DNA of 64,000 bases from Candidatus Uhrbacteria bacterium RIFCSPHIGHO2_02_FULL_46_47 (GCA_001790815.1 MGDU01000022.1:108-64107), one strand, 5' to 3'. Positions 1 through 64,000 are shown, counted from the first letter of the stretch. Notes: generated by a model not told the origin, from the sequence alone. Translations and numbers: made by a program.

Positions 1-214
1 GATACCCCAAGCTGGACAAAGCGATCCGGGAATTCTTTTTTAAACGCAAGCGAGCGGGTAGACTCGGTCAGATCACAACAAAGCACGACCACATTTTTAT
101 TTGCTTTTCCGGCCGCGACAATTCCTTGCCCATAGCCATCGCGGGTTGGCTTTTGTTCTAATTGAGAGATGTTCAGTAGAGCAGGATTTAACTTTGCTGA
201 AGGGTTTAGTGGCA
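1..214 (-). CDS. transketolase, C-terminal subunit (partial; runs off window start)
   Basis: Reverse-complement translation from ATG at 212-214 gives MPLNPSAKL...TRDGYGQGIVAAGKANKNVVVLCCDLTESTRSLAFKKEFPDRFVQLGV, matching the pyrimidine-binding domain of a split transketolase. It sits directly downstream of the N-terminal subunit gene. Confidence 0.7.
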
Positions 215-219
215 TAGTT

Positions 220-1080
220 TTACTCGTGCTCTGAAGTTATTTTACCTTGCAAAGTGCGCAACTCCAAAAGTGCTTGCGCGGCTTGTTCTTTGTTTGGCGG
301 TATGCCGTGCCATTCAAATTTTTTCTCCATAAAAGAAACTCCGCGGCCGGGAATAGTGTGCGCGATAATTACCGTGGGTTTTTCGTAAATTGTTTTGGCT
401 TCTTCAACCGCGTTTATAAATTGACGCATATCATTGCCATTAGCCTCAATCACATGCCAATTATTCGCCTCGTATTTTGCGCGCAAAGGCTCAAGAGGCA
501 TAATATCTTCCGTGTTTCCGTCAATCTGGATATTGTTGCGGTCAATAATGCCGGTAAGGTTGGAAAGTTTATTGCGGCCGGCAAAAAGCATTGCTTCGTA
601 ACAAACTCCGGCGGCTTGCTCCGCGTCAGACATCGCGCAATAGGTGCGCCATTTTTTGCCATCCATGCGCGCCCCATAAGCCAGACCAGCGGCTTGTCCA
701 AGCCCAGAGCCCAGCGGCCCAGAGGTGGTCTCTACTCCGGGAAGCCGCAACCGCTCTGGATGTCCTTGGAGTCGCGTGCCAAATTTGCGCAGAGTTTTAA
801 GCTCTTCAATTGGAAAATAGCCGGCCAGCGCCATGGTAGCGTAGCGTACTGGACAAATATGACCGTTTGATAAAATCAAGCGGTCGCGATCTGGCCATTC
901 CGGATTTTTTGGATCATGATGCAAAATATGAAAATAAAGCGCCACAAAAATATCCGCCATGCCTAAAGGTCCGGCCGAGTGTCCAGACTTCGCTTCCAAA
1001 AGCATCTCAATAATCAGCTCGCGAACTTTAAGAGCTTTTTCTTCTAACTCTTTGACTTTCTCGTCATGGATGTGCGGCAT
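220..1080 (-). CDS. transketolase, N-terminal (TPP-binding) subunit
   Basis: 286 aa with SGHSAGPLGMADIF, GHPE and TTGPLGSGLGQAAG motifs typical of a split Tkt N-terminal section. Confidence 0.85.
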   Translation of the reverse strand: MPHIHDEKVKELEEKALKVRELIIEMLLEAKSGHSAGPLGMADIFVALYFHILHHDPKNPEWPDRDRLILSNGHICPVRYATMALAGYFPIEELKTLRKFGTRLQGHPERLRLPGVETTSGPLGSGLGQAAGLAYGARMDGKKWRTYCAMSDAEQAAGVCYEAMLFAGRNKLSNLTGIIDRNNIQIDGNTEDIMPLEPLRAKYEANNWHVIEANGNDMRQFINAVEEAKTIYEKPTVIIAHTIPGRGVSFMEKKFEWHGIPPNKEQAAQALLELRTLQGKITSEHE

Positions 1081-1165
1081 GGATTTTGAGTATGTAGTAT
1101 GTAGTTATGTAGTATGTAGGAGTGTTTATAATTCCCCTACGTTCTACCTACTACTTACTACTCAA
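1081..1165. repeat. TACGTAGTA-family repeat (intergenic copy)
   Basis: gagtatgtagtatgtagttatgtagtatgtag...ctacctactacttactactc. Related in-frame copies lie at 7221-7252, 7313-7347, 13861-13893, 21236-21273, 21772-21803, 26078-26112, 29246-29276 and 42376-42404. Confidence 0.6.
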
Positions 1166-1259
1166 CTAGCTTCGCACTGTGGCGACAAGTGCCAGGATAA
1201 GAATTATAACCGTGAGTGCAATAACGGTACCAATAAGGATCCAAAATAATTTTTTCATA

Positions 1260-2051
1260 TTATTTAGAGGTTAATTTTAAAAGTTTATTATATGCATCTT
1301 GAGGATTAGAAGCGCCGTAAATGGCGCTGGCGGCGGCAAGGCGTGTGGCGCCAGCTTGGAACAACTCCTCCGCATTGCTTAAGTTTACACCACCATCCAC
1401 CTCTATGGGAAGGTGGGGATATGTTTTGCGCAAAGCACTGATTTTTTTAAGCACATGCCGCTGGAATGATTGCCCGCTTTTGCCCGGATTTACGCCAAGA
1501 AATAAAACACAATCTACAAGCAATTGTTTCCCCTCACCTTTTTCCTCTCCCCCAGGGAGGGGGTAGGGTGAGGGTGTAAGATATGGTGCAAGCATACTTA
1601 TGGGTGTGTCCGGATTAAGCGAAAGCCCTTCTTCTGCCCCATGCTTTTTTATATATTGTATAATCTGCATTATGTCATCGCGAGGCCGAAGGCCGTGGCG
1701 ATCTCTTTCCACATGAAACAAAATCCTCTTTGCCCCGGCCTTTATCCAGGCCTTGGCGTGCTTTAGTGGATCAACCACCATCAAATCAACTTCAATATTG
1801 TAGTCGCCGGTCTTTAGCCGGCGTTTTTTGTGTCGCGCAGGCTGAAGACCTGCGGCTACCTTTTTCGGCTCTGCCCAAGTCTTATACGGCGCAAACTTGC
1901 CATCCACCACATCAATCTGAATCCAGCGCGGCTTTGGGCGTAACTTTTTAATCGTGGCTAACTTATTTTTAAAATCCGAAAAATTCTTAGCAAGGATAAC
2001 TGGAATAATCTCACGCTTCATACTCAAATCATTTCCTCCCCTTAAGTCCAC
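1260..2051 (-). CDS. rpe: ribulose-phosphate 3-epimerase with two in-frame repeat insertions
   Basis: IQIDVVDGKFAP, LFLGVNPGKSGQSF and IEVDGGVN motifs. The internal peptides VAAGLQPARHKKRRLKTGDY and PSPYPLPGGEEKGEGK are encoded by repeat elements. The true start is probably the internal MKREII. Confidence 0.8.
   Translation of the reverse strand: MDLRGGNDLSMKREIIPVILAKNFSDFKNKLATIKKLRPKPRWIQIDVVDGKFAPYKTWAEPKKVAAGLQPARHKKRRLKTGDYNIEVDLMVVDPLKHAKAWIKAGAKRILFHVERDRHGLRPRDDIMQIIQYIKKHGAEEGLSLNPDTPISMLAPYLTPSPYPLPGGEEKGEGKQLLVDCVLFLGVNPGKSGQSFQRHVLKKISALRKTYPHLPIEVDGGVNLSNAEELFQAGATRLAAASAIYGASNPQDAYNKLLKLTSK
1801..1859. repeat. R2-family double-hairpin element inserted in frame in rpe
   Basis: tagtcgccggtctttagccggcg...gcaggctgaagacctgcggctac; encodes VAAGLQPARHKKRRLKTGDY on the minus strand. 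Confidence 0.7.
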
Positions 2052-2217
2052 GCAGGGCGTCGGAGGTAAGGGGAGGCCTGCCTGCCGGCAAGGCAGGTTA
2101 GGAGGGGTTATGAAGCAATTTTACCATTCCCTTGACATTTTGGCAACAAAAATAAATCCGCCCTTTGAGGCGGATAGGCATAACTCACCCTGCCCCTCTC
2201 TTGAGATAAGAGAGGGG

Positions 2218-2676
2218 TTAAATGTTCATTCGCGGGAAGGGTTCCATGCTCATGATATTTTGAGCTTCGGTAGGCGTGAGCACTTTCTTTTCACTTAAAA
2301 GAGAAGTGAGTTTACGAACTTTTGCATCCTCTTTATTGATGATGAATACAATCTCACCTTTTTGGTTTGCTAGTGCACGATCAAGATAATCTTTATCCAC
2401 CATGTTGGATTTGAGATAACCAACATTTGATTTCAGTGTAGAAACATCGGATTTGAGCGTTCCAACATCGGATTTGAGCGTTCCCACATCTGCCTCAACT
2501 TTATCAAAACGTTTATCCATCTTTGTGGAAAAGTCATTGACTACCTCTAGTATCTCGTCGATTCGTCCATCCGTGTGTTTTTGTCCCTCGGTTATTGCCT
2601 TGAGAAGTTCGGTATTGGTTGGTTCTTGATTCATATGACTATAGTATATAAAGTAGAGTGCATCGGTGTCAAGCAA
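2218..2676 (-). CDS. hypothetical coiled-coil protein with tandem peptide repeats
   Basis: 152 aa; contains VGTLKSDVGTLKSDVSTLKSNVGYLKSN. Confidence 0.4.
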   Translation of the reverse strand: MLDTDALYFIYYSHMNQEPTNTELLKAITEGQKHTDGRIDEILEVVNDFSTKMDKRFDKVEADVGTLKSDVGTLKSDVSTLKSNVGYLKSNMVDKDYLDRALANQKGEIVFIINKEDAKVRKLTSLLSEKKVLTPTEAQNIMSMEPFPRMNI

Positions 2677-3237
2677 TTATTTTTCAATCCGCGCGATCTT
2701 TTTCAGTCTTCGTACATGGCGCGGCTCGCCGGAAAATGGAGTGGCAAGCCAAATATCAATTATTGGTTTGGCTTGAGCAAAGGTTAGGGCTAGGTCGCGG
2801 GCGGCAGGATCTTTGGTTTTACCGCCGCCAAAGCACAAAACATTGGTGTCATTGTGCCAGCGACTCATCTTAGCGCTCACTTTATCCCAAGCGCGCACGG
2901 CGCGTACGCCTTTTACTTTGTTGGCCACAATACACTCGCCAATTCCAGAGCCGCCTAAGGCAATTCCCCTCACCCCAACCCTCTCCCACACGGGGAGAGG
3001 GAGAGCGTTTGAATTCCTCCTCCTTAATGGGGGAGGATTAAGGTGGGGGTGGGCTTTGGCAACCGCTTTGGCCATAGGAATTATAAAATCTGGATAATCA
3101 TCTTCTGGGTTATACTCATGCGGCCCAAAATCGCGCACTTTATAGCCGCGTTTTTTCAAATACGCCACAATTTGTTTTTTAAGCTCAAACGCGGCATGAT
3201 CCCCGGCGAGGTAGATGGTTGGCCTTGCCATAGTCAT
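2677..3237 (-). CDS. rpiB: ribose-5-phosphate isomerase B (RpiB/LacAB family) with in-frame repeat insert
   Basis: GGSGIGECIVANKVKGVRA motif. An inserted PPPLRRRNSNALPLPVWERVGVRG segment is encoded by a PSP-GEG element. Confidence 0.8.
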   Translation of the reverse strand: MTMARPTIYLAGDHAAFELKKQIVAYLKKRGYKVRDFGPHEYNPEDDYPDFIIPMAKAVAKAHPHLNPPPLRRRNSNALPLPVWERVGVRGIALGGSGIGECIVANKVKGVRAVRAWDKVSAKMSRWHNDTNVLCFGGGKTKDPAARDLALTFAQAKPIIDIWLATPFSGEPRHVRRLKKIARIEK

Positions 3238-3253
3238 CTATTCTACCGAACTC

Positions 3254-3282
3254 TTGACAAATACGCAAAATCATGCTATATT
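3254..3282 (+). promoter_or_regulatory. sigma70-like promoter (TTGACA-17-TATATT) upstream of the GC-rich ORF at 3331
   Basis: TTGACA at 3254-3259, exact 17-nt spacer, TATATT at 3277-3282. Confidence 0.5.
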
Positions 3283-3330
3283 AAAAAGGTTCTTTGATGG
3301 CAAGCCTGGGGTCTTGGCAATTCTGCCAGG

Positions 3331-3969
3331 ATGAGAGGTAAGCCAGAACATGGAGAGTGGATCATGGCAAAAAACATGGGTCCGGGTCAGAAGTCAGCGG
3401 TTCGATCGGCCGCAGGTAAGATGGCGGCGATCTGGATGGCGCTCGAGGCAGCCGTGCGTCAACGCGGTGGCAACGACGACGCGATCCTGCAGCTCGATTC
3501 GGAGGGAGCACAGTCGCTCCTCGAGAAGATCGCAGAATTGCTCGTCGCGAAGGTGGCCGTGCCTATCGTGAACGTCGCCTACCAAGCGGTGCTCACCTGG
3601 GTCATCGCGGTCTGCCGGTTCGTGTCCTACGTGGACCCGAATATCACGGCCGCGAACTTCCAGCTCCAGCTCGGAGACCTCACGCTCAAGGAAGTCATCG
3701 TCGTCGCAATCGACAAGGCGATGAGCACCGCCGACGTGCTCCAGCATCTGGACAACCAAGGTCTGCGGCCAGCCACGCTCCTGGAGCTCCTCTACTGGTG
3801 GTTGACCAACCCGAATAAGCACGCTAACTGCCTAGTGGTTGCGCTCGGACAGGTTTGGCGGGGTGGTGTGCCCTACGTCTACGGCCGCGGTGTTTGCCGG
3901 GAGCTCAGCCTCTGCGCGGTTGCGAGCGGCTGGGGTCAGGTCTGCAGCTTTGCCGCCGTCCGCAAGTAG
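3331..3969 (+). CDS. hypothetical protein, GC-rich orphan (cassette A)
   Basis: The ORF is visibly GC-rich relative to its flanks. A GGAGAG Shine-Dalgarno precedes an internal ATG at 3364. A stem-loop terminator lies downstream. No family recognised. The C-terminal 40 aa are paralogous to ORF 4309-4530. Confidence 0.55.
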   Translation: MRGKPEHGEWIMAKNMGPGQKSAVRSAAGKMAAIWMALEAAVRQRGGNDDAILQLDSEGAQSLLEKIAELLVAKVAVPIVNVAYQAVLTWVIAVCRFVSYVDPNITAANFQLQLGDLTLKEVIVVAIDKAMSTADVLQHLDNQGLRPATLLELLYWWLTNPNKHANCLVVALGQVWRGGVPYVYGRGVCRELSLCAVASGWGQVCSFAAVRK

Positions 3970-4032
3970 GTCACTTGGGCCCTGGGAACCTTGGCCTTTG
4001 CAATGTTCCATTGGACCCTTGGTTCCGTTTTC

Positions 4033-4074
4033 CCCCGCACGTTGCGTAAGCGACGTGCGGGGCGTTTCTTTTTG
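4033..4074 (+). terminator. rho-independent terminator of cassette A
   Basis: ccccgcacgttgcgtaagcgacgtgcgggg hairpin followed by a T-tract. Confidence 0.6.
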
Positions 4075-4308
4075 TGCTAAACTAACGATGGAGAGTAAAC
4101 GAAACAGTCCGCGGTCAATGAAGTTTATTCTTCTAGGCTTCGGGCGGTTGAAATCTGGGTGTACCGAAAAAGCCAGAATCATTGCGGCTACGGCTTCAAT
4201 GAGCGCGCAACGGTACAACTCTAAAAATGAAAATACTTGGTGTAGAGAAGTAGCGGGATAACGTCCCGGAATACGATTCAACCCTGAGAGTCCCGATGTA
4301 AAGTCGGG

Positions 4309-4530
4309 ATGCCACGCATAATTTTTCATTACTGTGTGGCATATTCAAAGGGTGGTGGCGCGGACGCTTCTCTACATAATTATGACGGCTTGGTTTGGCA
4401 GGGTAATGTGCCCTACGTCAACGGCAACGGTGATAACCGGAAGCTCAACCTCAACACGGTTGCGAACGACTGGAATCAGAACTACAGCTTTGCCGCCGTC
4501 CGCAAGTATCCCCATTCTCCTCCTACGTAG
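4309..4530 (+). CDS. small ORF or gene remnant carrying a lower-GC copy of the cassette-A C-terminal domain
   Basis: Region 4385-4507 aligns to 3848-3968 at the DNA level, and the last 25 nt are identical. The shared peptide is GNVPYVNGNGDNRKLNLNTVANDWNQNYSFAAVRK. Confidence 0.3.
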   Translation: MPRIIFHYCVAYSKGGGADASLHNYDGLVWQGNVPYVNGNGDNRKLNLNTVANDWNQNYSFAAVRKYPHSPPT

Positions 4531-4589
4531 GAGGAGTTTGTTTTTGGGCTTGTGAAAATGATGGAAATAGGGTAAAGTATTAAAATTAT

Positions 4590-4646
4590 GTAGTCGTCGG
4601 TCTTTAGCCGACGCACATTTCGCAGGCTGAAGACCTGCGGCTACAG
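4590..4646. repeat. double-hairpin element (R2 family, loop TCTTTAG) immediately upstream of the ileS ATG
   Basis: tagtcgtcggtctttagccgacg...gcaggctgaagacctgcggctac. The stem carries compensatory changes relative to other copies. Confidence 0.7.
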
Positions 4647-4651
4647 TTGCT

Positions 4652-7600
4652 ATGGCCAATATACCATTTCCAAAACGCGAAGAAGAAATTCTTGAGTTTT
4701 GGGATAAGAATCACGTATTTGAAAAATCTTTACAAAAACCCTCGCCAAAAGGAGAGTTTGTTTTTTATGACGGTCCGCCGTTTGCTACTGGCCTGCCGCA
4801 CTATGGTCATATTTTGGCCTCCACCATCAAAGATGTTATTCCGCGATATAAAACCATGCGTGGCTATCATGTGCGCCGGCGGTGGGGCTGGGATTGCCAC
4901 GGTTTGCCGATTGAAAATATTGTAGAGCAAAAACTGGGCATTTCTGGAAAAAAGCAAATTGAAGAGCGCGGGATTGCGGAGTTTAATCGGGCTTGTAGAG
5001 AAGGCGTTTTGGCCTATGCGGCAGAATGGGGGAAAATGGTGCGCCGTATCGGACGCTTCGTGGAGTTTGAAAATTCCTACAAAACCATGGATTCCACCTA
5101 CATGGAATCAGTGTGGTGGGCACTTAAACAAATTTGGGACAAAAAACTTATTTATGAAGGACGCAAAGTGCTTCTTTATTGTCCGCGCTGTGAAACTCCG
5201 ATTTCCAACTTTGAAGTCGCCATGGACAACAGTTATGAAGAGGTTACGGAGGAGGCGGTTATAGTAAAATTTCTAATTCACCTAATTTCTAATTCACCTA
5301 ATCAAATTCCAAATAATGCGCCGGTGTACATGCTCGCGTGGACCACTACGCCGTGGACGCTGCCGGGAAACGTGGCGTTGGCAGTGGGAGAGGAGATTGA
5401 TTATGTGATGGTGCGTACCCCCTCACCCGCTCCAACCACGGTTGGAGCACCCTCTCCCGCACGGGGAGAGGGAGATCGTTTTGATTCCTCCCCCTTGATG
5501 GGGGAGGATAAAGGTGGGGGTGAGTATCTGATCCTTGCCAAATCCCGCCTTGCAATCCTCACCGAACCATATGAAGTCGTGCAAGAAATGAAGGGTAAAG
5601 ATTTGGTTGGACTTGAATATGCGCCGCTATTTAAAGTAGAAGGACTGTCCTTGCGCGCGCGCAAAGACAGTCCTTCTCGTCGAGCTTTCAAGGTGTATCC
5701 TGCGGATTTTGTGACGACCGAAGAGGGCACAGGCATTGTGCACACGGCTGTAGTGTATGGTGAAGATGATTATAATTTGGGACTCAAATACAAATTGCCA
5801 GTGGTACCTTTGCTTGATGAAAAAGGTGTATTTAATGAAAAATCGCCAGAGCTCATCTCCGGGCAGTATTTTAAAGATTCGGAAAATACCATTAAAAAAG
5901 ATCTGGAGGCGCGGGGACTTATGTACAAGCGCGAGAAGTATACGCACTCCTATCCATTTTGCTGGCGTTGTGATACGCAGCTTTTTTACAATGCTATTCC
6001 AGCTTGGTTTGTTAAAATTTCCAAACTTAAGAAAAAACTCCTGAAACTTAATGAGAAAATTAACTGGTATCCAGAGCATTTAAAACATGGTCGGTTTAAA
6101 AATGGCCTTGAAAATGCGCCAGATTGGAATATCTCACGTAATCGGTATTGGGCTACTCCTTTGCCGTTTTGGAGATGTGTTGTGCATAACCCTCCCCAGC
6201 CCTCCCTTACCTTAAGGGAGGGAGAGAATTTAAGTCCTCCCCTTAAGATAAGGGGAGGTGCAGGAGGGGTTATGAATGGTGGCTGTGGTAACGTGGTTTG
6301 CATTGGGTCGTTTCAGGAGTTGAAGCAACGTGCGACAAATTACGACGAGGTGTACAAGTCGCATGATCTTAAGGATATTGATTTACACCGTCCGTATATT
6401 GATGAGGTGAAAATCAAGTGCGATAAATGCGATAGCGAGATGCGGCGCATTCCGGAAGTCGTGGACTGTTGGGTAGAATCCGCGTCCATGCCGTTTGCCG
6501 AGTTTCATTTTCCGTTTGAAAATCAGGAAGAATTTAAAAGGCGTTATCCGGCGGATTTTGTGGCAGAATACATTGCACAAACGCGGGCTTGGTTTTATGT
6601 CATGCATGTAATTGGTAGCGCGATTTTTGGAAAGCCGCCATTTAAAAATGTGGTTACCACTGGCACGATTCTGGCAGAGGATGGCAGTAAGATGTCTAAG
6701 TCAAAACAGAATTTTCCTGATCCGTGGGATTTGATTAATCGTTATGGTGTTGATGCTTTGCGTTTTCACCTTATGACTTCGGTTGTCATGCAAGCTGACA
6801 ATCTGAATTTTTCCGAGCGCGAGGTTGATGGGATTTATAAAAAAGTAGTATTGCTTACGCAAAATGTACTGAGTTTTTACAAATTGTATGCACCACCCCT
6901 AACCCCTCCTCCACAAGGAGGGGAAACGAATCAATTTCCTCCCCTGCCCGAGGGTATTTCCTCCCCTGCCCGAGGGGAGGCTAGGAGGGGTGGGAGCGGA
7001 GGGGTGGGAGATGTACCGTCTAATTCACGCCACATTCTTGATCGCTGGATTATAGCGCGGCTCCATGAAACAATTCGTGATATGACTGAAGGGTTAGATC
7101 GTTATGATGTAGTGCGAGCTGGGCGTTTGATTCCAGAGTTTGTAAATAATCTTTCAACTTGGTATTTGCGCAGATCGCGCGAGCGTTTCAAAAGCAGTAA
7201 AAAATCAGAACGTGAATCAGCTCTACGTACTACGTCCTACATTCTACATACTTTTTCCCAACTGCTCGCTCCCTTTATGCCGTTTTTGGCAGAACATGTG
7301 TGGCAAGAAGTTACGAGTTACGAGTTACGAGTTACGAGTTACTCGGTACATTTAGCTGACTGGCCTAAGGTGAAGAAATCCAAAATTGATACGGCACTGC
7401 TTGAGGAGATGCGAGTGGCGCGAAAAATTGTGGAATTGACGCATGCGGCGCGCGCCGAGGCAAAAATCAAAGTACGTCAGCCGTTGGAAGAATTAAAAAT
7501 TCAAAATGTAAAATTAAAAATGAGTGAGGAATTATTGAGATTGATTGCGGAGGAGGTGAATGTGAAAGAGGTGAAGATTGTCCCCTCACCTCAATCCTCT

Positions 7601-8041
7601 CCCACGGGGGGAGAGGAAGTAATTGGCAATCCCTCTCCCCGCAGTACTGCGGGGAGAGGGCAGGGTGAGGGTGGCTGGGTTACCAAGACCGACGGCACAC
7701 TTACGATTTCACTCAACACCGCAATCACTCCGGAACTTCAAAAAGAAGGTCTGGCGCGCGAGTTGACCCGTCATATTAATGAAGTGCGCAAGATTGTAGG
7801 ACTTACTCCGCAAGATACCGTGCATGTGATGGTTGCGGTGATTGCCCCCTCTCCCCCAACCCCTCTCCCCCAGGGAGAGGGTAGGGTGAGGGAAGTAGTG
7901 AAGGATTTTCAAAAACAACTGCGCAAATCCGTAATCGCGGCGTCAGTCAAGGTGGTCAACGCCCCGCAAGAAGTTGACTGGTCGCATGAGGTAGAGCTTG
8001 AAAATCACGAGAAACTTTGGGTGGGGATGAGGAGAGGTTGA
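4652..8041 (+). CDS. ileS: isoleucyl-tRNA synthetase (archaeal/eukaryote-like type) with five or more in-frame repeat insertions
   Basis: PPFATGLPHYGH and KMSKS motifs. Inserts occur at about 5418-5525, 6190-6277, 6893-7010, 7221-7252, 7313-7347, 7582-7674 and 7846-7892. Confidence 0.9.
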   Translation: MANIPFPKREEEILEFWDKNHVFEKSLQKPSPKGEFVFYDGPPFATGLPHYGHILASTIKDVIPRYKTMRGYHVRRRWGWDCHGLPIENIVEQKLGISGKKQIEERGIAEFNRACREGVLAYAAEWGKMVRRIGRFVEFENSYKTMDSTYMESVWWALKQIWDKKLIYEGRKVLLYCPRCETPISNFEVAMDNSYEEVTEEAVIVKFLIHLISNSPNQIPNNAPVYMLAWTTTPWTLPGNVALAVGEEIDYVMVRTPSPAPTTVGAPSPARGEGDRFDSSPLMGEDKGGGEYLILAKSRLAILTEPYEVVQEMKGKDLVGLEYAPLFKVEGLSLRARKDSPSRRAFKVYPADFVTTEEGTGIVHTAVVYGEDDYNLGLKYKLPVVPLLDEKGVFNEKSPELISGQYFKDSENTIKKDLEARGLMYKREKYTHSYPFCWRCDTQLFYNAIPAWFVKISKLKKKLLKLNEKINWYPEHLKHGRFKNGLENAPDWNISRNRYWATPLPFWRCVVHNPPQPSLTLREGENLSPPLKIRGGAGGVMNGGCGNVVCIGSFQELKQRATNYDEVYKSHDLKDIDLHRPYIDEVKIKCDKCDSEMRRIPEVVDCWVESASMPFAEFHFPFENQEEFKRRYPADFVAEYIAQTRAWFYVMHVIGSAIFGKPPFKNVVTTGTILAEDGSKMSKSKQNFPDPWDLINRYGVDALRFHLMTSVVMQADNLNFSEREVDGIYKKVVLLTQNVLSFYKLYAPPLTPPPQGGETNQFPPLPEGISSPARGEARRGGSGGVGDVPSNSRHILDRWIIARLHETIRDMTEGLDRYDVVRAGRLIPEFVNNLSTWYLRRSRERFKSSKKSERESALRTTSYILHTFSQLLAPFMPFLAEHVWQEVTSYELRVTSYSVHLADWPKVKKSKIDTALLEEMRVARKIVELTHAARAEAKIKVRQPLEELKIQNVKLKMSEELLRLIAEEVNVKEVKIVPSPQSSPTGGEEVIGNPSPRSTAGRGQGEGGWVTKTDGTLTISLNTAITPELQKEGLARELTRHINEVRKIVGLTPQDTVHVMVAVIAPSPPTPLPQGEGRVREVVKDFQKQLRKSVIAASVKVVNAPQEVDWSHEVELENHEKLWVGMRRG
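5418..5525. repeat. PSP-GEG palindromic element, in frame in ileS (representative copy)
   Basis: ccctcacccgctcc...ccctctcccgcacggggagaggg...gggggaggataaaggtgggggtgag. More than 20 related copies occur in the window, for example 1520-1580, 2968-3052, 6190-6277, 6893-7010, 7582-7674, 7846-7892, 13545-13662, 21903-21962, 24330-24402, 25516-25612, 27222-27312, 27478-27538, 28017-28105, 38973-39058, 40660-40745, 42512-42582 and 46790-46872. Confidence 0.8.
7313..7347. repeat. tandem heptamer (agttacg x about 4.5), in frame in ileS
   Basis: gttacgagttacgagttacgagttacgagttac encodes TSYELRVTSY. The same motif occurs in tyrS at 26078-26112. Confidence 0.75.
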
Positions 8042-8164
8042 TAGGAAAACGCAGATTTGGTATACTAAAAGTGAACTTAAGATTAACTAAAAATACCTAA
8101 GGCACGCTTAAATTTTTGACCAATCCTCCTAAGCACCTGCTGTTTCGGAGCAAAAAATCCGCTT

Positions 8165-8812
8165 ATGAAAAAACTTATTTCATCCATAACAGCAGGAATA
8201 TTTGCGTTTTCGGCATTGGCTGCGTTTGCGCAGTCAGATGATCTGGGCCGCGAGGCAACGCAAGAAGTACTTAAGGAAACGCCGGCTGCGTCCACCACAA
8301 CCTCCGCGCCAATGTCAGCGGAAGAAGCTAAATATAAAACCCTCATACGCTCGGATGCCGCAACATTTAAGGTAGAACTCACTCCGTCAAATGAAACCAC
8401 AGCTACAAATTTCGTCACCTATGGCACTTCTGAAAAAACCAAAGCCCTTGGCGCGGGCGAGCGGCGCGCGGTTATGCGCGATTACTTTGAAACCGTAGGA
8501 CGCGGCAATGTAAACTATGAGGATGTGGAACGCATCACTAAAGGGGAAAAGCCGGTTTCCCGCAATCTGGAAAAAGAGCGTGTGCAAGTCGGAGCCGCGC
8601 TCAAAGTCTTTACCAAAATCTTCGGCCACAATCCAGATTTCCAAGATCCCAAAGAAGATCTGGCCTGGAATGCGCTTCTTTATCGCATCCGCTTCTCGCG
8701 CGACCTTGCAAAAGAGCGGGAGGGCATTGCGGAATTTAAAATGATTTTCAAACGTGCACCCGCAACTCCGCTGGATTGGGCTGCTGTGCGGGTGTTGGGG
8801 TATGTGTTATAG
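8165..8812 (+). CDS. secreted hypothetical protein
   Basis: N-terminal signal-like MKKLISSITAGIFAFSALAAFA; no family recognised. Confidence 0.45.
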   Translation: MKKLISSITAGIFAFSALAAFAQSDDLGREATQEVLKETPAASTTTSAPMSAEEAKYKTLIRSDAATFKVELTPSNETTATNFVTYGTSEKTKALGAGERRAVMRDYFETVGRGNVNYEDVERITKGEKPVSRNLEKERVQVGAALKVFTKIFGHNPDFQDPKEDLAWNALLYRIRFSRDLAKEREGIAEFKMIFKRAPATPLDWAAVRVLGYVL

Positions 8813-8887
8813 TTTATAGTATAAAAGGCTCTTTGAAAAATATCCTTAGCATGAACACCGTCAGGGCCTCTTTAAGGAGGGAGTGCG

Positions 8888-9724
8888 ATGCAAAGCCCAC
8901 GCACAGCAGTATTGGCAGGGCTTACCCTTAGCATCGTGCTTAGTTTGGGGCTTAGTGTTTCTGCAGACGAGCTTACCGAGGGCGCCAAGGCGAGCCATGA
9001 TGTGCCGGGGCTTCGTCCCTCGGGTCTTGATCTTGGCTTTACCGCATTCGGGAAAAGAGGAGGATCAACTGAGCTTCAACATCTAGGGCCGTATGCTCGT
9101 TTTTCACTGCGCTTTGAGAACGTTTTCTCCTACACCTCGGTTGGCTATTACGAGGCTTTGCTTGCGTTTCGCCGCCGTGCATTGCTGATTGAACGAGCCG
9201 AGCTTTCCGCGCGCACAGTCTCAGTAGGATAGGGGATCGGCGCTGATCTGGAGCTTGGCCGGGTACGACTGGCGCTGTTTGCCGAGGGTGAGGGAACAGT
9301 TTGGACAAGCGCGGTCGTACTGGAGAAAGTCAAGACTACCAAAGCGCAATACGCACGGCTCGGCGAAGAGTTTCGCAACAAGGTTGACCCTTCCTACCGT
9401 TGGTACTTTGTGCGCACTGGACTGCTTGGAAGCGCGCAGTGGGGTACAGTGGCGCCCTACGCCTCGCTTGGCTATCTCCGGTTTGATGCAAAGTTCGTAG
9501 TTGAGATGGATCCTGATCTTGCAAAAGCCGTACTTGCCATTGGGGTCAAACCTGATGCGGGAAACAAGCACATCGTAAAAGACGTGCCAGCAGGTTTGCT
9601 TGGCGCAGCAGTCAACCTCTCGCGCAAGTGGCTTTTGACCACAAGTGCTGCTTTTGTGCCACTTGATCCTGCTTTTGAAGAGTGGGTTCTTATCTCCAAT
9701 GCCGCCCTTGGTCGGCGGTTCTAG
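8888..9724 (+). pseudogene. GC-rich secreted beta-barrel-like protein (MipA/OmpV-like guess) interrupted by an in-frame TAG at 9230-9232 (cassette B)
   Basis: ORFs 8888-9232 and 9410-9724 are in the same frame, with a single TAG between them. There is a signal peptide, an alternating hydrophobic pattern and a C-terminal ...LGRRF. The segment is GC-rich, with an AAGGAGG Shine-Dalgarno and its own terminator. Confidence 0.45.
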
Positions 9725-9735
9725 CCCTTTTCTTC

Positions 9736-9771
9736 CCGGATCGCTCTGCCCCGCGATCCGGAGCTTTTTTA
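9736..9771 (+). terminator. rho-independent terminator of cassette B
   Basis: ccggatcgctctgccccgcgatccgg followed by agctttttt. Confidence 0.6.
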
Positions 9772-9920
9772 TTAGTTCCTTTTAAAAAACGATAAGGTAT
9801 ACAGGGCGAGTGCGGCGAGCTCCGGCAACCAGACACTCAGCTTTGCTACTCCTAGTTTTGAAGCGAAGGGGACTATCATACTTTCAAATAGTATCTGGAT
9901 ACTCTTAAAAAGTAAAGTAA

Positions 9921-10301
9921 ATGTGCAGTACACATGGACTTTTGTTAAGTGGGTCGGTGCGCTTGTGGGCATCAGACAATGAATTACTTGAGGATGGGAT
10001 TGATGGGGATGGGGATGGGGATGGCGTTGCAGATGCCGACGAAATAGTAAATTTTGTACAGTTTGAGGGGGATCAGTTTGTAACGATTGTAGCCGGTACC
10101 ATAAAAACATTTATTCTCAAAGCAGATACTACCGGCGTTTCAAGTTCAATGGATGATACAGTGCGATTTGATGTAATGGATGAGACAGCCGCAGTTGATG
10201 GTAATGAATTTCAGTGGGATGCACCGACTGTCGGTATAGTTGACCGGTCAGGTACCGGGGTGCCATATCTTCCGGTTATTGGTGGCACGCTTGTGTATTA
10301 G
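9921..10301 (+). CDS. hypothetical acidic protein with a GDGDGDG run
   Basis: A terminator hairpin follows at 10325-10360. The minus-strand ORF 9772-10110 overlaps this call and cannot be excluded. Confidence 0.3.
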   Translation: MCSTHGLLLSGSVRLWASDNELLEDGIDGDGDGDGVADADEIVNFVQFEGDQFVTIVAGTIKTFILKADTTGVSSSMDDTVRFDVMDETAAVDGNEFQWDAPTVGIVDRSGTGVPYLPVIGGTLVY

Positions 10302-10324
10302 TGTTGACCTGATGTGAGATTGAA

Positions 10325-10360
10325 TAAAGGACAGTCCCGCTTCTGCGGGACTGTCCTTTT
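10325..10360. terminator. bidirectional stem-loop terminator
   Basis: aaaggacagtcccgc ttct gcgggactgtcctttt. Confidence 0.6.
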
Positions 10361-10403
10361 GTGATATAAAATTACACTGACTTGACAAAAAATGGCATTA
10401 GGA

Positions 10404-10427
10404 TATCCTGTACATATATGTACAGGA
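10404..10427. promoter_or_regulatory. perfect 24-bp palindrome overlapping the AbiEi start codon (putative autoregulatory operator)
   Basis: atcctgtacatatatgtacaggat; TTGACA lies at 10382-10387 just upstream. Confidence 0.45.
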
Positions 10428-11035
10428 TAAAGAAGCACAAAATCTTCCATATTTCCCTTCCGCCTTTGGATCGTATTGCCGCGCTTGCGCGGCTTGGGCA
10501 AGAGGTGTTCCACGCGAGCGATCTTGCCAATCTTTGGCAGATACGGGATCCCAATACTCTTTACACCACTCTTAAGCGATATACTCAAAAAGGGCTTATT
10601 TTTCGGATCCATAAAGGTATGTATTCGATTAGGCCGCTTGATGAGATTGATCCTCTTTTGCTTGGGGTCAAAGCACTTCACCGCTTTGCATATGTAAGTA
10701 CGGAGACCATGCTTGCGCAGTACGGGGTGATTCAACAAAAAATTACCGCGATTACATTAGTATCAGACATTTCTAAGCGATTTTCAATTGGATCGCATCA
10801 TTACGTATGTCGAAAACTCAAAGATCGTTACCTTTATAATACTGCGGGGACTGTCACACAGAACAGCGTAAGGCGCGCTACTCTTGCGCGGGCAGTTGCT
10901 GATATGTTGTATTTTAATTTGCGGGCTTATTTTGACAACTTGAACCATATTGATTGGGATGCAGTGCGCGTGCTTCAAAAAAAAATAGGATATCCTTTAA
11001 CTCCGTCTCGCTATGTTTCTTCCAAAACAAAGTGA
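10418..11035 (+). CDS. AbiEi-family antitoxin (type IV TA), pair 1
   Basis: Sequence similarity to the AbiEi N-terminal domain (LARLGQEVFHASDLANLW..IRPLDEIDP), upstream of and overlapping an AbiEii gene. The start is taken at the internal ATG at 10418; the track ORF begins at TTG 10382. Confidence 0.6.
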   Translation: MYRIKKHKIFHISLPPLDRIAALARLGQEVFHASDLANLWQIRDPNTLYTTLKRYTQKGLIFRIHKGMYSIRPLDEIDPLLLGVKALHRFAYVSTETMLAQYGVIQQKITAITLVSDISKRFSIGSHHYVCRKLKDRYLYNTAGTVTQNSVRRATLARAVADMLYFNLRAYFDNLNHIDWDAVRVLQKKIGYPLTPSRYVSSKTK

Positions 11036-11768
11036 TGCCATACATAAGGCCTGGCTCTATCGTCTCCTTTCCGCAATTTACAACTCTCCCGAGCTTGCCA
11101 CAGTTTTGTATTTCAAAGGCGGAACTTGCGCCGCCATGCTGGGATGGCTTGATCGTTTTTCTATTGATTTAGATTTTGATTACGCCGGGGGAAAAAATGA
11201 GATAGTTAAAGTCCGAAGCATGCTTGAGCAGATATTTGCCGATCTTAATCTGGAGATTAAAGATTCGAGCCGTAAAACATTGCAATATTTTTTGCGCTAT
11301 CCTGTTGCACAAAAAGATATGCGCAATACAATTAAAATTGATACCACTTTTCCTTTACTAAAATCAAATCAATATGCCCCGCAACAGTTGGCCGATATTG
11401 ATCGTACTATTATATGCCAGACGAAAGAAACGATGTTTGCTAACAAACTCGTCGCTTTGATTGAGCGCTATGAGCTGCGCGAGGCAATTGCTAGCCGCGA
11501 TCTTTATGATGTCCATCATTTTTTTATGCAGGGGTTTCGGTATCACGCGCCGGTAATTTACGAACGGCGTAAAACAAAAAACCTGGCCGCATTTTTCAAA
11601 ATGCTTATTCAATTTGTGGATAAGCATATTACGCAGCGAATTATTGATCAGGATCTCAATGTACTTTTATCGCCTGACCATTTTCGCCGCGCGCGCCGGC
11701 ATCTTAAGCGCGAGACACTAATGTTTTTACGTGATGAATTGCAGCGTATTGAAGGGAAGAATAAGTGA
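11013..11768 (+). CDS. AbiEii/AbiGii-family nucleotidyltransferase toxin, pair 1
   Basis: YFKGGTCAAMLGWLDRFSIDLDFDY motif (DUF1814-type). Confidence 0.7.
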   Translation: MFLPKQSDAIHKAWLYRLLSAIYNSPELATVLYFKGGTCAAMLGWLDRFSIDLDFDYAGGKNEIVKVRSMLEQIFADLNLEIKDSSRKTLQYFLRYPVAQKDMRNTIKIDTTFPLLKSNQYAPQQLADIDRTIICQTKETMFANKLVALIERYELREAIASRDLYDVHHFFMQGFRYHAPVIYERRKTKNLAAFFKMLIQFVDKHITQRIIDQDLNVLLSPDHFRRARRHLKRETLMFLRDELQRIEGKNK

Positions 11769-11809
11769 ACATTTTAAAATCTGCATTGCTGTGATATCAT
11801 GTACTCGAT

Positions 11810-12364
11810 ATGATCGCGTATCTCAAAGGACAAGTGAGAATGCGGGGGAAGGATAGCGTTGTTGTTGTAATTGATAATGTTGGATATGAAGTATTTTTGC
11901 CTGCGCTGGCTTTGGAAAAGGCAAAAGTAGGGGAGGAGCGGGAGTTTTTTACGCATGAATATTTGCGGGAAAATGCGCGGGAGCTGTATGGATTTCCAAC
12001 TAAAGAAGAATTGGGGTTGTTTCGGGATTTGATGAAAGTATCCGGGGTGGGGCCAAAAATGGCATTGAATGTTTTGTCGCTTGGCGCTTCTCGCGTGCGT
12101 GAGGCGATTACCAAAGGTGATGCCGGAATTTTAGGATCAGTTTCCGGAGTTGGCAAAAAAACCGCGCAGAAAATCGTGCTGGAGCTCAAGGGGACTATTG
12201 AGATGGGAGACATCAGTTCGCAGTTCACAGAAGAAGCACTTGACGCATTGCGTCGCTTGGGCTACAGTCAGCGTGAAGCCAGCGAGGCGCTGAGCAATGT
12301 GCAAGATGCGGAAACCACGGAAGAAAAAATCAAAGCCGCTTTGAAGATTCTTGGCAAACGATAA
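11810..12364 (+). CDS. ruvA: Holliday junction DNA helicase RuvA
   Basis: MIAYLKGQV..VIDNVGYEVF...GVGPKMALNVLS...VSGVGKKTAQKIVLELKG. Confidence 0.85.
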   Translation: MIAYLKGQVRMRGKDSVVVVIDNVGYEVFLPALALEKAKVGEEREFFTHEYLRENARELYGFPTKEELGLFRDLMKVSGVGPKMALNVLSLGASRVREAITKGDAGILGSVSGVGKKTAQKIVLELKGTIEMGDISSQFTEEALDALRRLGYSQREASEALSNVQDAETTEEKIKAALKILGKR

Positions 12365-12385
12365 TTTGACATTTGTGAAGAGGTA

Positions 12386-12676
12386 ATGGTAAGATATAAT
12401 AATATGGATACGGCAATTAATTTTACCACTGAAATATGGAGGGATGGCGGGCATTTTGTGGCTTGGACGCCGGAGTTGGATGTTTCAAGCATGGGGAATA
12501 CTATTGATGAGGCGCGTAAAAATTTGCGCGAAGCAATGGGGCTTTTTGTGGATGAAGCTGAACACATGGGAACGCTCCGCGATATTCTGGAGGAGTCCGG
12601 CTATGTGCGGAGTGTGGAGGGATGGCGCGCTCCGGAGATACTTGCGATTGAGAAAATGAGTGTTGCGGTTTCATAA
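12386..12676 (+). CDS. hicB: HicB-family antitoxin
   Basis: EIWRDGGHFVAWTPELDVSSMGNTIDEARKNLREAMGLF; paired with the downstream HicA. Confidence 0.65.
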   Translation: MVRYNNMDTAINFTTEIWRDGGHFVAWTPELDVSSMGNTIDEARKNLREAMGLFVDEAEHMGTLRDILEESGYVRSVEGWRAPEILAIEKMSVAVS

Positions 12677-12688
12677 CCTGCAAGCTGT

Positions 12689-12919
12689 GTGCCAAAGATT
12701 GTTGCACTGCATTATAGAAAACTTGTGCGCGTTTTTGAGCAGGATGGATTTACCGTAGCGCGCCAAGAAGGAAGTCATATTGTGCTTACCAAACAGGGGA
12801 TCTTAAGGCCGGTGGTAATCCCGACCTATGATGAGATCCCTGTTTTCATTATTAAAAACTGTTTACGGACTGCAAGGATGAGCAGGGATAGATATTTTGA
12901 ACTGTTAGAAAACATGTGA
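12689..12919 (+). CDS. hicA: HicA-family mRNA interferase toxin
   Basis: 76 aa with VRVFEQDGFTVARQEGSHIVLTK. Confidence 0.65.
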   Translation: MPKIVALHYRKLVRVFEQDGFTVARQEGSHIVLTKQGILRPVVIPTYDEIPVFIIKNCLRTARMSRDRYFELLENM

Positions 12920-12929
12920 TTATAATTAT

Positions 12930-14027
12930 ATGATGGTTGAAATTAATGATCAAAAAGTTTGGAACGAATGGTTGCTTTCCCAACGAATGCAAACCGGGAT
13001 TTTTTTGCAAAGTTGGGAGTGGGGGGAATTTCAAAAAACAGTCGGGCACAAGGTGCATCGCTATCTAAATCAAGATAAAGATACGATTGCACGATTGCGC
13101 AATCGTGAAATAGCGCAAGTTATTGAATTGCCATTGCCGCTTGGAAAAAAGTATTGGTTTATCCCCCGCGGGGAAGCTTTGCCTGGCCTTGTGGGAGAAG
13201 CACAAAAGCATGGAGTATGGTTTATCCGCTTTGAACCTATTACGAGTGATGGGTTACGAGTTAAGAGTTATGTGAAAACACGGGATATAAGTCCGCCGCA
13301 AACACTCATTATTGATTTGGGTAAAAGTGAAGAGGAGTTGCTTGCGCAAATGCACGAGAAAACGCGATACAATGTGCGACTTGCGATTAGGAAAGGTGTG
13401 GAAGTGCGTTTTTCCGCCAAAGGCGGATCCGCCTCGGGCGGAGAAGAATTTTGGAAACTAATGCAGGAGACGGCAAAGCGTGATAAGTTTAGCACGCATC
13501 CGCGGGAGTATTATGAAAAAATGCTAGAGGTGCTTAGCAATTACCCCTCACCTCAATCCTCTCCCACACGGGGAGAGGAAGAGAAAGACAATCCCTCTCC
13601 CTTAGGGAGAGGGGAAAAAACAAACACCCCTCTTAAGGTAAGAGGGGATGGGGGAGTTATGCATGTTCGTCTCCATATGGCCTATCAGGGCATTACTCCG
13701 GTTGCCGGAGCAATCGTGGGTTATTTTGGCGACACCGCAACCTATCTTCACGGCGCTTCCTCATACGAGCATCGCGCGGCAATGGGACCCTATGCTTTGC
13801 ACTTCCAAATCATGAAAGAGGCGAAAAAAGAAGGGTACAAATTTTATGATTTTTGGGGAGTCAATACTACATACTACAAACTACATACTACGAACTCATG
13901 GGCGGGCATGACGCGATTTAAAACGGGATTTGGTGGACAAGTTGTAGATTATCCCGGCACCTTTGACTTGCCACTTAACAAATTTTGGTATACAGTGTAT
14001 CGGCTTGGAAGAAGAATGCTCCCATAG
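12930..14027 (+). CDS. FemAB-family peptidoglycan bridge-forming peptidyltransferase with in-frame repeat inserts
   Basis: The N- and C-terminal halves resemble FemX/FemA (HEKTRYNVRLAIRKGVEV, YLHGASSYEHRAAMGPYALHFQIM). Inserts lie at 13545-13662 (PSP-GEG) and 13861-13893 (TTYYKLHTT). Confidence 0.7.
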   Translation: MMVEINDQKVWNEWLLSQRMQTGIFLQSWEWGEFQKTVGHKVHRYLNQDKDTIARLRNREIAQVIELPLPLGKKYWFIPRGEALPGLVGEAQKHGVWFIRFEPITSDGLRVKSYVKTRDISPPQTLIIDLGKSEEELLAQMHEKTRYNVRLAIRKGVEVRFSAKGGSASGGEEFWKLMQETAKRDKFSTHPREYYEKMLEVLSNYPSPQSSPTRGEEEKDNPSPLGRGEKTNTPLKVRGDGGVMHVRLHMAYQGITPVAGAIVGYFGDTATYLHGASSYEHRAAMGPYALHFQIMKEAKKEGYKFYDFWGVNTTYYKLHTTNSWAGMTRFKTGFGGQVVDYPGTFDLPLNKFWYTVYRLGRRMLP

Positions 14028-14045
14028 TTTCGTCGTTCTTTTCTT

Positions 14046-14117
14046 GCCCCTATAGTTCAACGGACAGAATGCAGGCCTCCGAAGCCTGATATCCACGTTC
14101 GATTCGTGGTGGGGGCA
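14046..14117 (+). tRNA. tRNA-Arg (anticodon CCG), no encoded CCA
   Basis: Manual cloverleaf: acceptor GCCCCTA/TGGGGGC, D-stem GTTC/GAAT, anticodon stem CAGGC/GCCTG with loop CTCCGAA, T-arm CCACG-TTCGATT-CGTGG, discriminator A. Confidence 0.75.
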
Positions 14118-14206
14118 GAGAAAGAGCTGAGAGGGTTCGCCGTGCACCACGTAGGGTGCATGGCGCCGTGAACATTGCATGGTTCACTGGCGATTCCTAC
14201 TGGGAG

Positions 14207-14239
14207 CAAAAAAGACCCCGCAATATGCGGGGTCTTTTT
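14207..14239. terminator. bidirectional terminator between tRNA-Arg and the 14269 gene
   Basis: aaaaagaccccgc aatat gcggggtcttttt. Confidence 0.6.
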
Positions 14240-14240
14240 G

Positions 14241-14268
14241 GTACGCCGGCTAAAGACCGGCGGCTACA
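14241..14268. repeat. R2-family hairpin element (half copy) abutting the stop of the 14269 gene
   Basis: gtacgccggctaaagaccggcggctac. Confidence 0.55.
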
Positions 14269-16734
14269 TTATTTCTTCTCTTCTAGCTTCTTTTTTAATT
14301 CTTCCAAGCGGTCTTTGGCCTGTTGATTGTCCGGATTGAGTTCCACAACTTTTTGAATTTGTTCAATTGCTTTTTCAATATCACCTTGCTCCTCGTATAT
14401 TTGTGCCAAAAACCAGCGCGCGTTGGAGAAGTTTTCAGCAAGACGTACTGCTTCCTCAAGTTCTACTTGTGCAGCATCCTTGCGCTGATTTTGCAAAAGG
14501 TACAGGCCGATTTCATAACGAAGCGCGGAGTCATTTTGGGCAACTGCTTGAGCGCGGCGATAGGCTTGAATCGCTCCTTCTACGTCTTGTTTTTGCGCTA
14601 AAAGACGCGCGAGTTCAAGATGAGCAAAGACGTAGTTGGGGCGAATGTTTGCAGCTTTGCGCAATAGTTCCTCCGCAGACTGAGTGAGCAGTTTGGTCTC
14701 TTCCTCTTTAGCGCCAGATGTGGCAAGCGCTTTTGCTACGCCAAGATTTACAAGTAAGGAAGGGTCTGATGGCGAAAGTTCTAAGGCCCTGCTAAATGCG
14801 TCAACCGCAGCCAGCGCCGCGCCGCCTGTGATTGGACTAATATCAAGATAGACTGAGCCAAGCATTATCCAGTTGGTAGAGTTTTGGGGAGCAAGTTCTG
14901 TTGCGCGTCTTGCGGAAGCGAGTATTTTGTCAGTAATATCGCGAAGCTCTTGGAGAGCGGTTTGTGTTTCTTTATCTGACGGCGCTTCGGCAAGTTTTTG
15001 GCGCAACAGTCCCCGGCGTGTTTCTGTCAGTAGCCGCAAATAGGAATCGTTCCATGGATCAAGGCGCGTAGCTTTTGTCAGGTATGATTCAGTAGTACTG
15101 AGATTTGAGATGCCAATGGTAGCGCCTTTGAGAACTGTCGCTTCTGCGAATGCGCGGCGCCCTTGAAGTGTGAAAAGCCCAAGCACAAGCAGTATGATAA
15201 GTGATCCCACAGTTGGGCGTGCCAGTCCGACTAAATTTAATTTTAGAGGACGTAAATTTAGATGAGCAAGCATGAGTCCCAGAAGCGTGTCAAAGAAAAA
15301 TTTGGCTGCAAGCGGCATGGGCACAAGCCAGGCGCCGACAAACAGCGCGACTCCGGCTGCAAAAAGAGCGGTTTCCTCGGTAGTGGATTCTTTGCGCCAC
15401 TTCTGCCAGCCGTAGGATACCAGCACGGAGAGAACCGTGAGAATGAGGAGTCCGGTTCCTATAAAACCCAAAGTAGCAAGCCAAGTTAGACCCGTGGATG
15501 AGCCCCAATCGAATGAAATATTCCAAAATGGAGTTTGTAAAATAGGAAGCGAGCGGAAGCGCAAGTAATCCGCGCTAAAGGTGGCAGGACCTGAACCCAA
15601 AAGCGGATGCGCGCCCAGAGTTTGCAGAGCAATAGACCAGGTTTCGCGGTGCGACGGGCCAACCTCTAGCGGTGTTTTCAAAAAGTTCAAAAACGGCCGT
15701 ACAGCAAGCACAATAGAAAGCAGTGTGCCAAGCGTAATAAGAAGGATCGCAGTGGGCGGCGTGCGTTTCTCACTTTTTTTCAGTTGGCGCAGGGCAAGCA
15801 GGCCTAGACCAACCGCCACTATAATGAGCGGCGCGCGAAAACCGGTTCCGACAATAAGCAATGCCGGAGGGACAAGTGCGATAAGAGTACTAGCGATTGC
15901 CCGGCGTGAGGAAGCATTTAAGAGACGTCCGACTCCCAGCACAATTGTAGCGGCCGCAATCATGGTTGCGGTTGTGGTGGTGCCCGCAGGATTGAAACCT
16001 TGAGAGGGAATAAAACGGTATATGTTCAATCCTAAAAGAGAGATGATAGTGATAAGGGAGAGTACGCTTCCAGAAGCGATAAGTGCAAGATAGGGTAGTT
16101 TTGAATTTTCCCGTCCTCCGTGATAGGTAAGGAGAATCCAAAGCCCAAGGAGCAGTAAACTGAATACAGCGATTGATTCAGTGCCGCCATATCCAAATAA
16201 TCCTTGATGTCGCAGTCCTGATTGCCAAGCACTGATTGTTGCGAACACAATAGTTGCAATGCCGAGAGGTACGAAAAGATGACGCGGGATAAAGTCAATG
16301 AATTTTCTTTTTAAGGCATTTTTGAGAACGAGTATCACTGCGATGCCTACTGCAAGCGATAGAAAGAGTTGTTTTGAAAATTCAGCGGTAAGACTCCATG
16401 GCGTCGCGATAAATGGAAAAAAGAAAATAGCAATTGCCGCGGCAATGCATTGCCAAGGCAGGCGTGAAGTCGCAGATTTTTCCGACACCGGCGACACAGC
16501 TACTTGTGTCATCTGCGGAGGGGAGATTTGTGGTTTTTCCTTGAGCTCATGATACCAGGGTTCTCTGATCGGCGGGGCTGGTATTTTCCGTATGGTTCTT
16601 ACAGATCTTCGGACCGGCGCTTTTGTAGTCCGCGCGCCAGTCTCGCTACGCGATACGGCGCGGGACTTTGTCTCGCGCACAGGTGCGCTCGACTCCGCCT
16701 TTTTAGTTGTTGTTTTTGTTTTCGCTGTAGGCAT
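14269..16734 (-). CDS. multi-pass membrane protein with an O-antigen-ligase-like core and C-terminal TPR repeats
   Basis: 821 aa with a basic N-terminus, ten or more predicted TM helices, and repeated TPR-like AxxxLxxAIxxY units at the C-terminus. Confidence 0.5.
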   Translation of the reverse strand: MPTAKTKTTTKKAESSAPVRETKSRAVSRSETGARTTKAPVRRSVRTIRKIPAPPIREPWYHELKEKPQISPPQMTQVAVSPVSEKSATSRLPWQCIAAAIAIFFFPFIATPWSLTAEFSKQLFLSLAVGIAVILVLKNALKRKFIDFIPRHLFVPLGIATIVFATISAWQSGLRHQGLFGYGGTESIAVFSLLLLGLWILLTYHGGRENSKLPYLALIASGSVLSLITIISLLGLNIYRFIPSQGFNPAGTTTTATMIAAATIVLGVGRLLNASSRRAIASTLIALVPPALLIVGTGFRAPLIIVAVGLGLLALRQLKKSEKRTPPTAILLITLGTLLSIVLAVRPFLNFLKTPLEVGPSHRETWSIALQTLGAHPLLGSGPATFSADYLRFRSLPILQTPFWNISFDWGSSTGLTWLATLGFIGTGLLILTVLSVLVSYGWQKWRKESTTEETALFAAGVALFVGAWLVPMPLAAKFFFDTLLGLMLAHLNLRPLKLNLVGLARPTVGSLIILLVLGLFTLQGRRAFAEATVLKGATIGISNLSTTESYLTKATRLDPWNDSYLRLLTETRRGLLRQKLAEAPSDKETQTALQELRDITDKILASARRATELAPQNSTNWIMLGSVYLDISPITGGAALAAVDAFSRALELSPSDPSLLVNLGVAKALATSGAKEEETKLLTQSAEELLRKAANIRPNYVFAHLELARLLAQKQDVEGAIQAYRRAQAVAQNDSALRYEIGLYLLQNQRKDAAQVELEEAVRLAENFSNARWFLAQIYEEQGDIEKAIEQIQKVVELNPDNQQAKDRLEELKKKLEEKK

Positions 16735-16737
16735 ATT

Positions 16738-16825
16738 AAAATAGAGAATTATGAATTATGAATTATGAATCATGAAAAATCAACATCCATAATTCCTAAT
16801 TCATACTTCCTGATTCTGAATCATT
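16738..16825. repeat. inverted-repeat element of the GAATTATGAA family
   Basis: gaattatgaattatgaattatgaatcatg...cataattcctaattcatacttcctgattctgaatc; the same family recurs at 52067-52143. Confidence 0.6.
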
Positions 16826-18728
16826 GTACCACACCTTTTCCGCGCCCGAAAGGGTCAGCTTCAAGGGAGGAGGAAAGTGATGGCGCATCAGTGGAAAAAA
16901 CCGTTTGCATAATAGTATCTGTCGCTTGCGCGCGAGAAACCCCAAGGAGCAAGAGTAATTTTCCACGATCATCCTCCTTTGGTTTGGCGATCACTGAAAA
17001 CTCAGCAGAAAGCTCAGGAGTCGTGATTGGCATGCGCGGCACATCCCATCTGACTTCGCGCGCACTTTCATTGAAAGACAATTTTCCTTCCTGTGCTAGT
17101 TGCGCGCCTGACCATTTTACTCCTTCCGGAAGATTGGCAATTACAGCAATCTCAGAAAGATCATGAAAAGTATTTTTGATTTTGAATCTTACTGTAAATT
17201 TTGTCTCTTGTCCGACTTTTGGCGGAAGCGGTCCAGACCCTTGCGGCGTACCGGTTGCACTAAAGTAACGCGCCTCGGAGGCAAGCGTAAGATCAGAAAC
17301 TATCGTAAGTTTGAACTTAGGGGTGCGGATGGATCCATCTTTGTAAAGTGCCTGTGCTTCAAGCTCAATAAATGGCGACGCATGAAGCGGCGCACTTTTC
17401 ATCAGCGGAAGTGTTGCCGAAAGTTCAGTGCTCTGTCCCGGATTGAGTGTGATTTCGTCTACCGCAGGAAATGTAATCGTACTTCCGGCAATGATTCCTT
17501 CGTGGGCGTTTGCATTTTTCCAATCAATAAGATCGCTTGTAACAGGAATCGTGAGATGAAGTCCTGAAATTGGCTCGCTTGCGCGATTTTGAAGTTTTAA
17601 AGCGAGGCGAAAAGTATCGCCAAGACGCAGCCATTTTATTTCCGGATTGTTATTAATAAAAAGATCAAGCTGAAGATCTGATCCTTTAACCTCGATCGTT
17701 TGCTGTTCTTTCCCTAAAGGATATAAACGTGCTGTTCCTTCTGTTTTTGAAACCTCAATAACTAGGTCTTGCGCTCCTTGAGCACTGCTCAAAAAGGTTC
17801 CCTTAAATTTTATTTCCTTCTTTTCTCCGGGCAATAGCGTTTGAAGCGCCCAGACTCCTTTGTCGACTTTTGGATCTGTGTCATCAAGAATAAATGTGGA
17901 AGGAGGAGTAAGTGTTGCTTGCACATTATCAAAAGTTTCGTCAGTTTCATTTTTAATTTCTCCCCGTATCTCCAGTTCTTCTCCGGGCACTGTTGAAGCT
18001 GGACCGCTAAGTAAGATATGCACTCCATGAGCCCGAATGGTAAAGGTGTGAGTTTTTGAGGTTTTAAATTCAGCATTAAAGTCCGCTGGCTTATAGGAGA
18101 ATATGGATTGTAGTTCAAGCGTGTCATCTACAAATCCGTAAGGAATGAGCCTAAGGCGTAACTCACCGCTTGAGCGGGCAGGAATTGTTCCAAAATTCCA
18201 CTCCAGACGACCATTTTCAGGTTTGGGAGACGCTTCTTTGAGAAGTATGTTATCAGGAAGGCGCAGACGCAGCGCTCCGAAGGCGAGCGGTTTTCGATCG
18301 GAATTTTTATAGGTGATGATGACCTCTTGTGGAACGCCGGAAACCACCTCTTGGGGTCCATCCAAGCTCAAGGTTATTTCTCCGCCACCTTTACCTTGCG
18401 TGCCAAAGAAAAAAAATCCGAGCCAGGACGCGGTGATTACTGTTGCAAGAAACAAAATAATGCCGAAAAGCAAGCGCGTGGTTCGCCGATGGTATTCATG
18501 CTCAAGATGGCTCATATCCGGTAGTTTGCCTTTCTTGTCTTGATAGATGAAGCGCAACTCTTGATCAAGAGCTCGCCCTTTATAGAAATGGTGTTTTCGC
18601 ATACGATTAAAGACGATACAGAATTGCGGAGTTCGCAATAGTTTTATCAAGCACTCCGGTAAAATTCCAGCCAGAAGCCTGCCAAACTCCTTCCCCGCCT
18701 CCACTGATAATCTGCAGTTGCGGATCAA
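16821..18728 (-). CDS. hypothetical membrane-anchored exported protein
   Basis: 635 aa with a single N-terminal TM (LLFGIILFLATVITASWLGFFFF). The true start is probably internal (MRKHH or MSHLEH), so it would not overlap the next gene. Confidence 0.4.
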   Translation of the reverse strand: MIRNCRLSVEAGKEFGRLLAGILPECLIKLLRTPQFCIVFNRMRKHHFYKGRALDQELRFIYQDKKGKLPDMSHLEHEYHRRTTRLLFGIILFLATVITASWLGFFFFGTQGKGGGEITLSLDGPQEVVSGVPQEVIITYKNSDRKPLAFGALRLRLPDNILLKEASPKPENGRLEWNFGTIPARSSGELRLRLIPYGFVDDTLELQSIFSYKPADFNAEFKTSKTHTFTIRAHGVHILLSGPASTVPGEELEIRGEIKNETDETFDNVQATLTPPSTFILDDTDPKVDKGVWALQTLLPGEKKEIKFKGTFLSSAQGAQDLVIEVSKTEGTARLYPLGKEQQTIEVKGSDLQLDLFINNNPEIKWLRLGDTFRLALKLQNRASEPISGLHLTIPVTSDLIDWKNANAHEGIIAGSTITFPAVDEITLNPGQSTELSATLPLMKSAPLHASPFIELEAQALYKDGSIRTPKFKLTIVSDLTLASEARYFSATGTPQGSGPLPPKVGQETKFTVRFKIKNTFHDLSEIAVIANLPEGVKWSGAQLAQEGKLSFNESAREVRWDVPRMPITTPELSAEFSVIAKPKEDDRGKLLLLLGVSRAQATDTIMQTVFSTDAPSLSSSLEADPFGRGKGVVQ

Positions 18729-20874
18729 GGCTTACTTGACTTGTAATTTTTGAACGTGCTCCGGCTTGTTGTTCTATAGTTAGCGCGTAGGTAATGGTGT
18801 TGTGTAAATATCTCAAGGGGATTTCATAGGTAATTTTACCTTGCACGGCCTCCCCCGGATTGACAATAAGCCAGTTTCCAAATACAGTTTTACCGCGTTC
18901 GTTCCATATGCGCGTGCCGCTTGCAAGATCAGCGCGTGCTTCAGTTTCCTCATTCCTGATATCGGGATCCGGATCAAGCGTAATCGGCGGTTTTTCAAAA
19001 AGATGCGACGGGGGAATACTAAATCCGCTTGCTGAAATGAGCCGCGCATCTTTTGGCACATACATTCGCACAAACGAATAATTGCGGATGCCAAGTAATT
19101 TGTCCCCATGTTTCCCATGGTGAGTTCGCGTAAGGGTTACTGTTGTAAGAATTGTCCCTTCGCGTGTTATCCGTGCCTCATGGTGAATATTTTGATCAAT
19201 AACACCGTCGGTTTTTCCTCCGCCTACATTTGAAGTAATTACTGAAAGATAGTCTCCGCTGACTTCTTTAAGCGCGCCGGAGGCACCAAGGCGATGCAAT
19301 GCCGCCTCGGTTTCCTCATCGCGACTCCAAATCTGGATGTCTTTTTTATAAAGAGCGTTGATTAGAATTGTGAGTGCGGTTTGAGGATTACTTCGTGTAA
19401 GTTCGCGCGCCTTTTCAGTTACAGCTGGGAAGAGCGTGGTAATAATTCTTTTAGGAGTTTTGCGATTTGTCTCGCGATCACGCGCAATAATATTTTGGAG
19501 TTGATCAATAAAATTTTGCGCGGTAAATTTTTCCCCGCCTGACAATGTGATAGGCCCCGCGCTTTTAAGAATCTCCTCACCCAGATAGGCAGTAATCGCA
19601 ATGACGCCATCAAGAGTCGGTCCGCCGGTTGCCCCGTACAGTTCAGAAATTTTTTTGGCGGAAGTCGGAAAGTCAGGCCACCAGTTCGCGTCCTGCAGTT
19701 CAAAGCGGGGATTGATAAGGTGAAGAGGCTTGGGTGAGATACGATTAAGTGTGAGTTGTCCTTGAACATCATAACTGCCGCCTGAAGGAATTTCGACATT
19801 GTCTATTTTTCCGTTATTGATGGTAAGCAGTGCTAAAGACCCGGCAAATCCTCCGGTAGCGCGAAGTTCGCGTGGATTTTGGAAGACCAGGAGAATCTTC
19901 TTTTGCTCGCGGCTTCCACTCAAATCAGTAAGCACCGTAAGAATATCCTCTGTCGCGCGGAGTTTTTCTTTAAGCGGCGAAAGTATTGGTTTCCAAGACT
20001 GGCGATCAGCAATAAGCCGCATTTTTTCGCTTAAATAGGAAATTTCAGTTGACGCCTCGCTTAGCAATGTGGAAAACGATGCTGTCCCAGCTTTAAAATT
20101 CAAAAGTGTAGTGAGCAGTTGCTTACCGGAGAGCGCCGTAAGTTCAGAAAGTTCAAGGGCGGTATACTTTGCTTTTATGTGCGCCGGAAAAATTAAACGC
20201 AGCGGCCCAAAAGCATGCAAAGTCTGCCGCAGGTCCTTAATATTTCCAAGACTAAAAGCGAGCTCGGTTTTCGCGCGCGTAAAATCTTGCGCGCGCAGTG
20301 CATCAATAAATGCGTTTGCATGTTGTACGCCCTCGCTCATATTAGATGCTACTTTATATTCTGTCGCTTTTACGGCGCGGTATATGAGCAGGCCTTGTAC
20401 TGGAAGAGTAATTGCCACCAGCAATAGAAAAAATATTCCGACGCGCTCATGGCGGAAAATCGCCGGAATCGGTATGTACAGCCGCGCACTCCTTTGCCCC
20501 TTGACATGGCGCGTTTTTTGATTAAGACGACCCTTGAGCGTTTTACCAAATGTGGCGGCACTGCTCAAAAATGATGAAAAACCCTCTTGCCAGCCTTGTT
20601 TTTGCGTTTCAATAAGTTTTGCAAAATTTTCCGAGTGAGCTTTTAGTAAATCCGGCACCTCGGCAACGCGTTCGTCAAAGGCCGCAATGCGATTTTGTAG
20701 TCGCAGGTCTTTAGCCTGCGCAATTGTATTTTCGCGGCGCAAATTCAAGACATGGGGCGAGTGCGCGCCTTCATGCGGTTGAATCGCAACAGGGACTGGT
20801 TGTTTTGGTTTTGGGGAAGTTTTTTTAGACATGGGATATGAAGTCGTCACTGAGTGACGGGGCATGCTAGTCAC
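18607..20874 (-). CDS. DUF4012-like membrane protein
   Basis: N-terminal TM, then the NPRELRATGGFAGSLALL motif characteristic of DUF4012 proteins adjacent to cell-wall glycosyltransferases. Confidence 0.45.
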   Translation of the reverse strand: MTSMPRHSVTTSYPMSKKTSPKPKQPVPVAIQPHEGAHSPHVLNLRRENTIAQAKDLRLQNRIAAFDERVAEVPDLLKAHSENFAKLIETQKQGWQEGFSSFLSSAATFGKTLKGRLNQKTRHVKGQRSARLYIPIPAIFRHERVGIFFLLLVAITLPVQGLLIYRAVKATEYKVASNMSEGVQHANAFIDALRAQDFTRAKTELAFSLGNIKDLRQTLHAFGPLRLIFPAHIKAKYTALELSELTALSGKQLLTTLLNFKAGTASFSTLLSEASTEISYLSEKMRLIADRQSWKPILSPLKEKLRATEDILTVLTDLSGSREQKKILLVFQNPRELRATGGFAGSLALLTINNGKIDNVEIPSGGSYDVQGQLTLNRISPKPLHLINPRFELQDANWWPDFPTSAKKISELYGATGGPTLDGVIAITAYLGEEILKSAGPITLSGGEKFTAQNFIDQLQNIIARDRETNRKTPKRIITTLFPAVTEKARELTRSNPQTALTILINALYKKDIQIWSRDEETEAALHRLGASGALKEVSGDYLSVITSNVGGGKTDGVIDQNIHHEARITREGTILTTVTLTRTHHGKHGDKLLGIRNYSFVRMYVPKDARLISASGFSIPPSHLFEKPPITLDPDPDIRNEETEARADLASGTRIWNERGKTVFGNWLIVNPGEAVQGKITYEIPLRYLHNTITYALTIEQQAGARSKITSQVSLDPQLQIISGGGEGVWQASGWNFTGVLDKTIANSAILYRL

Positions 20875-20887
20875 TCAGTGACGACTA

Positions 20888-20935
20888 ACAATTCTCCCAT
20901 TTTACACTAAAGAGGCCTGTTCGTACAAGTGTAGA
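20888..20935. promoter_or_regulatory. 16-bp perfect inverted repeat with nested palindromic arms
   Basis: gtcgtcactgagtgac-ggggcatgcta-gtcactcagtgacgac; lies between the DUF4012 gene start and the GT4 stop. Confidence 0.4.
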
Positions 20936-22065
20936 GTTTGCCGCGCGTTATTTTGCCAAGAATATGCGCGGGGAAGCGGTGATTTAACTGGATTGCGAAG
21001 CGCATTAAGAATAGTTTTAGCCATATAATCAGGATTTAGCGGATCAAAATAAGCCGCGGCATCGCCCAAGATTTCGCGATGCACCGGAATGTCTGATACG
21101 GCAACTGGCGTCCCAAAAGCAAGCGCTTCAAGGGGTGGCAGACTAAACCCTTCTTCCAGCGAGGGTTGGACAAGGAGCGCGGCGTTTTTGTAAAGCGCGG
21201 CAAGCTCAGAGTCAGTGGCAGAACCGTAGAATACTATTGAGGATGTAGTATGTAGTACGTAGGACGTAGATTTTAATTTTTTCCAAAACCAATCTTCTCT
21301 TCCGACAAGTACAAGTTTGTACTCTGGCAATTGCGCGCGCACAATTTTCCATGCTTCCAGCAGTCGTGCAAGATTTTTGTGCGGATAAGCCGCACCGATG
21401 TACAAGACGAAGTCATCAGTCATCGGTTCACGGTTCACGGTTTGGTTTGACTTACTGTGAACTGTAGTCTGTGAACTGTTGACTAATGTTGCCGCTTCAT
21501 AAATCACCTGCACCTTCTTTCGCACCTGCGGATACTTGTCCAGCAACTGTTCTTTTACAAAATTGCTCGGTACAATAATCGCGCGCGCGGCCAGCACTGC
21601 GTGGCTAAAAATTAATTTGAACGCTTGGAATTTTAGCCAGTAGGTAATCCGCCCGCGTGTGGAAGACTCCCGCGTGCGATTGGAGGAAAAAAGTTCAAGA
21701 TCATGGATAGTAACAACAAATGGGCGGTTGAAAAAGAAGGGAACGTTCCAATGGGGAAAATGGATAAGTGAGGCGGTAGTACGTAGTAAGTAGTATGTAG
21801 AAAGTTGTTCGCGAATGCCATACCACTGTGCGTTCCAGAGTGCCTTATGAAAGCGTGGATTTTTGGGTTGATATTCGTCAAAATTCGCCCGACGCAAAAA
21901 AATAGTGTAACGAATTTCTCCCTCTCCCTCGGTGGGAGAGGGTTGGGGTGAGGGGGAAATTTGTTCCAGCGCCTCAATCAATTTCATCAAATACCGTCCA
22001 ATCCCGCGCTGGGCTGTCCCATACATCCTGGCATCAATGGCAATGTGCATAAAAGGGCTTGACAA
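20902..22065 (-). CDS. glycosyltransferase family 4 (GT1 fold) with three in-frame repeat inserts
   Basis: EEGFSLPPLEALAFGTPVAVSDIPVHREI motif. Inserts lie at 21236-21273 (HTTSS), 21422-21482 (SQTTVHSKSNQTVNREP) and 21903-21962 (SPSPQPSPTEGEGE). Confidence 0.8.
   Translation of the reverse strand: MSSPFMHIAIDARMYGTAQRGIGRYLMKLIEALEQISPSPQPSPTEGEGEIRYTIFLRRANFDEYQPKNPRFHKALWNAQWYGIREQLSTYYLLRTTASLIHFPHWNVPFFFNRPFVVTIHDLELFSSNRTRESSTRGRITYWLKFQAFKLIFSHAVLAARAIIVPSNFVKEQLLDKYPQVRKKVQVIYEAATLVNSSQTTVHSKSNQTVNREPMTDDFVLYIGAAYPHKNLARLLEAWKIVRAQLPEYKLVLVGREDWFWKKLKSTSYVLHTTSSIVFYGSATDSELAALYKNAALLVQPSLEEGFSLPPLEALAFGTPVAVSDIPVHREILGDAAAYFDPLNPDYMAKTILNALRNPVKSPLPRAYSWQNNARQTLHLYEQASLV
21422..21482. 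repeat. GTTCACAG/ACCGTGAACCG-family repeat, in frame in GT4
   Basis: ggttcacggttcacggtttggtttgacttactgtgaactgtagtctgtgaactg. Copies also at 47655-47700 (intergenic) and 63500-63565 (in frame in another GT4). Confidence 0.65.
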
Positions 22066-22086
22066 GAATAATATATGTGATATACT
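22059..22086 (+). promoter_or_regulatory. sigma70-like promoter (TTGACA-16-TATACT) with no downstream protein gene
   Basis: TTGACA at 22059-22064 and TATACT at 22081-22086. Confidence 0.5.
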
Positions 22087-22092
22087 TTAAAT

Positions 22093-22193
22093 ACGATCCT
22101 TGGTGAAGGCCTGCCGTATGGCAGAGATTGGTCTTTCGCAAGAAAGAATAGCCAAGGTGAACACCCATAAAATCCCTGCGTAAGCAGGGTTTT
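22093..22193 (+). ncRNA. candidate small RNA of about 100 nt
   Basis: Bounded by a consensus promoter and the ccctgc-gtaa-gcaggg+TTTT terminator. Internal helices ccttgg/ccaagg and ctgcc-gtat-ggcag. No ORF. Confidence 0.35.
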
Positions 22194-22761
22194 ATGATAT
22201 TGTAATATTTTGCAAATAACCCGTTTGTTGTGCTTTCCTCACTAGGGCTTGTGCATCCGGATGTTTAAGCAATGCACTGCGGATGCATCCTGCCCACATA
22301 TCTGCAAGACGTATTAGTGGTTCACTTTCATCTCGTTTGCTTTTCACAATACGCAGAGAGATGCCTGTTGCTCTCAGTGCGTTAGTAAGCTGTTTTGCTT
22401 TATAACGATCTATACCATCTACATATACACTTGCGCGATATGGTTGTTGTGCTACAAGTTTGATTGATTTTTCAAGCAGCTCAAGCATTGGGAAAAAATA
22501 AGGAATTGGTTTTCGGTAATGTGCTGTAAAAACACTGCCTTTTGCGATCTTTTTTTCAAGAATTATGGAAAGATATTGTATGCGCCGCGGATAAGATATT
22601 TTGTGCCATTTTAAATGATTGGTCTGTGCAATTTTCTCCGCATTAGTTAATTGCTGGCGAAGAGTTTCTTGATCACTGCTACTCACTATCGCAACTACTA
22701 CAAAGAATTCTGAACCCGCGTCTTGGCCTGCCTCATCAACATAGCAATAAAGTTTCTGCAT
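22192..22761 (-). CDS. DUF3800-family protein
   Basis: N-terminal CYVDEAGQ and C-terminal LIRLADMWAGCIRSAL resemble DUF3800 signatures. Confidence 0.5.
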   Translation of the reverse strand: MQKLYCYVDEAGQDAGSEFFVVVAIVSSSDQETLRQQLTNAEKIAQTNHLKWHKISYPRRIQYLSIILEKKIAKGSVFTAHYRKPIPYFFPMLELLEKSIKLVAQQPYRASVYVDGIDRYKAKQLTNALRATGISLRIVKSKRDESEPLIRLADMWAGCIRSALLKHPDAQALVRKAQQTGYLQNITIS

Positions 22762-22809
22762 AAACTATAAACAAAAAAGCACTTCTAGTGCTTTAAACAT
22801 ACCAAACTC

Positions 22810-22838
22810 TTGACATTTTGGCAAAAATATGATAATAT
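22810..22838 (+). promoter_or_regulatory. sigma70-like promoter (TTGACA-17-TAATAT) for cassette C
   Basis: Shares the 15-mer cttgacattttggca with 2131-2145; followed by a structured leader of about 150 nt. Confidence 0.5.
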
Positions 22839-22996
22839 AAAATATGCTCTTTTAAAGCAAAACTACCTAATGAGGAGAGCTTATTTATCATATTTTTATG
22901 TGGTAAGCAAGCTCTTCTCATAACGAGGAAGCCTCTGGGCCCCGGAGTGAGGGGCAAAACGCTTTTCGGGCAATCAAGCCTGAAAGGAGAACGACC

Positions 22997-23923
22997 ATGG
23001 GATCCAACGATTCTTTCCACGCAATGCGGCGCGGCCTGTCCGAGGGTCAATCCGAGGCGCTCCTGCGCAACGTCTGGCTTGCCGGTGGCGGCGACCAGGG
23101 CGGCAACGAGGCCGTCCATGCCCTGCTCCGCGGCGAGATGAAGGTCATCTTGCAGGACGCGATCGTTCTGCTCGTGGACGCGACCGGCCGGTGCATCCCG
23201 CTTCCCACGATCAAGGGCGAGCACGTGGATGCCAACCGCGACTTCTGCCTGGTCCAGCCCGCGATCGACTACGCCGCTATTCTCGGCCGCCTTCAGCAGT
23301 TCTTCGCGCCTGGGATGAAGTTTGTCTCGGCCGAGGAGTTCGCCAAGCAGGCCACGGCGCTCATCACGCGGATCCGTGAGACCAAGCAGGTCGCCAACTT
23401 GCTCAAGGGCGTGTGCCTGCCCATCGTCCTGCCGCAGATTACCGTCGCGAACTACGGGCAGACCCTGGAGGAGACCTTCCTTACGGCGGCCGAGCGCGCG
23501 TACCAGGCGCAGTACCCCGACCGGACGTTCTACAACTACCGCGCGGGCACGCTCGCCGGGCAGGTCCAGATCGTCGAAGAGAGCCGGCACCAGCGGCTCG
23601 TGGAGAAGATGGCCAAGGGCCCTGTGGTCCTCATCCACTTCCCAAACCCCATGCAGGGCTTCTCCATCCCGGCAGATCGCAAGATGATCAGCGCGTTGCC
23701 CGAGGGCTTCATGCTCGCAGGCGCGCTCGACACGGCGACGTCCGTCGTCGCTCACACCGTGACGCTCGCGCGTAACTACCACACACCCGGACTGGACTGC
23801 GCCGCGAACTCTTGGCGGGGCCTTTCGCTCTGCTTCAAGGCCAGCGACGACGGGCTCGGCTTCCGCTACAGGCGCCTGATCGCCGACGACGACTGCTCGG
23901 GCGGCCTGTCCTTCGTCGGGTAG
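22997..23923 (+). CDS. hypothetical protein, GC-rich orphan (cassette C)
   Basis: 308 aa with an AAAGGAGA Shine-Dalgarno and a terminator at 24005-24046; visibly GC-rich; no family recognised. Confidence 0.6.
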   Translation: MGSNDSFHAMRRGLSEGQSEALLRNVWLAGGGDQGGNEAVHALLRGEMKVILQDAIVLLVDATGRCIPLPTIKGEHVDANRDFCLVQPAIDYAAILGRLQQFFAPGMKFVSAEEFAKQATALITRIRETKQVANLLKGVCLPIVLPQITVANYGQTLEETFLTAAERAYQAQYPDRTFYNYRAGTLAGQVQIVEESRHQRLVEKMAKGPVVLIHFPNPMQGFSIPADRKMISALPEGFMLAGALDTATSVVAHTVTLARNYHTPGLDCAANSWRGLSLCFKASDDGLGFRYRRLIADDDCSGGLSFVG

Positions 23924-24004
23924 TAGCGTCTCTCGGGCTTCGTTCTCTTGTCCTTTGGATCAAGTCGCTTGTGGATTTGGTCTTTGGGACGACTCAGTTT
24001 CATG

Positions 24005-24046
24005 GCGGGCGTACGACTCACAATCGTACGACCCGCCTTTTTTAAT
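24005..24046 (+). terminator. rho-independent terminator of cassette C
   Basis: ggcgggcgtacgactcacaatcgtacgacccgcc followed by tttttt. Confidence 0.6.
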
Positions 24047-24058
24047 TGACGCTTCGCG

Positions 24059-25897
24059 TCACATCTCCTCCACCGTTTCTATGGTCAGCAAGTGCAGGCC
24101 TTGCTTGAGAGTTTTTTGGATGGCGGAGATAAGGGCCAGACGGAAGGCGCGGGTGGGTTTAGCGGATTTGAGCACTGGCGAGTTTTCATAAAAATCAGAA
24201 AATTGCTGGGCAAGTTTGTACAAGTATTGGGCAAGATGAGAGGGACCGCGATCTTGCGCGGCCTGTGTGATAATTTCTGGAAAGCGGGCGAGTTGGAAAA
24301 TTAGGTGCCATTCAAGATTACTCATACCCTCACCCCTCATAACGCCCCCTTCCCCCCCTCTTATCTTAAGAGGGGGTTGGGGGGAGTTACTGCCTGCTTT
24401 GCGCAGGATGCTGGCGATGCGCGCATAGGTGTACAACAAATACGGTCCAGTATCGCCGGTAAAGGCAATTGAGGCCTTAGGATCAAAATGTACTGCGGTT
24501 TTTGGCGCAACTTTGAGCAAATAATAGCGCACTGCGGCTTGGGCAATAATTTCCGCGCGATCTTCAATTTCTTTTTCGTTTAAATGATCATGCCGCGTAC
24601 GCACCTCTTCTTTAATCAGTCCCAGCATGTGATCCAAAAGCGCATCGGCTTCCACTACTGTTCCCTCCCGGGTTTTCATTTTTCCTTCCGGCAAAAATAC
24701 ATGGCCATAAGTCATGTGCTCACACTGGTTGGCCCATTTATATCCAAGCATCTGGTATATGGCAAAAAGCTGTTTGAAATAAAGATCTTGCTCTTGTCCC
24801 ACACACCAGATTGATCGCGAAAGTTTATATTTTCTGAATTTCTCTGACCCAAGCGCAAGATCTGCTGTAGCATAAATTGCTGTACCATCAGCGCGCTGAA
24901 GAATTTTCGGAGGGAGCGCAGGCTGAAGACCTGCGGCTACAGGGAATTCAATCAATACCGCGCCGGTCTCATCTTTTTTAAATACGCCTTTTTTAAGTCC
25001 TTGTTCCACTACTTTTTTCCCTTGTTTCCAAAGTTGGCTTTCAAAATAGGTGGCATTGAATTTTATGCCCAGCCGTTTAAGTGTTTCATTGATTCCATCA
25101 AGCGCCCAGCCAGACATTTGTTTCCAAAGCGCGAGGGTTTCTTTATCGCCCGCTTCCCATTTTCGCACGAGTTCCTCAGCTTGCTTTTCTAGGGCTAAGC
25201 CCTTAGATTTTTCAGGGCTTAGCCCTGCCCGTTCTTCTTTGGCCTTGCGTTCAAACAATACATACCACTGTACTACAAATTGATCGCCTTTCATGCCTTC
25301 ACTTTTTGGTGTTTTGTCTTTGCCCCAAAGTTTATAGGCCAGCATGGCTTTGGCAATTTGCAATCCGCGATCGTTAAATAAACAGGCGCGTACGATTTTT
25401 GATCCTTGAGACTCCAGCAGGCGGGCGACAGATTCGCCTAAAAATGCGTTGCGCAAGTGGCCAAGGTGGAGCGGTTTGTTGTTGTTGGGTGAGACCATCT
25501 CCATCATGACGCGCTGATTCCCCCTCCCCTGACCCCTCCCACGGGTGGAGGGGGATTGCCGGTTACTCCCTCTCCCTCGATGGGAGAGGGTTGGGGTGAG
25601 GGTGAATACCACCTTCGCCACATCATCTCGCCTCAACCAAAAATTCACATACGGCCCAGCGATTTCTACGCGCTCCACAAGTCCTTGCGGTTGCAATTTG
25701 TGCTGTAACTTTTGTGCCAGCGCGCCCGGTGCTATTTTTTTTTCTTTTGCCAGCGCAAACAGCGGAAGAGAAAAATCTCCCATGGCCGCATTTGGCGGAA
25801 ATACAATATCGGCGGGCGTTGCTTTAACCCCCGCCTTGTTGAGAATTTTTACAATGTCCTCCCGAGCCTGATTAAGCACCATACATAACACGCACAA
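24059..25897 (-). CDS. argS: arginyl-tRNA synthetase with in-frame repeat inserts
   Basis: PNNNKPLHLGHLRNAFLGE (HIGH region) and a DALR-type C-terminus. Inserts lie at 24330-24402, 24917-24940 (R2 element encoding AAGLQPALP) and 25516-25612. Confidence 0.85.
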   Translation of the reverse strand: MCVLCMVLNQAREDIVKILNKAGVKATPADIVFPPNAAMGDFSLPLFALAKEKKIAPGALAQKLQHKLQPQGLVERVEIAGPYVNFWLRRDDVAKVVFTLTPTLSHRGRGSNRQSPSTRGRGQGRGNQRVMMEMVSPNNNKPLHLGHLRNAFLGESVARLLESQGSKIVRACLFNDRGLQIAKAMLAYKLWGKDKTPKSEGMKGDQFVVQWYVLFERKAKEERAGLSPEKSKGLALEKQAEELVRKWEAGDKETLALWKQMSGWALDGINETLKRLGIKFNATYFESQLWKQGKKVVEQGLKKGVFKKDETGAVLIEFPVAAGLQPALPPKILQRADGTAIYATADLALGSEKFRKYKLSRSIWCVGQEQDLYFKQLFAIYQMLGYKWANQCEHMTYGHVFLPEGKMKTREGTVVEADALLDHMLGLIKEEVRTRHDHLNEKEIEDRAEIIAQAAVRYYLLKVAPKTAVHFDPKASIAFTGDTGPYLLYTYARIASILRKAGSNSPQPPLKIRGGEGGVMRGEGMSNLEWHLIFQLARFPEIITQAAQDRGPSHLAQYLYKLAQQFSDFYENSPVLKSAKPTRAFRLALISAIQKTLKQGLHLLTIETVEEM

Positions 25898-27053
25898 AGT
25901 GGCGCTTACCTTTTTGGATAAGTACGCCTTTTTTGGTTAGCGTAATTGTTGTGAGCGGATCTTTAATGACTTTGCCATCAATCTGCACTCCTCCTTGTTC
26001 TACTACTCTGCGCGCCTCGCTTTTGCTTTCGGATAGTTTTGTCTTCACGAGTAAATCAACAATTCCAATACTCATAACTCTTAACTCATAACTCATAACT
26101 CGTTCCGGTGTTTCATGTTTCTGGAACGTTCGCACAAATTCCTCCTCGGCTTGTTTCGCCGCCGATGCGCCGTGATACATCTCCACAATGGTGCGTGCCA
26201 GGCGAGCTTTAGAATCGCGCGGATTAGTTTTAATTTCTTTTTCCGGCACTGTAAGTTCAGTCAGTAATTTGAAATAGGATGAAATTAATGAGTCGGGGAT
26301 AGTCATCAACTTGCCGTACATCTGTGCTGGCGCTTCAGTAATGCCCACATAATTGCCAAGTGATTTGGACATTTTTTGCACGCCATCAAGACCCACAAGC
26401 AAGGGACAGGTAATCACATCTTGCTCCGGCATGCCCATTTTTCTTTGCAAATCGCGACCGGCCAGCATATTGAATTTTTGGTCTGTGCCGCCGATTTCCA
26501 CTGCGGCGCGCACGGCAATGGAATCATAGGCCTGCATGATTGGGTATAGCAGTTCGTGAATTCCAAGCTCTTCGCCTGACTTCAAACGTTTTTGAAAGTC
26601 GTCGCGTTCAATAACGCGGGCAGTGGTAAAATTTGCCGTCAGTTTAATCACTTCCTCAAACGGCATCTTTTTAAACCACTCAGAATTAAAATGAATTTCA
26701 CATTGTTTTATATTGAGAATTTTGTCTACTTGATCAAAATAAGTTTTAGCGTTTTTCTCAACTGTCGCCGCATCAAGTTGTGGCCGTGTTTTTGATTTTC
26801 CGGTGGGGTCGCCAATGCGGCCAGTATAATCGCCAATGATAAATACCACCGTGTGTCCCAAATCCTGAAAGTCGCGCAGTTTGCGCAGTACAACCGTGTG
26901 TCCCAGATGAAGATCCGGCGCTGAGGGATCCATGCCAAGCTTTACCCGCAAGGGTTCTCCGCGCGTAAGATCGCGCTCCAAATGTTCTTTCACAATTACT
27001 TCTTCAACATTATAAGCAAGCAGATGTTCAATTTTTTTCTTCTCCATTTTCAT
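25872..27053 (-). CDS. tyrS: tyrosyl-tRNA synthetase with SYELRV-type insert
   Basis: HLGH, GDPTGKS and KMSKS motifs with a C-terminal S4 domain. Insert at 26078-26112 encodes MSYELRVMS. Confidence 0.85.
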   Translation of the reverse strand: MKMEKKKIEHLLAYNVEEVIVKEHLERDLTRGEPLRVKLGMDPSAPDLHLGHTVVLRKLRDFQDLGHTVVFIIGDYTGRIGDPTGKSKTRPQLDAATVEKNAKTYFDQVDKILNIKQCEIHFNSEWFKKMPFEEVIKLTANFTTARVIERDDFQKRLKSGEELGIHELLYPIMQAYDSIAVRAAVEIGGTDQKFNMLAGRDLQRKMGMPEQDVITCPLLVGLDGVQKMSKSLGNYVGITEAPAQMYGKLMTIPDSLISSYFKLLTELTVPEKEIKTNPRDSKARLARTIVEMYHGASAAKQAEEEFVRTFQKHETPERVMSYELRVMSIGIVDLLVKTKLSESKSEARRVVEQGGVQIDGKVIKDPLTTITLTKKGVLIQKGKRHFVRVMYGA

Positions 27054-27068
27054 AATAACTGCATTGTA

Positions 27069-29369
27069 TCATTTAGATGGCCATTTTTCAACTATCAGCA
27101 TGGATTGCTTTTCTTTAGGCATTTGCTGCCAAATTGTTTCCGTAACAAACGGCATAAAAGGATGGAGGAGTTTAAGACAAGTGGCAAGGCAGGTATGAAG
27201 GATGTATTGAGCGGCCTTGCGATCACCCTCACCCTGCCCTCTCCCAGTCGCGGGAGAGGGATTGCGACCGGCTTCCTCTCCCCGTGTGGGAGAGGATTGA
27301 GGTGAGGGGATTTGTAGCCGTGGTTTCATTTGTTCAATGATTTTGTCCGCAAAAGTATGCCAGAAGTAATGGTAGAGCGTTTCGCCAGCATGATGGAATT
27401 CAAATTTATCCAAATGGCTGGTTACTTTTTTGGCCATGGCATCTAGTTCTTTAAGAGTTTTTTTGTCAGCCACAGTGAGTTTTACCCTCACCCTGCCCTC
27501 TCCCTTAGGGAGAGGGGTTGGGGAGAGGGGATCCAAATTCATCAAAACAAACCGGCTTGCATTCCAGATTTTGTTGGCAAAGTTGCGATAACCCTTGATT
27601 TTTTCTTCGGAAATAATAATATCGTTGCCCGCGGTGTTGCCAATTACGAGCGCCATGCGTAAAGCATCCGCGCCATATAAATCAATTACTCCCAAGGGGT
27701 CAATAACATTGCCCTTGGATTTGGACATTTTTTGCCGGTCTTTGTCGCGCACCAGTCCATGAAGATAAACATGTTCAAAGGGTACTTTACCCGTAACATA
27801 AAGTCCAAGCATGATCATCCGCGCTACCCAAAAAAATAGAATATCCCAGCCAGTTTCCATAACCGAGGTAGGATAAAAATCTTTAAAATCTTTGCCATTT
27901 GGATAACCCAAGGTTGCAAAAGGCCATTGCCCGGAAGAAAACCAAGTATCAAACACATCTGGGTCTTGTGTCCATCCTTCGTCTTTTGGCGGTTCGGTTC
28001 CGACGTAAATTTCCATGTCTCCCTCCCTTAAGATAAGGGAGGGTTGGGGAGGGTTATGACTCGCTCGTAACCCCTCCTCGCCTCCCCTTACCCTAAGGGG
28101 AGGAACCGAAGAGCGATACCAGACGGGAATGCGAATGCCCCAGACAATTTGTCGGCTGATATTCCAATCGCGCAAATTTTTCATCCAATGCATGAAAACT
28201 TTTTCCATGCGTTTGGGCACAAACTTAACCTCGCCTGTTTTTACCGCCTTGACCGCGCCGTCGCGAAGCGTGGCCATTTTGATATACCATTGCGGAAGCA
28301 GGCGCGGTTCAAGAATAGTTCCGCATTTGTAGCAAACCGCCACAGCGTGCACATACTGCTCATCAACTTTTTGGAGCAGTCCCGCCTCCTTGATATCCGC
28401 CACTACGGCCTCGCGCGCTTCTTTTACTTTCATGCCCCGATATTTTTCCGGCGCTGGTTCAGTCAGCTTGCCGAACTGATCAATAATCTGAATAATTGGT
28501 AGGTTATGTTTTTTGGCCAGCTCAAAGTCATTATGATCAACGCTGGGGGTCACTTTGACTGCACCGGTGCCAAAACCGGCCTCCACAGATTCATCCGCAA
28601 TAATAGGAATTTCTTTATTGATAAGTGGAATGCGTGCCATTTTCCCAATCAGGTTTTTGTAGCGCTTGTCTTTGGGATGTACGGCCACGGCCACATCGGC
28701 AAAAATTGGCTCTGGTCGAACTGTGGCAACCGTGAGTGGCCCATAATTAATGCAATACAGAGAATCCACGCGCTCTTCGTGTTTTACTTCCAAATCCGAA
28801 AGCGTGGTTTGGTGCTTTACACACCAATTCACTAAACGATTTTCGCGGTAAACTAAGCCATCATCATAAAGCCGCTTGAAAGTGGCGTAAACAGTTTTGA
28901 CAATATCAGGATCAAGGGTAAATTTTTCGCGCGACCAATCGCAAGAAGCGCCAAGTTTGCGCAGTTGCCCCTCCATGATTTTTTTATTCTCAAGAGTAAA
29001 ATCCAAGATTTCTTGGTACAGCTCAGCGCGCGGGATTGTAAACCAATTGCGTCCTTCTTTTTCCAGTTTTTTTTGATATACCACTTGTGTCTCAAATCCG
29101 GCATGATCCGCGCCCGGAAGCCAAAGAGTTTTATCTCCGCGCATGCGATGGAAGCGAGTCATGATATCCTGGAGTGTCACAAACACCGCATGGCCAATAT
29201 GCAAAGAGCCATTGGAATTAGGCGGGGGCATGATTATTGAAAAGGACTTAGTAGGTAGTACGTAGGACGTAGAATCGGGGTTGAAGGCATCTGAAGTCTC
29301 CCACATCTTGTATATGGAATCTTCATGCTCGCGAGCAATGTATTGTGAGGGCATTTCCTTGATTGACAT
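27069..29369 (-). CDS. valS: valyl-tRNA synthetase with several in-frame repeat inserts
   Basis: PPPNSNGSLHIGHA and KMSKSKGNVIDP motifs. Inserts lie at 27222-27312, 27478-27538, 28017-28105 and 29246-29276. Confidence 0.85.
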   Translation of the reverse strand: MSIKEMPSQYIAREHEDSIYKMWETSDAFNPDSTSYVLPTKSFSIIMPPPNSNGSLHIGHAVFVTLQDIMTRFHRMRGDKTLWLPGADHAGFETQVVYQKKLEKEGRNWFTIPRAELYQEILDFTLENKKIMEGQLRKLGASCDWSREKFTLDPDIVKTVYATFKRLYDDGLVYRENRLVNWCVKHQTTLSDLEVKHEERVDSLYCINYGPLTVATVRPEPIFADVAVAVHPKDKRYKNLIGKMARIPLINKEIPIIADESVEAGFGTGAVKVTPSVDHNDFELAKKHNLPIIQIIDQFGKLTEPAPEKYRGMKVKEAREAVVADIKEAGLLQKVDEQYVHAVAVCYKCGTILEPRLLPQWYIKMATLRDGAVKAVKTGEVKFVPKRMEKVFMHWMKNLRDWNISRQIVWGIRIPVWYRSSVPPLRVRGGEEGLRASHNPPQPSLILREGDMEIYVGTEPPKDEGWTQDPDVFDTWFSSGQWPFATLGYPNGKDFKDFYPTSVMETGWDILFFWVARMIMLGLYVTGKVPFEHVYLHGLVRDKDRQKMSKSKGNVIDPLGVIDLYGADALRMALVIGNTAGNDIIISEEKIKGYRNFANKIWNASRFVLMNLDPLSPTPLPKGEGRVRVKLTVADKKTLKELDAMAKKVTSHLDKFEFHHAGETLYHYFWHTFADKIIEQMKPRLQIPSPQSSPTRGEEAGRNPSPATGRGQGEGDRKAAQYILHTCLATCLKLLHPFMPFVTETIWQQMPKEKQSMLIVEKWPSK

Positions 29370-29371
29370 AG

Positions 29372-29427
29372 GTAGTCGCCGGTCTTTAGCCGGCGTAAAG
29401 GCGCAGCCTAAAGAGCTGCGACTACAT
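29372..29427. repeat. R2-family double-hairpin element between the valS start and the DHH gene ATG
   Basis: gtagtcgccggtctttagccggcg...gcagcctaaagagctgcgactac. Confidence 0.7.
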
Positions 29428-29441
29428 TATAAAAAATTGTA

Positions 29442-30683
29442 ATGGAAATTATAGCTTTTGACAAGCCGTCCACAGGAGGCACGGTTGACACATTGGTTCG
29501 GGGCGGGTATGCTACTCCGATTATGCCAATGGATACATTACAGCAAATTGCGCAGAGATTGCGAGAGTCGGAACATACCCTTATTGTTTTTCCCTATGCT
29601 TCTGATGCTAAAGAAGGGGGCGATGCGCTGGGATCCGCGCTGGCTCTTTTTGGATATTTGAAAAAGATCGGCAAAAAAGCCGATATTGTGGCGCATGGAT
29701 TTGAACCCAGTGGACGGCTGTCTTTTCTCCCGCATGTGCAAAATGTGCAAGTGCAAATCGCGCGTCCGCAAAATTACACCTTGCGAATTAAAACCGCCAA
29801 TGCCAAATTAAAAGAGTTGAGCTATGGCATCAAGAACGACGCTTTGGAAATTTATTTAACTCCAGAGCATGGCGCGCTCTCTGATAAAGATATTGAACTC
29901 CAGCGCGGAAAATACAGTTATGACACAATTGTTACGCTTGATGCTCCGGATCTACCAACACTTGGCAAACTGTTTGAAGAACACTCTGAACTGTTTTATG
30001 GCACGCCCATCATCAACATTGATCATCATGCCGGCAATGAACAATACGGCCAAATCAATTTGGTGGATATCAATGCCGCGGCAACCGGCGAGGTTATGGC
30101 CGGGGTACTGCGCGCAATGGGAGCACACCATATTGACAGCGAGATTGCGACAAATCTTTTTGCCGCGATTTTTTTGAAAACACACGGATTTAAAAATCCA
30201 ACCATTACGCCAAATACGTTGAAACTGGCGGCTGAGCTTATTCAGCTTGGCGCGCGCCGGGAAGAAATTATGAAAAATGTGTTTCGCTCGCGCTCGCTGG
30301 CATCGCTTCGGCTGTGGGGCCGCGCGCTGGCACATCTGAAGCACGATCCGATTACCAAATTGACTTGGTCAACATTGACTACGCGCGAGATTTTAGAAAG
30401 TGGGGGAGATGTACGCGAGCTTCCGGATGTTATTGAAGAATTAATCTTTACTTCTCCAGAAGCTTCGCTGATGGCGCTTATTTATGAAGAAGCCGAGGGA
30501 CGCGTTTGTGTAATGCTGGCCAATAAAAAACCCCGCCAAGGCGGGGCGCATGCGCTTCCTTGGGACATTCTTGAGACCACCCATGGTCTTACCAAATATT
30601 GCCTTTTAAAACACGACCTTCTCTCCGCCGAGCGTGAAGTAGTAGAAAAACTAAACAGCACGCTCAAGTTACTTCCACATTAA
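29442..30683 (+). CDS. DHH-family phosphoesterase (NrnA-like, DHH+DHHA1)
   Basis: INIDHHAGNE motif and a C-terminal DHHA1-like region. Confidence 0.7.
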   Translation: MEIIAFDKPSTGGTVDTLVRGGYATPIMPMDTLQQIAQRLRESEHTLIVFPYASDAKEGGDALGSALALFGYLKKIGKKADIVAHGFEPSGRLSFLPHVQNVQVQIARPQNYTLRIKTANAKLKELSYGIKNDALEIYLTPEHGALSDKDIELQRGKYSYDTIVTLDAPDLPTLGKLFEEHSELFYGTPIINIDHHAGNEQYGQINLVDINAAATGEVMAGVLRAMGAHHIDSEIATNLFAAIFLKTHGFKNPTITPNTLKLAAELIQLGARREEIMKNVFRSRSLASLRLWGRALAHLKHDPITKLTWSTLTTREILESGGDVRELPDVIEELIFTSPEASLMALIYEEAEGRVCVMLANKKPRQGGAHALPWDILETTHGLTKYCLLKHDLLSAEREVVEKLNSTLKLLPH

Positions 30684-30736
30684 AATTGTGGATACAGTAG
30701 CTTGACTGTTCGTACTACTGGTTATATCATTGATAT

Positions 30737-31453
30737 ATGAAGTTACGATGGTACGAAAAATCAAAATGGCAAATACGAAAGCAAGAGGCAATGAAACTTC
30801 GTAAAAAAGGCCTGTCAATTGGCAAAATTGAACAGCGTTTAGGTATACGCCGCTCTACATTGAGCGGTTGGTTCCAAAATGTTCAACTCTCTAAAAAACA
30901 AAAAGAAAAATTACTGCACGATTGGAAGAACGGTTTAATAAAAGCGCGGAAGAAAGCTGTTCTTTGGCATAATGAGCAAAAAGACAAAAGATTGCAACAT
31001 GCAAAAGATGGGGCACTCAAAACACTAAAAAATTTAGATCTAAACAATCCACATACCTTTGAATTAGCATTAGCAATGTTATATCTTGGTGAAGGATCAA
31101 AGCGAAATGTAGAAACCGCCATTGGCAGTTCGGACCCGATGATTCTAAAATTTTTCCTAAAAGGATTGCAAAATTTGTATAATCTTGATTTAGAAAAAAT
31201 TAGATGCGAATTGTATTTAAGAGCTGACCAAGATCCGGGAAAAATGAAAAATTTTTGGGCGCGCGAACTCAAATTACCTTTAGGATCGTTCAAACAAGTA
31301 AATATAGATAAAAGGACGATAGGATCAAAAACTTATCCTCAATATAAGGGAGTCTGCAATTTGAGATGTGCAAATGTTGCAATACAAAGAAAACTAATTT
31401 TTCTAAGTGAATTATTTTGTAATGGCATTATAGACAAAACCATGCGTATATAG
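30737..31453 (+). CDS. HTH-domain protein, possibly LAGLIDADG-like homing-endonuclease-related
   Basis: N-terminal HTH (LSIGKIEQRLGIRRSTLSGW) and a LAMLYLGEGSK segment. Adjacent to a tRNA gene. Family assignment is weak. Confidence 0.3.
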   Translation: MKLRWYEKSKWQIRKQEAMKLRKKGLSIGKIEQRLGIRRSTLSGWFQNVQLSKKQKEKLLHDWKNGLIKARKKAVLWHNEQKDKRLQHAKDGALKTLKNLDLNNPHTFELALAMLYLGEGSKRNVETAIGSSDPMILKFFLKGLQNLYNLDLEKIRCELYLRADQDPGKMKNFWARELKLPLGSFKQVNIDKRTIGSKTYPQYKGVCNLRCANVAIQRKLIFLSELFCNGIIDKTMRI

Positions 31454-31468
31454 TTTAATAGTCCATAT

Positions 31469-31543
31469 GCGCGATTAGCTCAATGGTAGAGCGTTTCCTC
31501 GACACGGAAAAGGCTGAAGGTCCGATTCCTTCATCGCGCACCA
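31469..31543 (+). tRNA. tRNA-Val (anticodon GAC) with encoded CCA; unusual C at position 33
   Basis: Manual fold: acceptor GCGCGAT/ATCGCGC, discriminator A, D-stem GCTC/GAGC, anticodon stem TTTCC/GGAAA with loop TCGACAC, T-arm GAAGG-TCCGATT-CCTTC. Confidence 0.65.
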
Positions 31544-31546
31544 AAA

Positions 31547-31577
31547 TCCCCCGACCTATCGGGGATTTTTGTTTTTT
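31547..31577 (+). terminator. terminator after tRNA-Val
   Basis: ccccga-ccta-tcgggg followed by atttttgttttttg. Confidence 0.55.
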
Positions 31578-31704
31578 GCTTTGAAGCAAGGCTTGACTTA
31601 AACCATGATTTATGTCAACATTGCGATGTTGCTCGGGATGGTCTCGGGCATCATACCCGCACTCGCGGCCTAGAAAACCGCGGTGCCAACCGTAGGAGGT
31701 TGCC

Positions 31705-32715
31705 ATGGATCTTTTCGAAAAGTCGTACCAAGAACTGCGCGAGGCCTTTGTCCGCGCGCGATTCGCCGAAGACAACATCTTCGGCCGGCCAGACATCGAG
31801 GAGTGGCTCGCCGGACAGCGAACTGCTTCAAGACCTGACTATTCAACGTGGATTGCGTTTGCTAAATGTCCCGAATGGTTCAACCACTTTGGGCTCGCGG
31901 GAACGCCAACGTATTCAGTCCTCGTCCGGGCTCTCAGTTGTTTCCCATCTGTCCCCATCAATCGCATCAATGCGCTGTATGGACATGAGATGGATGAGTG
32001 TTGTTACGTCGGCCGCATTGTAAAGCTCGTGGAAAGATGCCGACCAGAGACCATCTCTATGGCTGGCAATTCGGTGATCATGAGCTGTGGGGGAGAGATA
32101 TTGGTCATATCACTTCCCGATCACTCAGCGGCACAAGACGATAACAACATTTCGTTGCGAATTTCGTCAGACGTAACCTCTGCCCAAGTTTTGCGGGTGT
32201 TCATCGATCGATGGGCATCTCAAAACGACGAACGTGCAGAATACGCCCGCCATTTTCTCTGTAATGCTTTCGGCATGCACATCGCTCAAGTGCGGGGTTC
32301 TGCGGGACTTGCCTTCGACACTGCCGTCGCCGTGAGCGCGGACGGCACGAAAATCGTCCATGCGGATTGGGTGGTGGTCAAGACGCCATCGAAACAAATC
32401 ATCGTCTTCCCGGCTTCCGCATTCCATGCGCAGAAGGCACTGCGTCCGGATGACAGCCGCTTCGAGCGCATGTCAACCGAACGGCTGATCGATGAACGCG
32501 GTCTTGGCATGTGGACGACAGATGAGGCAATCGGTAAAGTAGCAAAACTTACATGGAATCGATACCCGGTTGGTCTACCCGATCAAGTAACCTCCGCAAT
32601 GCTACTTGATTTTCAAACAACCGGATGGAAACCACTGAAACAGCGTATCTACATGACCCATGCATCGCTCTGCCCTTCCCCACTCCCCGAGGGCGGCGTG
32701 GAAGTGGCGGTGTAG
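31705..32715 (+). CDS. hypothetical protein, GC-rich orphan (cassette D)
   Basis: 336 aa; GGAGG Shine-Dalgarno 7 nt upstream; terminator at 32736-32787; no family recognised. Confidence 0.6.
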   Translation: MDLFEKSYQELREAFVRARFAEDNIFGRPDIEEWLAGQRTASRPDYSTWIAFAKCPEWFNHFGLAGTPTYSVLVRALSCFPSVPINRINALYGHEMDECCYVGRIVKLVERCRPETISMAGNSVIMSCGGEILVISLPDHSAAQDDNNISLRISSDVTSAQVLRVFIDRWASQNDERAEYARHFLCNAFGMHIAQVRGSAGLAFDTAVAVSADGTKIVHADWVVVKTPSKQIIVFPASAFHAQKALRPDDSRFERMSTERLIDERGLGMWTTDEAIGKVAKLTWNRYPVGLPDQVTSAMLLDFQTTGWKPLKQRIYMTHASLCPSPLPEGGVEVAV

Positions 32716-32735
32716 CTCCTTAGGATATGAAGTTC

Positions 32736-32787
32736 GTCCGCCGGCCGAGAAGACCATCGTGGTCAACTCGGCGGCGGCGTTTTTTTA
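32736..32787 (+). terminator. rho-independent terminator of cassette D
   Basis: gtccgccggccgag...ctcggcggcggc followed by ttttttt. Confidence 0.5.
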
Positions 32788-32802
32788 ATATCAAATAGAG
32801 TG

Positions 32803-32832
32803 ATCAGATTTTCTGCGGCCGCAGAAAATCTG
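32803..32832. promoter_or_regulatory. perfect 13-bp-arm palindrome centred on GCGGCCGC
   Basis: agattttctgcggccgcagaaaatct. Confidence 0.35.
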
Positions 32833-33014
32833 CCTATTTTTCTAGGAGGTAGTTTTAGAAATATTTTGTGTGTGTCTTACAAAAAAAATAAGGCCGAGCT
32901 CGTGTGAGTCGGCGAAGGAATCGGTGTACATAGTCGGCAGTAAAGAGCTTGTCTATCTAAGGACGTGCGTGGCGGCTTGGCTCAGCGAGAGAGCATGGAC
33001 GCGACGGTAGTGAT

Positions 33015-33149
33015 CAGCTCGATCTGCCGATATAGCCTGCTACACTGCGCCAGACTGCTCCCCAGTCGCATGCACGCAGTCGTTTCTCAACTTCTGCAGG
33101 TGTGAGCTTCGGAAGGAGCTCCAGTTCTTGCGTTTCAGGTTTGCTCATG
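33015..33149 (-). CDS. small hypothetical protein (44 aa), downstream member of the overlapping pair
   Basis: MSKPETQELELLPKLTPAEVEKRLRACDWGAVWRSVAGYIGRSS with an AGGAGA Shine-Dalgarno. Not in the ORF track (shorter than 60 aa). Confidence 0.3.
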
Positions 33150-33342
33150 ATGGTCTCCTAAAGCAGTGCTCAGTGGCGATTTTTTCCAGTGAGCGACGGC
33201 TGGCCTCGCGGTAGGCCTCGCATTCGGCTTGGGACCCCAATCTGACTCTCTCCCAGAACTCGTCCAAGTTCACCCCTGCCCGAATTCTATGAAGTGCCGC
33301 TTCGATCTCAGCTTGAGATGGCGTTGGTTTTGATTCTGGCAT
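33145..33342 (-). CDS. small hypothetical protein (65 aa), upstream member of an overlapping two-gene pair
   Basis: MPESKPTPSQAEIEAALHRIRAGVNLDEFWERV... with a GGAGGAG Shine-Dalgarno. Its TGA stop overlaps the ATG of the next small ORF (ATGA). Confidence 0.35.
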   Translation of the reverse strand: MPESKPTPSQAEIEAALHRIRAGVNLDEFWERVRLGSQAECEAYREASRRSLEKIATEHCFRRPS

Positions 33343-33406
33343 GTCTCCTCCACAACCAGCATACAACGCATAGACAAAACTGTCAAAGTGGGCTACACTA
33401 TATAAT

Positions 33407-33432
33407 GCGCCGGCTAAAGACCGGCGACTACA
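33407..33432. repeat. R2-family hairpin (half copy) immediately upstream of the DEAD-box helicase ATG
   Basis: gcgccggctaaagaccggcgactacat. Confidence 0.55.
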
Positions 33433-33435
33433 TCT

Positions 33436-34680
<1,245 letters not shown>

Positions 34681-34682
34681 TA

Positions 34683-35054
34683 TTATTTTTTCTTCAGCCG
34701 TTTTTTTACGAGCGAGACTAGATCATTGATGTCCCATTCGCTTTTGACAAGATAATCAAACATCCCTTCGCGTATAACTTTTGAAATGGTATCCACATCC
34801 GAAAGATTAGTAAGAAAGATAATGGGAATATTTTTTGTGCCCGGATTATCTTGAAGTTTATGCATCATAGTAATGCCATCCATCTGTGGCATTACAATAT
34901 CAAGCAAAACAAGATCTGGTTTGTTCTCTTTAATTTTTTTCAGTCCTTCTTTGCCATTTCTCGCCGTGGTTACTTGAAATTGTTCTGCTTTAAGCGTTGT
35001 TTCAAGCGCCTCTAAAAGCGCGGCATCATCGTCTACAACTAAAATGTGTTGCAT
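34683..35054 (-). CDS. response regulator, receiver domain only
   Basis: ILVVDDDAALLEALE...DLVLLDIVMPQMDG. Confidence 0.8.
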   Translation of the reverse strand: MQHILVVDDDAALLEALETTLKAEQFQVTTARNGKEGLKKIKENKPDLVLLDIVMPQMDGITMMHKLQDNPGTKNIPIIFLTNLSDVDTISKVIREGMFDYLVKSEWDINDLVSLVKKRLKKK

Positions 35055-35057
35055 ATA

Positions 35058-36641
35058 TCATGACATGGGCAATAATTTTTTAGTGCCTTCGCGGCGTTTG
35101 AGCCCGCCTTTAGGCAAGGATACCGTAAAAGTGCTGCCTTTGTTTTCTTGAGAAGTGAAACTTAATTTTCCGCCCAGCTCTTCAGCTATGGATTTGGTAA
35201 TGTAGAGTCCAAGTCCGGTTCCTTGCGGTTCTTTATCCAAAATGTTGCTGGCGCGAAAGAATTTGTCAAACAAGCGCGCTTGTTCTTTTTTCGGAATGCC
35301 GTAGCCATTATCAGACACTGATATTATAACACGTCCTTTGCGCTGTGCCAACCGCGCTGTAACATGTCCGCCTTTTGGAGTATAGCGGATGGCGTTGGTA
35401 AGCAGATTATTCAAAATTATATTGGCCAGATTGGCATCGGCTGTGGCCAAAATAGAAGTCAGCGCCTCGCCTTTAAGCGCGACACCATGTTCTTGCGCAA
35501 ACGGGCGCACCTCATCAACAGCACGCGCAAGGAGTTTTTTAAAGTCAATCGGTTTTGGCTCAATAGCAAGCGTTCCCATCTCAATTCGTGAAACATTTAA
35601 AAGCGCGCTCACCAGATCAACCATTCGTTCATTCGCGCTTTGGATTTGGGTAAAGGCGCGCTTTTGAGTAGGCGTGAATTTTTCAAGGCCGGCATTGGTT
35701 AAAATACGGGTATACCATTTGATTGCGGTAAGCGGAGTGCGCAGTTGATGAGAAGCCATGGAGATGAAGTCTGATTTGGCGCGATTCAGGCGCGCAAGTT
35801 CGGCGTCTACTTTCTTCACATCATCAAGAACGCGCTCGAGCACCATGCTTTTTTCTTTAAGCTGTTCATTGACAGTTTCAAGCTGGGCAGTGCGCTCCAC
35901 CACTTTCCGCTCTAGCCCTTCTTCGTATTCACGAAGCTGTATCGCCATGGCAGAAAATTCATCGGCCAGCAATTCTATTTCATCGCCGGTGCGGACGATA
36001 ATCGGCTCAAATTTTTTGTTTTGCATCATGGCGCGCGCGGCATTTGCCACGCGTGATACCGGGCCGGCAATTCCGCGAATAAAGAAAATTGCCAGAATAA
36101 CAAAGACCGCGCCAAATACGCTCCAAACTATAAGACTTTTGGTAATGAGCGGATACAGTTCATCAAAAAAGTCTTGCTCGGTCATCACAGAAACTAGATA
36201 GTAAGGGCCATAAGGAATGCTCACAAGATGGCGCATTTCTTCAAAGTCAACTGAAGCCCGCTTTTCGCCGCTCAAAATCCGCGCCACAATATCGCTCCAG
36301 CGCACAATATCTTTTAAATGGGTCTGGCCATCTGGGTGTGGTGTCAGTATCATTCCAGTTTGATCAATGGCAATGATATAACCGCGCTCGCCAATAGCAT
36401 ACGGCTTTACTAATCCCACAAAGGTGTCACTGTTTTCGATTAAAGGGCCTGTTTGTACAAGCTGATTAAGCGCGAATGTGGCGCGGTCGTAGAGTTGATG
36501 AGTTAATAAAATCTGGGCGTGTTTATAAGCAACCGGTACATAGACCAAAAATGCAAAAAATGACATGGCAATAACAATAATGGCGAGTTTCAATCGCAAT
36601 GGAAACGGTGTACGATGATTTTTATATTTGAAGAAAGGCAT
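35058..36641 (-). CDS. sensor histidine kinase
   Basis: TM segments, H-box SHQLRTPLTAI, and HATPase motifs DNGYGIPKKEQARLFDKFFRA and GTGLGLYITKSI. Confidence 0.8.
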   Translation of the reverse strand: MPFFKYKNHRTPFPLRLKLAIIVIAMSFFAFLVYVPVAYKHAQILLTHQLYDRATFALNQLVQTGPLIENSDTFVGLVKPYAIGERGYIIAIDQTGMILTPHPDGQTHLKDIVRWSDIVARILSGEKRASVDFEEMRHLVSIPYGPYYLVSVMTEQDFFDELYPLITKSLIVWSVFGAVFVILAIFFIRGIAGPVSRVANAARAMMQNKKFEPIIVRTGDEIELLADEFSAMAIQLREYEEGLERKVVERTAQLETVNEQLKEKSMVLERVLDDVKKVDAELARLNRAKSDFISMASHQLRTPLTAIKWYTRILTNAGLEKFTPTQKRAFTQIQSANERMVDLVSALLNVSRIEMGTLAIEPKPIDFKKLLARAVDEVRPFAQEHGVALKGEALTSILATADANLANIILNNLLTNAIRYTPKGGHVTARLAQRKGRVIISVSDNGYGIPKKEQARLFDKFFRASNILDKEPQGTGLGLYITKSIAEELGGKLSFTSQENKGSTFTVSLPKGGLKRREGTKKLLPMS

Positions 36642-36642
36642 C

Positions 36643-37362
36643 TTAGGAGTTTTTTGGGGATGGGAGTTTTTTAAGCCAAGGTTGAACTATTTCTCCCAAA
36701 ATAAAAAACATGAAAATCGCACCAAGCAGTCCCAACGTCATGACATTGACAAATCCCTTAGTTATTTCAGAAAAAGGCGCATTGATTTGAACAAAGGCAA
36801 TGATGAGTCCAGTAATGGCGCCGACAAAGGAGATCAAAATAAATCCAAGTCCGCAGATCAGCGGAAAAAAAAGCAGTTGTTTGCGCACGCGCGCAATTCG
36901 CGCTTGTTTTTCATCAATCTTTTGAAAATTGCGCATAATTGCCAAAAAATAATAATACAAAGCAAAAATAAAAATACTGCCGGCAACCGGCACTTCCCAT
37001 ATATAATTATTCATCAGAAGAATTTTACCGGCACGCGCAGGAATATAAAGGGCAAGATGTTCGTAAAGCGGCGCAAAGATCCAAAAAAGACTGGTCACAA
37101 TCATCCAGAGCACTACAAGAATACGGCGCGGAGAAAGCGGATCTTTTGGAATAGCGTAAGCAAGCGCGGGGATTAGGAATAGTAAAATACTCAAAGAAAG
37201 AAAAGCGAATATTTTGGAATTAATCGGAAGATTAATGTTTTCGCGCGCTAAGGTTAAGTAAAGGATCGCGCTTATCCAAGTCAGTCCGGCAAAGACAAAG
37301 AGAAGCGCACGCGCTAGGCGATAAGTTGGAGAGGTTTGGTATCGGTTTGTTTTTGCCTCCAT
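36643..37362 (-). CDS. hypothetical polytopic membrane protein
   Basis: 239 aa with six or more hydrophobic helices. Confidence 0.4.
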   Translation of the reverse strand: MEAKTNRYQTSPTYRLARALLFVFAGLTWISAILYLTLARENINLPINSKIFAFLSLSILLFLIPALAYAIPKDPLSPRRILVVLWMIVTSLFWIFAPLYEHLALYIPARAGKILLMNNYIWEVPVAGSIFIFALYYYFLAIMRNFQKIDEKQARIARVRKQLLFFPLICGLGFILISFVGAITGLIIAFVQINAPFSEITKGFVNVMTLGLLGAIFMFFILGEIVQPWLKKLPSPKNS

Positions 37363-37470
37363 ACTGTTTTAAACAGTATAACACATATCCGCCTCTCCTG
37401 CCGATTAGTAAAAAATCGCCCGACGCGCTTCACACCTGCGGTAGGTGCAAAACACGCCGGGTTGGGGAGC

Positions 37471-37480
37471 GGGGGGGGGG
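37471..37480. repeat. G10 homopolymeric tract
   Basis: agcGGGGGGGGGGtgag, located downstream of the cassette-F ORF. Confidence 0.7.
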
Positions 37481-37486
37481 TGAGAG

Positions 37487-37762
37487 CTACACGGCGGATG
37501 TTGAGGGGAAGGCGATCGCGCCTATGGGGTAGACCTTGCGATCTAGGATGATGTAGACTGCTTCGAGCTTCTGGACGACTTTGGGGTCGCGCCTGCAGTC
37601 AAGGCACGTCTCGGAGTGATTCGCTAGTGCGAGCGCTTTTTTTGCCACAGCACTCGCTCCTGGCGTGTGTGCTTCCGGGATCGTATTTGGGGCGTTGACG
37701 ATCCGGTCCATGAGTGCGACCGCTTCTTCGTGGTTGAGTACGAGGGTGGGGGTCGGCATTGG
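37487..37762 (-). CDS. small hypothetical protein, GC-rich orphan (cassette F)
   Basis: AAGGAGA Shine-Dalgarno 5 nt before the internal ATG (MPTPTLVLNHEE...). Visibly GC-rich. A G10 homopolymer lies downstream at 37471-37480. Confidence 0.35.
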   Translation of the reverse strand, partial: PMPTPTLVLNHEEAVALMDRIVNAPNTIPEAHTPGASAVAKKALALANHSETCLDCRRDPKVVQKLEAVYIILDRKVYPIGAIAFPSTSAV

Positions 37763-37821
37763 CGGTCTCCTTTTTCCGCTCCAAAACAAAAGAGCGTTTG
37801 ATTGTGTAGTATGCGTTATAT

Positions 37822-37853
37822 CATAAAAAGCCGCCTTTGTCAAGGCGGCTTTG
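37822..37853 (-). terminator. terminator downstream of tRNA-Ile
   Basis: aaagccgcctt-tgtca-aggcggcttt. Confidence 0.5.
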
Positions 37854-37925
37854 TGGGCGCGCTAGGATTCGAACCTAGAACCGGTCGTGTATAAGACGAC
37901 AGCTCTACCGTTGAGCTACGCGCCC
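37854..37925 (-). tRNA. tRNA-Ile (anticodon UAU), no encoded CCA
   Basis: Reverse complement gives GGGCGCG-TA-GCTC-AACGGTA-GAGC-T-GTCGT-CTTATAC-ACGAC-CGGTT-CTAGG-TTCGAAT-CCTAG-CGCGCCC-A; the anticodon loop carries TAT. Confidence 0.65.
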
Positions 37926-37990
37926 ATCTTTGGGCATGCTACCATGATTTCTTGAAAAAATCAAGGCAATCAAGTATAGTGGGTTAAGTT

Positions 37991-39673
37991 ATGGATTTTA
38001 TACAGCCCTACTTTGTATGGATAAAAAGTTTGATTGCCGCGTTTCCCGAGGCGGAGATTTTTTTGGTTGGAGGCGCGGTGCGCGACTCTTTACTCAAGCG
38101 CGCCGCCTCTATGGAGGCGAGCCTCGTCCCTGCGGGGCGGGAAAGCAAGGATTATGATTTTATTGTGCGCGGAGTGCAGGCGCGTAAACTACAGGAATTT
38201 TTGGGCACCGTTGGGATTGTAAATCTAGTTGGTCGAACCTTTGGCGTATACAAATTTATTCCGGATGAGGGTTATGATGAATTCAAGGCCAGCGGACTGG
38301 AGGCCTTTGATGTTGCGCTTCCGCGCACGGAAACATCTTGGGGAACTGGCGGTTACCGCGATGTGGAAGTGCAATCCAATCATGAACTGCCAATTGAGGA
38401 AGATCTGGGGCGGCGGGATTTTACGATAAATGCAATGGCATTGAGATTAGAAATTAGAAATTTGAAATTAGAAATTGGAGATCTTGTCGATCCCTATGGT
38501 GGGCAAAAAGATATAGAAGCAAAAATAGTGCGGGCGGTGAGGGATCCGAAAACGCGGTTTGATGAAGATTATACAAGAATGTTGCGCGCGCTGCGGTTTG
38601 CTTGCGAATTGGGATTTGAGATTGAACCAGGAACTTTAGGAGCACTTAAAGAAGTGATGCCGAGGTTAAATGATACGCGTGGAGAAAGCATAGGGCTAAG
38701 CCCTGGATCGTCAAAGGGCTTAGCCCTTGCCGAGTTTGTAGCGCCACGCGAGGTTATTAGTCGCGAATTGATTAAGGCCTTTTATGCGGATCCGGTGCGC
38801 GCGTTTGATTTGTATGATGAAAGCGGCGCATTTGCAATGCTCATGCCAGAACTTTTAAAAATGAAAAGCTGTCCGCAACCGCCGGAATTTCATAGCGAGG
38901 GTGACGTTTGGGCGCATACAAGATTGGCGCTTGGAGTGCTTAAATCGGAGGAGTATGCAAGACTTTTCGGGCAAACTCATCCCCTCCTGACCTCCCCCAT
39001 CAAGGGGGAGGAAAATCCCCCTCCCCTTGTGGGAGGGGCGAGGGGAGGGGTTGATCCCTACAACGCCCTACTTATTATGGCCATACTTTTGCATGATGTT
39101 GGCAAGCCGCCAATGCTTAGAACGCCGCAAGAGCATGGCGTGGACAGAATTCGCCATGATGAACATGATATCGTTGGCGCGGAAATTGCCCGTGAAATTG
39201 CCAAGCGACTAGTTCTGACTATTATGCCAATTGAAGGGGCACTCCATGTTGATGCGGATAAACTTGTATGGCTCATAAAACATCATTTACTTTTGCTGCA
39301 TACCGCGGCGGAAGATTTTAAAGCTTCTACGGTTGAAAAATACTTTTTCAATGAAAAGAATCCGGGGGAAGAACTTTTGCGTCTGGCCTTTTGTGATGGT
39401 TCAGCTTCACTGCCCCCGGGCGGCGGCGGCAAGCCAAATCTTCAAAATCTTTTTGATATGATGGCGCGCATCAAACGCATGGAAACCGCGGTGCGCGAAA
39501 AAAAGCTGGTGGTAAAACCACTTGTCAATGGCGATGAGATTATGGCAATTTTGAAAATCCCGGCCGGCCCGGGAGTAGGAGAAATTATCCGCGCGCTTCG
39601 CGAAGAACAACTCTCCGCCCGAGTGACCAGCAAAGAAGAAGCAGTGGAGTGGTTAAAAAAGAATTTTGGATAA
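37991..39673 (+). CDS. cca: CCA-adding tRNA nucleotidyltransferase (PolyA-pol head plus HD domain) with repeat insert
   Basis: FLVGGAVRDSLL, RRDFTINAMAL and an HD region (LLHDVGKP). PSP-GEG insert at 38973-39058. Confidence 0.75.
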   Translation: MDFIQPYFVWIKSLIAAFPEAEIFLVGGAVRDSLLKRAASMEASLVPAGRESKDYDFIVRGVQARKLQEFLGTVGIVNLVGRTFGVYKFIPDEGYDEFKASGLEAFDVALPRTETSWGTGGYRDVEVQSNHELPIEEDLGRRDFTINAMALRLEIRNLKLEIGDLVDPYGGQKDIEAKIVRAVRDPKTRFDEDYTRMLRALRFACELGFEIEPGTLGALKEVMPRLNDTRGESIGLSPGSSKGLALAEFVAPREVISRELIKAFYADPVRAFDLYDESGAFAMLMPELLKMKSCPQPPEFHSEGDVWAHTRLALGVLKSEEYARLFGQTHPLLTSPIKGEENPPPLVGGARGGVDPYNALLIMAILLHDVGKPPMLRTPQEHGVDRIRHDEHDIVGAEIAREIAKRLVLTIMPIEGALHVDADKLVWLIKHHLLLLHTAAEDFKASTVEKYFFNEKNPGEELLRLAFCDGSASLPPGGGGKPNLQNLFDMMARIKRMETAVREKKLVVKPLVNGDEIMAILKIPAGPGVGEIIRALREEQLSARVTSKEEAVEWLKKNFG

Positions 39674-39676
39674 ACA

Positions 39677-39973
39677 TCAAGCGATTTTGCGATAGATTGA
39701 ATGATCGCCGATGTTAATTAAAAGCGCTTCGCCATCTTTTTGAAATCTAAAGATTACTCGATTTTTATTATCCACAGAAAAAGCCCAAAGTTCGCTATTG
39801 GAAAGTTTATGAGTATGAAGAGTAGGGTGGAATGGGCTTTCACGAAATAGATCTATTTTCATTCGAGCCAGTTGTTGAAGTTGCGAAACTAATCCTTTGA
39901 ATGAGCGTTCAAAGCGAGATGTAAAAAATATCCTCATATGCGATAGGCGACAGGAGTGATTATCTAAGATCAC
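39677..39973 (-). CDS. RelE/ParE-family toxin
   Basis: HPTLHTHKLSNSELWAFSVDNKNRVIFRFQKDGEALLINIGDHSIY. Confidence 0.65.
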   Translation of the reverse strand: MILDNHSCRLSHMRIFFTSRFERSFKGLVSQLQQLARMKIDLFRESPFHPTLHTHKLSNSELWAFSVDNKNRVIFRFQKDGEALLINIGDHSIYRKIA

Positions 39974-40205
39974 TCCAGGATTTCAACTCTTTGACGCGCC
40001 CGGCCTTAAGATCCGCGGCTGACTCGTGCTCTAACGTTTTGAGAAATTCATAATCATAAGGATAACCGCTTGGCTCCTCCAGATGCAGGTCGCGCCGTAC
40101 CAGATCGCGAATATATTCGCTAACGTTATTGTAACCCTTTTTATTGATCGTTTCTCTCATTATTGAGAGAAGAGTTTTATTAAGGGAGATATTGATATTA
40201 TTCAT
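39960..40205 (-). CDS. ParD/RHH-family antitoxin
   Basis: 81 aa with SEYIRDLVRRDL; overlaps the RelE gene by 14 nt. Confidence 0.55.
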   Translation of the reverse strand: MNNINISLNKTLLSIMRETINKKGYNNVSEYIRDLVRRDLHLEEPSGYPYDYEFLKTLEHESAADLKAGRVKELKSWSDLR

Positions 40206-40369
40206 ACTATGTATGGATTATGTGTATTTTATGTATGTATTGTAGCATACGACTTATTTTCATGTCAAATTATTGACGATTGACGGTTGTGTAAGTTTTA
40301 GTCAAAAATGTATACAAATTTAGACTAAAACTTACACCAACTTAATTTTCGCGTATCTTTGGGAATTCC

Positions 40370-41410
40370 TTGTTTCATAGTATAATTACAGCATTGCAAC
40401 TTTATATGCAGTTTATCATTACTTCAGAATATAGCAAAATGCGGCTGGATTTGTTTTTGAAAGAACATTTTCCAGAGCTTTCGCGCACGCATTTGCAGAA
40501 ATTAGTCAAAGATGGGCAAGTTACTGTGAATGAAGAAAAAGTAACACCGCACTATTTTCTTAAAGAAGGCGATGAAGTGGAGGCCGTAATTGAGCCGGTG
40601 CAGGATCTGCGTGTGGTGGAGAATCCGGAGGTGACGATTATTAAATGTGATGAAGAAGCTCCCACCCCTCCTAACCTCCCCTCGGGCAGGGGAGGAAAAA
40701 TTGTTTCTCCCCCTCTCGGAGGGGGAGTTAGAAGGGGTCAGGTTTGTATCATTCACGAAGAGCCGGACTTTATTGTGGTAAATAAACCCGCAGGACTGGT
40801 TGTGCATCAAGGTGAAGGACATAAAGAGCCAGATACATTGGCCAATGGTTTGCTTGCGCGTTATCCGGAAATTGGCAAGGTGGGGGATGATCCGGTGCGG
40901 CCGGGAATTATGCATCGCCTTGACGCCGATGTTTCCGGAGTTATGGTTATCGCGCGCACGCAAGATATGTTTGATCATTTGAAAAAGCAATTCAAAACGC
41001 ATGAAGTAGAAAAAGAATATGTGGCGGTTGTGGAAGGCAAAGTTTCGCCGCCTTCCGGCACAATTGAATTTGCCATCGCGCGCAAAGGCGCACGGATGGT
41101 CGCGCGACCAAAACACGAGGAAGGTAAAAAAGCAGTTACCGAATACGAAATGCTTTCGTCAGATGGCAAATCAAGTGTATTGCGTATTAAGATTCACACC
41201 GGACGAACTCATCAAATCAGGGTGCATCTTAAGGCAAAAGGATGGCCGATAGTGGGGGATAGATTGTACAATGTAAAATTTAAAATGAAAAATGTAAAAT
41301 TGGTTGAACCGGGTAGATTAATGCTACATGCAAGCAAGCTAAGATTCAAGGATTTAAAAGGAGTAGGGAGAGAATTTGAAGCAAAGATTCCAATAGAATT
41401 TAATTTTTAA
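40370..41410 (+). CDS. rluD: RluA-family 23S rRNA pseudouridine synthase (RluD-like) with repeat insert
   Basis: N-terminal S4 domain, VVNKPAGLVVHQGEGH, and HRLDADVSGVMVIARTQ. Insert at 40660-40745. Confidence 0.8.
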   Translation: MFHSIITALQLYMQFIITSEYSKMRLDLFLKEHFPELSRTHLQKLVKDGQVTVNEEKVTPHYFLKEGDEVEAVIEPVQDLRVVENPEVTIIKCDEEAPTPPNLPSGRGGKIVSPPLGGGVRRGQVCIIHEEPDFIVVNKPAGLVVHQGEGHKEPDTLANGLLARYPEIGKVGDDPVRPGIMHRLDADVSGVMVIARTQDMFDHLKKQFKTHEVEKEYVAVVEGKVSPPSGTIEFAIARKGARMVARPKHEEGKKAVTEYEMLSSDGKSSVLRIKIHTGRTHQIRVHLKAKGWPIVGDRLYNVKFKMKNVKLVEPGRLMLHASKLRFKDLKGVGREFEAKIPIEFNF

Positions 41411-41433
41411 TTTTACATTTTACATTTTACATT

Positions 41434-41967
41434 ATGATAATTACCATTTCCGGTATGCCCGGATCAGGAAAATCCACGATCGGGAAAATGCTTGCTGAAA
41501 AACTCGGGTACAAGCAATACTCCATGGGCGACTTACGCGGGCGCTGGGCTATTGAACGAGGGTTGACTATTGATGAATTGAATAAGCTGGGCGAGCAGGA
41601 AGATTGGACGGACAAGGATGCGGACGCTTATCAAGAAAAATTGGGCAAAACCGAGGACAATTTTGTAATTGACGGGCGTTTGTCATTTCATTTTATTCCC
41701 CAAGCTTTTAAGATATTTCTAACAGTTGATCCGCGGGTGGCGGCGCAGCGTGTTATAAAAAACCCCCGTCCGGATGAAAAATTAGCCGCAAGTGTGGAAG
41801 AACTTATGGCGGCTCAACAAGCACGGGTAGAAAATGATGAACGACGCTATGAAAAGTATTATAAGCTTAGTTTTCAGGATAAAAGCAACTATGATTTGGT
41901 TATTGATACTACAGACTTGACACCCGGGAAGATACTTGATAGGATAATGGCACGATTAAAAAGCTAA
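41434..41967 (+). CDS. cmk: cytidylate kinase-like P-loop nucleotide kinase
   Basis: [25 protein letters not shown]. Confidence 0.55.
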
Positions 41968-42049
41968 AGGCAACGCCGATCTATGGATTCATCCGGATCT
42001 ACGGATTTGTATTATCAGTAGATCCGCATGTAAATCCGCGTCATCCGCA

Positions 42050-42382
42050 TTGCACATCATTATGTACGAAAACATCAAGCCCGGCATGACCGTTCGGGTG
42101 CATGAAAAACTTCGCGAGCAAACCGAAAAAGGCGAAAAAGAACGTATTCAAATTTTTGAAGGCATAGTTATTGCGCGCAAAGGCGGAAATCAGCCGCAAG
42201 CCACCATTATGGTGCGTAAAATCGGCGCAGACAATGTAGGCGTGGAAAAAATTTATCCGCTCAATGCTCCAACAGTGGCAAACATTGAACCGGTGCGTCA
42301 GGCAAAAGTGCGGCGAGCAAAATTATATTTTTTGCGCGATTATAAGAAACGATTAAAGGAAACACCAATTGGGAGTAAGTAG
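42050..42382 (+). CDS. rplS: 50S ribosomal protein L19
   Basis: [14 protein letters not shown]...ATIMVRKI...[10 protein letters not shown]...[10 protein letters not shown]. Confidence 0.85.
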
Positions 42383-42443
42383 TATGTAGTATGTAGAAGG
42401 TAGTATTAATAAAGGTGGTCGAAAGGCCGCCTTTGATGTTATC

Positions 42444-42472
42444 TTGACATATTAATTTTGGCATGGTATGAG
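42444..42472 (+). promoter_or_regulatory. sigma70-like promoter (TTGACA-17-TATGAG) for cassette E1
   Basis: TTGACA at 42444-42449; a PSP-GEG repeat element (42512-42582) lies in the leader. Confidence 0.4.
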
Positions 42473-42622
42473 AGTTAATACGAGGATTTGTTCACGTATC
42501 GGAAACTGGTAATTTGCCCCCCTCACCTGGCCTACGGCCATCCTCTCCCTCAGGGAGAGGGGAGGGTGAGGGTGCGCGAAGCGTCTATGTTCTAAACGTT
42601 TCCAAGAACGAGGGAGGCCAAG

Positions 42623-43402
42623 ATGAGGCATTTGGGAATCATCCTCGCAATTCTTTCCATGCTCTACGGCACAGTCAAGGCCGCGCCTGCCAAGGCCACG
42701 AACAAGGATGTACTTGATGATCTTTCAATCATCGCCACGGCCAAGCAGTGCGAGAAGGACAACAAGCACAACTACAACTTCGCAACTGACAAGTGCGATC
42801 CGCTCGTGGCTACAGTAACCACCACGCAAAAGTCGGGCTCCTCCCGTTGGATTCAGCTTAGCTTTGCCATTCTCGCCATTGTGGGACTTCTTATCTACCT
42901 TGGATATGAGCGATACCAAGGGGACAAGCGCGAGGCGGCGGTGATGGAACGCAAGTCTGATGAGGCACGTGAGAGTTACGTCGCGGTACTGCGCGGCAAG
43001 CTTGAAGACATTGCTCTCGTGCTCGGTGTTCCTGCATCAACGGATCTTGTGAAGGAAGTTGACGCGATCCGTGGCGATTGCCAGCGAATGAAACAGGAGA
43101 TGCAGGGATTGCAGGCCGCTCTTCAGGTAGCAGACGAGCGGAATGCCGCGCTCCGGCGCGAATGGGAAGAGTTGTATCTTGCCAGTCGGACCGCGCATAC
43201 TATGCTTCCCCCGCAGACAGGAGCGAGTCAAAGCGGCGTCGACACGATTCTCAAGCGCGTGTGCGAGGCGCTTTGCGAGACGCATATCGCTGCGCTCCGC
43301 CGGCACGTAGAGGATCCCAAGCCCAGAACGTACCGGGCCGCGGATAAGGCCTTGAGCACGATAGAGGAGGTCGCAAAAGAGCTTTCCATGCTCGCGGCCT
43401 AG
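42623..43402 (+). CDS. hypothetical exported/membrane coiled-coil protein, GC-rich orphan (cassette E1)
   Basis: Signal peptide MRHLGIILAILSMLYGTVKA, a central TM (WIQLSFAILAIVGLLIYLGY) and a coiled-coil C-terminus. GAGGGAGG Shine-Dalgarno. Visibly GC-rich. Confidence 0.55.
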   Translation: MRHLGIILAILSMLYGTVKAAPAKATNKDVLDDLSIIATAKQCEKDNKHNYNFATDKCDPLVATVTTTQKSGSSRWIQLSFAILAIVGLLIYLGYERYQGDKREAAVMERKSDEARESYVAVLRGKLEDIALVLGVPASTDLVKEVDAIRGDCQRMKQEMQGLQAALQVADERNAALRREWEELYLASRTAHTMLPPQTGASQSGVDTILKRVCEALCETHIAALRRHVEDPKPRTYRAADKALSTIEEVAKELSMLAA

Positions 43403-43426
43403 GATTACACCGTGCTTCCAACAAAA

Positions 43427-43459
43427 CTCCGATCAGTAGCGCTGGTCGGAGGATTTTTT
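43427..43459 (+). terminator. terminator of E1
   Basis: ctccgatcagtagcgctggtcggag followed by gatttttta; near-identical to the E2 terminator. Confidence 0.55.
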
Positions 43460-43467
43460 ATGCAAGC

Positions 43468-43496
43468 TTGACAATGGTTTTGCTTCATGGTAAGAG
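43468..43496 (+). promoter_or_regulatory. sigma70-like promoter (TTGACA-17-TAAGAG) for E2
   Basis: TTGACA at 43468-43473. Confidence 0.4.
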
Positions 43497-44536
43497 AGGG
43501 GTGGGTATGTAGAAGGATCAACGGACAAACTCTGAAAGGGGAAATGTCCATGTTCAAGGTCAAGCAAACCCTCATGGTTCTTTTCGGAGCGTTCACCGTG
43601 CTTTTCTCGGCCAAGATCGCCTTTGCGGCGCAGCCGACAATGGGCAGCAATGCCTGTGAAGGCGCGATCCCGCTCAAGCAGCTCGTACGTGTTGAAGTCA
43701 GAAAAGACGACTTGAGTGACTGCCCGCGCCGGGTTCGTACGCCGTATCTGTGCGCCTTGCACCGGGCCGACTTGGCTCACCGCAGTTTGAGCCATGCCAT
43801 GCGGACGACAATCGCGGATTTGGGCAACGGGACCTGCGGCCGCGTGAACCTGCGCGGCGTGCTCATCTGGACTGAAGACCGCGCGAGTCTTGAAGGAAAA
43901 AAGTTCGTGGATCTGGGTACGGAGCTGCCCAGCGGCAATCTGCGCTTTGGCGCGTGGAAAACCAACGTGCTGTATCTTGCACCTGTCTCAGGCGAGGAGC
44001 TCCTTGCTTCCTGCACAAGTGATCTGGCTGACTGCAATGCGCAGCTCGTCAAGACCGCGGTAAAATGTCCGGAACCGGAATGCCCAAAGGCCGAGAGTCC
44101 GACATTTATCCCGCAAGTTGAGAAGGGCCCAACAGGTCTTACACGAGACCCCAATAACCCGGTTTCTCGGGAAGAATTGCAAACATACGCAAGGGAACAA
44201 GACGCGATCGAGGAGGAACAATCCGCGATCGAGAGGGCACAACTTGCGATCACAAAGGAGCTGAAGCGCTTCAATGACCTTGTCGTTTTTGGGGACAAGA
44301 TTGCAGAATGCAAGACTAAAGGCCTTCTGCTCTACTCCACGGCTAAGAAGGACTGTCTGACCACAGTGGATCTAAACGCAATGCTCAACCGCCATGCACA
44401 GCAGCAGCTGGCGGCAAGTTACGCCATGGTGGACAGTCTGCGAGTGGCTCTCCGAAAATCAAGATCATGCCTGGGCAGGTGGCGCTGGTCAAGCGATACG
44501 GACGGTTGGTGCGACACCTCAAACTCAATGTGGTGA
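43487..44536 (+). CDS. hypothetical secreted Cys-containing protein, GC-rich orphan (cassette E2)
   Basis: The likely start is MSMFKVKQTLMVLFGAFTVLFSAKIAFAA (signal peptide) with a GGGGA Shine-Dalgarno; visibly GC-rich. Confidence 0.55.
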   Translation: MVREGWVCRRINGQTLKGEMSMFKVKQTLMVLFGAFTVLFSAKIAFAAQPTMGSNACEGAIPLKQLVRVEVRKDDLSDCPRRVRTPYLCALHRADLAHRSLSHAMRTTIADLGNGTCGRVNLRGVLIWTEDRASLEGKKFVDLGTELPSGNLRFGAWKTNVLYLAPVSGEELLASCTSDLADCNAQLVKTAVKCPEPECPKAESPTFIPQVEKGPTGLTRDPNNPVSREELQTYAREQDAIEEEQSAIERAQLAITKELKRFNDLVVFGDKIAECKTKGLLLYSTAKKDCLTTVDLNAMLNRHAQQQLAASYAMVDSLRVALRKSRSCLGRWRWSSDTDGWCDTSNSMW

Positions 44537-44583
44537 GTGAGGCACTTGATCAACTCGGTCCGACCAACGTCCTTTCAACAAAA

Positions 44584-44621
44584 CCTCCGATCAGCAAGCG
44601 CTGGCCGGAGGTGAATTTTTT
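44584..44621 (+). terminator. terminator of E2
   Basis: cctccgatcagcaagcgctggccggagg followed by tgaatttttt. Confidence 0.55.
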
Positions 44622-44673
44622 GTAGTCGCCGGTCTTTAGCCGGCGTGCGCAGCCTAAAGAGCTGCGGCTACAT
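44622..44673. repeat. R2-family double-hairpin element next to the uvrA stop
   Basis: gtagtcgccggtctttagccggcg...gcagcctaaagagctgcggctac. Confidence 0.7.
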
Positions 44674-44682
44674 TAGAGATGA

Positions 44683-47661
44683 TTATTTTAATAGTTTCTT
44701 TAAGTATTGTCCCGTATAAGAACGTTTTACTTTGCAAATATCCTTGGGCGTTCCTTGCGCAATGATAAAGCCGCCTTTGTTTCCGCCTTCCGGCCCCATG
44801 TCAATAACCCAGTCTGCGGATTTTATCACCTCAAGATTATGTTCAATGACCAATATGGTATTTCCTTTATCAACAAGCCGCTGAAGCACAACTAAAAGAT
44901 GCTGAATATCTTCAAAATGTAGGCCAGTTGTTGGTTCATCTAAAATGTAAAGCGTTTTTCCGGTTGCGCGCCTGGAAAGCTCAGTAGCAAGTTTTACGCG
45001 CTGGGCCTCGCCGCCGGACAAGGTCGGCGCTGGCTGGCCAAGACGTATATAGCCAAGTCCAACATCCCCAAGTACTTGAAGTTTATCATATAGAAGCGGC
45101 ACATCTTTGAAAAATTCTTTTGCCTCCGAAGCCGACATATCCAGAATATCGGCGATGTTTTTATTTTTGAAGTGGATTTCCAGTGCTTCGCCGCGATAGC
45201 GTTTGCCATGGCACTCGCTACAGACCACAAACGTTTCAGACATGAATTGCATGGGAATTTTAATGTATCCTTCGCCGGCGCAGGTTTCACAGCGCCCGCC
45301 CTTTACATTAAAACTGAATTTTCCCGCGTCAAACCCTTTGAGTTTTGCTTCCGGAATTTCAGTATAGAGATCGCGAATAATTGAAAAAATTCCAGTATAG
45401 GTTGCGGGATTGGAACGCGGCGTGCGGCCAATGGGCGTCTGATCTACCGTGATAACCTTATCAATGTATTGAATGCCGTTTATCTCCTCATGTACAAGCG
45501 GCAGATCATTTGCTCCATGCAGAACATGGGCAATTTTTTTTGCCAGGATATCCAAAATGAGTGTTGATTTGCCAGAACCGGACACGCCGGAAACACAGAC
45601 AAAAAGCCCAAGTGGAATTCGTATATCAACATTTTTGAGGTTGAACGCGGCTGCGCCTTTGATTGTAAGAGCTTTGCCATTTCCTTTGCGCAGTTTTTTG
45701 GGCAGTAAAATTGTTTTGCGTTTTGAAAGATATGCGCCAGTAATGGATTTTTTATTTTTTATGATTGCGGCAATAGTTCCTTCCGCGATAATTTCGCCGC
45801 CTTGGAGGCCAGCGCCCGGACCCATGTCAATAATCCAATCTGCCGAGTGCATGATTTGCGCGTCGTGCTCAACAACCAGCACGGTATTTCCGTGCGCGAG
45901 GAGTTTTTTCAAAAGGTGCAGCAGCATGACTGTGTCGCGTTCATGCAATCCCACGGTTGGTTCATCTAAAATATAAATCACGCCGGATAAAGGAGTAGAG
46001 AGCTGGACTGCTAGGCGTACGCGCTGGCCTTCTCCGCCAGAAAGTGCCGGAGCGGCGCGGTCAAGCGTCAAATACCCGATTCCCGCGTTTTGTAGATTAT
46101 GAAGACGCGTTAAGATTTCTTTGATGATTGGCGCGGCAATTGCCGCTTCTGTTTCGCTGAGCCCTATTGAAAATTTATTGAAAAATTTGATTGCATCATC
46201 AACTGAGCATGCACTAATCTGCGCGATATTTTTTCCGGCGACTGTTACTGCAAGCGCTTCAGGCCGCAAACGACTGCCCTTGCATACCGGGCAAATGTTT
46301 TGGCGCATATAGGTTTCAATTTCTTTGCGAATGTATTCTGAATCAGTGTCGCGGAAGCGCGCTTGCAACTCCGGAATAACGCCTGTAAATTTCAGCGCCG
46401 TCTCCTTTACTTCATAAGTTTTATCGCCAGTGCCGTAAAGAATCATCTCGCGCGTTTTTTTGGAAAGTTCACCAACCGGAGTATCCAGAGAAAATTTATG
46501 CGCCGCGGCAACTGCCCCAAGGAGTTCAAGACGCGCGGACTGATTTGCGCCAATGCGTGTCCAGGGCTTTATCGCGCCTTGAGCAAGGGAAAGGCGGGGA
46601 TTGGGTATAACCAGTTCCGGCACGACAGTTGATTGAATGCCCAGACCATGACACTGCCCACAGGCGCCATGCGGACTGTTGAATGAAAAATTGCGCGGCT
46701 CAATGGGCGGATAGGTTTTGCCGCATTGTGGGCAGGTCAGGTCCTTGGACAAGAAAAATTGACCCTCACCCTGCAGTGCCACGTCGGCTGACTGTGGCCC
46801 TCTCCCAGAGGCGGGAGAGGGATTTACCTTTCCTTCCTCTCCCTTTGTGGGAGAGGATTGAGGTGAGGGGATCATTCGTTCTGCGGCAATCATTCCATCC
46901 CCCAACTCCAGCGCGGTTAAAATTTGCATGCGCACATGTTCCGGATCTTCTTTAAGCTCTTTGGGGCCGTAAGTGCCGATGGCCGCATCAAGGGTGAATG
47001 CCGAGACGGGGAGGCTGGTTTCCTCCAAAGCTTTGAGCTGGGTAAGCTCACCGTTTAAACGCACTTCAGTAAATCCGGCACGGGTGAGGCGCTTGATCAA
47101 ATCATTTGATTCTTGTAGCGCGGGGCCTTGTGCCCCGCTTAGCGGCACACGAGGTGCCGCGCTACGATCATATCGTACAATCGGCGCAAAAATTCGGATT
47201 TGTGTTTTAGAAATTTCTTCCTTAAGACGCCGGACAATATCTTCGGTAGAGGCACGGGAAAGTTTTTGGCCACATGTAATACATTTTGGATGCCCTACGC
47301 GCGCGAAAAGCAAACGCAGATAATCGGCAATTTCAGTAAGTGTGCCCACGGTTGAGCGCGGGTTTTCAGAAATGCCACGCTGATCTATGGCAATGGTTGG
47401 CGCAAGTCCGCGAATTTCATCCACATCCGGTTTATCTTGCAGTTCAAGAAATTGGCGAGCGTAGCTTGAAAGGGACTCAACATAGCGGCGCTGGCCTTCG
47501 GCAAAAATCGTATCAAAGGCCAGGGAGGATTTTCCTGATCCTGAAAGACCGGTAATAACCACCAGCTTATTTTTTGGAATTTCAACCGTAATGTCTTTCA
47601 GGTTGTTTGCTCGGGCGCCTTTGATGATGAGTTTGTCTTGCATATTGGGACATCGGTTCAC
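44683..47661 (-). CDS. uvrA: excinuclease ABC subunit A with in-frame repeat insert
   Basis: Two ABC ATPase modules ([38 protein letters not shown]) and zinc-finger Cys clusters. PSP-GEG insert at 46790-46872. Confidence 0.9.
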
Positions 47662-47666
47662 AGTCG

Positions 47667-48152
47667 TCAGTTCACAGTATTGTTGTTGAGACTGTTTTTG
47701 AGCGCATTTAGCATGCGCACGATCTCATTTATTTCCGCATAAAGTGTTTCATAGGTTTCTTGCGTAATGTAATTTCTGCGCCGTGCTATTGCAAGACATG
47801 CGACGCATTCGTATGCTGAAGTTCGCGACATATCAATAAAATGGCCGAATTCTTTATTAGTTCGCCCTGTCCCTTCTGCTATGTTTAAAAGAATCGAGAT
47901 TACCGCACGCCGTAATTGTGATGAGAGTGTGTAAAGTTCGTGAGAAGGGAATTTATCCACAACATCATAGACATGATCAACAAGATCAAGAGTATGCTGA
48001 TATACTCGTAATTCCTCAAATCTAAATGGCATACAAGACTGTGAACAGATGTCTGATGACGGATGACTCAATTGCAAAGAAGTGTAGCATAAACCCGTCA
48101 AGGGTTCAAGGGTGGATAAGTAGCTTGACCCACATTTATTAATAATATACAA
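47667..48152 (-). CDS. four-helix-bundle protein (TIGR02436-like)
   Basis: [25 protein letters not shown]...[11 protein letters not shown]...[10 protein letters not shown]; the true start is probably MPFRF. Confidence 0.6.
48085..48110. repeat. left copy of the 26-bp direct repeat flanking the AbiE cassette
   Basis: tagcataaacccgtcaagggttcaag; partner at 49464-49489. Confidence 0.6.
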
Positions 48153-48181
48153 TGGAAGGGTGGAAATATCACCTTTCCATT
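48151..48181. promoter_or_regulatory. inverted repeat upstream of AbiEi pair 2 (putative operator)
   Basis: aatggaagggtg-gaaatatc-acctttccatt. Confidence 0.4.
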
Positions 48182-48195
48182 AAACAAGTTTATAT

Positions 48196-48771
48196 ATGGC
48201 TACTGAAAATCTTATTGCCAAACTATACCAATCCCCAAAGACAATCCTGACTACCAAAGATATCGCTTTGATCTGGCAGGAAACTAATACAGCTAATCTT
48301 ACCTCAAAGATTAAGTATTATGCTAAAGAAGGATCATTGATCCGTTTAACTCGTGGTGTATTTGCAAAAAATAAAGAGTATGATGTCAAAGAACTGGCAA
48401 CGAGTATTTATACCCCTTCCTATGTCAGTTTTGAAACAGTTTTGCGAGAAGCTGGTATTATTTTCCAACATCATGATGCAATTTTCGTAGCCGGTCCTTA
48501 TCCAATTACCAAAAAGATTAATGGTCACACCATTATATTTAGAAAACTGAAAAACAGTGTTCTCTACAACGCGCTTGGTGTCAAAAATGAAAAGAATTAC
48601 AGCATCGCCACGCCAGAGCGAGCCTTCCTCGACACCATCTATTTATCTCCTAAATTTTATTTTGACAACCTGCGATCCATTAATTGGGAGGTATGCTTTG
48701 AGCTTGCCAAAATATACCATAATAAACAATTAATTAAGCGAGTTGCGGAGTACCAAAAGCATGCTCAATAA
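48196..48771 (+). CDS. AbiEi-family antitoxin, pair 2
   Basis: Paralogous to 10418-11035 (same architecture); upstream of and overlapping an AbiEii gene. Confidence 0.55.
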   Translation: MATENLIAKLYQSPKTILTTKDIALIWQETNTANLTSKIKYYAKEGSLIRLTRGVFAKNKEYDVKELATSIYTPSYVSFETVLREAGIIFQHHDAIFVAGPYPITKKINGHTIIFRKLKNSVLYNALGVKNEKNYSIATPERAFLDTIYLSPKFYFDNLRSINWEVCFELAKIYHNKQLIKRVAEYQKHAQ

Positions 48772-49471
48772 AGAAAAACATCAGCTGATCATGGGACAGA
48801 TTCTCCGGGATATTTATTCCGATACTTCCATCTCTCCGCTCATTGGATTTAAGGGCGGCACCTGCGCCTACTTTTTCTATGGCCTGACCAGATTCTCTGT
48901 TGATCTGGACTTTGATTTGTTTTCTACCGACGACGCTACACAAAAGATTGTGTACGAAACAATTGGTGGCATACTCCGAAAATATGGGGAAGTCAAGGAT
49001 AACTATATAAAACGAAATACTATTTTTTTTCTGCTCTCTTATGGTGATGCAGACCATAATGTTAAAGTTGAGGTAAATGTAAGAATTTTTATGCCGAATA
49101 TCAGAGAGCACTACGAGCTGAAAGAGTATCTTGGAATTTCTATGCTTGCCGGCAAGAAAGATTATCTCTTTGCAAGCAAGCTCTCTGCGCTGACTGATCG
49201 AAGATTGCTTGCCATGCGTGATATTTACGATATCTGGTATTTTGCTAAAAACAATTGGGATATCAACGCTGCGGTAGTGAAAGCAAGAACCGGAAAAACC
49301 ATTAAAGAACATATGGCCAATTGCATTTCAGTTATCGAAGCAGTAAAAGACAATGAAATCCTGCGCGGACTGGCTGAACTTTTACCAGATGAAAAGGAAA
49401 AAGCGTGGGTCAAAACACACTTGCGGAAAGAAGTTATCTTTCTACTTAAAAATTACATGTCCGTAGTATAA
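48743..49471 (+). CDS. AbiEii/AbiGii-family nucleotidyltransferase toxin, pair 2
   Basis: GFKGGTCAYFFYGLTRFSVDLDFDL. Confidence 0.7.
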   Translation: MRSTKSMLNKEKHQLIMGQILRDIYSDTSISPLIGFKGGTCAYFFYGLTRFSVDLDFDLFSTDDATQKIVYETIGGILRKYGEVKDNYIKRNTIFFLLSYGDADHNVKVEVNVRIFMPNIREHYELKEYLGISMLAGKKDYLFASKLSALTDRRLLAMRDIYDIWYFAKNNWDINAAVVKARTGKTIKEHMANCISVIEAVKDNEILRGLAELLPDEKEKAWVKTHLRKEVIFLLKNYMSVV

Positions 49472-49489
49472 ACCCGTCAAGGGTTCAAC
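49464..49489. repeat. right copy of the 26-bp direct repeat, overlapping the AbiEii stop
   Basis: tagtataaacccgtcaagggttcaac. Confidence 0.6.
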
Positions 49490-49511
49490 CCCCCTCCCCT
49501 GTGAACAAACC

Positions 49512-49540
49512 AAAAAAGAGCTCAATTGGGCTCTTTTTTG
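49512..49540. terminator. bidirectional terminator
   Basis: aaaaaagagc-tcaattg-ggctctttttt. Confidence 0.6.
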
Positions 49541-49545
49541 GTTTG

Positions 49546-50973
49546 CTATTTGCAGGTTCCCATTTTCGAACAGAGAGATGCTCCTATTCCTGTTCCTAAA
49601 ATACCAGTACTGAAATCCCATCCTACACAGTTACTACTATCGCATTGTAAACCATCACAGCAAGGACGTCCCGTCTCTCCTGAGCTGCAGAATTTAATAG
49701 ACGAGTGCGCACCTCCTCCTCCAATACCTGCAATACCAGAATCGCGCATGGGAACACAATACGATTCCGATTGACAGTCTTCGTCAATATCGCATTTTGT
49801 CCCATCTTGTAGTGGAGCACACTTATCAGGTGCAGGAGCAAGACTGCAACGCCTACTCAGGCATTCTTCATTTGCATTGCAAGTTTGCCCTCCTTCTTTT
49901 TGTTTTGAGCATTGCACGCCAGTTACGCTCAAGAGGTTTTGGGTATTAATAAGGATGCATTGACAACCGGTACTAAGACATTTTGCCACATTATCTATAT
50001 TTAATTTTTGTTCGCTCTCGTAAAGATTAATATTACAAGCATTGCATTGAGTTGGATCCACACAAACTGTGGACGCAAGTTTTTTCTGCAAGGCAGCTTT
50101 ATCAGTTTTGGCAAATAGCGCTCCGTCATTGCTTCCCGAAAGATAACCATTGAAATATTCAGATGCTATACGGCCTTTAATCACTTTTTGGCACCCTCCT
50201 GTTCCTTCTGCGCACCACTGCCCATCACATTCTCCGCCTGCAGGCCCGCCTTCGCAGGGCGGATTGCCAGCTTTGACTAATTCTTGATCACTGCAACTCC
50301 ATTTTCCAGTTGGGTGCGCAGTATCCCCGCCGCAAGGAAAGTCAGAGCGGTTGACGCACCACGCTTGAGTTTCTGTAAGTACAGTGCGCGGGATTTTTAT
50401 TGGCGGAAGTTTGAGTTTTACCAAATCCGGATTGACTGTGTTTAAAATCACATACGAGCTCAACACTAAGACAAGGCCAATTAGGGCATTGCTGATTTTG
50501 TGTTTGGCATCCGAGATGCGCTCTGGATTTCCGGCTGAAGTCAGCCATTTAACTCCGGCCCAGACAATCATCACTCCTGCAGTAATTCCGGAAATTCCCA
50601 CAAAGAAAATATAAAGACGCCGGATATAATCCTCAATGCCCTTTACTTCATAGCCGCCAATGGAAACTTGCAGCTTTGTTGTAGGAGGACTTGCCCAGCA
50701 ATTGTAGATATAGCCAGCAGCCTTAGCCGCCTCATTATGTTGTGTTGATGTCTGCTGACAAACCGGATCTGGATATGTGCTTTCGGTTGCTTTATAAGTT
50801 TTACATTCTTCTTTGCGAAAACAAAACGGACCGACTTTGATCTCCGTAGGCGTTGTCGGCTGTTCCACGGCAAAAACAGGCAGTGCAGGAATGTAAGATG
50901 TAAAATTAAAAATTAAAAATGTCAGAAGCAGAAGACCCGATTTTACATTTTGCATTTTAAATTTTAAATTCAT
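49546..50973 (-). CDS. Cys-rich secreted/membrane protein with a VirB2/TrbC-like two-helix hairpin
   Basis: Signal/TM N-terminus, paired hydrophobic helices (FFVGISGITAGVMIVWAGVKWL and ALIGLVLVLSSYVIL), then a C-terminal region of about 290 aa with more than 40 Cys. Immediately downstream of the DsbA-like gene. Confidence 0.4.
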   Translation of the reverse strand: MNLKFKMQNVKSGLLLLTFLIFNFTSYIPALPVFAVEQPTTPTEIKVGPFCFRKEECKTYKATESTYPDPVCQQTSTQHNEAAKAAGYIYNCWASPPTTKLQVSIGGYEVKGIEDYIRRLYIFFVGISGITAGVMIVWAGVKWLTSAGNPERISDAKHKISNALIGLVLVLSSYVILNTVNPDLVKLKLPPIKIPRTVLTETQAWCVNRSDFPCGGDTAHPTGKWSCSDQELVKAGNPPCEGGPAGGECDGQWCAEGTGGCQKVIKGRIASEYFNGYLSGSNDGALFAKTDKAALQKKLASTVCVDPTQCNACNINLYESEQKLNIDNVAKCLSTGCQCILINTQNLLSVTGVQCSKQKEGGQTCNANEECLSRRCSLAPAPDKCAPLQDGTKCDIDEDCQSESYCVPMRDSGIAGIGGGGAHSSIKFCSSGETGRPCCDGLQCDSSNCVGWDFSTGILGTGIGASLCSKMGTCK

Positions 50974-50974
50974 A

Positions 50975-51697
50975 CTATTTCACCCTTGCTAAAATCTGCT
51001 CCCAAAGCTCCATAGGAATCGCGCCGGCGACTTTTTTGCCATTAATGAAAAACGTTGGCGTGCCGGAAACTCCGGCCGCGATCCCGTCCGCGCGGTCTAT
51101 TTCAATTTCATCTTTATATTTGCGGAGATCAAAACACTCATTGAATTTGGTAATATCCAGCCCAACTTCCAGCGCGTACAATTTAATATCAAGATCAGTT
51201 AAGCGCGTCGCATTTTGATAAAGTTTGTCATGCATGGCCCAGAATTTTCCCTGCTCGTGAGCGCAATTGGCCGCCTCAGAAGCGCGGAAGGCATTAGGGT
51301 GAATATCAGTGAGCGGAAAATCTCGGTAGATAAAATGTATTTTTTTTGGAAACCGTGCCATAAGTTCCCGCACAATAAGACTTTCCTCGCGCGAGTATGG
51401 ACATTCAAAATCCGCGAATTCCACAATTTGAAGCGGCGCATCCGGAGCGCCAAATGATGGGTCGTCTGCGGTTAAGTAGGCAAGATTTTCTTTGAGCCGC
51501 GCGGGGGATTGGATATTGCTTCGTGTAAGTCGTGATGAGATTTCAGAGGGTATCTCACCAATTTGGATTTGGCGGTAGAAGCGCACGGTCATGATGCCAA
51601 TGTAAAGCGAGGCGGCAAAGGCCATTGCCCCTACGGCAATAAGCAATATTCCCCACCATTTTTTATACCACGGCTCTGCGGTGATGTTCTCATTCAT
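50975..51697 (-). CDS. DsbA-like thioredoxin-fold oxidoreductase with a CPYS (CxxS) motif, membrane anchored
   Basis: VEFADFECPYSRE plus DsbA-like helical insert residues and an N-terminal TM (WWGILLIAVGAMAFAASLYIGIM). The start is taken at MNENIT to avoid overlapping the GIY-YIG gene. Confidence 0.6.
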   Translation of the reverse strand: MNENITAEPWYKKWWGILLIAVGAMAFAASLYIGIMTVRFYRQIQIGEIPSEISSRLTRSNIQSPARLKENLAYLTADDPSFGAPDAPLQIVEFADFECPYSREESLIVRELMARFPKKIHFIYRDFPLTDIHPNAFRASEAANCAHEQGKFWAMHDKLYQNATRLTDLDIKLYALEVGLDITKFNECFDLRKYKDEIEIDRADGIAAGVSGTPTFFINGKKVAGAIPMELWEQILARVK

Positions 51698-51983
51698 AGG
51701 ACGCTTGACCCCGCACCTTTTGTGCACTCTGAAGGCTACGCATGATGCGGCGTTTAAGTTGAGAATAGACTTTGCCAAACTGTTTGAGCTTTCTTTCACG
51801 GTCTTTGGCATCTTGTATGTTTGCGTAGCCTTCACAATAGACTAACTCCCAAGGCATATATTTCCTGGTATGAAAACTTTTCCCATTATTGTGTTCTTCT
51901 ATGCGTGCACTGAGATCTGTAGTATAACCAATATAAAGAGCACGGCGGTAGATGATACTTCGAAGGATGTATACCCAATACAT
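51690..51983 (-). CDS. GIY-YIG nuclease-domain protein
   Basis: WVYILRS...YIGYTTDLSARIEEHN. Confidence 0.7.
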   Translation of the reverse strand: MYWVYILRSIIYRRALYIGYTTDLSARIEEHNNGKSFHTRKYMPWELVYCEGYANIQDAKDRERKLKQFGKVYSQLKRRIMRSLQSAQKVRGQASYE

Positions 51984-52066
51984 ATCTCAGTGCATTGTGC
52001 ACAAAAGGTGCGGGGTTGACATATCCATGGCTTTAGTATATCATGGATAAACTAGACTGGCGAGCG

Positions 52067-52143
52067 CTTTGAATCATGAATTATGAAGTATGAATTATGA
52101 ATTCGGCCATGATTCCTGATTCATAATTCATAATTCCTGACTC
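52067..52143. repeat. inverted-repeat element of the GAATTATGAA family, upstream of secG
   Basis: gaatcatgaattatgaagtatgaattatgaattc...gattcataattcataattcctgac. Confidence 0.6.
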
Positions 52144-52150
52144 TATTCAC

Positions 52151-52369
52151 ATGCTGCAACTCATTACCACCATCCAAATCATCTCCGCTATTCTTCTTAT
52201 TGTTGCCATTCTATTGCAGCAAAGAGGAGTGGGGCTGGGATCTGCGTTTGGAGGCGAGGGTGCGATTTATCGGACCAAGCGGGGGATTGAAAAAGGAATC
52301 TTCATTTCAACCATAGTCTTCGCGATTATTTTCTTCGCCTCAGCGCTTGCAGGAGTTATATTGCGCTAA
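52151..52369 (+). CDS. secG: preprotein translocase subunit SecG
   Basis: 72 aa with two TM segments and a GGEGAIYRTKRG loop. Confidence 0.65.
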   Translation: MLQLITTIQIISAILLIVAILLQQRGVGLGSAFGGEGAIYRTKRGIEKGIFISTIVFAIIFFASALAGVILR

Positions 52370-54119
52370 GTCAAGCATGTTCAAATTTTTACGCCGTTTT
52401 CAAAAATCTGAAGATCTTGATAAAAGGCTGGTATTCGGACTTTCAAAAGGACGCGTGCCGAAACTCAGCCAATTAAAACTTCTTCCCAAGGTACTAAGCG
52501 CCTATGAGCTGTGGATTTTGAGAATTGCGGGCGCGATTTTGCTTGCCTTTGCAGTGGCAGGGATTAGCATATTTGTTATCCGCCATCGCAGTGTAACTCC
52601 GCAGTCGGGCGGCACTTATCGCGAAGCATTTCCCGGCTCACCGCGCCTTATTAATCCCATTCTGGCATCTTCAGATGTTGACCGGGATCTTTCACGCTTG
52701 ATCTATGGTAGTCTTTTGAAGTATAATGGAGAAGGAGAACTTATCCCCGATCTTGCGGAGAGCTTTACCGTGGAGGGGAGTGGGCTGGCAATACGATTTA
52801 CTTTGCGTGAAAATTTGCGCTGGCATGATAGTCAACCTTTGACTTTGGAAGATATCAAATTTACCATTGCGGCAATTCAAAATCAGGCGTGGCATTCACC
52901 GCTTTGGCGAAGTTTTGAAAATGTGAGCGTGGAGATTCCTGACGCGAAAACCATTGTTATACGATCAAAAGCATTCACGTCGAATTTTCCCAATCTCTTT
53001 ACGGTGGGAATTATTCCGAAGCACATTTGGGAAAATGTGGATCCGGCAAGCGGACGGCTCGCCATCTGGAATATCAAACCAGTGGGCTCTGGGCCATATC
53101 AATTTAGATCACTGACCAAGAGTCGGGATGGAGTTATTAACGCCTTGCGACTTTCTCGTTTTGAGGACTATTATGCAAAGCCGTTCATCAAAGAAATAGT
53201 AGCCGTGTTTTTCTCTGATTTTGAGAGTGCGCTTAATGCTCTGCGAGAACACGATGTTGATGGAGTTAGTTTCATTCCGGAGCGCCTGCGGTCAAAAATT
53301 TCTGGTGTGGGAGTCAATGTCTATAAGCCGAGCTTTCCGCGATTTACCGGACTCTTTTTCCAAGATCGCAAATCTGAAGTACTTCGGGACATCTCCGCGC
53401 GCCGCGCGCTTGCCGCCGCGTTAGATCGGGTAGAGATTGCCAAAATTGTTCCGGGGGCAACGCCTGCTATTGCCCCATTTCTCCCGGGGCAAATAGGATT
53501 TGCGAAAACACTGGCAATTCCAAATGGTGATATTGCGGGAGCAAAGAAGATTTTGGAAAATGGCGGGTGGCGACAAGGCAAAGAAGGTTGGCTGAAGAAT
53601 AAAATGCGGCTTGCTCTTACCTTGACAGTAATGGATGAACCTATTTCCCTGCAAGTTGCTGATTATATAAAAAAGATTTGGGAAGAGATGGGAGTGGGGG
53701 TGAAGCTGGAAGCCGCATCAAAAGTGACGTTTGAACAAGATGTACTTCGACCTCGCGCCTATGAAGTTTTGATGTTTTCGATAACAACCGGCATTGACCC
53801 TGATCCGTATCCATTCCTGCATTCAAGTCAGATTGATGATCCGGGGTTGAATTTATCAAGTGTGAAATCACGAGATATAGATGCGGCACTTGAGCAGGGA
53901 AGATCGGTAGGCAGTGATGTAGCTCGTTTCAAACATTATTTGCAATTTGAGCAATTACTCCTGCGGGAGGTGCCGGCTATTGTATTGTACTCATCTCCTT
54001 ATGTATATGTTGTTTCAAAAAAGGTGCGCGGGATTGATCTCAAGATGATGACTGCGCCGGCTGATCGTTTTAATGGAATTGCACAATGGTTTATGCGCTC
54101 GCGGCCCGGCTGGAGATAA
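52347..54119 (+). CDS. ABC transporter substrate-binding protein, family 5 (oligopeptide/nickel type), membrane anchored
   Basis: N-terminal TM and an SBP_bac_5-like core (DLAESFTVEGSG...RWHDSQPLTLEDIKFT). Confidence 0.7.
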   Translation: MQELYCAKSSMFKFLRRFQKSEDLDKRLVFGLSKGRVPKLSQLKLLPKVLSAYELWILRIAGAILLAFAVAGISIFVIRHRSVTPQSGGTYREAFPGSPRLINPILASSDVDRDLSRLIYGSLLKYNGEGELIPDLAESFTVEGSGLAIRFTLRENLRWHDSQPLTLEDIKFTIAAIQNQAWHSPLWRSFENVSVEIPDAKTIVIRSKAFTSNFPNLFTVGIIPKHIWENVDPASGRLAIWNIKPVGSGPYQFRSLTKSRDGVINALRLSRFEDYYAKPFIKEIVAVFFSDFESALNALREHDVDGVSFIPERLRSKISGVGVNVYKPSFPRFTGLFFQDRKSEVLRDISARRALAAALDRVEIAKIVPGATPAIAPFLPGQIGFAKTLAIPNGDIAGAKKILENGGWRQGKEGWLKNKMRLALTLTVMDEPISLQVADYIKKIWEEMGVGVKLEAASKVTFEQDVLRPRAYEVLMFSITTGIDPDPYPFLHSSQIDDPGLNLSSVKSRDIDAALEQGRSVGSDVARFKHYLQFEQLLLREVPAIVLYSSPYVYVVSKKVRGIDLKMMTAPADRFNGIAQWFMRSRPGWR

Positions 54120-54140
54120 AAAATAACACGCCGCGGTGGC

Positions 54141-54161
54141 GCCTGCCTGCCGGCAGGCAGG
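54141..54161. other. GC hairpin after the SBP gene
   Basis: gcctgcctgccggcaggcagg; there is no T-tract. Confidence 0.3.
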
Positions 54162-54190
54162 GAATGGCAGCCCTGCCCCGTATAGATGGT

Positions 54191-54275
54191 GGGCGAGTGG
54201 TGAAATTGGCAAACACGTACGCTTCAGAAGCGTATGCCGCAAGGCTTGAGGGTTCGAGTCCCTCCCCGCCCACCA
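54191..54275 (+). tRNA. tRNA-Leu (anticodon CAG), long variable arm, encoded CCA
   Basis: Acceptor GGGCGAG/CCCGCCC (one A-C mismatch), D-stem GTG/CAC, anticodon stem TACGC/GCGTA with loop TTCAGAA, variable arm GCC-GCAA-GGC, T-arm GAGGG-TTCGAGT-CCCTC, discriminator A plus CCA. Confidence 0.7.
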
Positions 54276-54279
54276 CTTG

Positions 54280-54346
54280 TACGGGGCGCATCCCGCCAAG
54301 GCGGGACGATCGCAAGGTCATGGGAGTTCGAATCTCCCCCTGGGCA
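54280..54346 (+). other. tRNA-like 3' fragment (T-arm plus 3' acceptor strand) with no matching 5' acceptor strand
   Basis: GGGAG-TTCGAAT-CTCCC-CCTGGGC-A directly follows tRNA-Leu. No gcccagg 5' partner was found on either strand. Confidence 0.35.
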
Positions 54347-54358
54347 TTAAAAAAAATT

Positions 54359-56242
54359 ATGGAATCATCACAAACAGAATTTGTTTCAAAACCAGTGCAT
54401 GGCGGAGGCACTTCTTCAAGACGACCGCGAGGGCGCGGCGGGCGTCAGTTTAGCCGTCCCCGACAGTCGCCGCCCGCTCGCCCTCCGGCAACAAGCCGCC
54501 CGTCGCGTCCTGCGCCTGTTCAAATTACGGCGCCCAGAAGCGGCGCGCCTCGCCGAGACGAGTCGAGGCCGGGCGCGCCTAAACTTTTGGTTTACGCGTT
54601 GGGCGGACTGGAAGAAGTCGGTCGCAATTGTATGGTCTATGAATGCGGTGAAGATATTGTGATTGTGGACATGGGACTTCAGTTTCCGGAGGAAGATATG
54701 CATGGTATTGATTATATTATTCCCAACATTGCCTCACTTCGCGGAAAAGAAAAAAATATTCGCGGAGTGATAATTACCCACGGCCACTACGATCACATCG
54801 GCGGCATCCCTCATCTTTTAGGCAAACTTGGCAACCCGCCGGTCTTCACCACCCCGCTTAGCGCGGGAATTATCCGCAAACGTCAGGAAGAATTTACCAA
54901 AGCCCCAAGGCCAAATATCGTGCTTGTAAAACCAAAGATGAAAATTGCGCTCGGCCGACACTTTGTGTTTGAGCCGTTCCATGTGAATCACAACATCGCC
55001 GACTCAACTGGGGCGGCGCTTCAAACTCCCTACGGGCTCATGTTGCATACCGGCGATTTTAAATTTGACTATACTCCGGTAAATGAACCGCCGGCGGATA
55101 TTGATCACGTGCGATCGTTCGGCGACAAGGGCGTGCTCGCGCTTTTTTCCGACTCAACTGATGCGGAATATCCCGGACACCAAATTTCTGAACAGCAAGT
55201 TTTTGATGAGCTGGAAAAGATATTTGCGGCAAACTCGCAAGGCCGTCTTATCTTTGGAACTTTTGCTTCGCTCTTAACGCGTATTCAGCATATTCTTACT
55301 CTTTCGGAAAAATACGGACGCAAAGTTCTTATTCAGGGTCGTTCCATGGTAACGAACGTGGAGATAGCCCATGAACTCGGGTATCTAAAATTCAAGCAAG
55401 GGATTTTTATTGAGGAAAAAGAGTTTAATCGCCTTCCGGATAACAAAATCGTAGTGGTCTGCACCGGTGGGCAGGGAGAAAAAAATGCCCAACTCATGCG
55501 TATCGCGAATAGCGAACATCGCCTGATTAGTTTGAAGAAAGGAGATTCCATTATTTTTTCTTCTTCCGTGATCCCTGGCAATGAGCGTACGATTCAGAGT
55601 TTGAAGGACGCGCTCATCCGTCACGGCGCAAAGATATTCCACTACAAATTTATGGATATTCATGCCGGAGGCCATGCCAAACAGGAGGAACTCAAACTAA
55701 TGATGCAGCTTACGCGCCCGCGTTATGTAATTCCTATTCATGCAAACCGCTTTATGATCCAGGCGCACGCTGATTTGGCAATGAGCATCGGTTACAAAGA
55801 AGAAAATATCTTTGTGGCAGACAATGGTCAGGTTATGGAGTTTGATGCCAAAGGCGGACGGCTGACTGATAGATATGTGCCAACTGATTACGTTATGGTT
55901 GATGGGCTTGGGGTCGGGGATGTATCTGAGATTGTGCTTCGCGATCGGCAACAGCTTGCGGCGGATGGTATGTTTGTGGTCATTGCCACAATTGATAAAC
56001 GCACCGGCGCCCTCATTGGCAGTCCGGATATTATTTCGCGCGGGTTTGTGTATTTGAAAGAATCACGCGAACTTATTGAGCGCACGCGCAATCTGGTACG
56101 GAAGATTTTGAAAGACACTGATCCAAAATCTGCCGCCTTTGAAGATCATATTAAAAATAAAATCCGCAATGAGGTCGGGCAATATCTCTATACCATGACC
56201 CGCCGCCGCCCAATGGTGCTCCCGGTGTTGATTGAGGTATAA
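54359..56242 (+). CDS. rnj: ribonuclease J with an Arg/Pro-rich N-terminal extension
   Basis: HGHYDHIGG metallo-beta-lactamase motif plus beta-CASP and C-terminal domains. The start is placed at MESSQTEF; the track ORF start at 54086 overlaps the tRNA genes. Confidence 0.8.
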   Translation: MESSQTEFVSKPVHGGGTSSRRPRGRGGRQFSRPRQSPPARPPATSRPSRPAPVQITAPRSGAPRRDESRPGAPKLLVYALGGLEEVGRNCMVYECGEDIVIVDMGLQFPEEDMHGIDYIIPNIASLRGKEKNIRGVIITHGHYDHIGGIPHLLGKLGNPPVFTTPLSAGIIRKRQEEFTKAPRPNIVLVKPKMKIALGRHFVFEPFHVNHNIADSTGAALQTPYGLMLHTGDFKFDYTPVNEPPADIDHVRSFGDKGVLALFSDSTDAEYPGHQISEQQVFDELEKIFAANSQGRLIFGTFASLLTRIQHILTLSEKYGRKVLIQGRSMVTNVEIAHELGYLKFKQGIFIEEKEFNRLPDNKIVVVCTGGQGEKNAQLMRIANSEHRLISLKKGDSIIFSSSVIPGNERTIQSLKDALIRHGAKIFHYKFMDIHAGGHAKQEELKLMMQLTRPRYVIPIHANRFMIQAHADLAMSIGYKEENIFVADNGQVMEFDAKGGRLTDRYVPTDYVMVDGLGVGDVSEIVLRDRQQLAADGMFVVIATIDKRTGALIGSPDIISRGFVYLKESRELIERTRNLVRKILKDTDPKSAAFEDHIKNKIRNEVGQYLYTMTRRRPMVLPVLIEV

Positions 56243-56345
56243 TAAACAACTTTCCTCCCCTTAAGTCCGACGTTTCAGTCGGACTCCGTACCGTAGCGTC
56301 GGAGATAAGGGGAGGTGAGGAGGGGTTATGAATCTCTCATAATTC
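56243..56345. repeat. CCTCCCCTTA-type repeat element between rnj and trpS
   Basis: cctccccttaagtccgacgtttcagtcggactccgtaccgtagcgtcggagataaggggaggtgaggaggggttatgaa; near-identical copies at 57417-57497 and 63143-63240. Confidence 0.7.
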
Positions 56346-56392
56346 CCCCAGACCCCTCTTACCTTAAGAGGGGGGGGATTGACAAGCTATTT

Positions 56393-57409
56393 ATGTCCAA
56401 AGTATTTTCAGGCATCCGTCCATCTGGGCTTCTTCACCTCGGCAATTACCTTGGTGCGATTAAAAATTGGATCGCGCTCCAAGCGAAGCACGATTGTATT
56501 TTTGCCATTGTTGATTATCATGGAATTACCACCCCATTTGAACCAGATGAGTTGCGCCAAAATATCCGTGAAGTTGCTTTGGATTATTTAGCAGTAGGGC
56601 TTGATCCTAAGCATGCCACTCTAATTCAGCAATCTCATGTTCCGGAACACGTGGAGCTGGGATGGATTTTTCAATCCATTTCTCCGGTTTCCTGGTTTGA
56701 GCGCGTGCCAACTTATAAAGAAAAAATTGCCCAACATCCTGAATATGTGAATTTGGGATTGCTTGCCTATCCCGCGCTTATGGCTGCGGATATTTTAATT
56801 TATAAATCCACGCTGGTGCCGGTTGGCGAAGATCAACTTCCACACATTGAGCTCACAAACGACATCGCCAAACGCTTCAATCACATGTTTGGTTCCCCTC
56901 CCCCACTCCCTCTCCCTAAGGGAGAGGGCAGGGTGAGGGTGGAATTCTTCCCCCCAGTCAAAGCTCTCCTTACTGAAGGCGCGCGCATCATGTCGCTTAA
57001 AGATCCTCGCAAAAAGATGTCTAAAACTGGAGACGAAGGCATTGCGCTTTCCGATACACCCGATGAAGTACGCCGCAAGATTAAAACCGCCACTACTGAT
57101 TCCGGGCGCGAGATCAAAGCAGGGGATGATAAACCCGCGCTTACCAACTTGCTTACGATTTATTCTGAAGTATCTGGCACACCAATTAAAAAACTTGAAA
57201 CACAATACAAAGGCAAGGGTTATGCCGAATTTAAAGCTGATCTTGCTGAAGCCGTGGTGGAATTTTTAGAACCAATTCAAAAACGCCGCAAAGAACTGGA
57301 AAAAAAGCGCGGCTATGTGGAAGAAATCCTGTCCTCCGGCGCCGCCTCCGCCCGCCCCCTGGCTCAAAAGACCCTTTTAGAGGTGAAAAAGAAAATGGGG
57401 TTGATATGA
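56393..57409 (+). CDS. trpS: tryptophanyl-tRNA synthetase with in-frame repeat insert
   Basis: SGIRPSGLLHLGNYLGA, VPVGEDQLPHIELTNDIA and KMSKT motifs. Insert at 56893-56947. Confidence 0.85.
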   Translation: MSKVFSGIRPSGLLHLGNYLGAIKNWIALQAKHDCIFAIVDYHGITTPFEPDELRQNIREVALDYLAVGLDPKHATLIQQSHVPEHVELGWIFQSISPVSWFERVPTYKEKIAQHPEYVNLGLLAYPALMAADILIYKSTLVPVGEDQLPHIELTNDIAKRFNHMFGSPPPLPLPKGEGRVRVEFFPPVKALLTEGARIMSLKDPRKKMSKTGDEGIALSDTPDEVRRKIKTATTDSGREIKAGDDKPALTNLLTIYSEVSGTPIKKLETQYKGKGYAEFKADLAEAVVEFLEPIQKRRKELEKKRGYVEEILSSGAASARPLAQKTLLEVKKKMGLI

Positions 57410-57501
57410 ATCCAGCTTCCTCCACTTAAGTCCGACGTTTCAGTCGGACTCCGTACCGTAGCGTCGGAGATAAGGGGCAGCCAGGAGGGGTTATGAAATT
57501 C

Positions 57502-57530
57502 AAAGCGACGGCTGAAAAGCCGTCGCTTTA
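57502..57530. terminator. bidirectional terminator
   Basis: aaagcgacggc-tgaaaa-gccgtcgcttt. Confidence 0.55.
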
Positions 57531-57559
57531 GTGTACCAAGGAAACCTGTAAGCCGCTAT

Positions 57560-58711
57560 TTATACCACTTCAATACTTTCTACCATCTTTTTCTTCTGCT
57601 GACGCTTTGTAAGTTCAGATTTTGCGCGCACATCCCAGTTGCCAAACCCTTGTATGATTGTCAGGTTGCCATCCAAAGCAAGGCTAGCCCTTGTCGATAA
57701 CACTCCATTGTTATAAATATTCTCAAAACCTTTACCATTGAGCGCGCGACTCAGCATATCTTTTGTTTGTGCAAAATCAGCAATTAATATTTCATCATCC
57801 GAACCGTAGAAATCTGAAGTCGTGAAGAATTTATCTGCGTTAGCTAGATCGTTTTTTAAAGATTCTGCAAAACTTGGATCCAAATCAGGAAATTTTTCAG
57901 CCATTTTTTGAATTTCATCAATGAGCGGCTTGACTTTAGTTTCAAAATTATGTTTTGCCTTTTCCTGTAGCTCGCGTTTTATTGTTTCTATTTGTTCTCG
58001 ACTTGGCCCAACTTCAGTTTTTGGTTTTGCTTCAGGTGCTGCAACTCCAAGTCCAGATTCTTTTTTTGCAGAAATTCCACCCCGCTCCTTCGCATAAAGA
58101 AATACAAATTGAGAGCGGCCTTTTTTTGCTTCAAGTCCCAATTGTTCAATCTCCTTGGTTGAATATCCTAATTCTTCAAGGCGCGGCTTCACTTTTTCTA
58201 ATTCGCCTTTCGGAATAAGCAAATGCAATCCTTCTTTCGAAATGGACTCGTTTTTTATGGTCGCCGCATCTACAACTAAAAGCGCATCGCGTTGTCCTTC
58301 AAGCAGTTGAGAAATTTCTGCAATGTCCTTTCCCTCCGCTTGGCTTGATTCAATCGCGCCTTTGGCAATCGCTCCTTTATTCTCTGGAGATTGGCCTGCA
58401 AGCGATTGGAGCGCGGCTTCTTCACCCTCTTCAATAGCAGTCCGCTTTACGTCAGTCACATCGCCAACCTCAAAACGCCGCACGCCAACTTGGTCGCCAG
58501 TTGCGGTGTCTGCCACCATTTTTTCCGCCCCTGGCAGGCCAACTTTATATGTTTCTATCGCGTGCGGCCGTTCTGTTTCAGCCGGTTTTTCAGTCACTCC
58601 TATTCCTTTTCTTGTTTCTGGAGTTTCTGATAATGGTGGCGGTTCTTGCTCCGATGGATTATCTAATTTACGGGGAGGACGGGTAAGCATAGCAGTTTGA
58701 GTATAGCTCAT
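57560..58711 (-). CDS. hypothetical acidic coiled-coil protein
   Basis: 383 aa, Glu/Lys-rich; no family recognised. Confidence 0.4.
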   Translation of the reverse strand: MSYTQTAMLTRPPRKLDNPSEQEPPPLSETPETRKGIGVTEKPAETERPHAIETYKVGLPGAEKMVADTATGDQVGVRRFEVGDVTDVKRTAIEEGEEAALQSLAGQSPENKGAIAKGAIESSQAEGKDIAEISQLLEGQRDALLVVDAATIKNESISKEGLHLLIPKGELEKVKPRLEELGYSTKEIEQLGLEAKKGRSQFVFLYAKERGGISAKKESGLGVAAPEAKPKTEVGPSREQIETIKRELQEKAKHNFETKVKPLIDEIQKMAEKFPDLDPSFAESLKNDLANADKFFTTSDFYGSDDEILIADFAQTKDMLSRALNGKGFENIYNNGVLSTRASLALDGNLTIIQGFGNWDVRAKSELTKRQQKKKMVESIEVV

Positions 58712-58786
58712 TATTTACTTTAAAGCAAAAAATGAAAAAATACTTATCATCCTCACCAATACTACTCATCCTCCAATTCCACCATC

Positions 58787-58832
58787 AACGACTCAATTAT
58801 TTGCGATCGCACATTGTTGAGCCGTTGGGAAA
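58787..58832. promoter_or_regulatory. 43-bp imperfect palindrome overlapping the promoter of the 58912 gene
   Basis: caacgactcaattatttgcgatcgcacattgttgagccgttg, followed by TATGAT. Confidence 0.45.
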
Positions 58833-58911
58833 TGTGCTATGATGGTTGTGGATAGTTTTGGCAACAATCTTTTTAGGACAGTATTTTAGCAAATTATAAG
58901 CCTGCAATAGT

Positions 58912-59493
58912 ATGAGTACTAAACTACAATTGAAAAAATTCCAAATCGTTCTTTTGCAATTGTATGCTGGATATCGGGAACTTGACCATGCACTCGCTTC
59001 ATATAAGCCAAGGAGTCATACGCCCGGATGGGACTCTACTGGCTATAGTGAGCGCGAGCGAAAATTAGCAGAGCGTGAAATAAAATATCTTTATAAGCGT
59101 ATTGAATATTTAAAGCGGTGCAATTATATTCAAATGGTTAAGGAGGGAGAGGAAAAATTATTGAAGCTTACTTCAAAAGGAAAATATGAACTTTTGCGTT
59201 TACGGTTTGTAGAACACATGCTCATGCAGAAGAAACAATCATGGGCGCGCAAGTGGTGGATATTGATTTTTGATATCCCAGAGTCACAAAAGAAGTATCG
59301 TAATTTTTTCCGCCGATTTTTGAAACAAAATGGTTTTAAGATGGTACAACGTTCAGTTTGGATTACGCCATACAACCCGGAATCTGCCTTAGTTGATCTT
59401 TTGAGATACCTAAGGATTGAAAAATATTTTGAACTTATTGAAGCAGATTGCGAGCGATGTAGTACCACACTTTTAAAAAAATTCAAACCATGA
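58912..59493 (+). CDS. PaaX-like/Cas2-fold putative regulator (tentative)
   Basis: The C-terminal segment WWILIFDIPESQKKYRNFFRRFLKQNGFKMVQRSVWITPY follows a Cas2/PaaX_C-like pattern. The N-terminal half is helical. There is no CRISPR array nearby. Confidence 0.3.
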   Translation: MSTKLQLKKFQIVLLQLYAGYRELDHALASYKPRSHTPGWDSTGYSERERKLAEREIKYLYKRIEYLKRCNYIQMVKEGEEKLLKLTSKGKYELLRLRFVEHMLMQKKQSWARKWWILIFDIPESQKKYRNFFRRFLKQNGFKMVQRSVWITPYNPESALVDLLRYLRIEKYFELIEADCERCSTTLLKKFKP

Positions 59494-59540
59494 TCAGGGG
59501 AGCGTGCAACGCCGCAAGTTGAAACATTTAGTGAATGTAT

Positions 59541-59583
59541 AAACGGCTCAATATTTTGCGATCGCACATTATTGAGTCGTTTG
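59541..59583. promoter_or_regulatory. second copy of the 43-bp palindrome, overlapping the rnpB promoter
   Basis: aacggctcaatattttgcgatcgcacattattgagtcgttt, followed by TTGACA-17-TAGAGT. Confidence 0.45.
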
Positions 59584-59616
59584 ACTATTGACAGGGAAGG
59601 ATAGATATGATAGAGT
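59581..59616 (+). promoter_or_regulatory. sigma70-like promoter of rnpB
   Basis: TTGACA at 59588-59593, 17-nt spacer, TAGAGT at 59611-59616. Confidence 0.45.
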
Positions 59617-59617
59617 G

Positions 59618-60216
59618 TGGATGCTTACAAAAAGCTGGATGATCGCTCCGACTTAGGTCGGGGAGGAAAGTCCGAACACCCCCGCAGTAATGTGGGAAAA
59701 AGGTACCACCTAACGGGTGGGCAGTATGACGGGGATATCATCCGGTCATCCGATCGGACAAGAAACTCCGCTGACGGATCAGTGCCACAGAGACAATACT
59801 AATCGTGCCTCACTATCATTCGGCACTCCGTTACGAATTACGAATCTTGTACGAAACTACGAAACAACAAATTTGTAGTTTTGTAGCGACATTTGTGGAT
59901 TCGTACACAGAGCACCGAGCGACAGTGAGGTGCGGTGAAAGGTGAAAAGTGAAGGAATGTTAATCGCTTACACAAGCCTAAAACTTGTGAAAACGAGAAG
60001 GCTATTCTTCTTACCGTGGGGTAACTCACGGCGTTGGAAAACCCTACCTGGTGCAACGCCATTTACGGCGGCTTGAGGTCCCGCGCGAGTGGGATCCCAG
60101 AGAGATGATCATTAAACCACAGATCTTACAACACAGATCACACAAATATCTGTGAAAATCTGTGATCAAAATCTGTGGTTACAGAATTCGGCTTACGGGC
60201 TTTTTGTAAGCATTTG
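59618..60216 (+). ncRNA. rnpB: RNase P RNA (bacterial type, extended to about 600 nt)
   Basis: P1 pairing between tgcttacaaaaagc (59622-59635) and gctttttgtaagca (60199-60212). Conserved GGAAAGTCCGAACAC (P4 5' strand), ACAGAGACAATAC, and ACAGAATTCGGCTTA near the 3' end. An extended helix of cacagatc/gatctgtg repeats at 60115-60175. Confidence 0.7.
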
Positions 60217-60250
60217 AAAAGGCACCTTGGTGGTGCCTTTTCAAATAAAT
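60214..60250 (+). terminator. terminator after rnpB
   Basis: gaaaaggcacc-ttgg-tggtgccttttc. Confidence 0.55.
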
Positions 60251-60278
60251 CGCTTTTCATGTTACAATACAATAACTT

Positions 60279-61703
60279 ATGAAAAAGCTAGATCTCTTTT
60301 TTGCCACAATTCTTGTACCACTTGATTATGTGGCACTTATTTTAGCGGCAATTGCTGCTTATTCTTTGCGTTTTGCTCCATTTTTAGCTGAGCGCCGGCC
60401 GGTTATTTTCGCCCTGCCGTTTGATCAATACATGAGGATAGTTTTTATCATCGCAATTGGCTGGATTACAATTTACGCGCTTTCCGGCCTGTATGCCATT
60501 TCCCATCGCAAAAAACTTGAGGAATTGAAAAAAATTATTATTGCCTCAACCGCGGCATTTGGTGGTGTGCTTGCCGCCGTGGTATTTTCCCGAGAACTTT
60601 TTGAATCGCGATTTATTCTTCTTGCCTCCTGGATTTTTGCCATTGTTTTTGTATTTTTTTTCCGCCTTTTTCTTCGCATGGTGCGCAGTACTCTTATTCG
60701 CGCCGGATTCGGGCTCAAGTTGGTGGCGGTTATTGGCAAAGGAATGTCCGCGGATGCACTTATAAATATGGTTTCTCGCAATCCAAAATACGGTCTTAAG
60801 GTTGCGTTTCGCGCGGAAACATTTAGCAAGGAAGCCGAGCGCGAATTGCGTGCGCTTGCCGCACAGGACGGGTTGGATCAAATTATTTATGTGGCGCAAA
60901 ACGGTTCAACCAAAGAAATGCATGAGGCGCTGGATTTTGCCGATGAATATCATCTTTCGTTTTGTTACAGTGCGGATATTGTTTCCGCGCACGGTGCCGG
61001 CATTGAATTTGATATGCTCGCGGGCGTGCCGCTTTTAGAGCTTAAACGCACCCGGCTTGAGGGCTGGGGACGAGTGTACAAACGAATTTTTGATATAGTC
61101 GGATCGTTGATTTTAATTTTGATTACCTTACCTATAATATTTTTTGCCGCGCTTGCGGTCATGTTTGAATCAGGATTTCCGATTCTTTTTAGAAATGAAC
61201 GCGTGGGAGAGCATGGTAAAATTTTTAATACGCTTAAATTTCGCACCATGTATCAAAAATATTGCATTGGCAAACAATTTGCTGATCATGCCCATGCCCT
61301 TGAGTATGAAAAAAAGCTGATTGCGGAGCGCAGTGATAAACAAGGGCCGGTCTACAAAATCAAAGAGGATCCGCGCGTAACGCATGTTGGCCGATTTTTG
61401 CGCCGAACTTCCATTGATGAGTTGCCTCAGCTTTTCAATGTACTTGCCGGCCAAATGACTCTGGTTGGCCCGCGGCCGCATCAGAGACGCGAAGTTGAAA
61501 AATACGAGAAGCATCATAAGCGCGTGCTTGAACTTAAGCCCGGCATGACCGGCCTTCCGCAAATCTCCGGCCGCTCTGATTTATCATTTGAAGAAGAGGT
61601 TAAATTGGACACCTACTATATTGAGCACTGGTCGCTCAAATTAGATTTTATTATTCTCCTCAAAACCCCCTTTGCTGTTTTAGGACAGCGTGGCACCTAC
61701 TAG
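60279..61703 (+). CDS. polyprenyl-phosphate sugar phosphotransferase (bacterial sugar transferase, WbaP-like)
   Basis: N-terminal TM helices and a C-terminal catalytic domain ending ELPQLFNVLAGQMTLVGPRPH. Confidence 0.8.
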   Translation: MKKLDLFFATILVPLDYVALILAAIAAYSLRFAPFLAERRPVIFALPFDQYMRIVFIIAIGWITIYALSGLYAISHRKKLEELKKIIIASTAAFGGVLAAVVFSRELFESRFILLASWIFAIVFVFFFRLFLRMVRSTLIRAGFGLKLVAVIGKGMSADALINMVSRNPKYGLKVAFRAETFSKEAERELRALAAQDGLDQIIYVAQNGSTKEMHEALDFADEYHLSFCYSADIVSAHGAGIEFDMLAGVPLLELKRTRLEGWGRVYKRIFDIVGSLILILITLPIIFFAALAVMFESGFPILFRNERVGEHGKIFNTLKFRTMYQKYCIGKQFADHAHALEYEKKLIAERSDKQGPVYKIKEDPRVTHVGRFLRRTSIDELPQLFNVLAGQMTLVGPRPHQRREVEKYEKHHKRVLELKPGMTGLPQISGRSDLSFEEEVKLDTYYIEHWSLKLDFIILLKTPFAVLGQRGTY

Positions 61704-61740
61704 ATTTTTTATTTAAGTCGTGTTACTATTCCGATGCCAT

Positions 61741-61785
61741 TCGTAATTTGTAGATTTGCATGAAATTTGTAGATTGGCATCATAT
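61741..61785. repeat. GCATGAAATTYGTAGATTGGCATCATA-family repeat
   Basis: A second copy lies in frame in the next GT gene at 63647-63690. Confidence 0.55.
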
Positions 61786-61787
61786 CT

Positions 61788-62906
61788 ATGCGGCTTGCGT
61801 TAGTGCACGATTATTTAATTCAGGACGGTGGCGCGGAAAGGGTATTGCGCGCCTTTGCGGAAATTTGGCCTGAAGCGCCGATTTTTGTTTTATTTCACGA
61901 TAAAAAACGCTGGCCGGAATTCCGCGGCCGCTCTATCAACACTTCTGTTTTGCAAGATATGCCGGGCGTGCTTAAGTACTATCGCTGGACGCTTCCGCTT
62001 ATGCCAGCCGCCACTGAGCATCATGATTTAGGCGAGTTTGATGTGGTACTTTCTTCGGCCTCGGCTTTTGCCAAAGGCATAGTGACTCGTCCGGATGCCT
62101 TGCATATTTGTTATTGCCACACCCCGACGCGCTATCTTTGGACGGACACGCACAGCTACATTAAAGATTTGCGCACCAATCGTTTTATAAAATTCATGCT
62201 GCCGTTTTTCTTGACGAGTTTGCGTATGTGGGATCGCACTTCAGCACTTCGGGTAGACAAATTTATTGCCAACTCGCAAACAGTAGCAAAGCGTATTAAA
62301 AAATATTACGAACGCGAGGCGGATATTATGTATCCGGCAGTGGATTGTTCAAAATTTTATATTTCCCCAACGGTAGGCAATTATTATTTGGCTGGCGGCC
62401 GCTTGGTCGCTTACAAGCGTTTTGATTTGGCCATTGAGGTTTTCAATCGGCTGAAATTACCGCTTGTTATTTTTGGTACTGGTCCGTATGAAGATCGTTT
62501 GCGTAAGATGGCTAAATCAAATGTGAAGTTTCTTGGACACATTTCGGACGATGAAAAGTCCAAACTTTTGTCGCAGTGTATTGCTTTTATTCATCCGCAA
62601 TTGGAAGATTTGGGATTGCTTCCTTTAGAGGTCATGGCTTCTGGCCGGCCGGTTGTGGCTTATGGCCGAGGTGGCGCGCTGGAAACAGTGGTGGAAGGGA
62701 AAACCGGAACTTTTTTCCACGAGCAAAGTTGGGAAGCACTTCTGGATGCAATGCTTAATTTCAAACCGGAACAATTTAATGCTCAGGAAATTCGCGCTTG
62801 GGCTGAACAGTTTGATTTACAGCCATTTAAGAAACGCATAAAAGAATATGTAGAAAGTGCGTACGGCGAATTTACTGCGGGAACAAGAAATGTAAAATTA
62901 TTATGA
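61788..62906 (+). CDS. glycosyltransferase family 4
   Basis: GT1-fold; C-terminal EDLGLLPLEVMASGRPVVAYGRGGALETV. Confidence 0.75.
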   Translation: MRLALVHDYLIQDGGAERVLRAFAEIWPEAPIFVLFHDKKRWPEFRGRSINTSVLQDMPGVLKYYRWTLPLMPAATEHHDLGEFDVVLSSASAFAKGIVTRPDALHICYCHTPTRYLWTDTHSYIKDLRTNRFIKFMLPFFLTSLRMWDRTSALRVDKFIANSQTVAKRIKKYYEREADIMYPAVDCSKFYISPTVGNYYLAGGRLVAYKRFDLAIEVFNRLKLPLVIFGTGPYEDRLRKMAKSNVKFLGHISDDEKSKLLSQCIAFIHPQLEDLGLLPLEVMASGRPVVAYGRGGALETVVEGKTGTFFHEQSWEALLDAMLNFKPEQFNAQEIRAWAEQFDLQPFKKRIKEYVESAYGEFTAGTRNVKLL

Positions 62907-64000
62907 GAATTGGTATTGATGGACGCGCATTGCAAGATCATCCGCGCGGAGGCGTGGGGCAATATGCTTACCATCTTTTGTACGCTCTTTTTTCTTTAGA
63001 TCATGGGAATGAATATGTGGTGTGGTATAACGCGGCTAGAAAACTTGAAGTGCCGATGTTTTCCGAGTATCCAAATGTGCGCGTACATCGTACAAATTGG
63101 CCAAATAAAATGTTAAATCTTTCCATGAAGGTGTTGGGCTCCCCGCGAGTTCCTCCCCTTAGGTCCGACGCTCCAGTCGGACTCCGACCCCGTGGGGCGT
63201 CGGAGATAAGGGGAGGGGAGGAGGGGTTACGAAATTTTGATATTTTTTTTATGCCCAATATTAATTTTGTCGCGCTATCCCCCACAACTAAGCTGATTAT
63301 TACCGCACACGACCTTTCTTTTGTGCATTTTCCCGAGCATTTTTCGCGTAAAACCAGATTGTGGCATCGCGCGATAAATCCACGCGCATTATTCAATCGT
63401 GCGGATCATATCGTTACTGTATCCGCGCATACAAAAGACGATCTTGTGGAAACGTATGGTATCGCGCAGGAAAAAGTGAGCGTGATTTATCCGGGTGTTG
63501 AAGTCAACAGTTCACAGACTACAGTTCACAGTAAAAGCAAAACCGTGAACCGTGAACCGATGACTGATGGCTTCATATTGTATTTCGGCGCGCTTGAGCC
63601 GCGCAAGAATATTGAGGGAATTATAGAGGCCTTTGAGCTTCTTCATTCGCAATTTGCAAATTCGCATGAAATTCGTAGATTGGCATCATACTTGATTATT
63701 GCCGGCCTCTCTACACCGTATGTAAAATATCTTAAAAAACGCATTGCGAAAAGCAAGGTTAGGGATCGCGTAATCCTGAAAGAAAATCCCACGGAAGAAG
63801 AAAAGGAAACACTCTATGCAGGAGCATCACTCTTTGTGTATCCTTCATTTTACGAAGGGTTTGGTTTTCCTCCGCTTGAAGCCATGTCATACGGCGTGCC
63901 GGTAGTTGCTTCTTCAGCTTCGTCTGTTCCGGAGATTTGCGGCGACGCAGCAATGCTGGTAAATCCGTGGGATGTGAATGAAATAAAAGAGGGGATGCGG
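62904..64000 (+). CDS. glycosyltransferase family 4 (partial, runs off window end) with three in-frame repeat inserts
   Basis: The ORF is continuous to the window edge and so is not in the ORF track. EGFGFPPLEAMSYGVPVVAS motif. Inserts lie at 63143-63240, 63500-63565 and 63647-63690. Confidence 0.7.

Follow-up and report, generated by a model that had tools for sequence, protein, structure and literature searches.

Two probably cognate palindromes bracket a PaaX-like gene beside rnpB in Candidatus Uhrbacteria and may form with it a self-regulating module

Two similar palindromes bracket a small gene in a Candidatus Uhrbacteria genome, and the second of them lies directly ahead of rnpB. What do the paired sites serve, and to which of the two genes do they belong? 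An earlier note on this 64,000-nt stretch of DNA (here called the window) had read the palindromes as operators for a dimeric DNA-binding protein, plausibly the flanked PaaX-like product itself, and had proposed that the gene and the essential RNase P RNA would in that case answer to a single regulator. The features concerned are collected in Table 1.

Table 1. Features of the palindrome-flanked gene and of the adjoining rnpB in the window
Feature	Position	Strand	Description
Palindrome 1 (upstream site)	58786..58827	.	CAACGACTCAATTATTTGCGATCGCACATTGTTGAGCCGTTG; dyad between 58806 and 58807
Predicted promoter of the PaaX-like gene	58817..58843	+	−35-like TTGAGC, 58817-58822; extended −10 TGcTATGAT, 58835-58843
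PaaX-like gene	58912..59493	+	193 aa; predicted helix and beta-hairpin wing, linker helix, Cas2-like PaaX_M domain
Palindrome 2 (downstream site)	59541..59582	.	AAACGGCTCAATATTTTGCGATCGCACATTATTGAGTCGTTT; dyad between 59561 and 59562
rnpB promoter	59588..59616	+	TTGACA-17-TGnTAGAGT
rnpB	59627..60211	+	RNase P RNA, bacterial class A, with lineage-specific insertions; Rfam RNaseP_bact_a, 147 bits

The two palindromes flank the gene as described, at coordinates a few bases from those first given. Each is an imperfect palindrome of 42 nt with CGATCG at its dyad. Self-complementarity is 83 to 87% in each, and the two are 86% identical when aligned as direct repeats. A 30-nt degenerate core pattern matched only these two sites in 64 kb (0.00 expected, from 100 shuffles), and the half-site search proposed in the earlier note placed exact ACGRCTCAAT only inside the two palindromes in the 64-kb window. 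With just two copies in 64 kb, a generic repeat present at many loci without promoters, which the note had named as the finding that would speak against operators, was rejected. The window holds 17 CGATCG sites, close to the estimate from base composition and neither avoided nor enriched, and 2 of the 17 (palindromes 1 and 2) lie in long palindromes. The sequence GCGATCGC is not enriched in the window (3 found and 1.5 expected), so the palindromes are not a HIP1-like genome-wide repeat.

Palindrome 1 lies between divergent gene starts and spans about −64 to −23 relative to the predicted transcription start of the PaaX-like gene, its right arm overlapping the −35 zone. Palindrome 2 starts 47 nt past the stop codon of that gene and stops 5 nt short of the rnpB −35 hexamer TTGACA (59588), which places it at about −82 to −41 relative to the rnpB start. 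The −10-like elements that had been reported downstream of the palindromes are both present (for rnpB, TATGAT/TAGAGT at 59607 to 59616). The overlap that had been claimed for both promoters applies to palindrome 1 but not to palindrome 2.

An attC site of an integron cassette was rejected as an identity for the palindromes. The R''/R' core sites (RYYYAAC...GTTRRRY) are not conserved among the loci compared below; the AAC...GTT ends occur in the window copies only, with a 6/7 match at best, and are absent from the palindromes of other loci; and there is no integron integrase among the neighbors. The outer arms of the two window copies contain an A/G mismatch that is swapped between them, which suggested a past inversion of the segment; this was dropped because the orthologous locus L002 shows a different pattern. 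The three variant contigs compared carry an identical module sequence, and a segment that is inverted or polymorphic in the population was therefore rejected as well.

The flanked gene encodes a protein that matches PaaX_M (PF20803) at 73.2 bits (cut-off, 24) over residues 109 to 182, as well as Pfam Cas2 (PF09827; 30.5 bits; cut-off, 23.8) and NCBIfam cas2 (TIGR01573; 34.4 bits; cut-off, 24.5). The PaaX equivalog model (TIGR02277) scores 33.3 bits, far under its cut-off of 264.55. Neither the Pfam model for the PaaX N terminus nor the one for PaaX_C, the helical effector domain that senses phenylacetyl-CoA, matches the 193-aa protein. The AlphaFold model has a mean pLDDT of 74, with residues 1 to 45 unreliable (pLDDT < 50). 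It contains a helix (residues 47 to 69) and a beta-hairpin wing (73 to 86) at pLDDT 76 to 88, and a Cas2-like PaaX_M domain (114 to 179) that carries the invariant motifs FDIPE and QRSVW; the chain ends about 14 residues past this domain. The Asp at the Cas2 catalytic position, D121 in FDIPE, is invariant among homologues. In the PDB, Foldseek matched the model best to E. coli PaaX (8A39), with many Cas2 chains next. Structure prediction, a check named in the earlier note, gave a helix-wing and a Cas2-like part but no PaaX_C. Residues 55 to 91 also show weak similarity to winged helices of the AspA/PadR type and of Sso10a (E, ~0.01 to 0.03). Among homologues, mean pairwise identity is 0.42 in the Cas2-like core, 0.25 in the helix before the wing, and 0.18 at the N terminus.

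An exhaustive profile search (E ≤ 1e-10) gave a family of 4,262 representatives at 50% identity, mostly in candidate-phyla bacteria, and nearly all representatives listed are 165 to 230 aa long. One homologue bears the NCBI name "CRISPR-associated endonuclease Cas2." This annotation is misleading, because cas1 is missing, the 64-kb window contains no CRISPR repeat array, and no cas gene is recorded adjoining the gene in the window locus or in related loci. The protein is filed as PaaX-like, and as neither PaaX nor a CRISPR Cas2. A defense system was rejected, since PADLOC gives matches to generic Cas2 models only. A phage or plasmid origin was rejected as well: no relatives of the protein were found among plasmids, phage records, or viral contigs, and there was no PHROG match.

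To learn which parts of this arrangement are constant, we compared 23 independent loci whose homologues are 27 to 74% identical, from Uhrbacteria, Saccharibacteria, Paceibacterota, Wolfebacteria, and other metagenome-assembled genomes. The sample stayed at this size because a metagenome protein scan gave five loci only. The shared element was recovered in almost all loci by aligning the upstream with the downstream flank of each gene, and a palindrome was not assumed. A clear GATC-centered pair of palindromes brackets the gene in 19 of the 23 loci, with homologues down to ~30% identity. Three of the others are partial or variant: a full upstream copy is paired with a decayed downstream one in L011, the truncated L022 shows its one observable copy, and L023 has a palindrome pair with a different center. 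In L017, there is just a 12-mer, TCGCGATTGCGA, at the promoter.

Across loci, the constant part is GATC, and the center is CGATCG in most: TGCGATCGCA in Uhrbacteria, GACGATCGTC in Saccharibacteria, and, in addition, TCACGATCGTGA, TCGCGATCGCGA, and TCCGATCGGA. GGATCC is the center in L015 and L020, two weak matches binned as Gammaproteobacteria. The arms are common to both copies within a locus and unrelated between loci, and the palindromes span 36 to 42 bp (median, 36). Among the long palindromes with zero spacer in the 290 kb examined, 25 of 35 are centered on CGATCG, and 21 of those 25 adjoin genes of this family.

The gene and its two palindromes recur whatever the neighbors. These are TrpRS, a protein without a family match, rnpB, and a sugar transferase in the window; PfkB and a convergent downstream gene in L001; a convergent downstream gene in L006; nusB in L007; and a downstream gene for a small membrane protein in L003. 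The co-occurrence in 19 of 23 loci, together with joint absence at the empty sites described below, points to the flanked product as the most likely binder of the palindromes, as the earlier note had supposed.

The position of the upstream copy relative to the gene's promoter argues for an operator. In the window, the dyad of palindrome 1 and the start of the −10 are 32 nt apart, and the predicted promoter is conserved in L002. In 8 of 17 loci, a −10-like hexamer starts on the gene side at +31 to +35, counted from the upstream dyad, while the same register in three control orientations is occupied in 2 or 3 of 16 to 17 loci each (P ≈ 6 × 10−6 at the background rate; P = 0.009 if the background is inflated threefold). 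Downstream copies lack such a register, with a hexamer at +31 to +35 in 2 of 16 loci. In a second class of loci, the −10 lies at +13 to +18, inside the right arm. In both classes, the upstream site covers the predicted core promoter of the gene.

Conservation between the two copies of a locus is likewise structured. Identity is 0.88 to 1.00 at positions 1 to 7 from the dyad, 0.76 to 0.82 at positions 8 to 11, and 0.91 to 0.97 at positions 12 to 15, and it is at background beyond position 19; self-complementarity dips at positions 8 to 10. A conserved center and two arm hexamers would correspond to three contact zones in an element of 36 to 38 bp, a protein-like footprint. Judged from this conservation, the pattern is not that of a young duplication, nor that of a stem with even pairing throughout. 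The tripartite footprint, a span that matches the 39-bp PaaX site, and the phasing of the upstream copy are all consistent with operators for a dimeric DNA-binding protein.

The variable parts of protein and DNA appear to correspond. A conserved core with a variable N-terminal part would parallel the constant center and variable arms of the palindromes. The window and L002 have both the arms and the segment LYKRIEYLKRC in common; L009, equally similar overall, has other arms and LHRHIDYLKRV. It is suggestive that arm type tracks the helix segment in this one comparison. The idea that the winged helix reads the arms is weakened by L014, because its single gene has two palindromes with different arms that share only TGACGATCGTCA.

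Taken together, we consider it fairly probable that positions 58786 to 59582 form one unit of palindrome, promoter, gene, and palindrome, i.e., a self-contained, autorepressed PaaX-like module with paired cognate operators. Its product would be a minimal PaaX-type protein with a variable winged helix and a conserved Cas2-like dimerization core. A dimer would most likely lie across each palindrome of ~36 to 42 bp, as E. coli PaaX does on TGATTC-N27-GAATCA. That site is 39 bp long, and PaaX represses its own Px promoter from it by steric hindrance (PMC9493321). By the promoter geometry and this precedent, binding at the upstream site would occlude RNA polymerase and repress transcription of the gene itself. 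The conserved part of the protein may read the constant CGATCG center, and the variable recognition helix may read the locus-specific arm hexamers at positions 12 to 17 on each side of the dyad.

The downstream palindrome would be a second cognate site, most likely cooperating with the upstream one. Such cooperation could take the form of a loop of ~0.6 to 0.8 kb or of a block to transcription out of or into the gene, and this is the weakest part of the proposal. Looping, an insulating roadblock, and the end of an element are the candidate roles for the site. The module as a whole would be gained or lost in one piece in unrelated neighborhoods, and it would be by accident that, in this lineage, it landed 5 nt ahead of the rnpB −35.

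The alternative that survives best, although it is unlikely, is that two sites exist because one repressor coregulates its own gene and the essential rnpB, as first proposed. Palindrome 2 does lie directly upstream of a strong rnpB promoter, and its dyad is 27 nt from the rnpB −35 and 50 nt from the −10, distances that are kept in L002. The conserved spacing is not independent evidence, since L002 and the window are orthologues. Furthermore, the rnpB −10 lies 50 nt from the dyad and not 32, so that palindrome 2 sits upstream of the −35 and not over the promoter. At about −82 to −41, the site leaves the core promoter unoccluded. Any effect on rnpB would come from occupancy of the UP-element or activator position. 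A downstream copy is found in nearly all loci whatever follows, and the absence of a promoter register at downstream copies also speaks against coregulation; rnpB adjoins the module only in the window and in L002.

Loci that lack the module also speak against coregulation. L028 has TrpRS, then rnpB, then the sugar transferase, with no PaaX-like gene and no palindrome, and its rnpB −35 hexamer TTGACA overlaps the TrpRS stop codon. In L026, rnpB likewise has its own TTGACA promoter, without a module and without a palindrome at the promoter. The rnpB genes of both loci thus have a like promoter without the palindrome, and both loci keep the TrpRS...rnpB-sugar transferase synteny without the gene. 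The ordinary terminator that precedes the modules in L002 and L005 is also present in L026, which therefore represents a true empty site. A solo CGATCG hairpin in L026 was considered as an excision scar and rejected, as it is orthologous to the ordinary terminators with other loops in L002 and L005. Homology between L002 and the window begins at 58791, in the left arm of palindrome 1, and the genes upstream are unrelated.

Since the empty sites lack both gene and palindrome, gene and palindromes appear to be gained or lost as one unit. As rnpB in gene-less relatives is free of the palindrome, the rnpB promoter did not ancestrally include palindrome 2. The downstream copy is thus assigned to the gene's module rather than to rnpB, because the module is independent of its neighbors and the rnpB of gene-less relatives is palindrome free. 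The location of the module beside rnpB looks incidental. Control of rnpB by the PaaX-like protein is possible but, given the different geometry of palindrome 2, unsupported.

It is quite unlikely that a small mobile element has the palindromes as its hairpin-forming ends, with the Cas2-fold protein acting as a nuclease or recombinase that cuts at the CGATCG dyad. Equally improbable is the broader form of this idea, in which the Cas2-fold domain binds or cuts DNA at the dyad in autonomous palindrome-gene-palindrome cassettes that are selfish, mobile, or defense related. The module does behave as an insertion/deletion unit in unrelated contexts, and both of its ends are direct copies of a hairpin-capable sequence. 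However, no target duplication or conserved target is visible, the empty sites are scar free, and there are no dispersed solo copies in 64 kb. The palindrome pair encloses extra cargo in L018, L014, and L019, and two paralogues with different arms occur in one genome, but those paralogues are only 47% identical, and there is no sign of recent movement: the exact window protein is found on at least 23 contigs, with one and the same context in all places shown. The invariant D121 at the Cas2 catalytic position would suit a nuclease, yet PaaX, a repressor, keeps the same motifs. The protein has no Pfam, NCBIfam, or PHROG match to an HUH/Y1 transposase, and its invariant columns contain neither a His-hydrophobic-His motif nor a Tyr. 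The lack of relatives in plasmids, phages, and viral contigs also argues against mobility, and a tripartite footprint with a promoter register would be unexpected for transposon ends.

Two further observations count for mobile ends and against paired operators. The downstream copy abuts or overlaps the stop codon, or starts a few bases from it, in about a third of the loci; this tight placement resembles an element boundary or a 3′ end signal more than a classical operator. Many palindrome copies are perfect, and between the copies of a locus we counted 19 mirrored double changes (clearest in L013, with three, and in L016, with one), more than we would expect by chance. Mirrored changes and perfect symmetry exceed the strict needs of a dimer and would fit hairpin formation or template-switch homogenization of quasi-palindromes. 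Template-switch correction of quasi-palindromes is a possible source of mirrored changes.

The palindromes might also act at the level of RNA or transcription, as 5′ or 3′ stem-loops or terminators that delimit or stabilize the mRNA, with or without a bound protein. We consider this very unlikely. The downstream copy closely follows the stop codon in many loci, the upstream copy ends 8 to 13 nt before the ATG in several and may be partly transcribed there, and some Cas2 and VapD relatives are ribonucleases. The hairpins exceed shuffled controls in stability (z, −3.3 to −4.2), with a free energy of −9 to −11 kcal/mol as single-stranded DNA. However, in the window, L002, L006, L008, L010, L013, and L016, the upstream copy precedes the −10, and in these seven loci it is therefore not transcribed with the gene. 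Mismatches in the palindromes are without the strand bias that G·U pairing would leave (12 G·T and 10 A·C). A scan for intrinsic terminators found nothing at either palindrome, there is no T-run after the hairpin, and no Rfam family matches the palindromes at gathering or E-value thresholds. A role in RNA is unlikely on these grounds, and the dip in self-complementarity at positions 8 to 10 and the separate, ordinary terminators that precede the upstream copy in L002 and L005 also count against it.

That some other host factor (a methyltransferase, restriction enzyme, or nucleoid protein) recognizes CGATCG or GATC, the link to the gene being indirect, is hardly credible: GATC is the only universal constant (mostly as CGATCG, with GGATCC in L015 and L020), and GATC and CGATCG are classic methylation targets (PMC4390886), but the 15 other CGATCG sites of the window lack a palindrome, CGATCG is near its expected frequency, the arms are conserved between copies in a locus-specific manner, and the strict linkage to one gene family would be left unexplained.

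Returning to an autorepressed module with paired operators, the closest known counterpart is PaaX of E. coli and Pseudomonas (PDB 8A39 and 3L09). PaaX also gives the best structural match, and it shares with the protein the Cas2-like PaaX_M domain and, probably, an N-terminal winged helix. PaaX represses its own promoter from a long-range inverted repeat of ~39 bp; the corresponding likeness here comes from sequence only. PaaX differs in having PaaX_C and a length of ~305 to 316 aa. The module differs in that no paa catabolic genes are found among the neighbors in the window or related loci, in the conserved CGATCG center besides the arms, and in the two copies that bracket the gene, and the family is essentially confined to candidate-phyla bacteria.

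With Cas2 and VapD, the protein shares a C-terminal domain that scores above the Cas2 cut-offs and an Asp at the end of strand 1. The Cas2 dimers of CRISPR adaptation modules are positioned along the DNA duplex with a Cas1 dimer on either side, and the gene here lies between palindromic repeats of CRISPR-repeat size. In contrast to CRISPR Cas2, the protein has a fused putative DNA-binding domain, the gene itself takes the place of a "spacer" between the repeats, and there is no cas1.

RAYT/REP and IS200/IS605 elements also consist of a small gene between group-specific, hairpin-capable palindromes whose sequence covaries with the gene lineage. The copies here are, however, direct and not inverted, and the upstream one is phased with a promoter; HUH/Y1 signatures, dispersed copies (in 64 kb), and signs of recent movement are all lacking. 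AspA of pNOB8 binds a palindromic centromere and spreads, and its palindromic targets, as here, adjoin the gene. The similarity to AspA is marginal (residues 55 to 91; E, ~0.01), and AspA lacks a Cas2-like domain and works with ParA/ParB partners that are absent here.

Repressors that loop DNA, such as lambda cI between OL and OR or DeoR and LacI with their auxiliary operators, resemble the module in having distant or bracketing cognate sites. The spacing of the deo operators is comparable with the distances of 0.6 to 0.8 kb found here. Each operator of these repressors lies in a defined operon or governs an outward promoter as well, whereas the downstream site here is usually without a promoter and the unit is a portable single gene. 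We found no prior description of a palindrome-gene-palindrome architecture in the literature searched.

If the proposed module is real, a very large family would follow a simple logic in which each member carries its own pair of cognate ~40-bp sites, and the misleading "Cas2" annotation of at least one member would be corrected. Such a family would provide a natural library of orthogonal protein-operator pairs in which to follow the evolution of DNA specificity. It would also raise the question of why a gene should have its own binding site on both sides. For the window, it would mean that there is no support for a dedicated repressor of RNase P RNA synthesis. If autonomous cassettes were the true explanation, an unrecognized class of elements would have radiated into thousands of candidate-phyla lineages, tying a Cas2-like protein to palindromic repeats outside CRISPR. 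A regulator of itself only has no obvious purpose, and further activities or targets must therefore exist. L018 contains two solo CGATCG palindromes, which may hint at targets elsewhere in the genome.

The RNase P RNA encoded beside the PaaX-like module in the window is 585 nt long, compared with the 367 positions of the model, and contains two inserted hairpins. Among relatives that have rnpB but lack the module, the match in L026 spans 391 nt with few or no insertions of the window type; the insertions of L028, and those of a further rnpB locus (L027), differ from the window's. The rnpB expansions are therefore lineage-specific. Directly upstream of the intact L026 gene lies an inverted fragment resembling the rnpB 3′ end, in a stretch that also carries a duplicated GTAAGGAAACCTTGCACC motif, a sequence arrangement that suggests past rearrangement in an intergenic hotspot.

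Coordinates of features in the window and in compared loci
Feature	Locus	Positions
RNase P RNA	Window	59627-60211
rnpB inserted hairpin 1 (TACGAA-rich)	Window	about 59790-59920
rnpB inserted hairpin 2 (ACAGATC/ATCTGTG repeats)	Window	about 60100-60190
94-nt direct repeat	Window	56239-56332, 57404-57497
47-nt repeat	Window	61738-61784, 63644-63690
GCGCGC-centred 40-mer and CAAACCAAAAAAGAGCTCAATTGGGCTCTTTTTTGGTTTG	Window	5638-5677, 49506-49545
rnpB match	L026	3410-3800
Inverted rnpB-like fragment, GTAAGGAAACCTTGCACC duplication	L026	3185-3370
rnpB	L027	3145-3661
rnpB	L028	3393-3928
Palindrome pair with cargo	L018	8394-10485
Palindrome pair with cargo	L014	7561-8675
Palindrome pair with cargo	L019	about 195-2369
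Solo palindromes	L018	2043-2092, 13855-13898
P0002 gene	L001	5001-5576
bAvd/23S_rRNA_IVP-like gene	L001	1145-1513
HigB-like and PIN toxin genes	L027	1137-1415, 6187-6552

At three loci encoding PaaX-like homologues, the palindrome pair surrounds additional sequence as well as the PaaX-like gene. L018 has three palindrome copies and a 1.35-kb cargo region with zinc-ribbon-like ORFs, and the cargo of L019 is about 1.4 kb, with a 20-nt insertion interrupting the upstream palindrome copy. In L014, the outer pair consists of identical 49-nt copies, a different palindrome lies on the promoter, and the locus includes a small membrane-protein ORF.

The neighboring TrpRS gene is the window's second example of a gene with a structured element repeated on either side, being bracketed by a 94-nt direct repeat (88% identity) that contains the hairpin GTCCGACGTTTCAGTCGGAC and the terminal sequence AGGAGGGGTTATGAA. 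A 47-nt repeat (89% identity) upstream of glycosyltransferase genes is a possible shared promoter or operator.

The Saccharibacteria contig L018 also carries two solo CGATCG-centred palindromes, both intergenic, with arms that differ from those of the module palindromes; the second has a TATAAA end, with the ATG of a cytidylyltransferase-like gene 8 nt further on. They may be genomic sites outside the module that PaaX-like regulators target, or they may be terminators. Two more long palindromes in the window have other centres, and that of CAAACCAAAAAAGAGCTCAATTGGGCTCTTTTTTGGTTTG looks like a bidirectional terminator.

The PaaX-like homologue of L001 (P0002) is labeled “CRISPR-associated endonuclease Cas2” by NCBI. 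The L001 locus contains no cas genes, and the label probably reflects systematic misannotation of the PaaX-like family. In this Uhrbacteria genome, a bAvd/23S_rRNA_IVP-like gene lies near the module, and HigB-like and PIN toxin genes lie around the sugar transferase locus.
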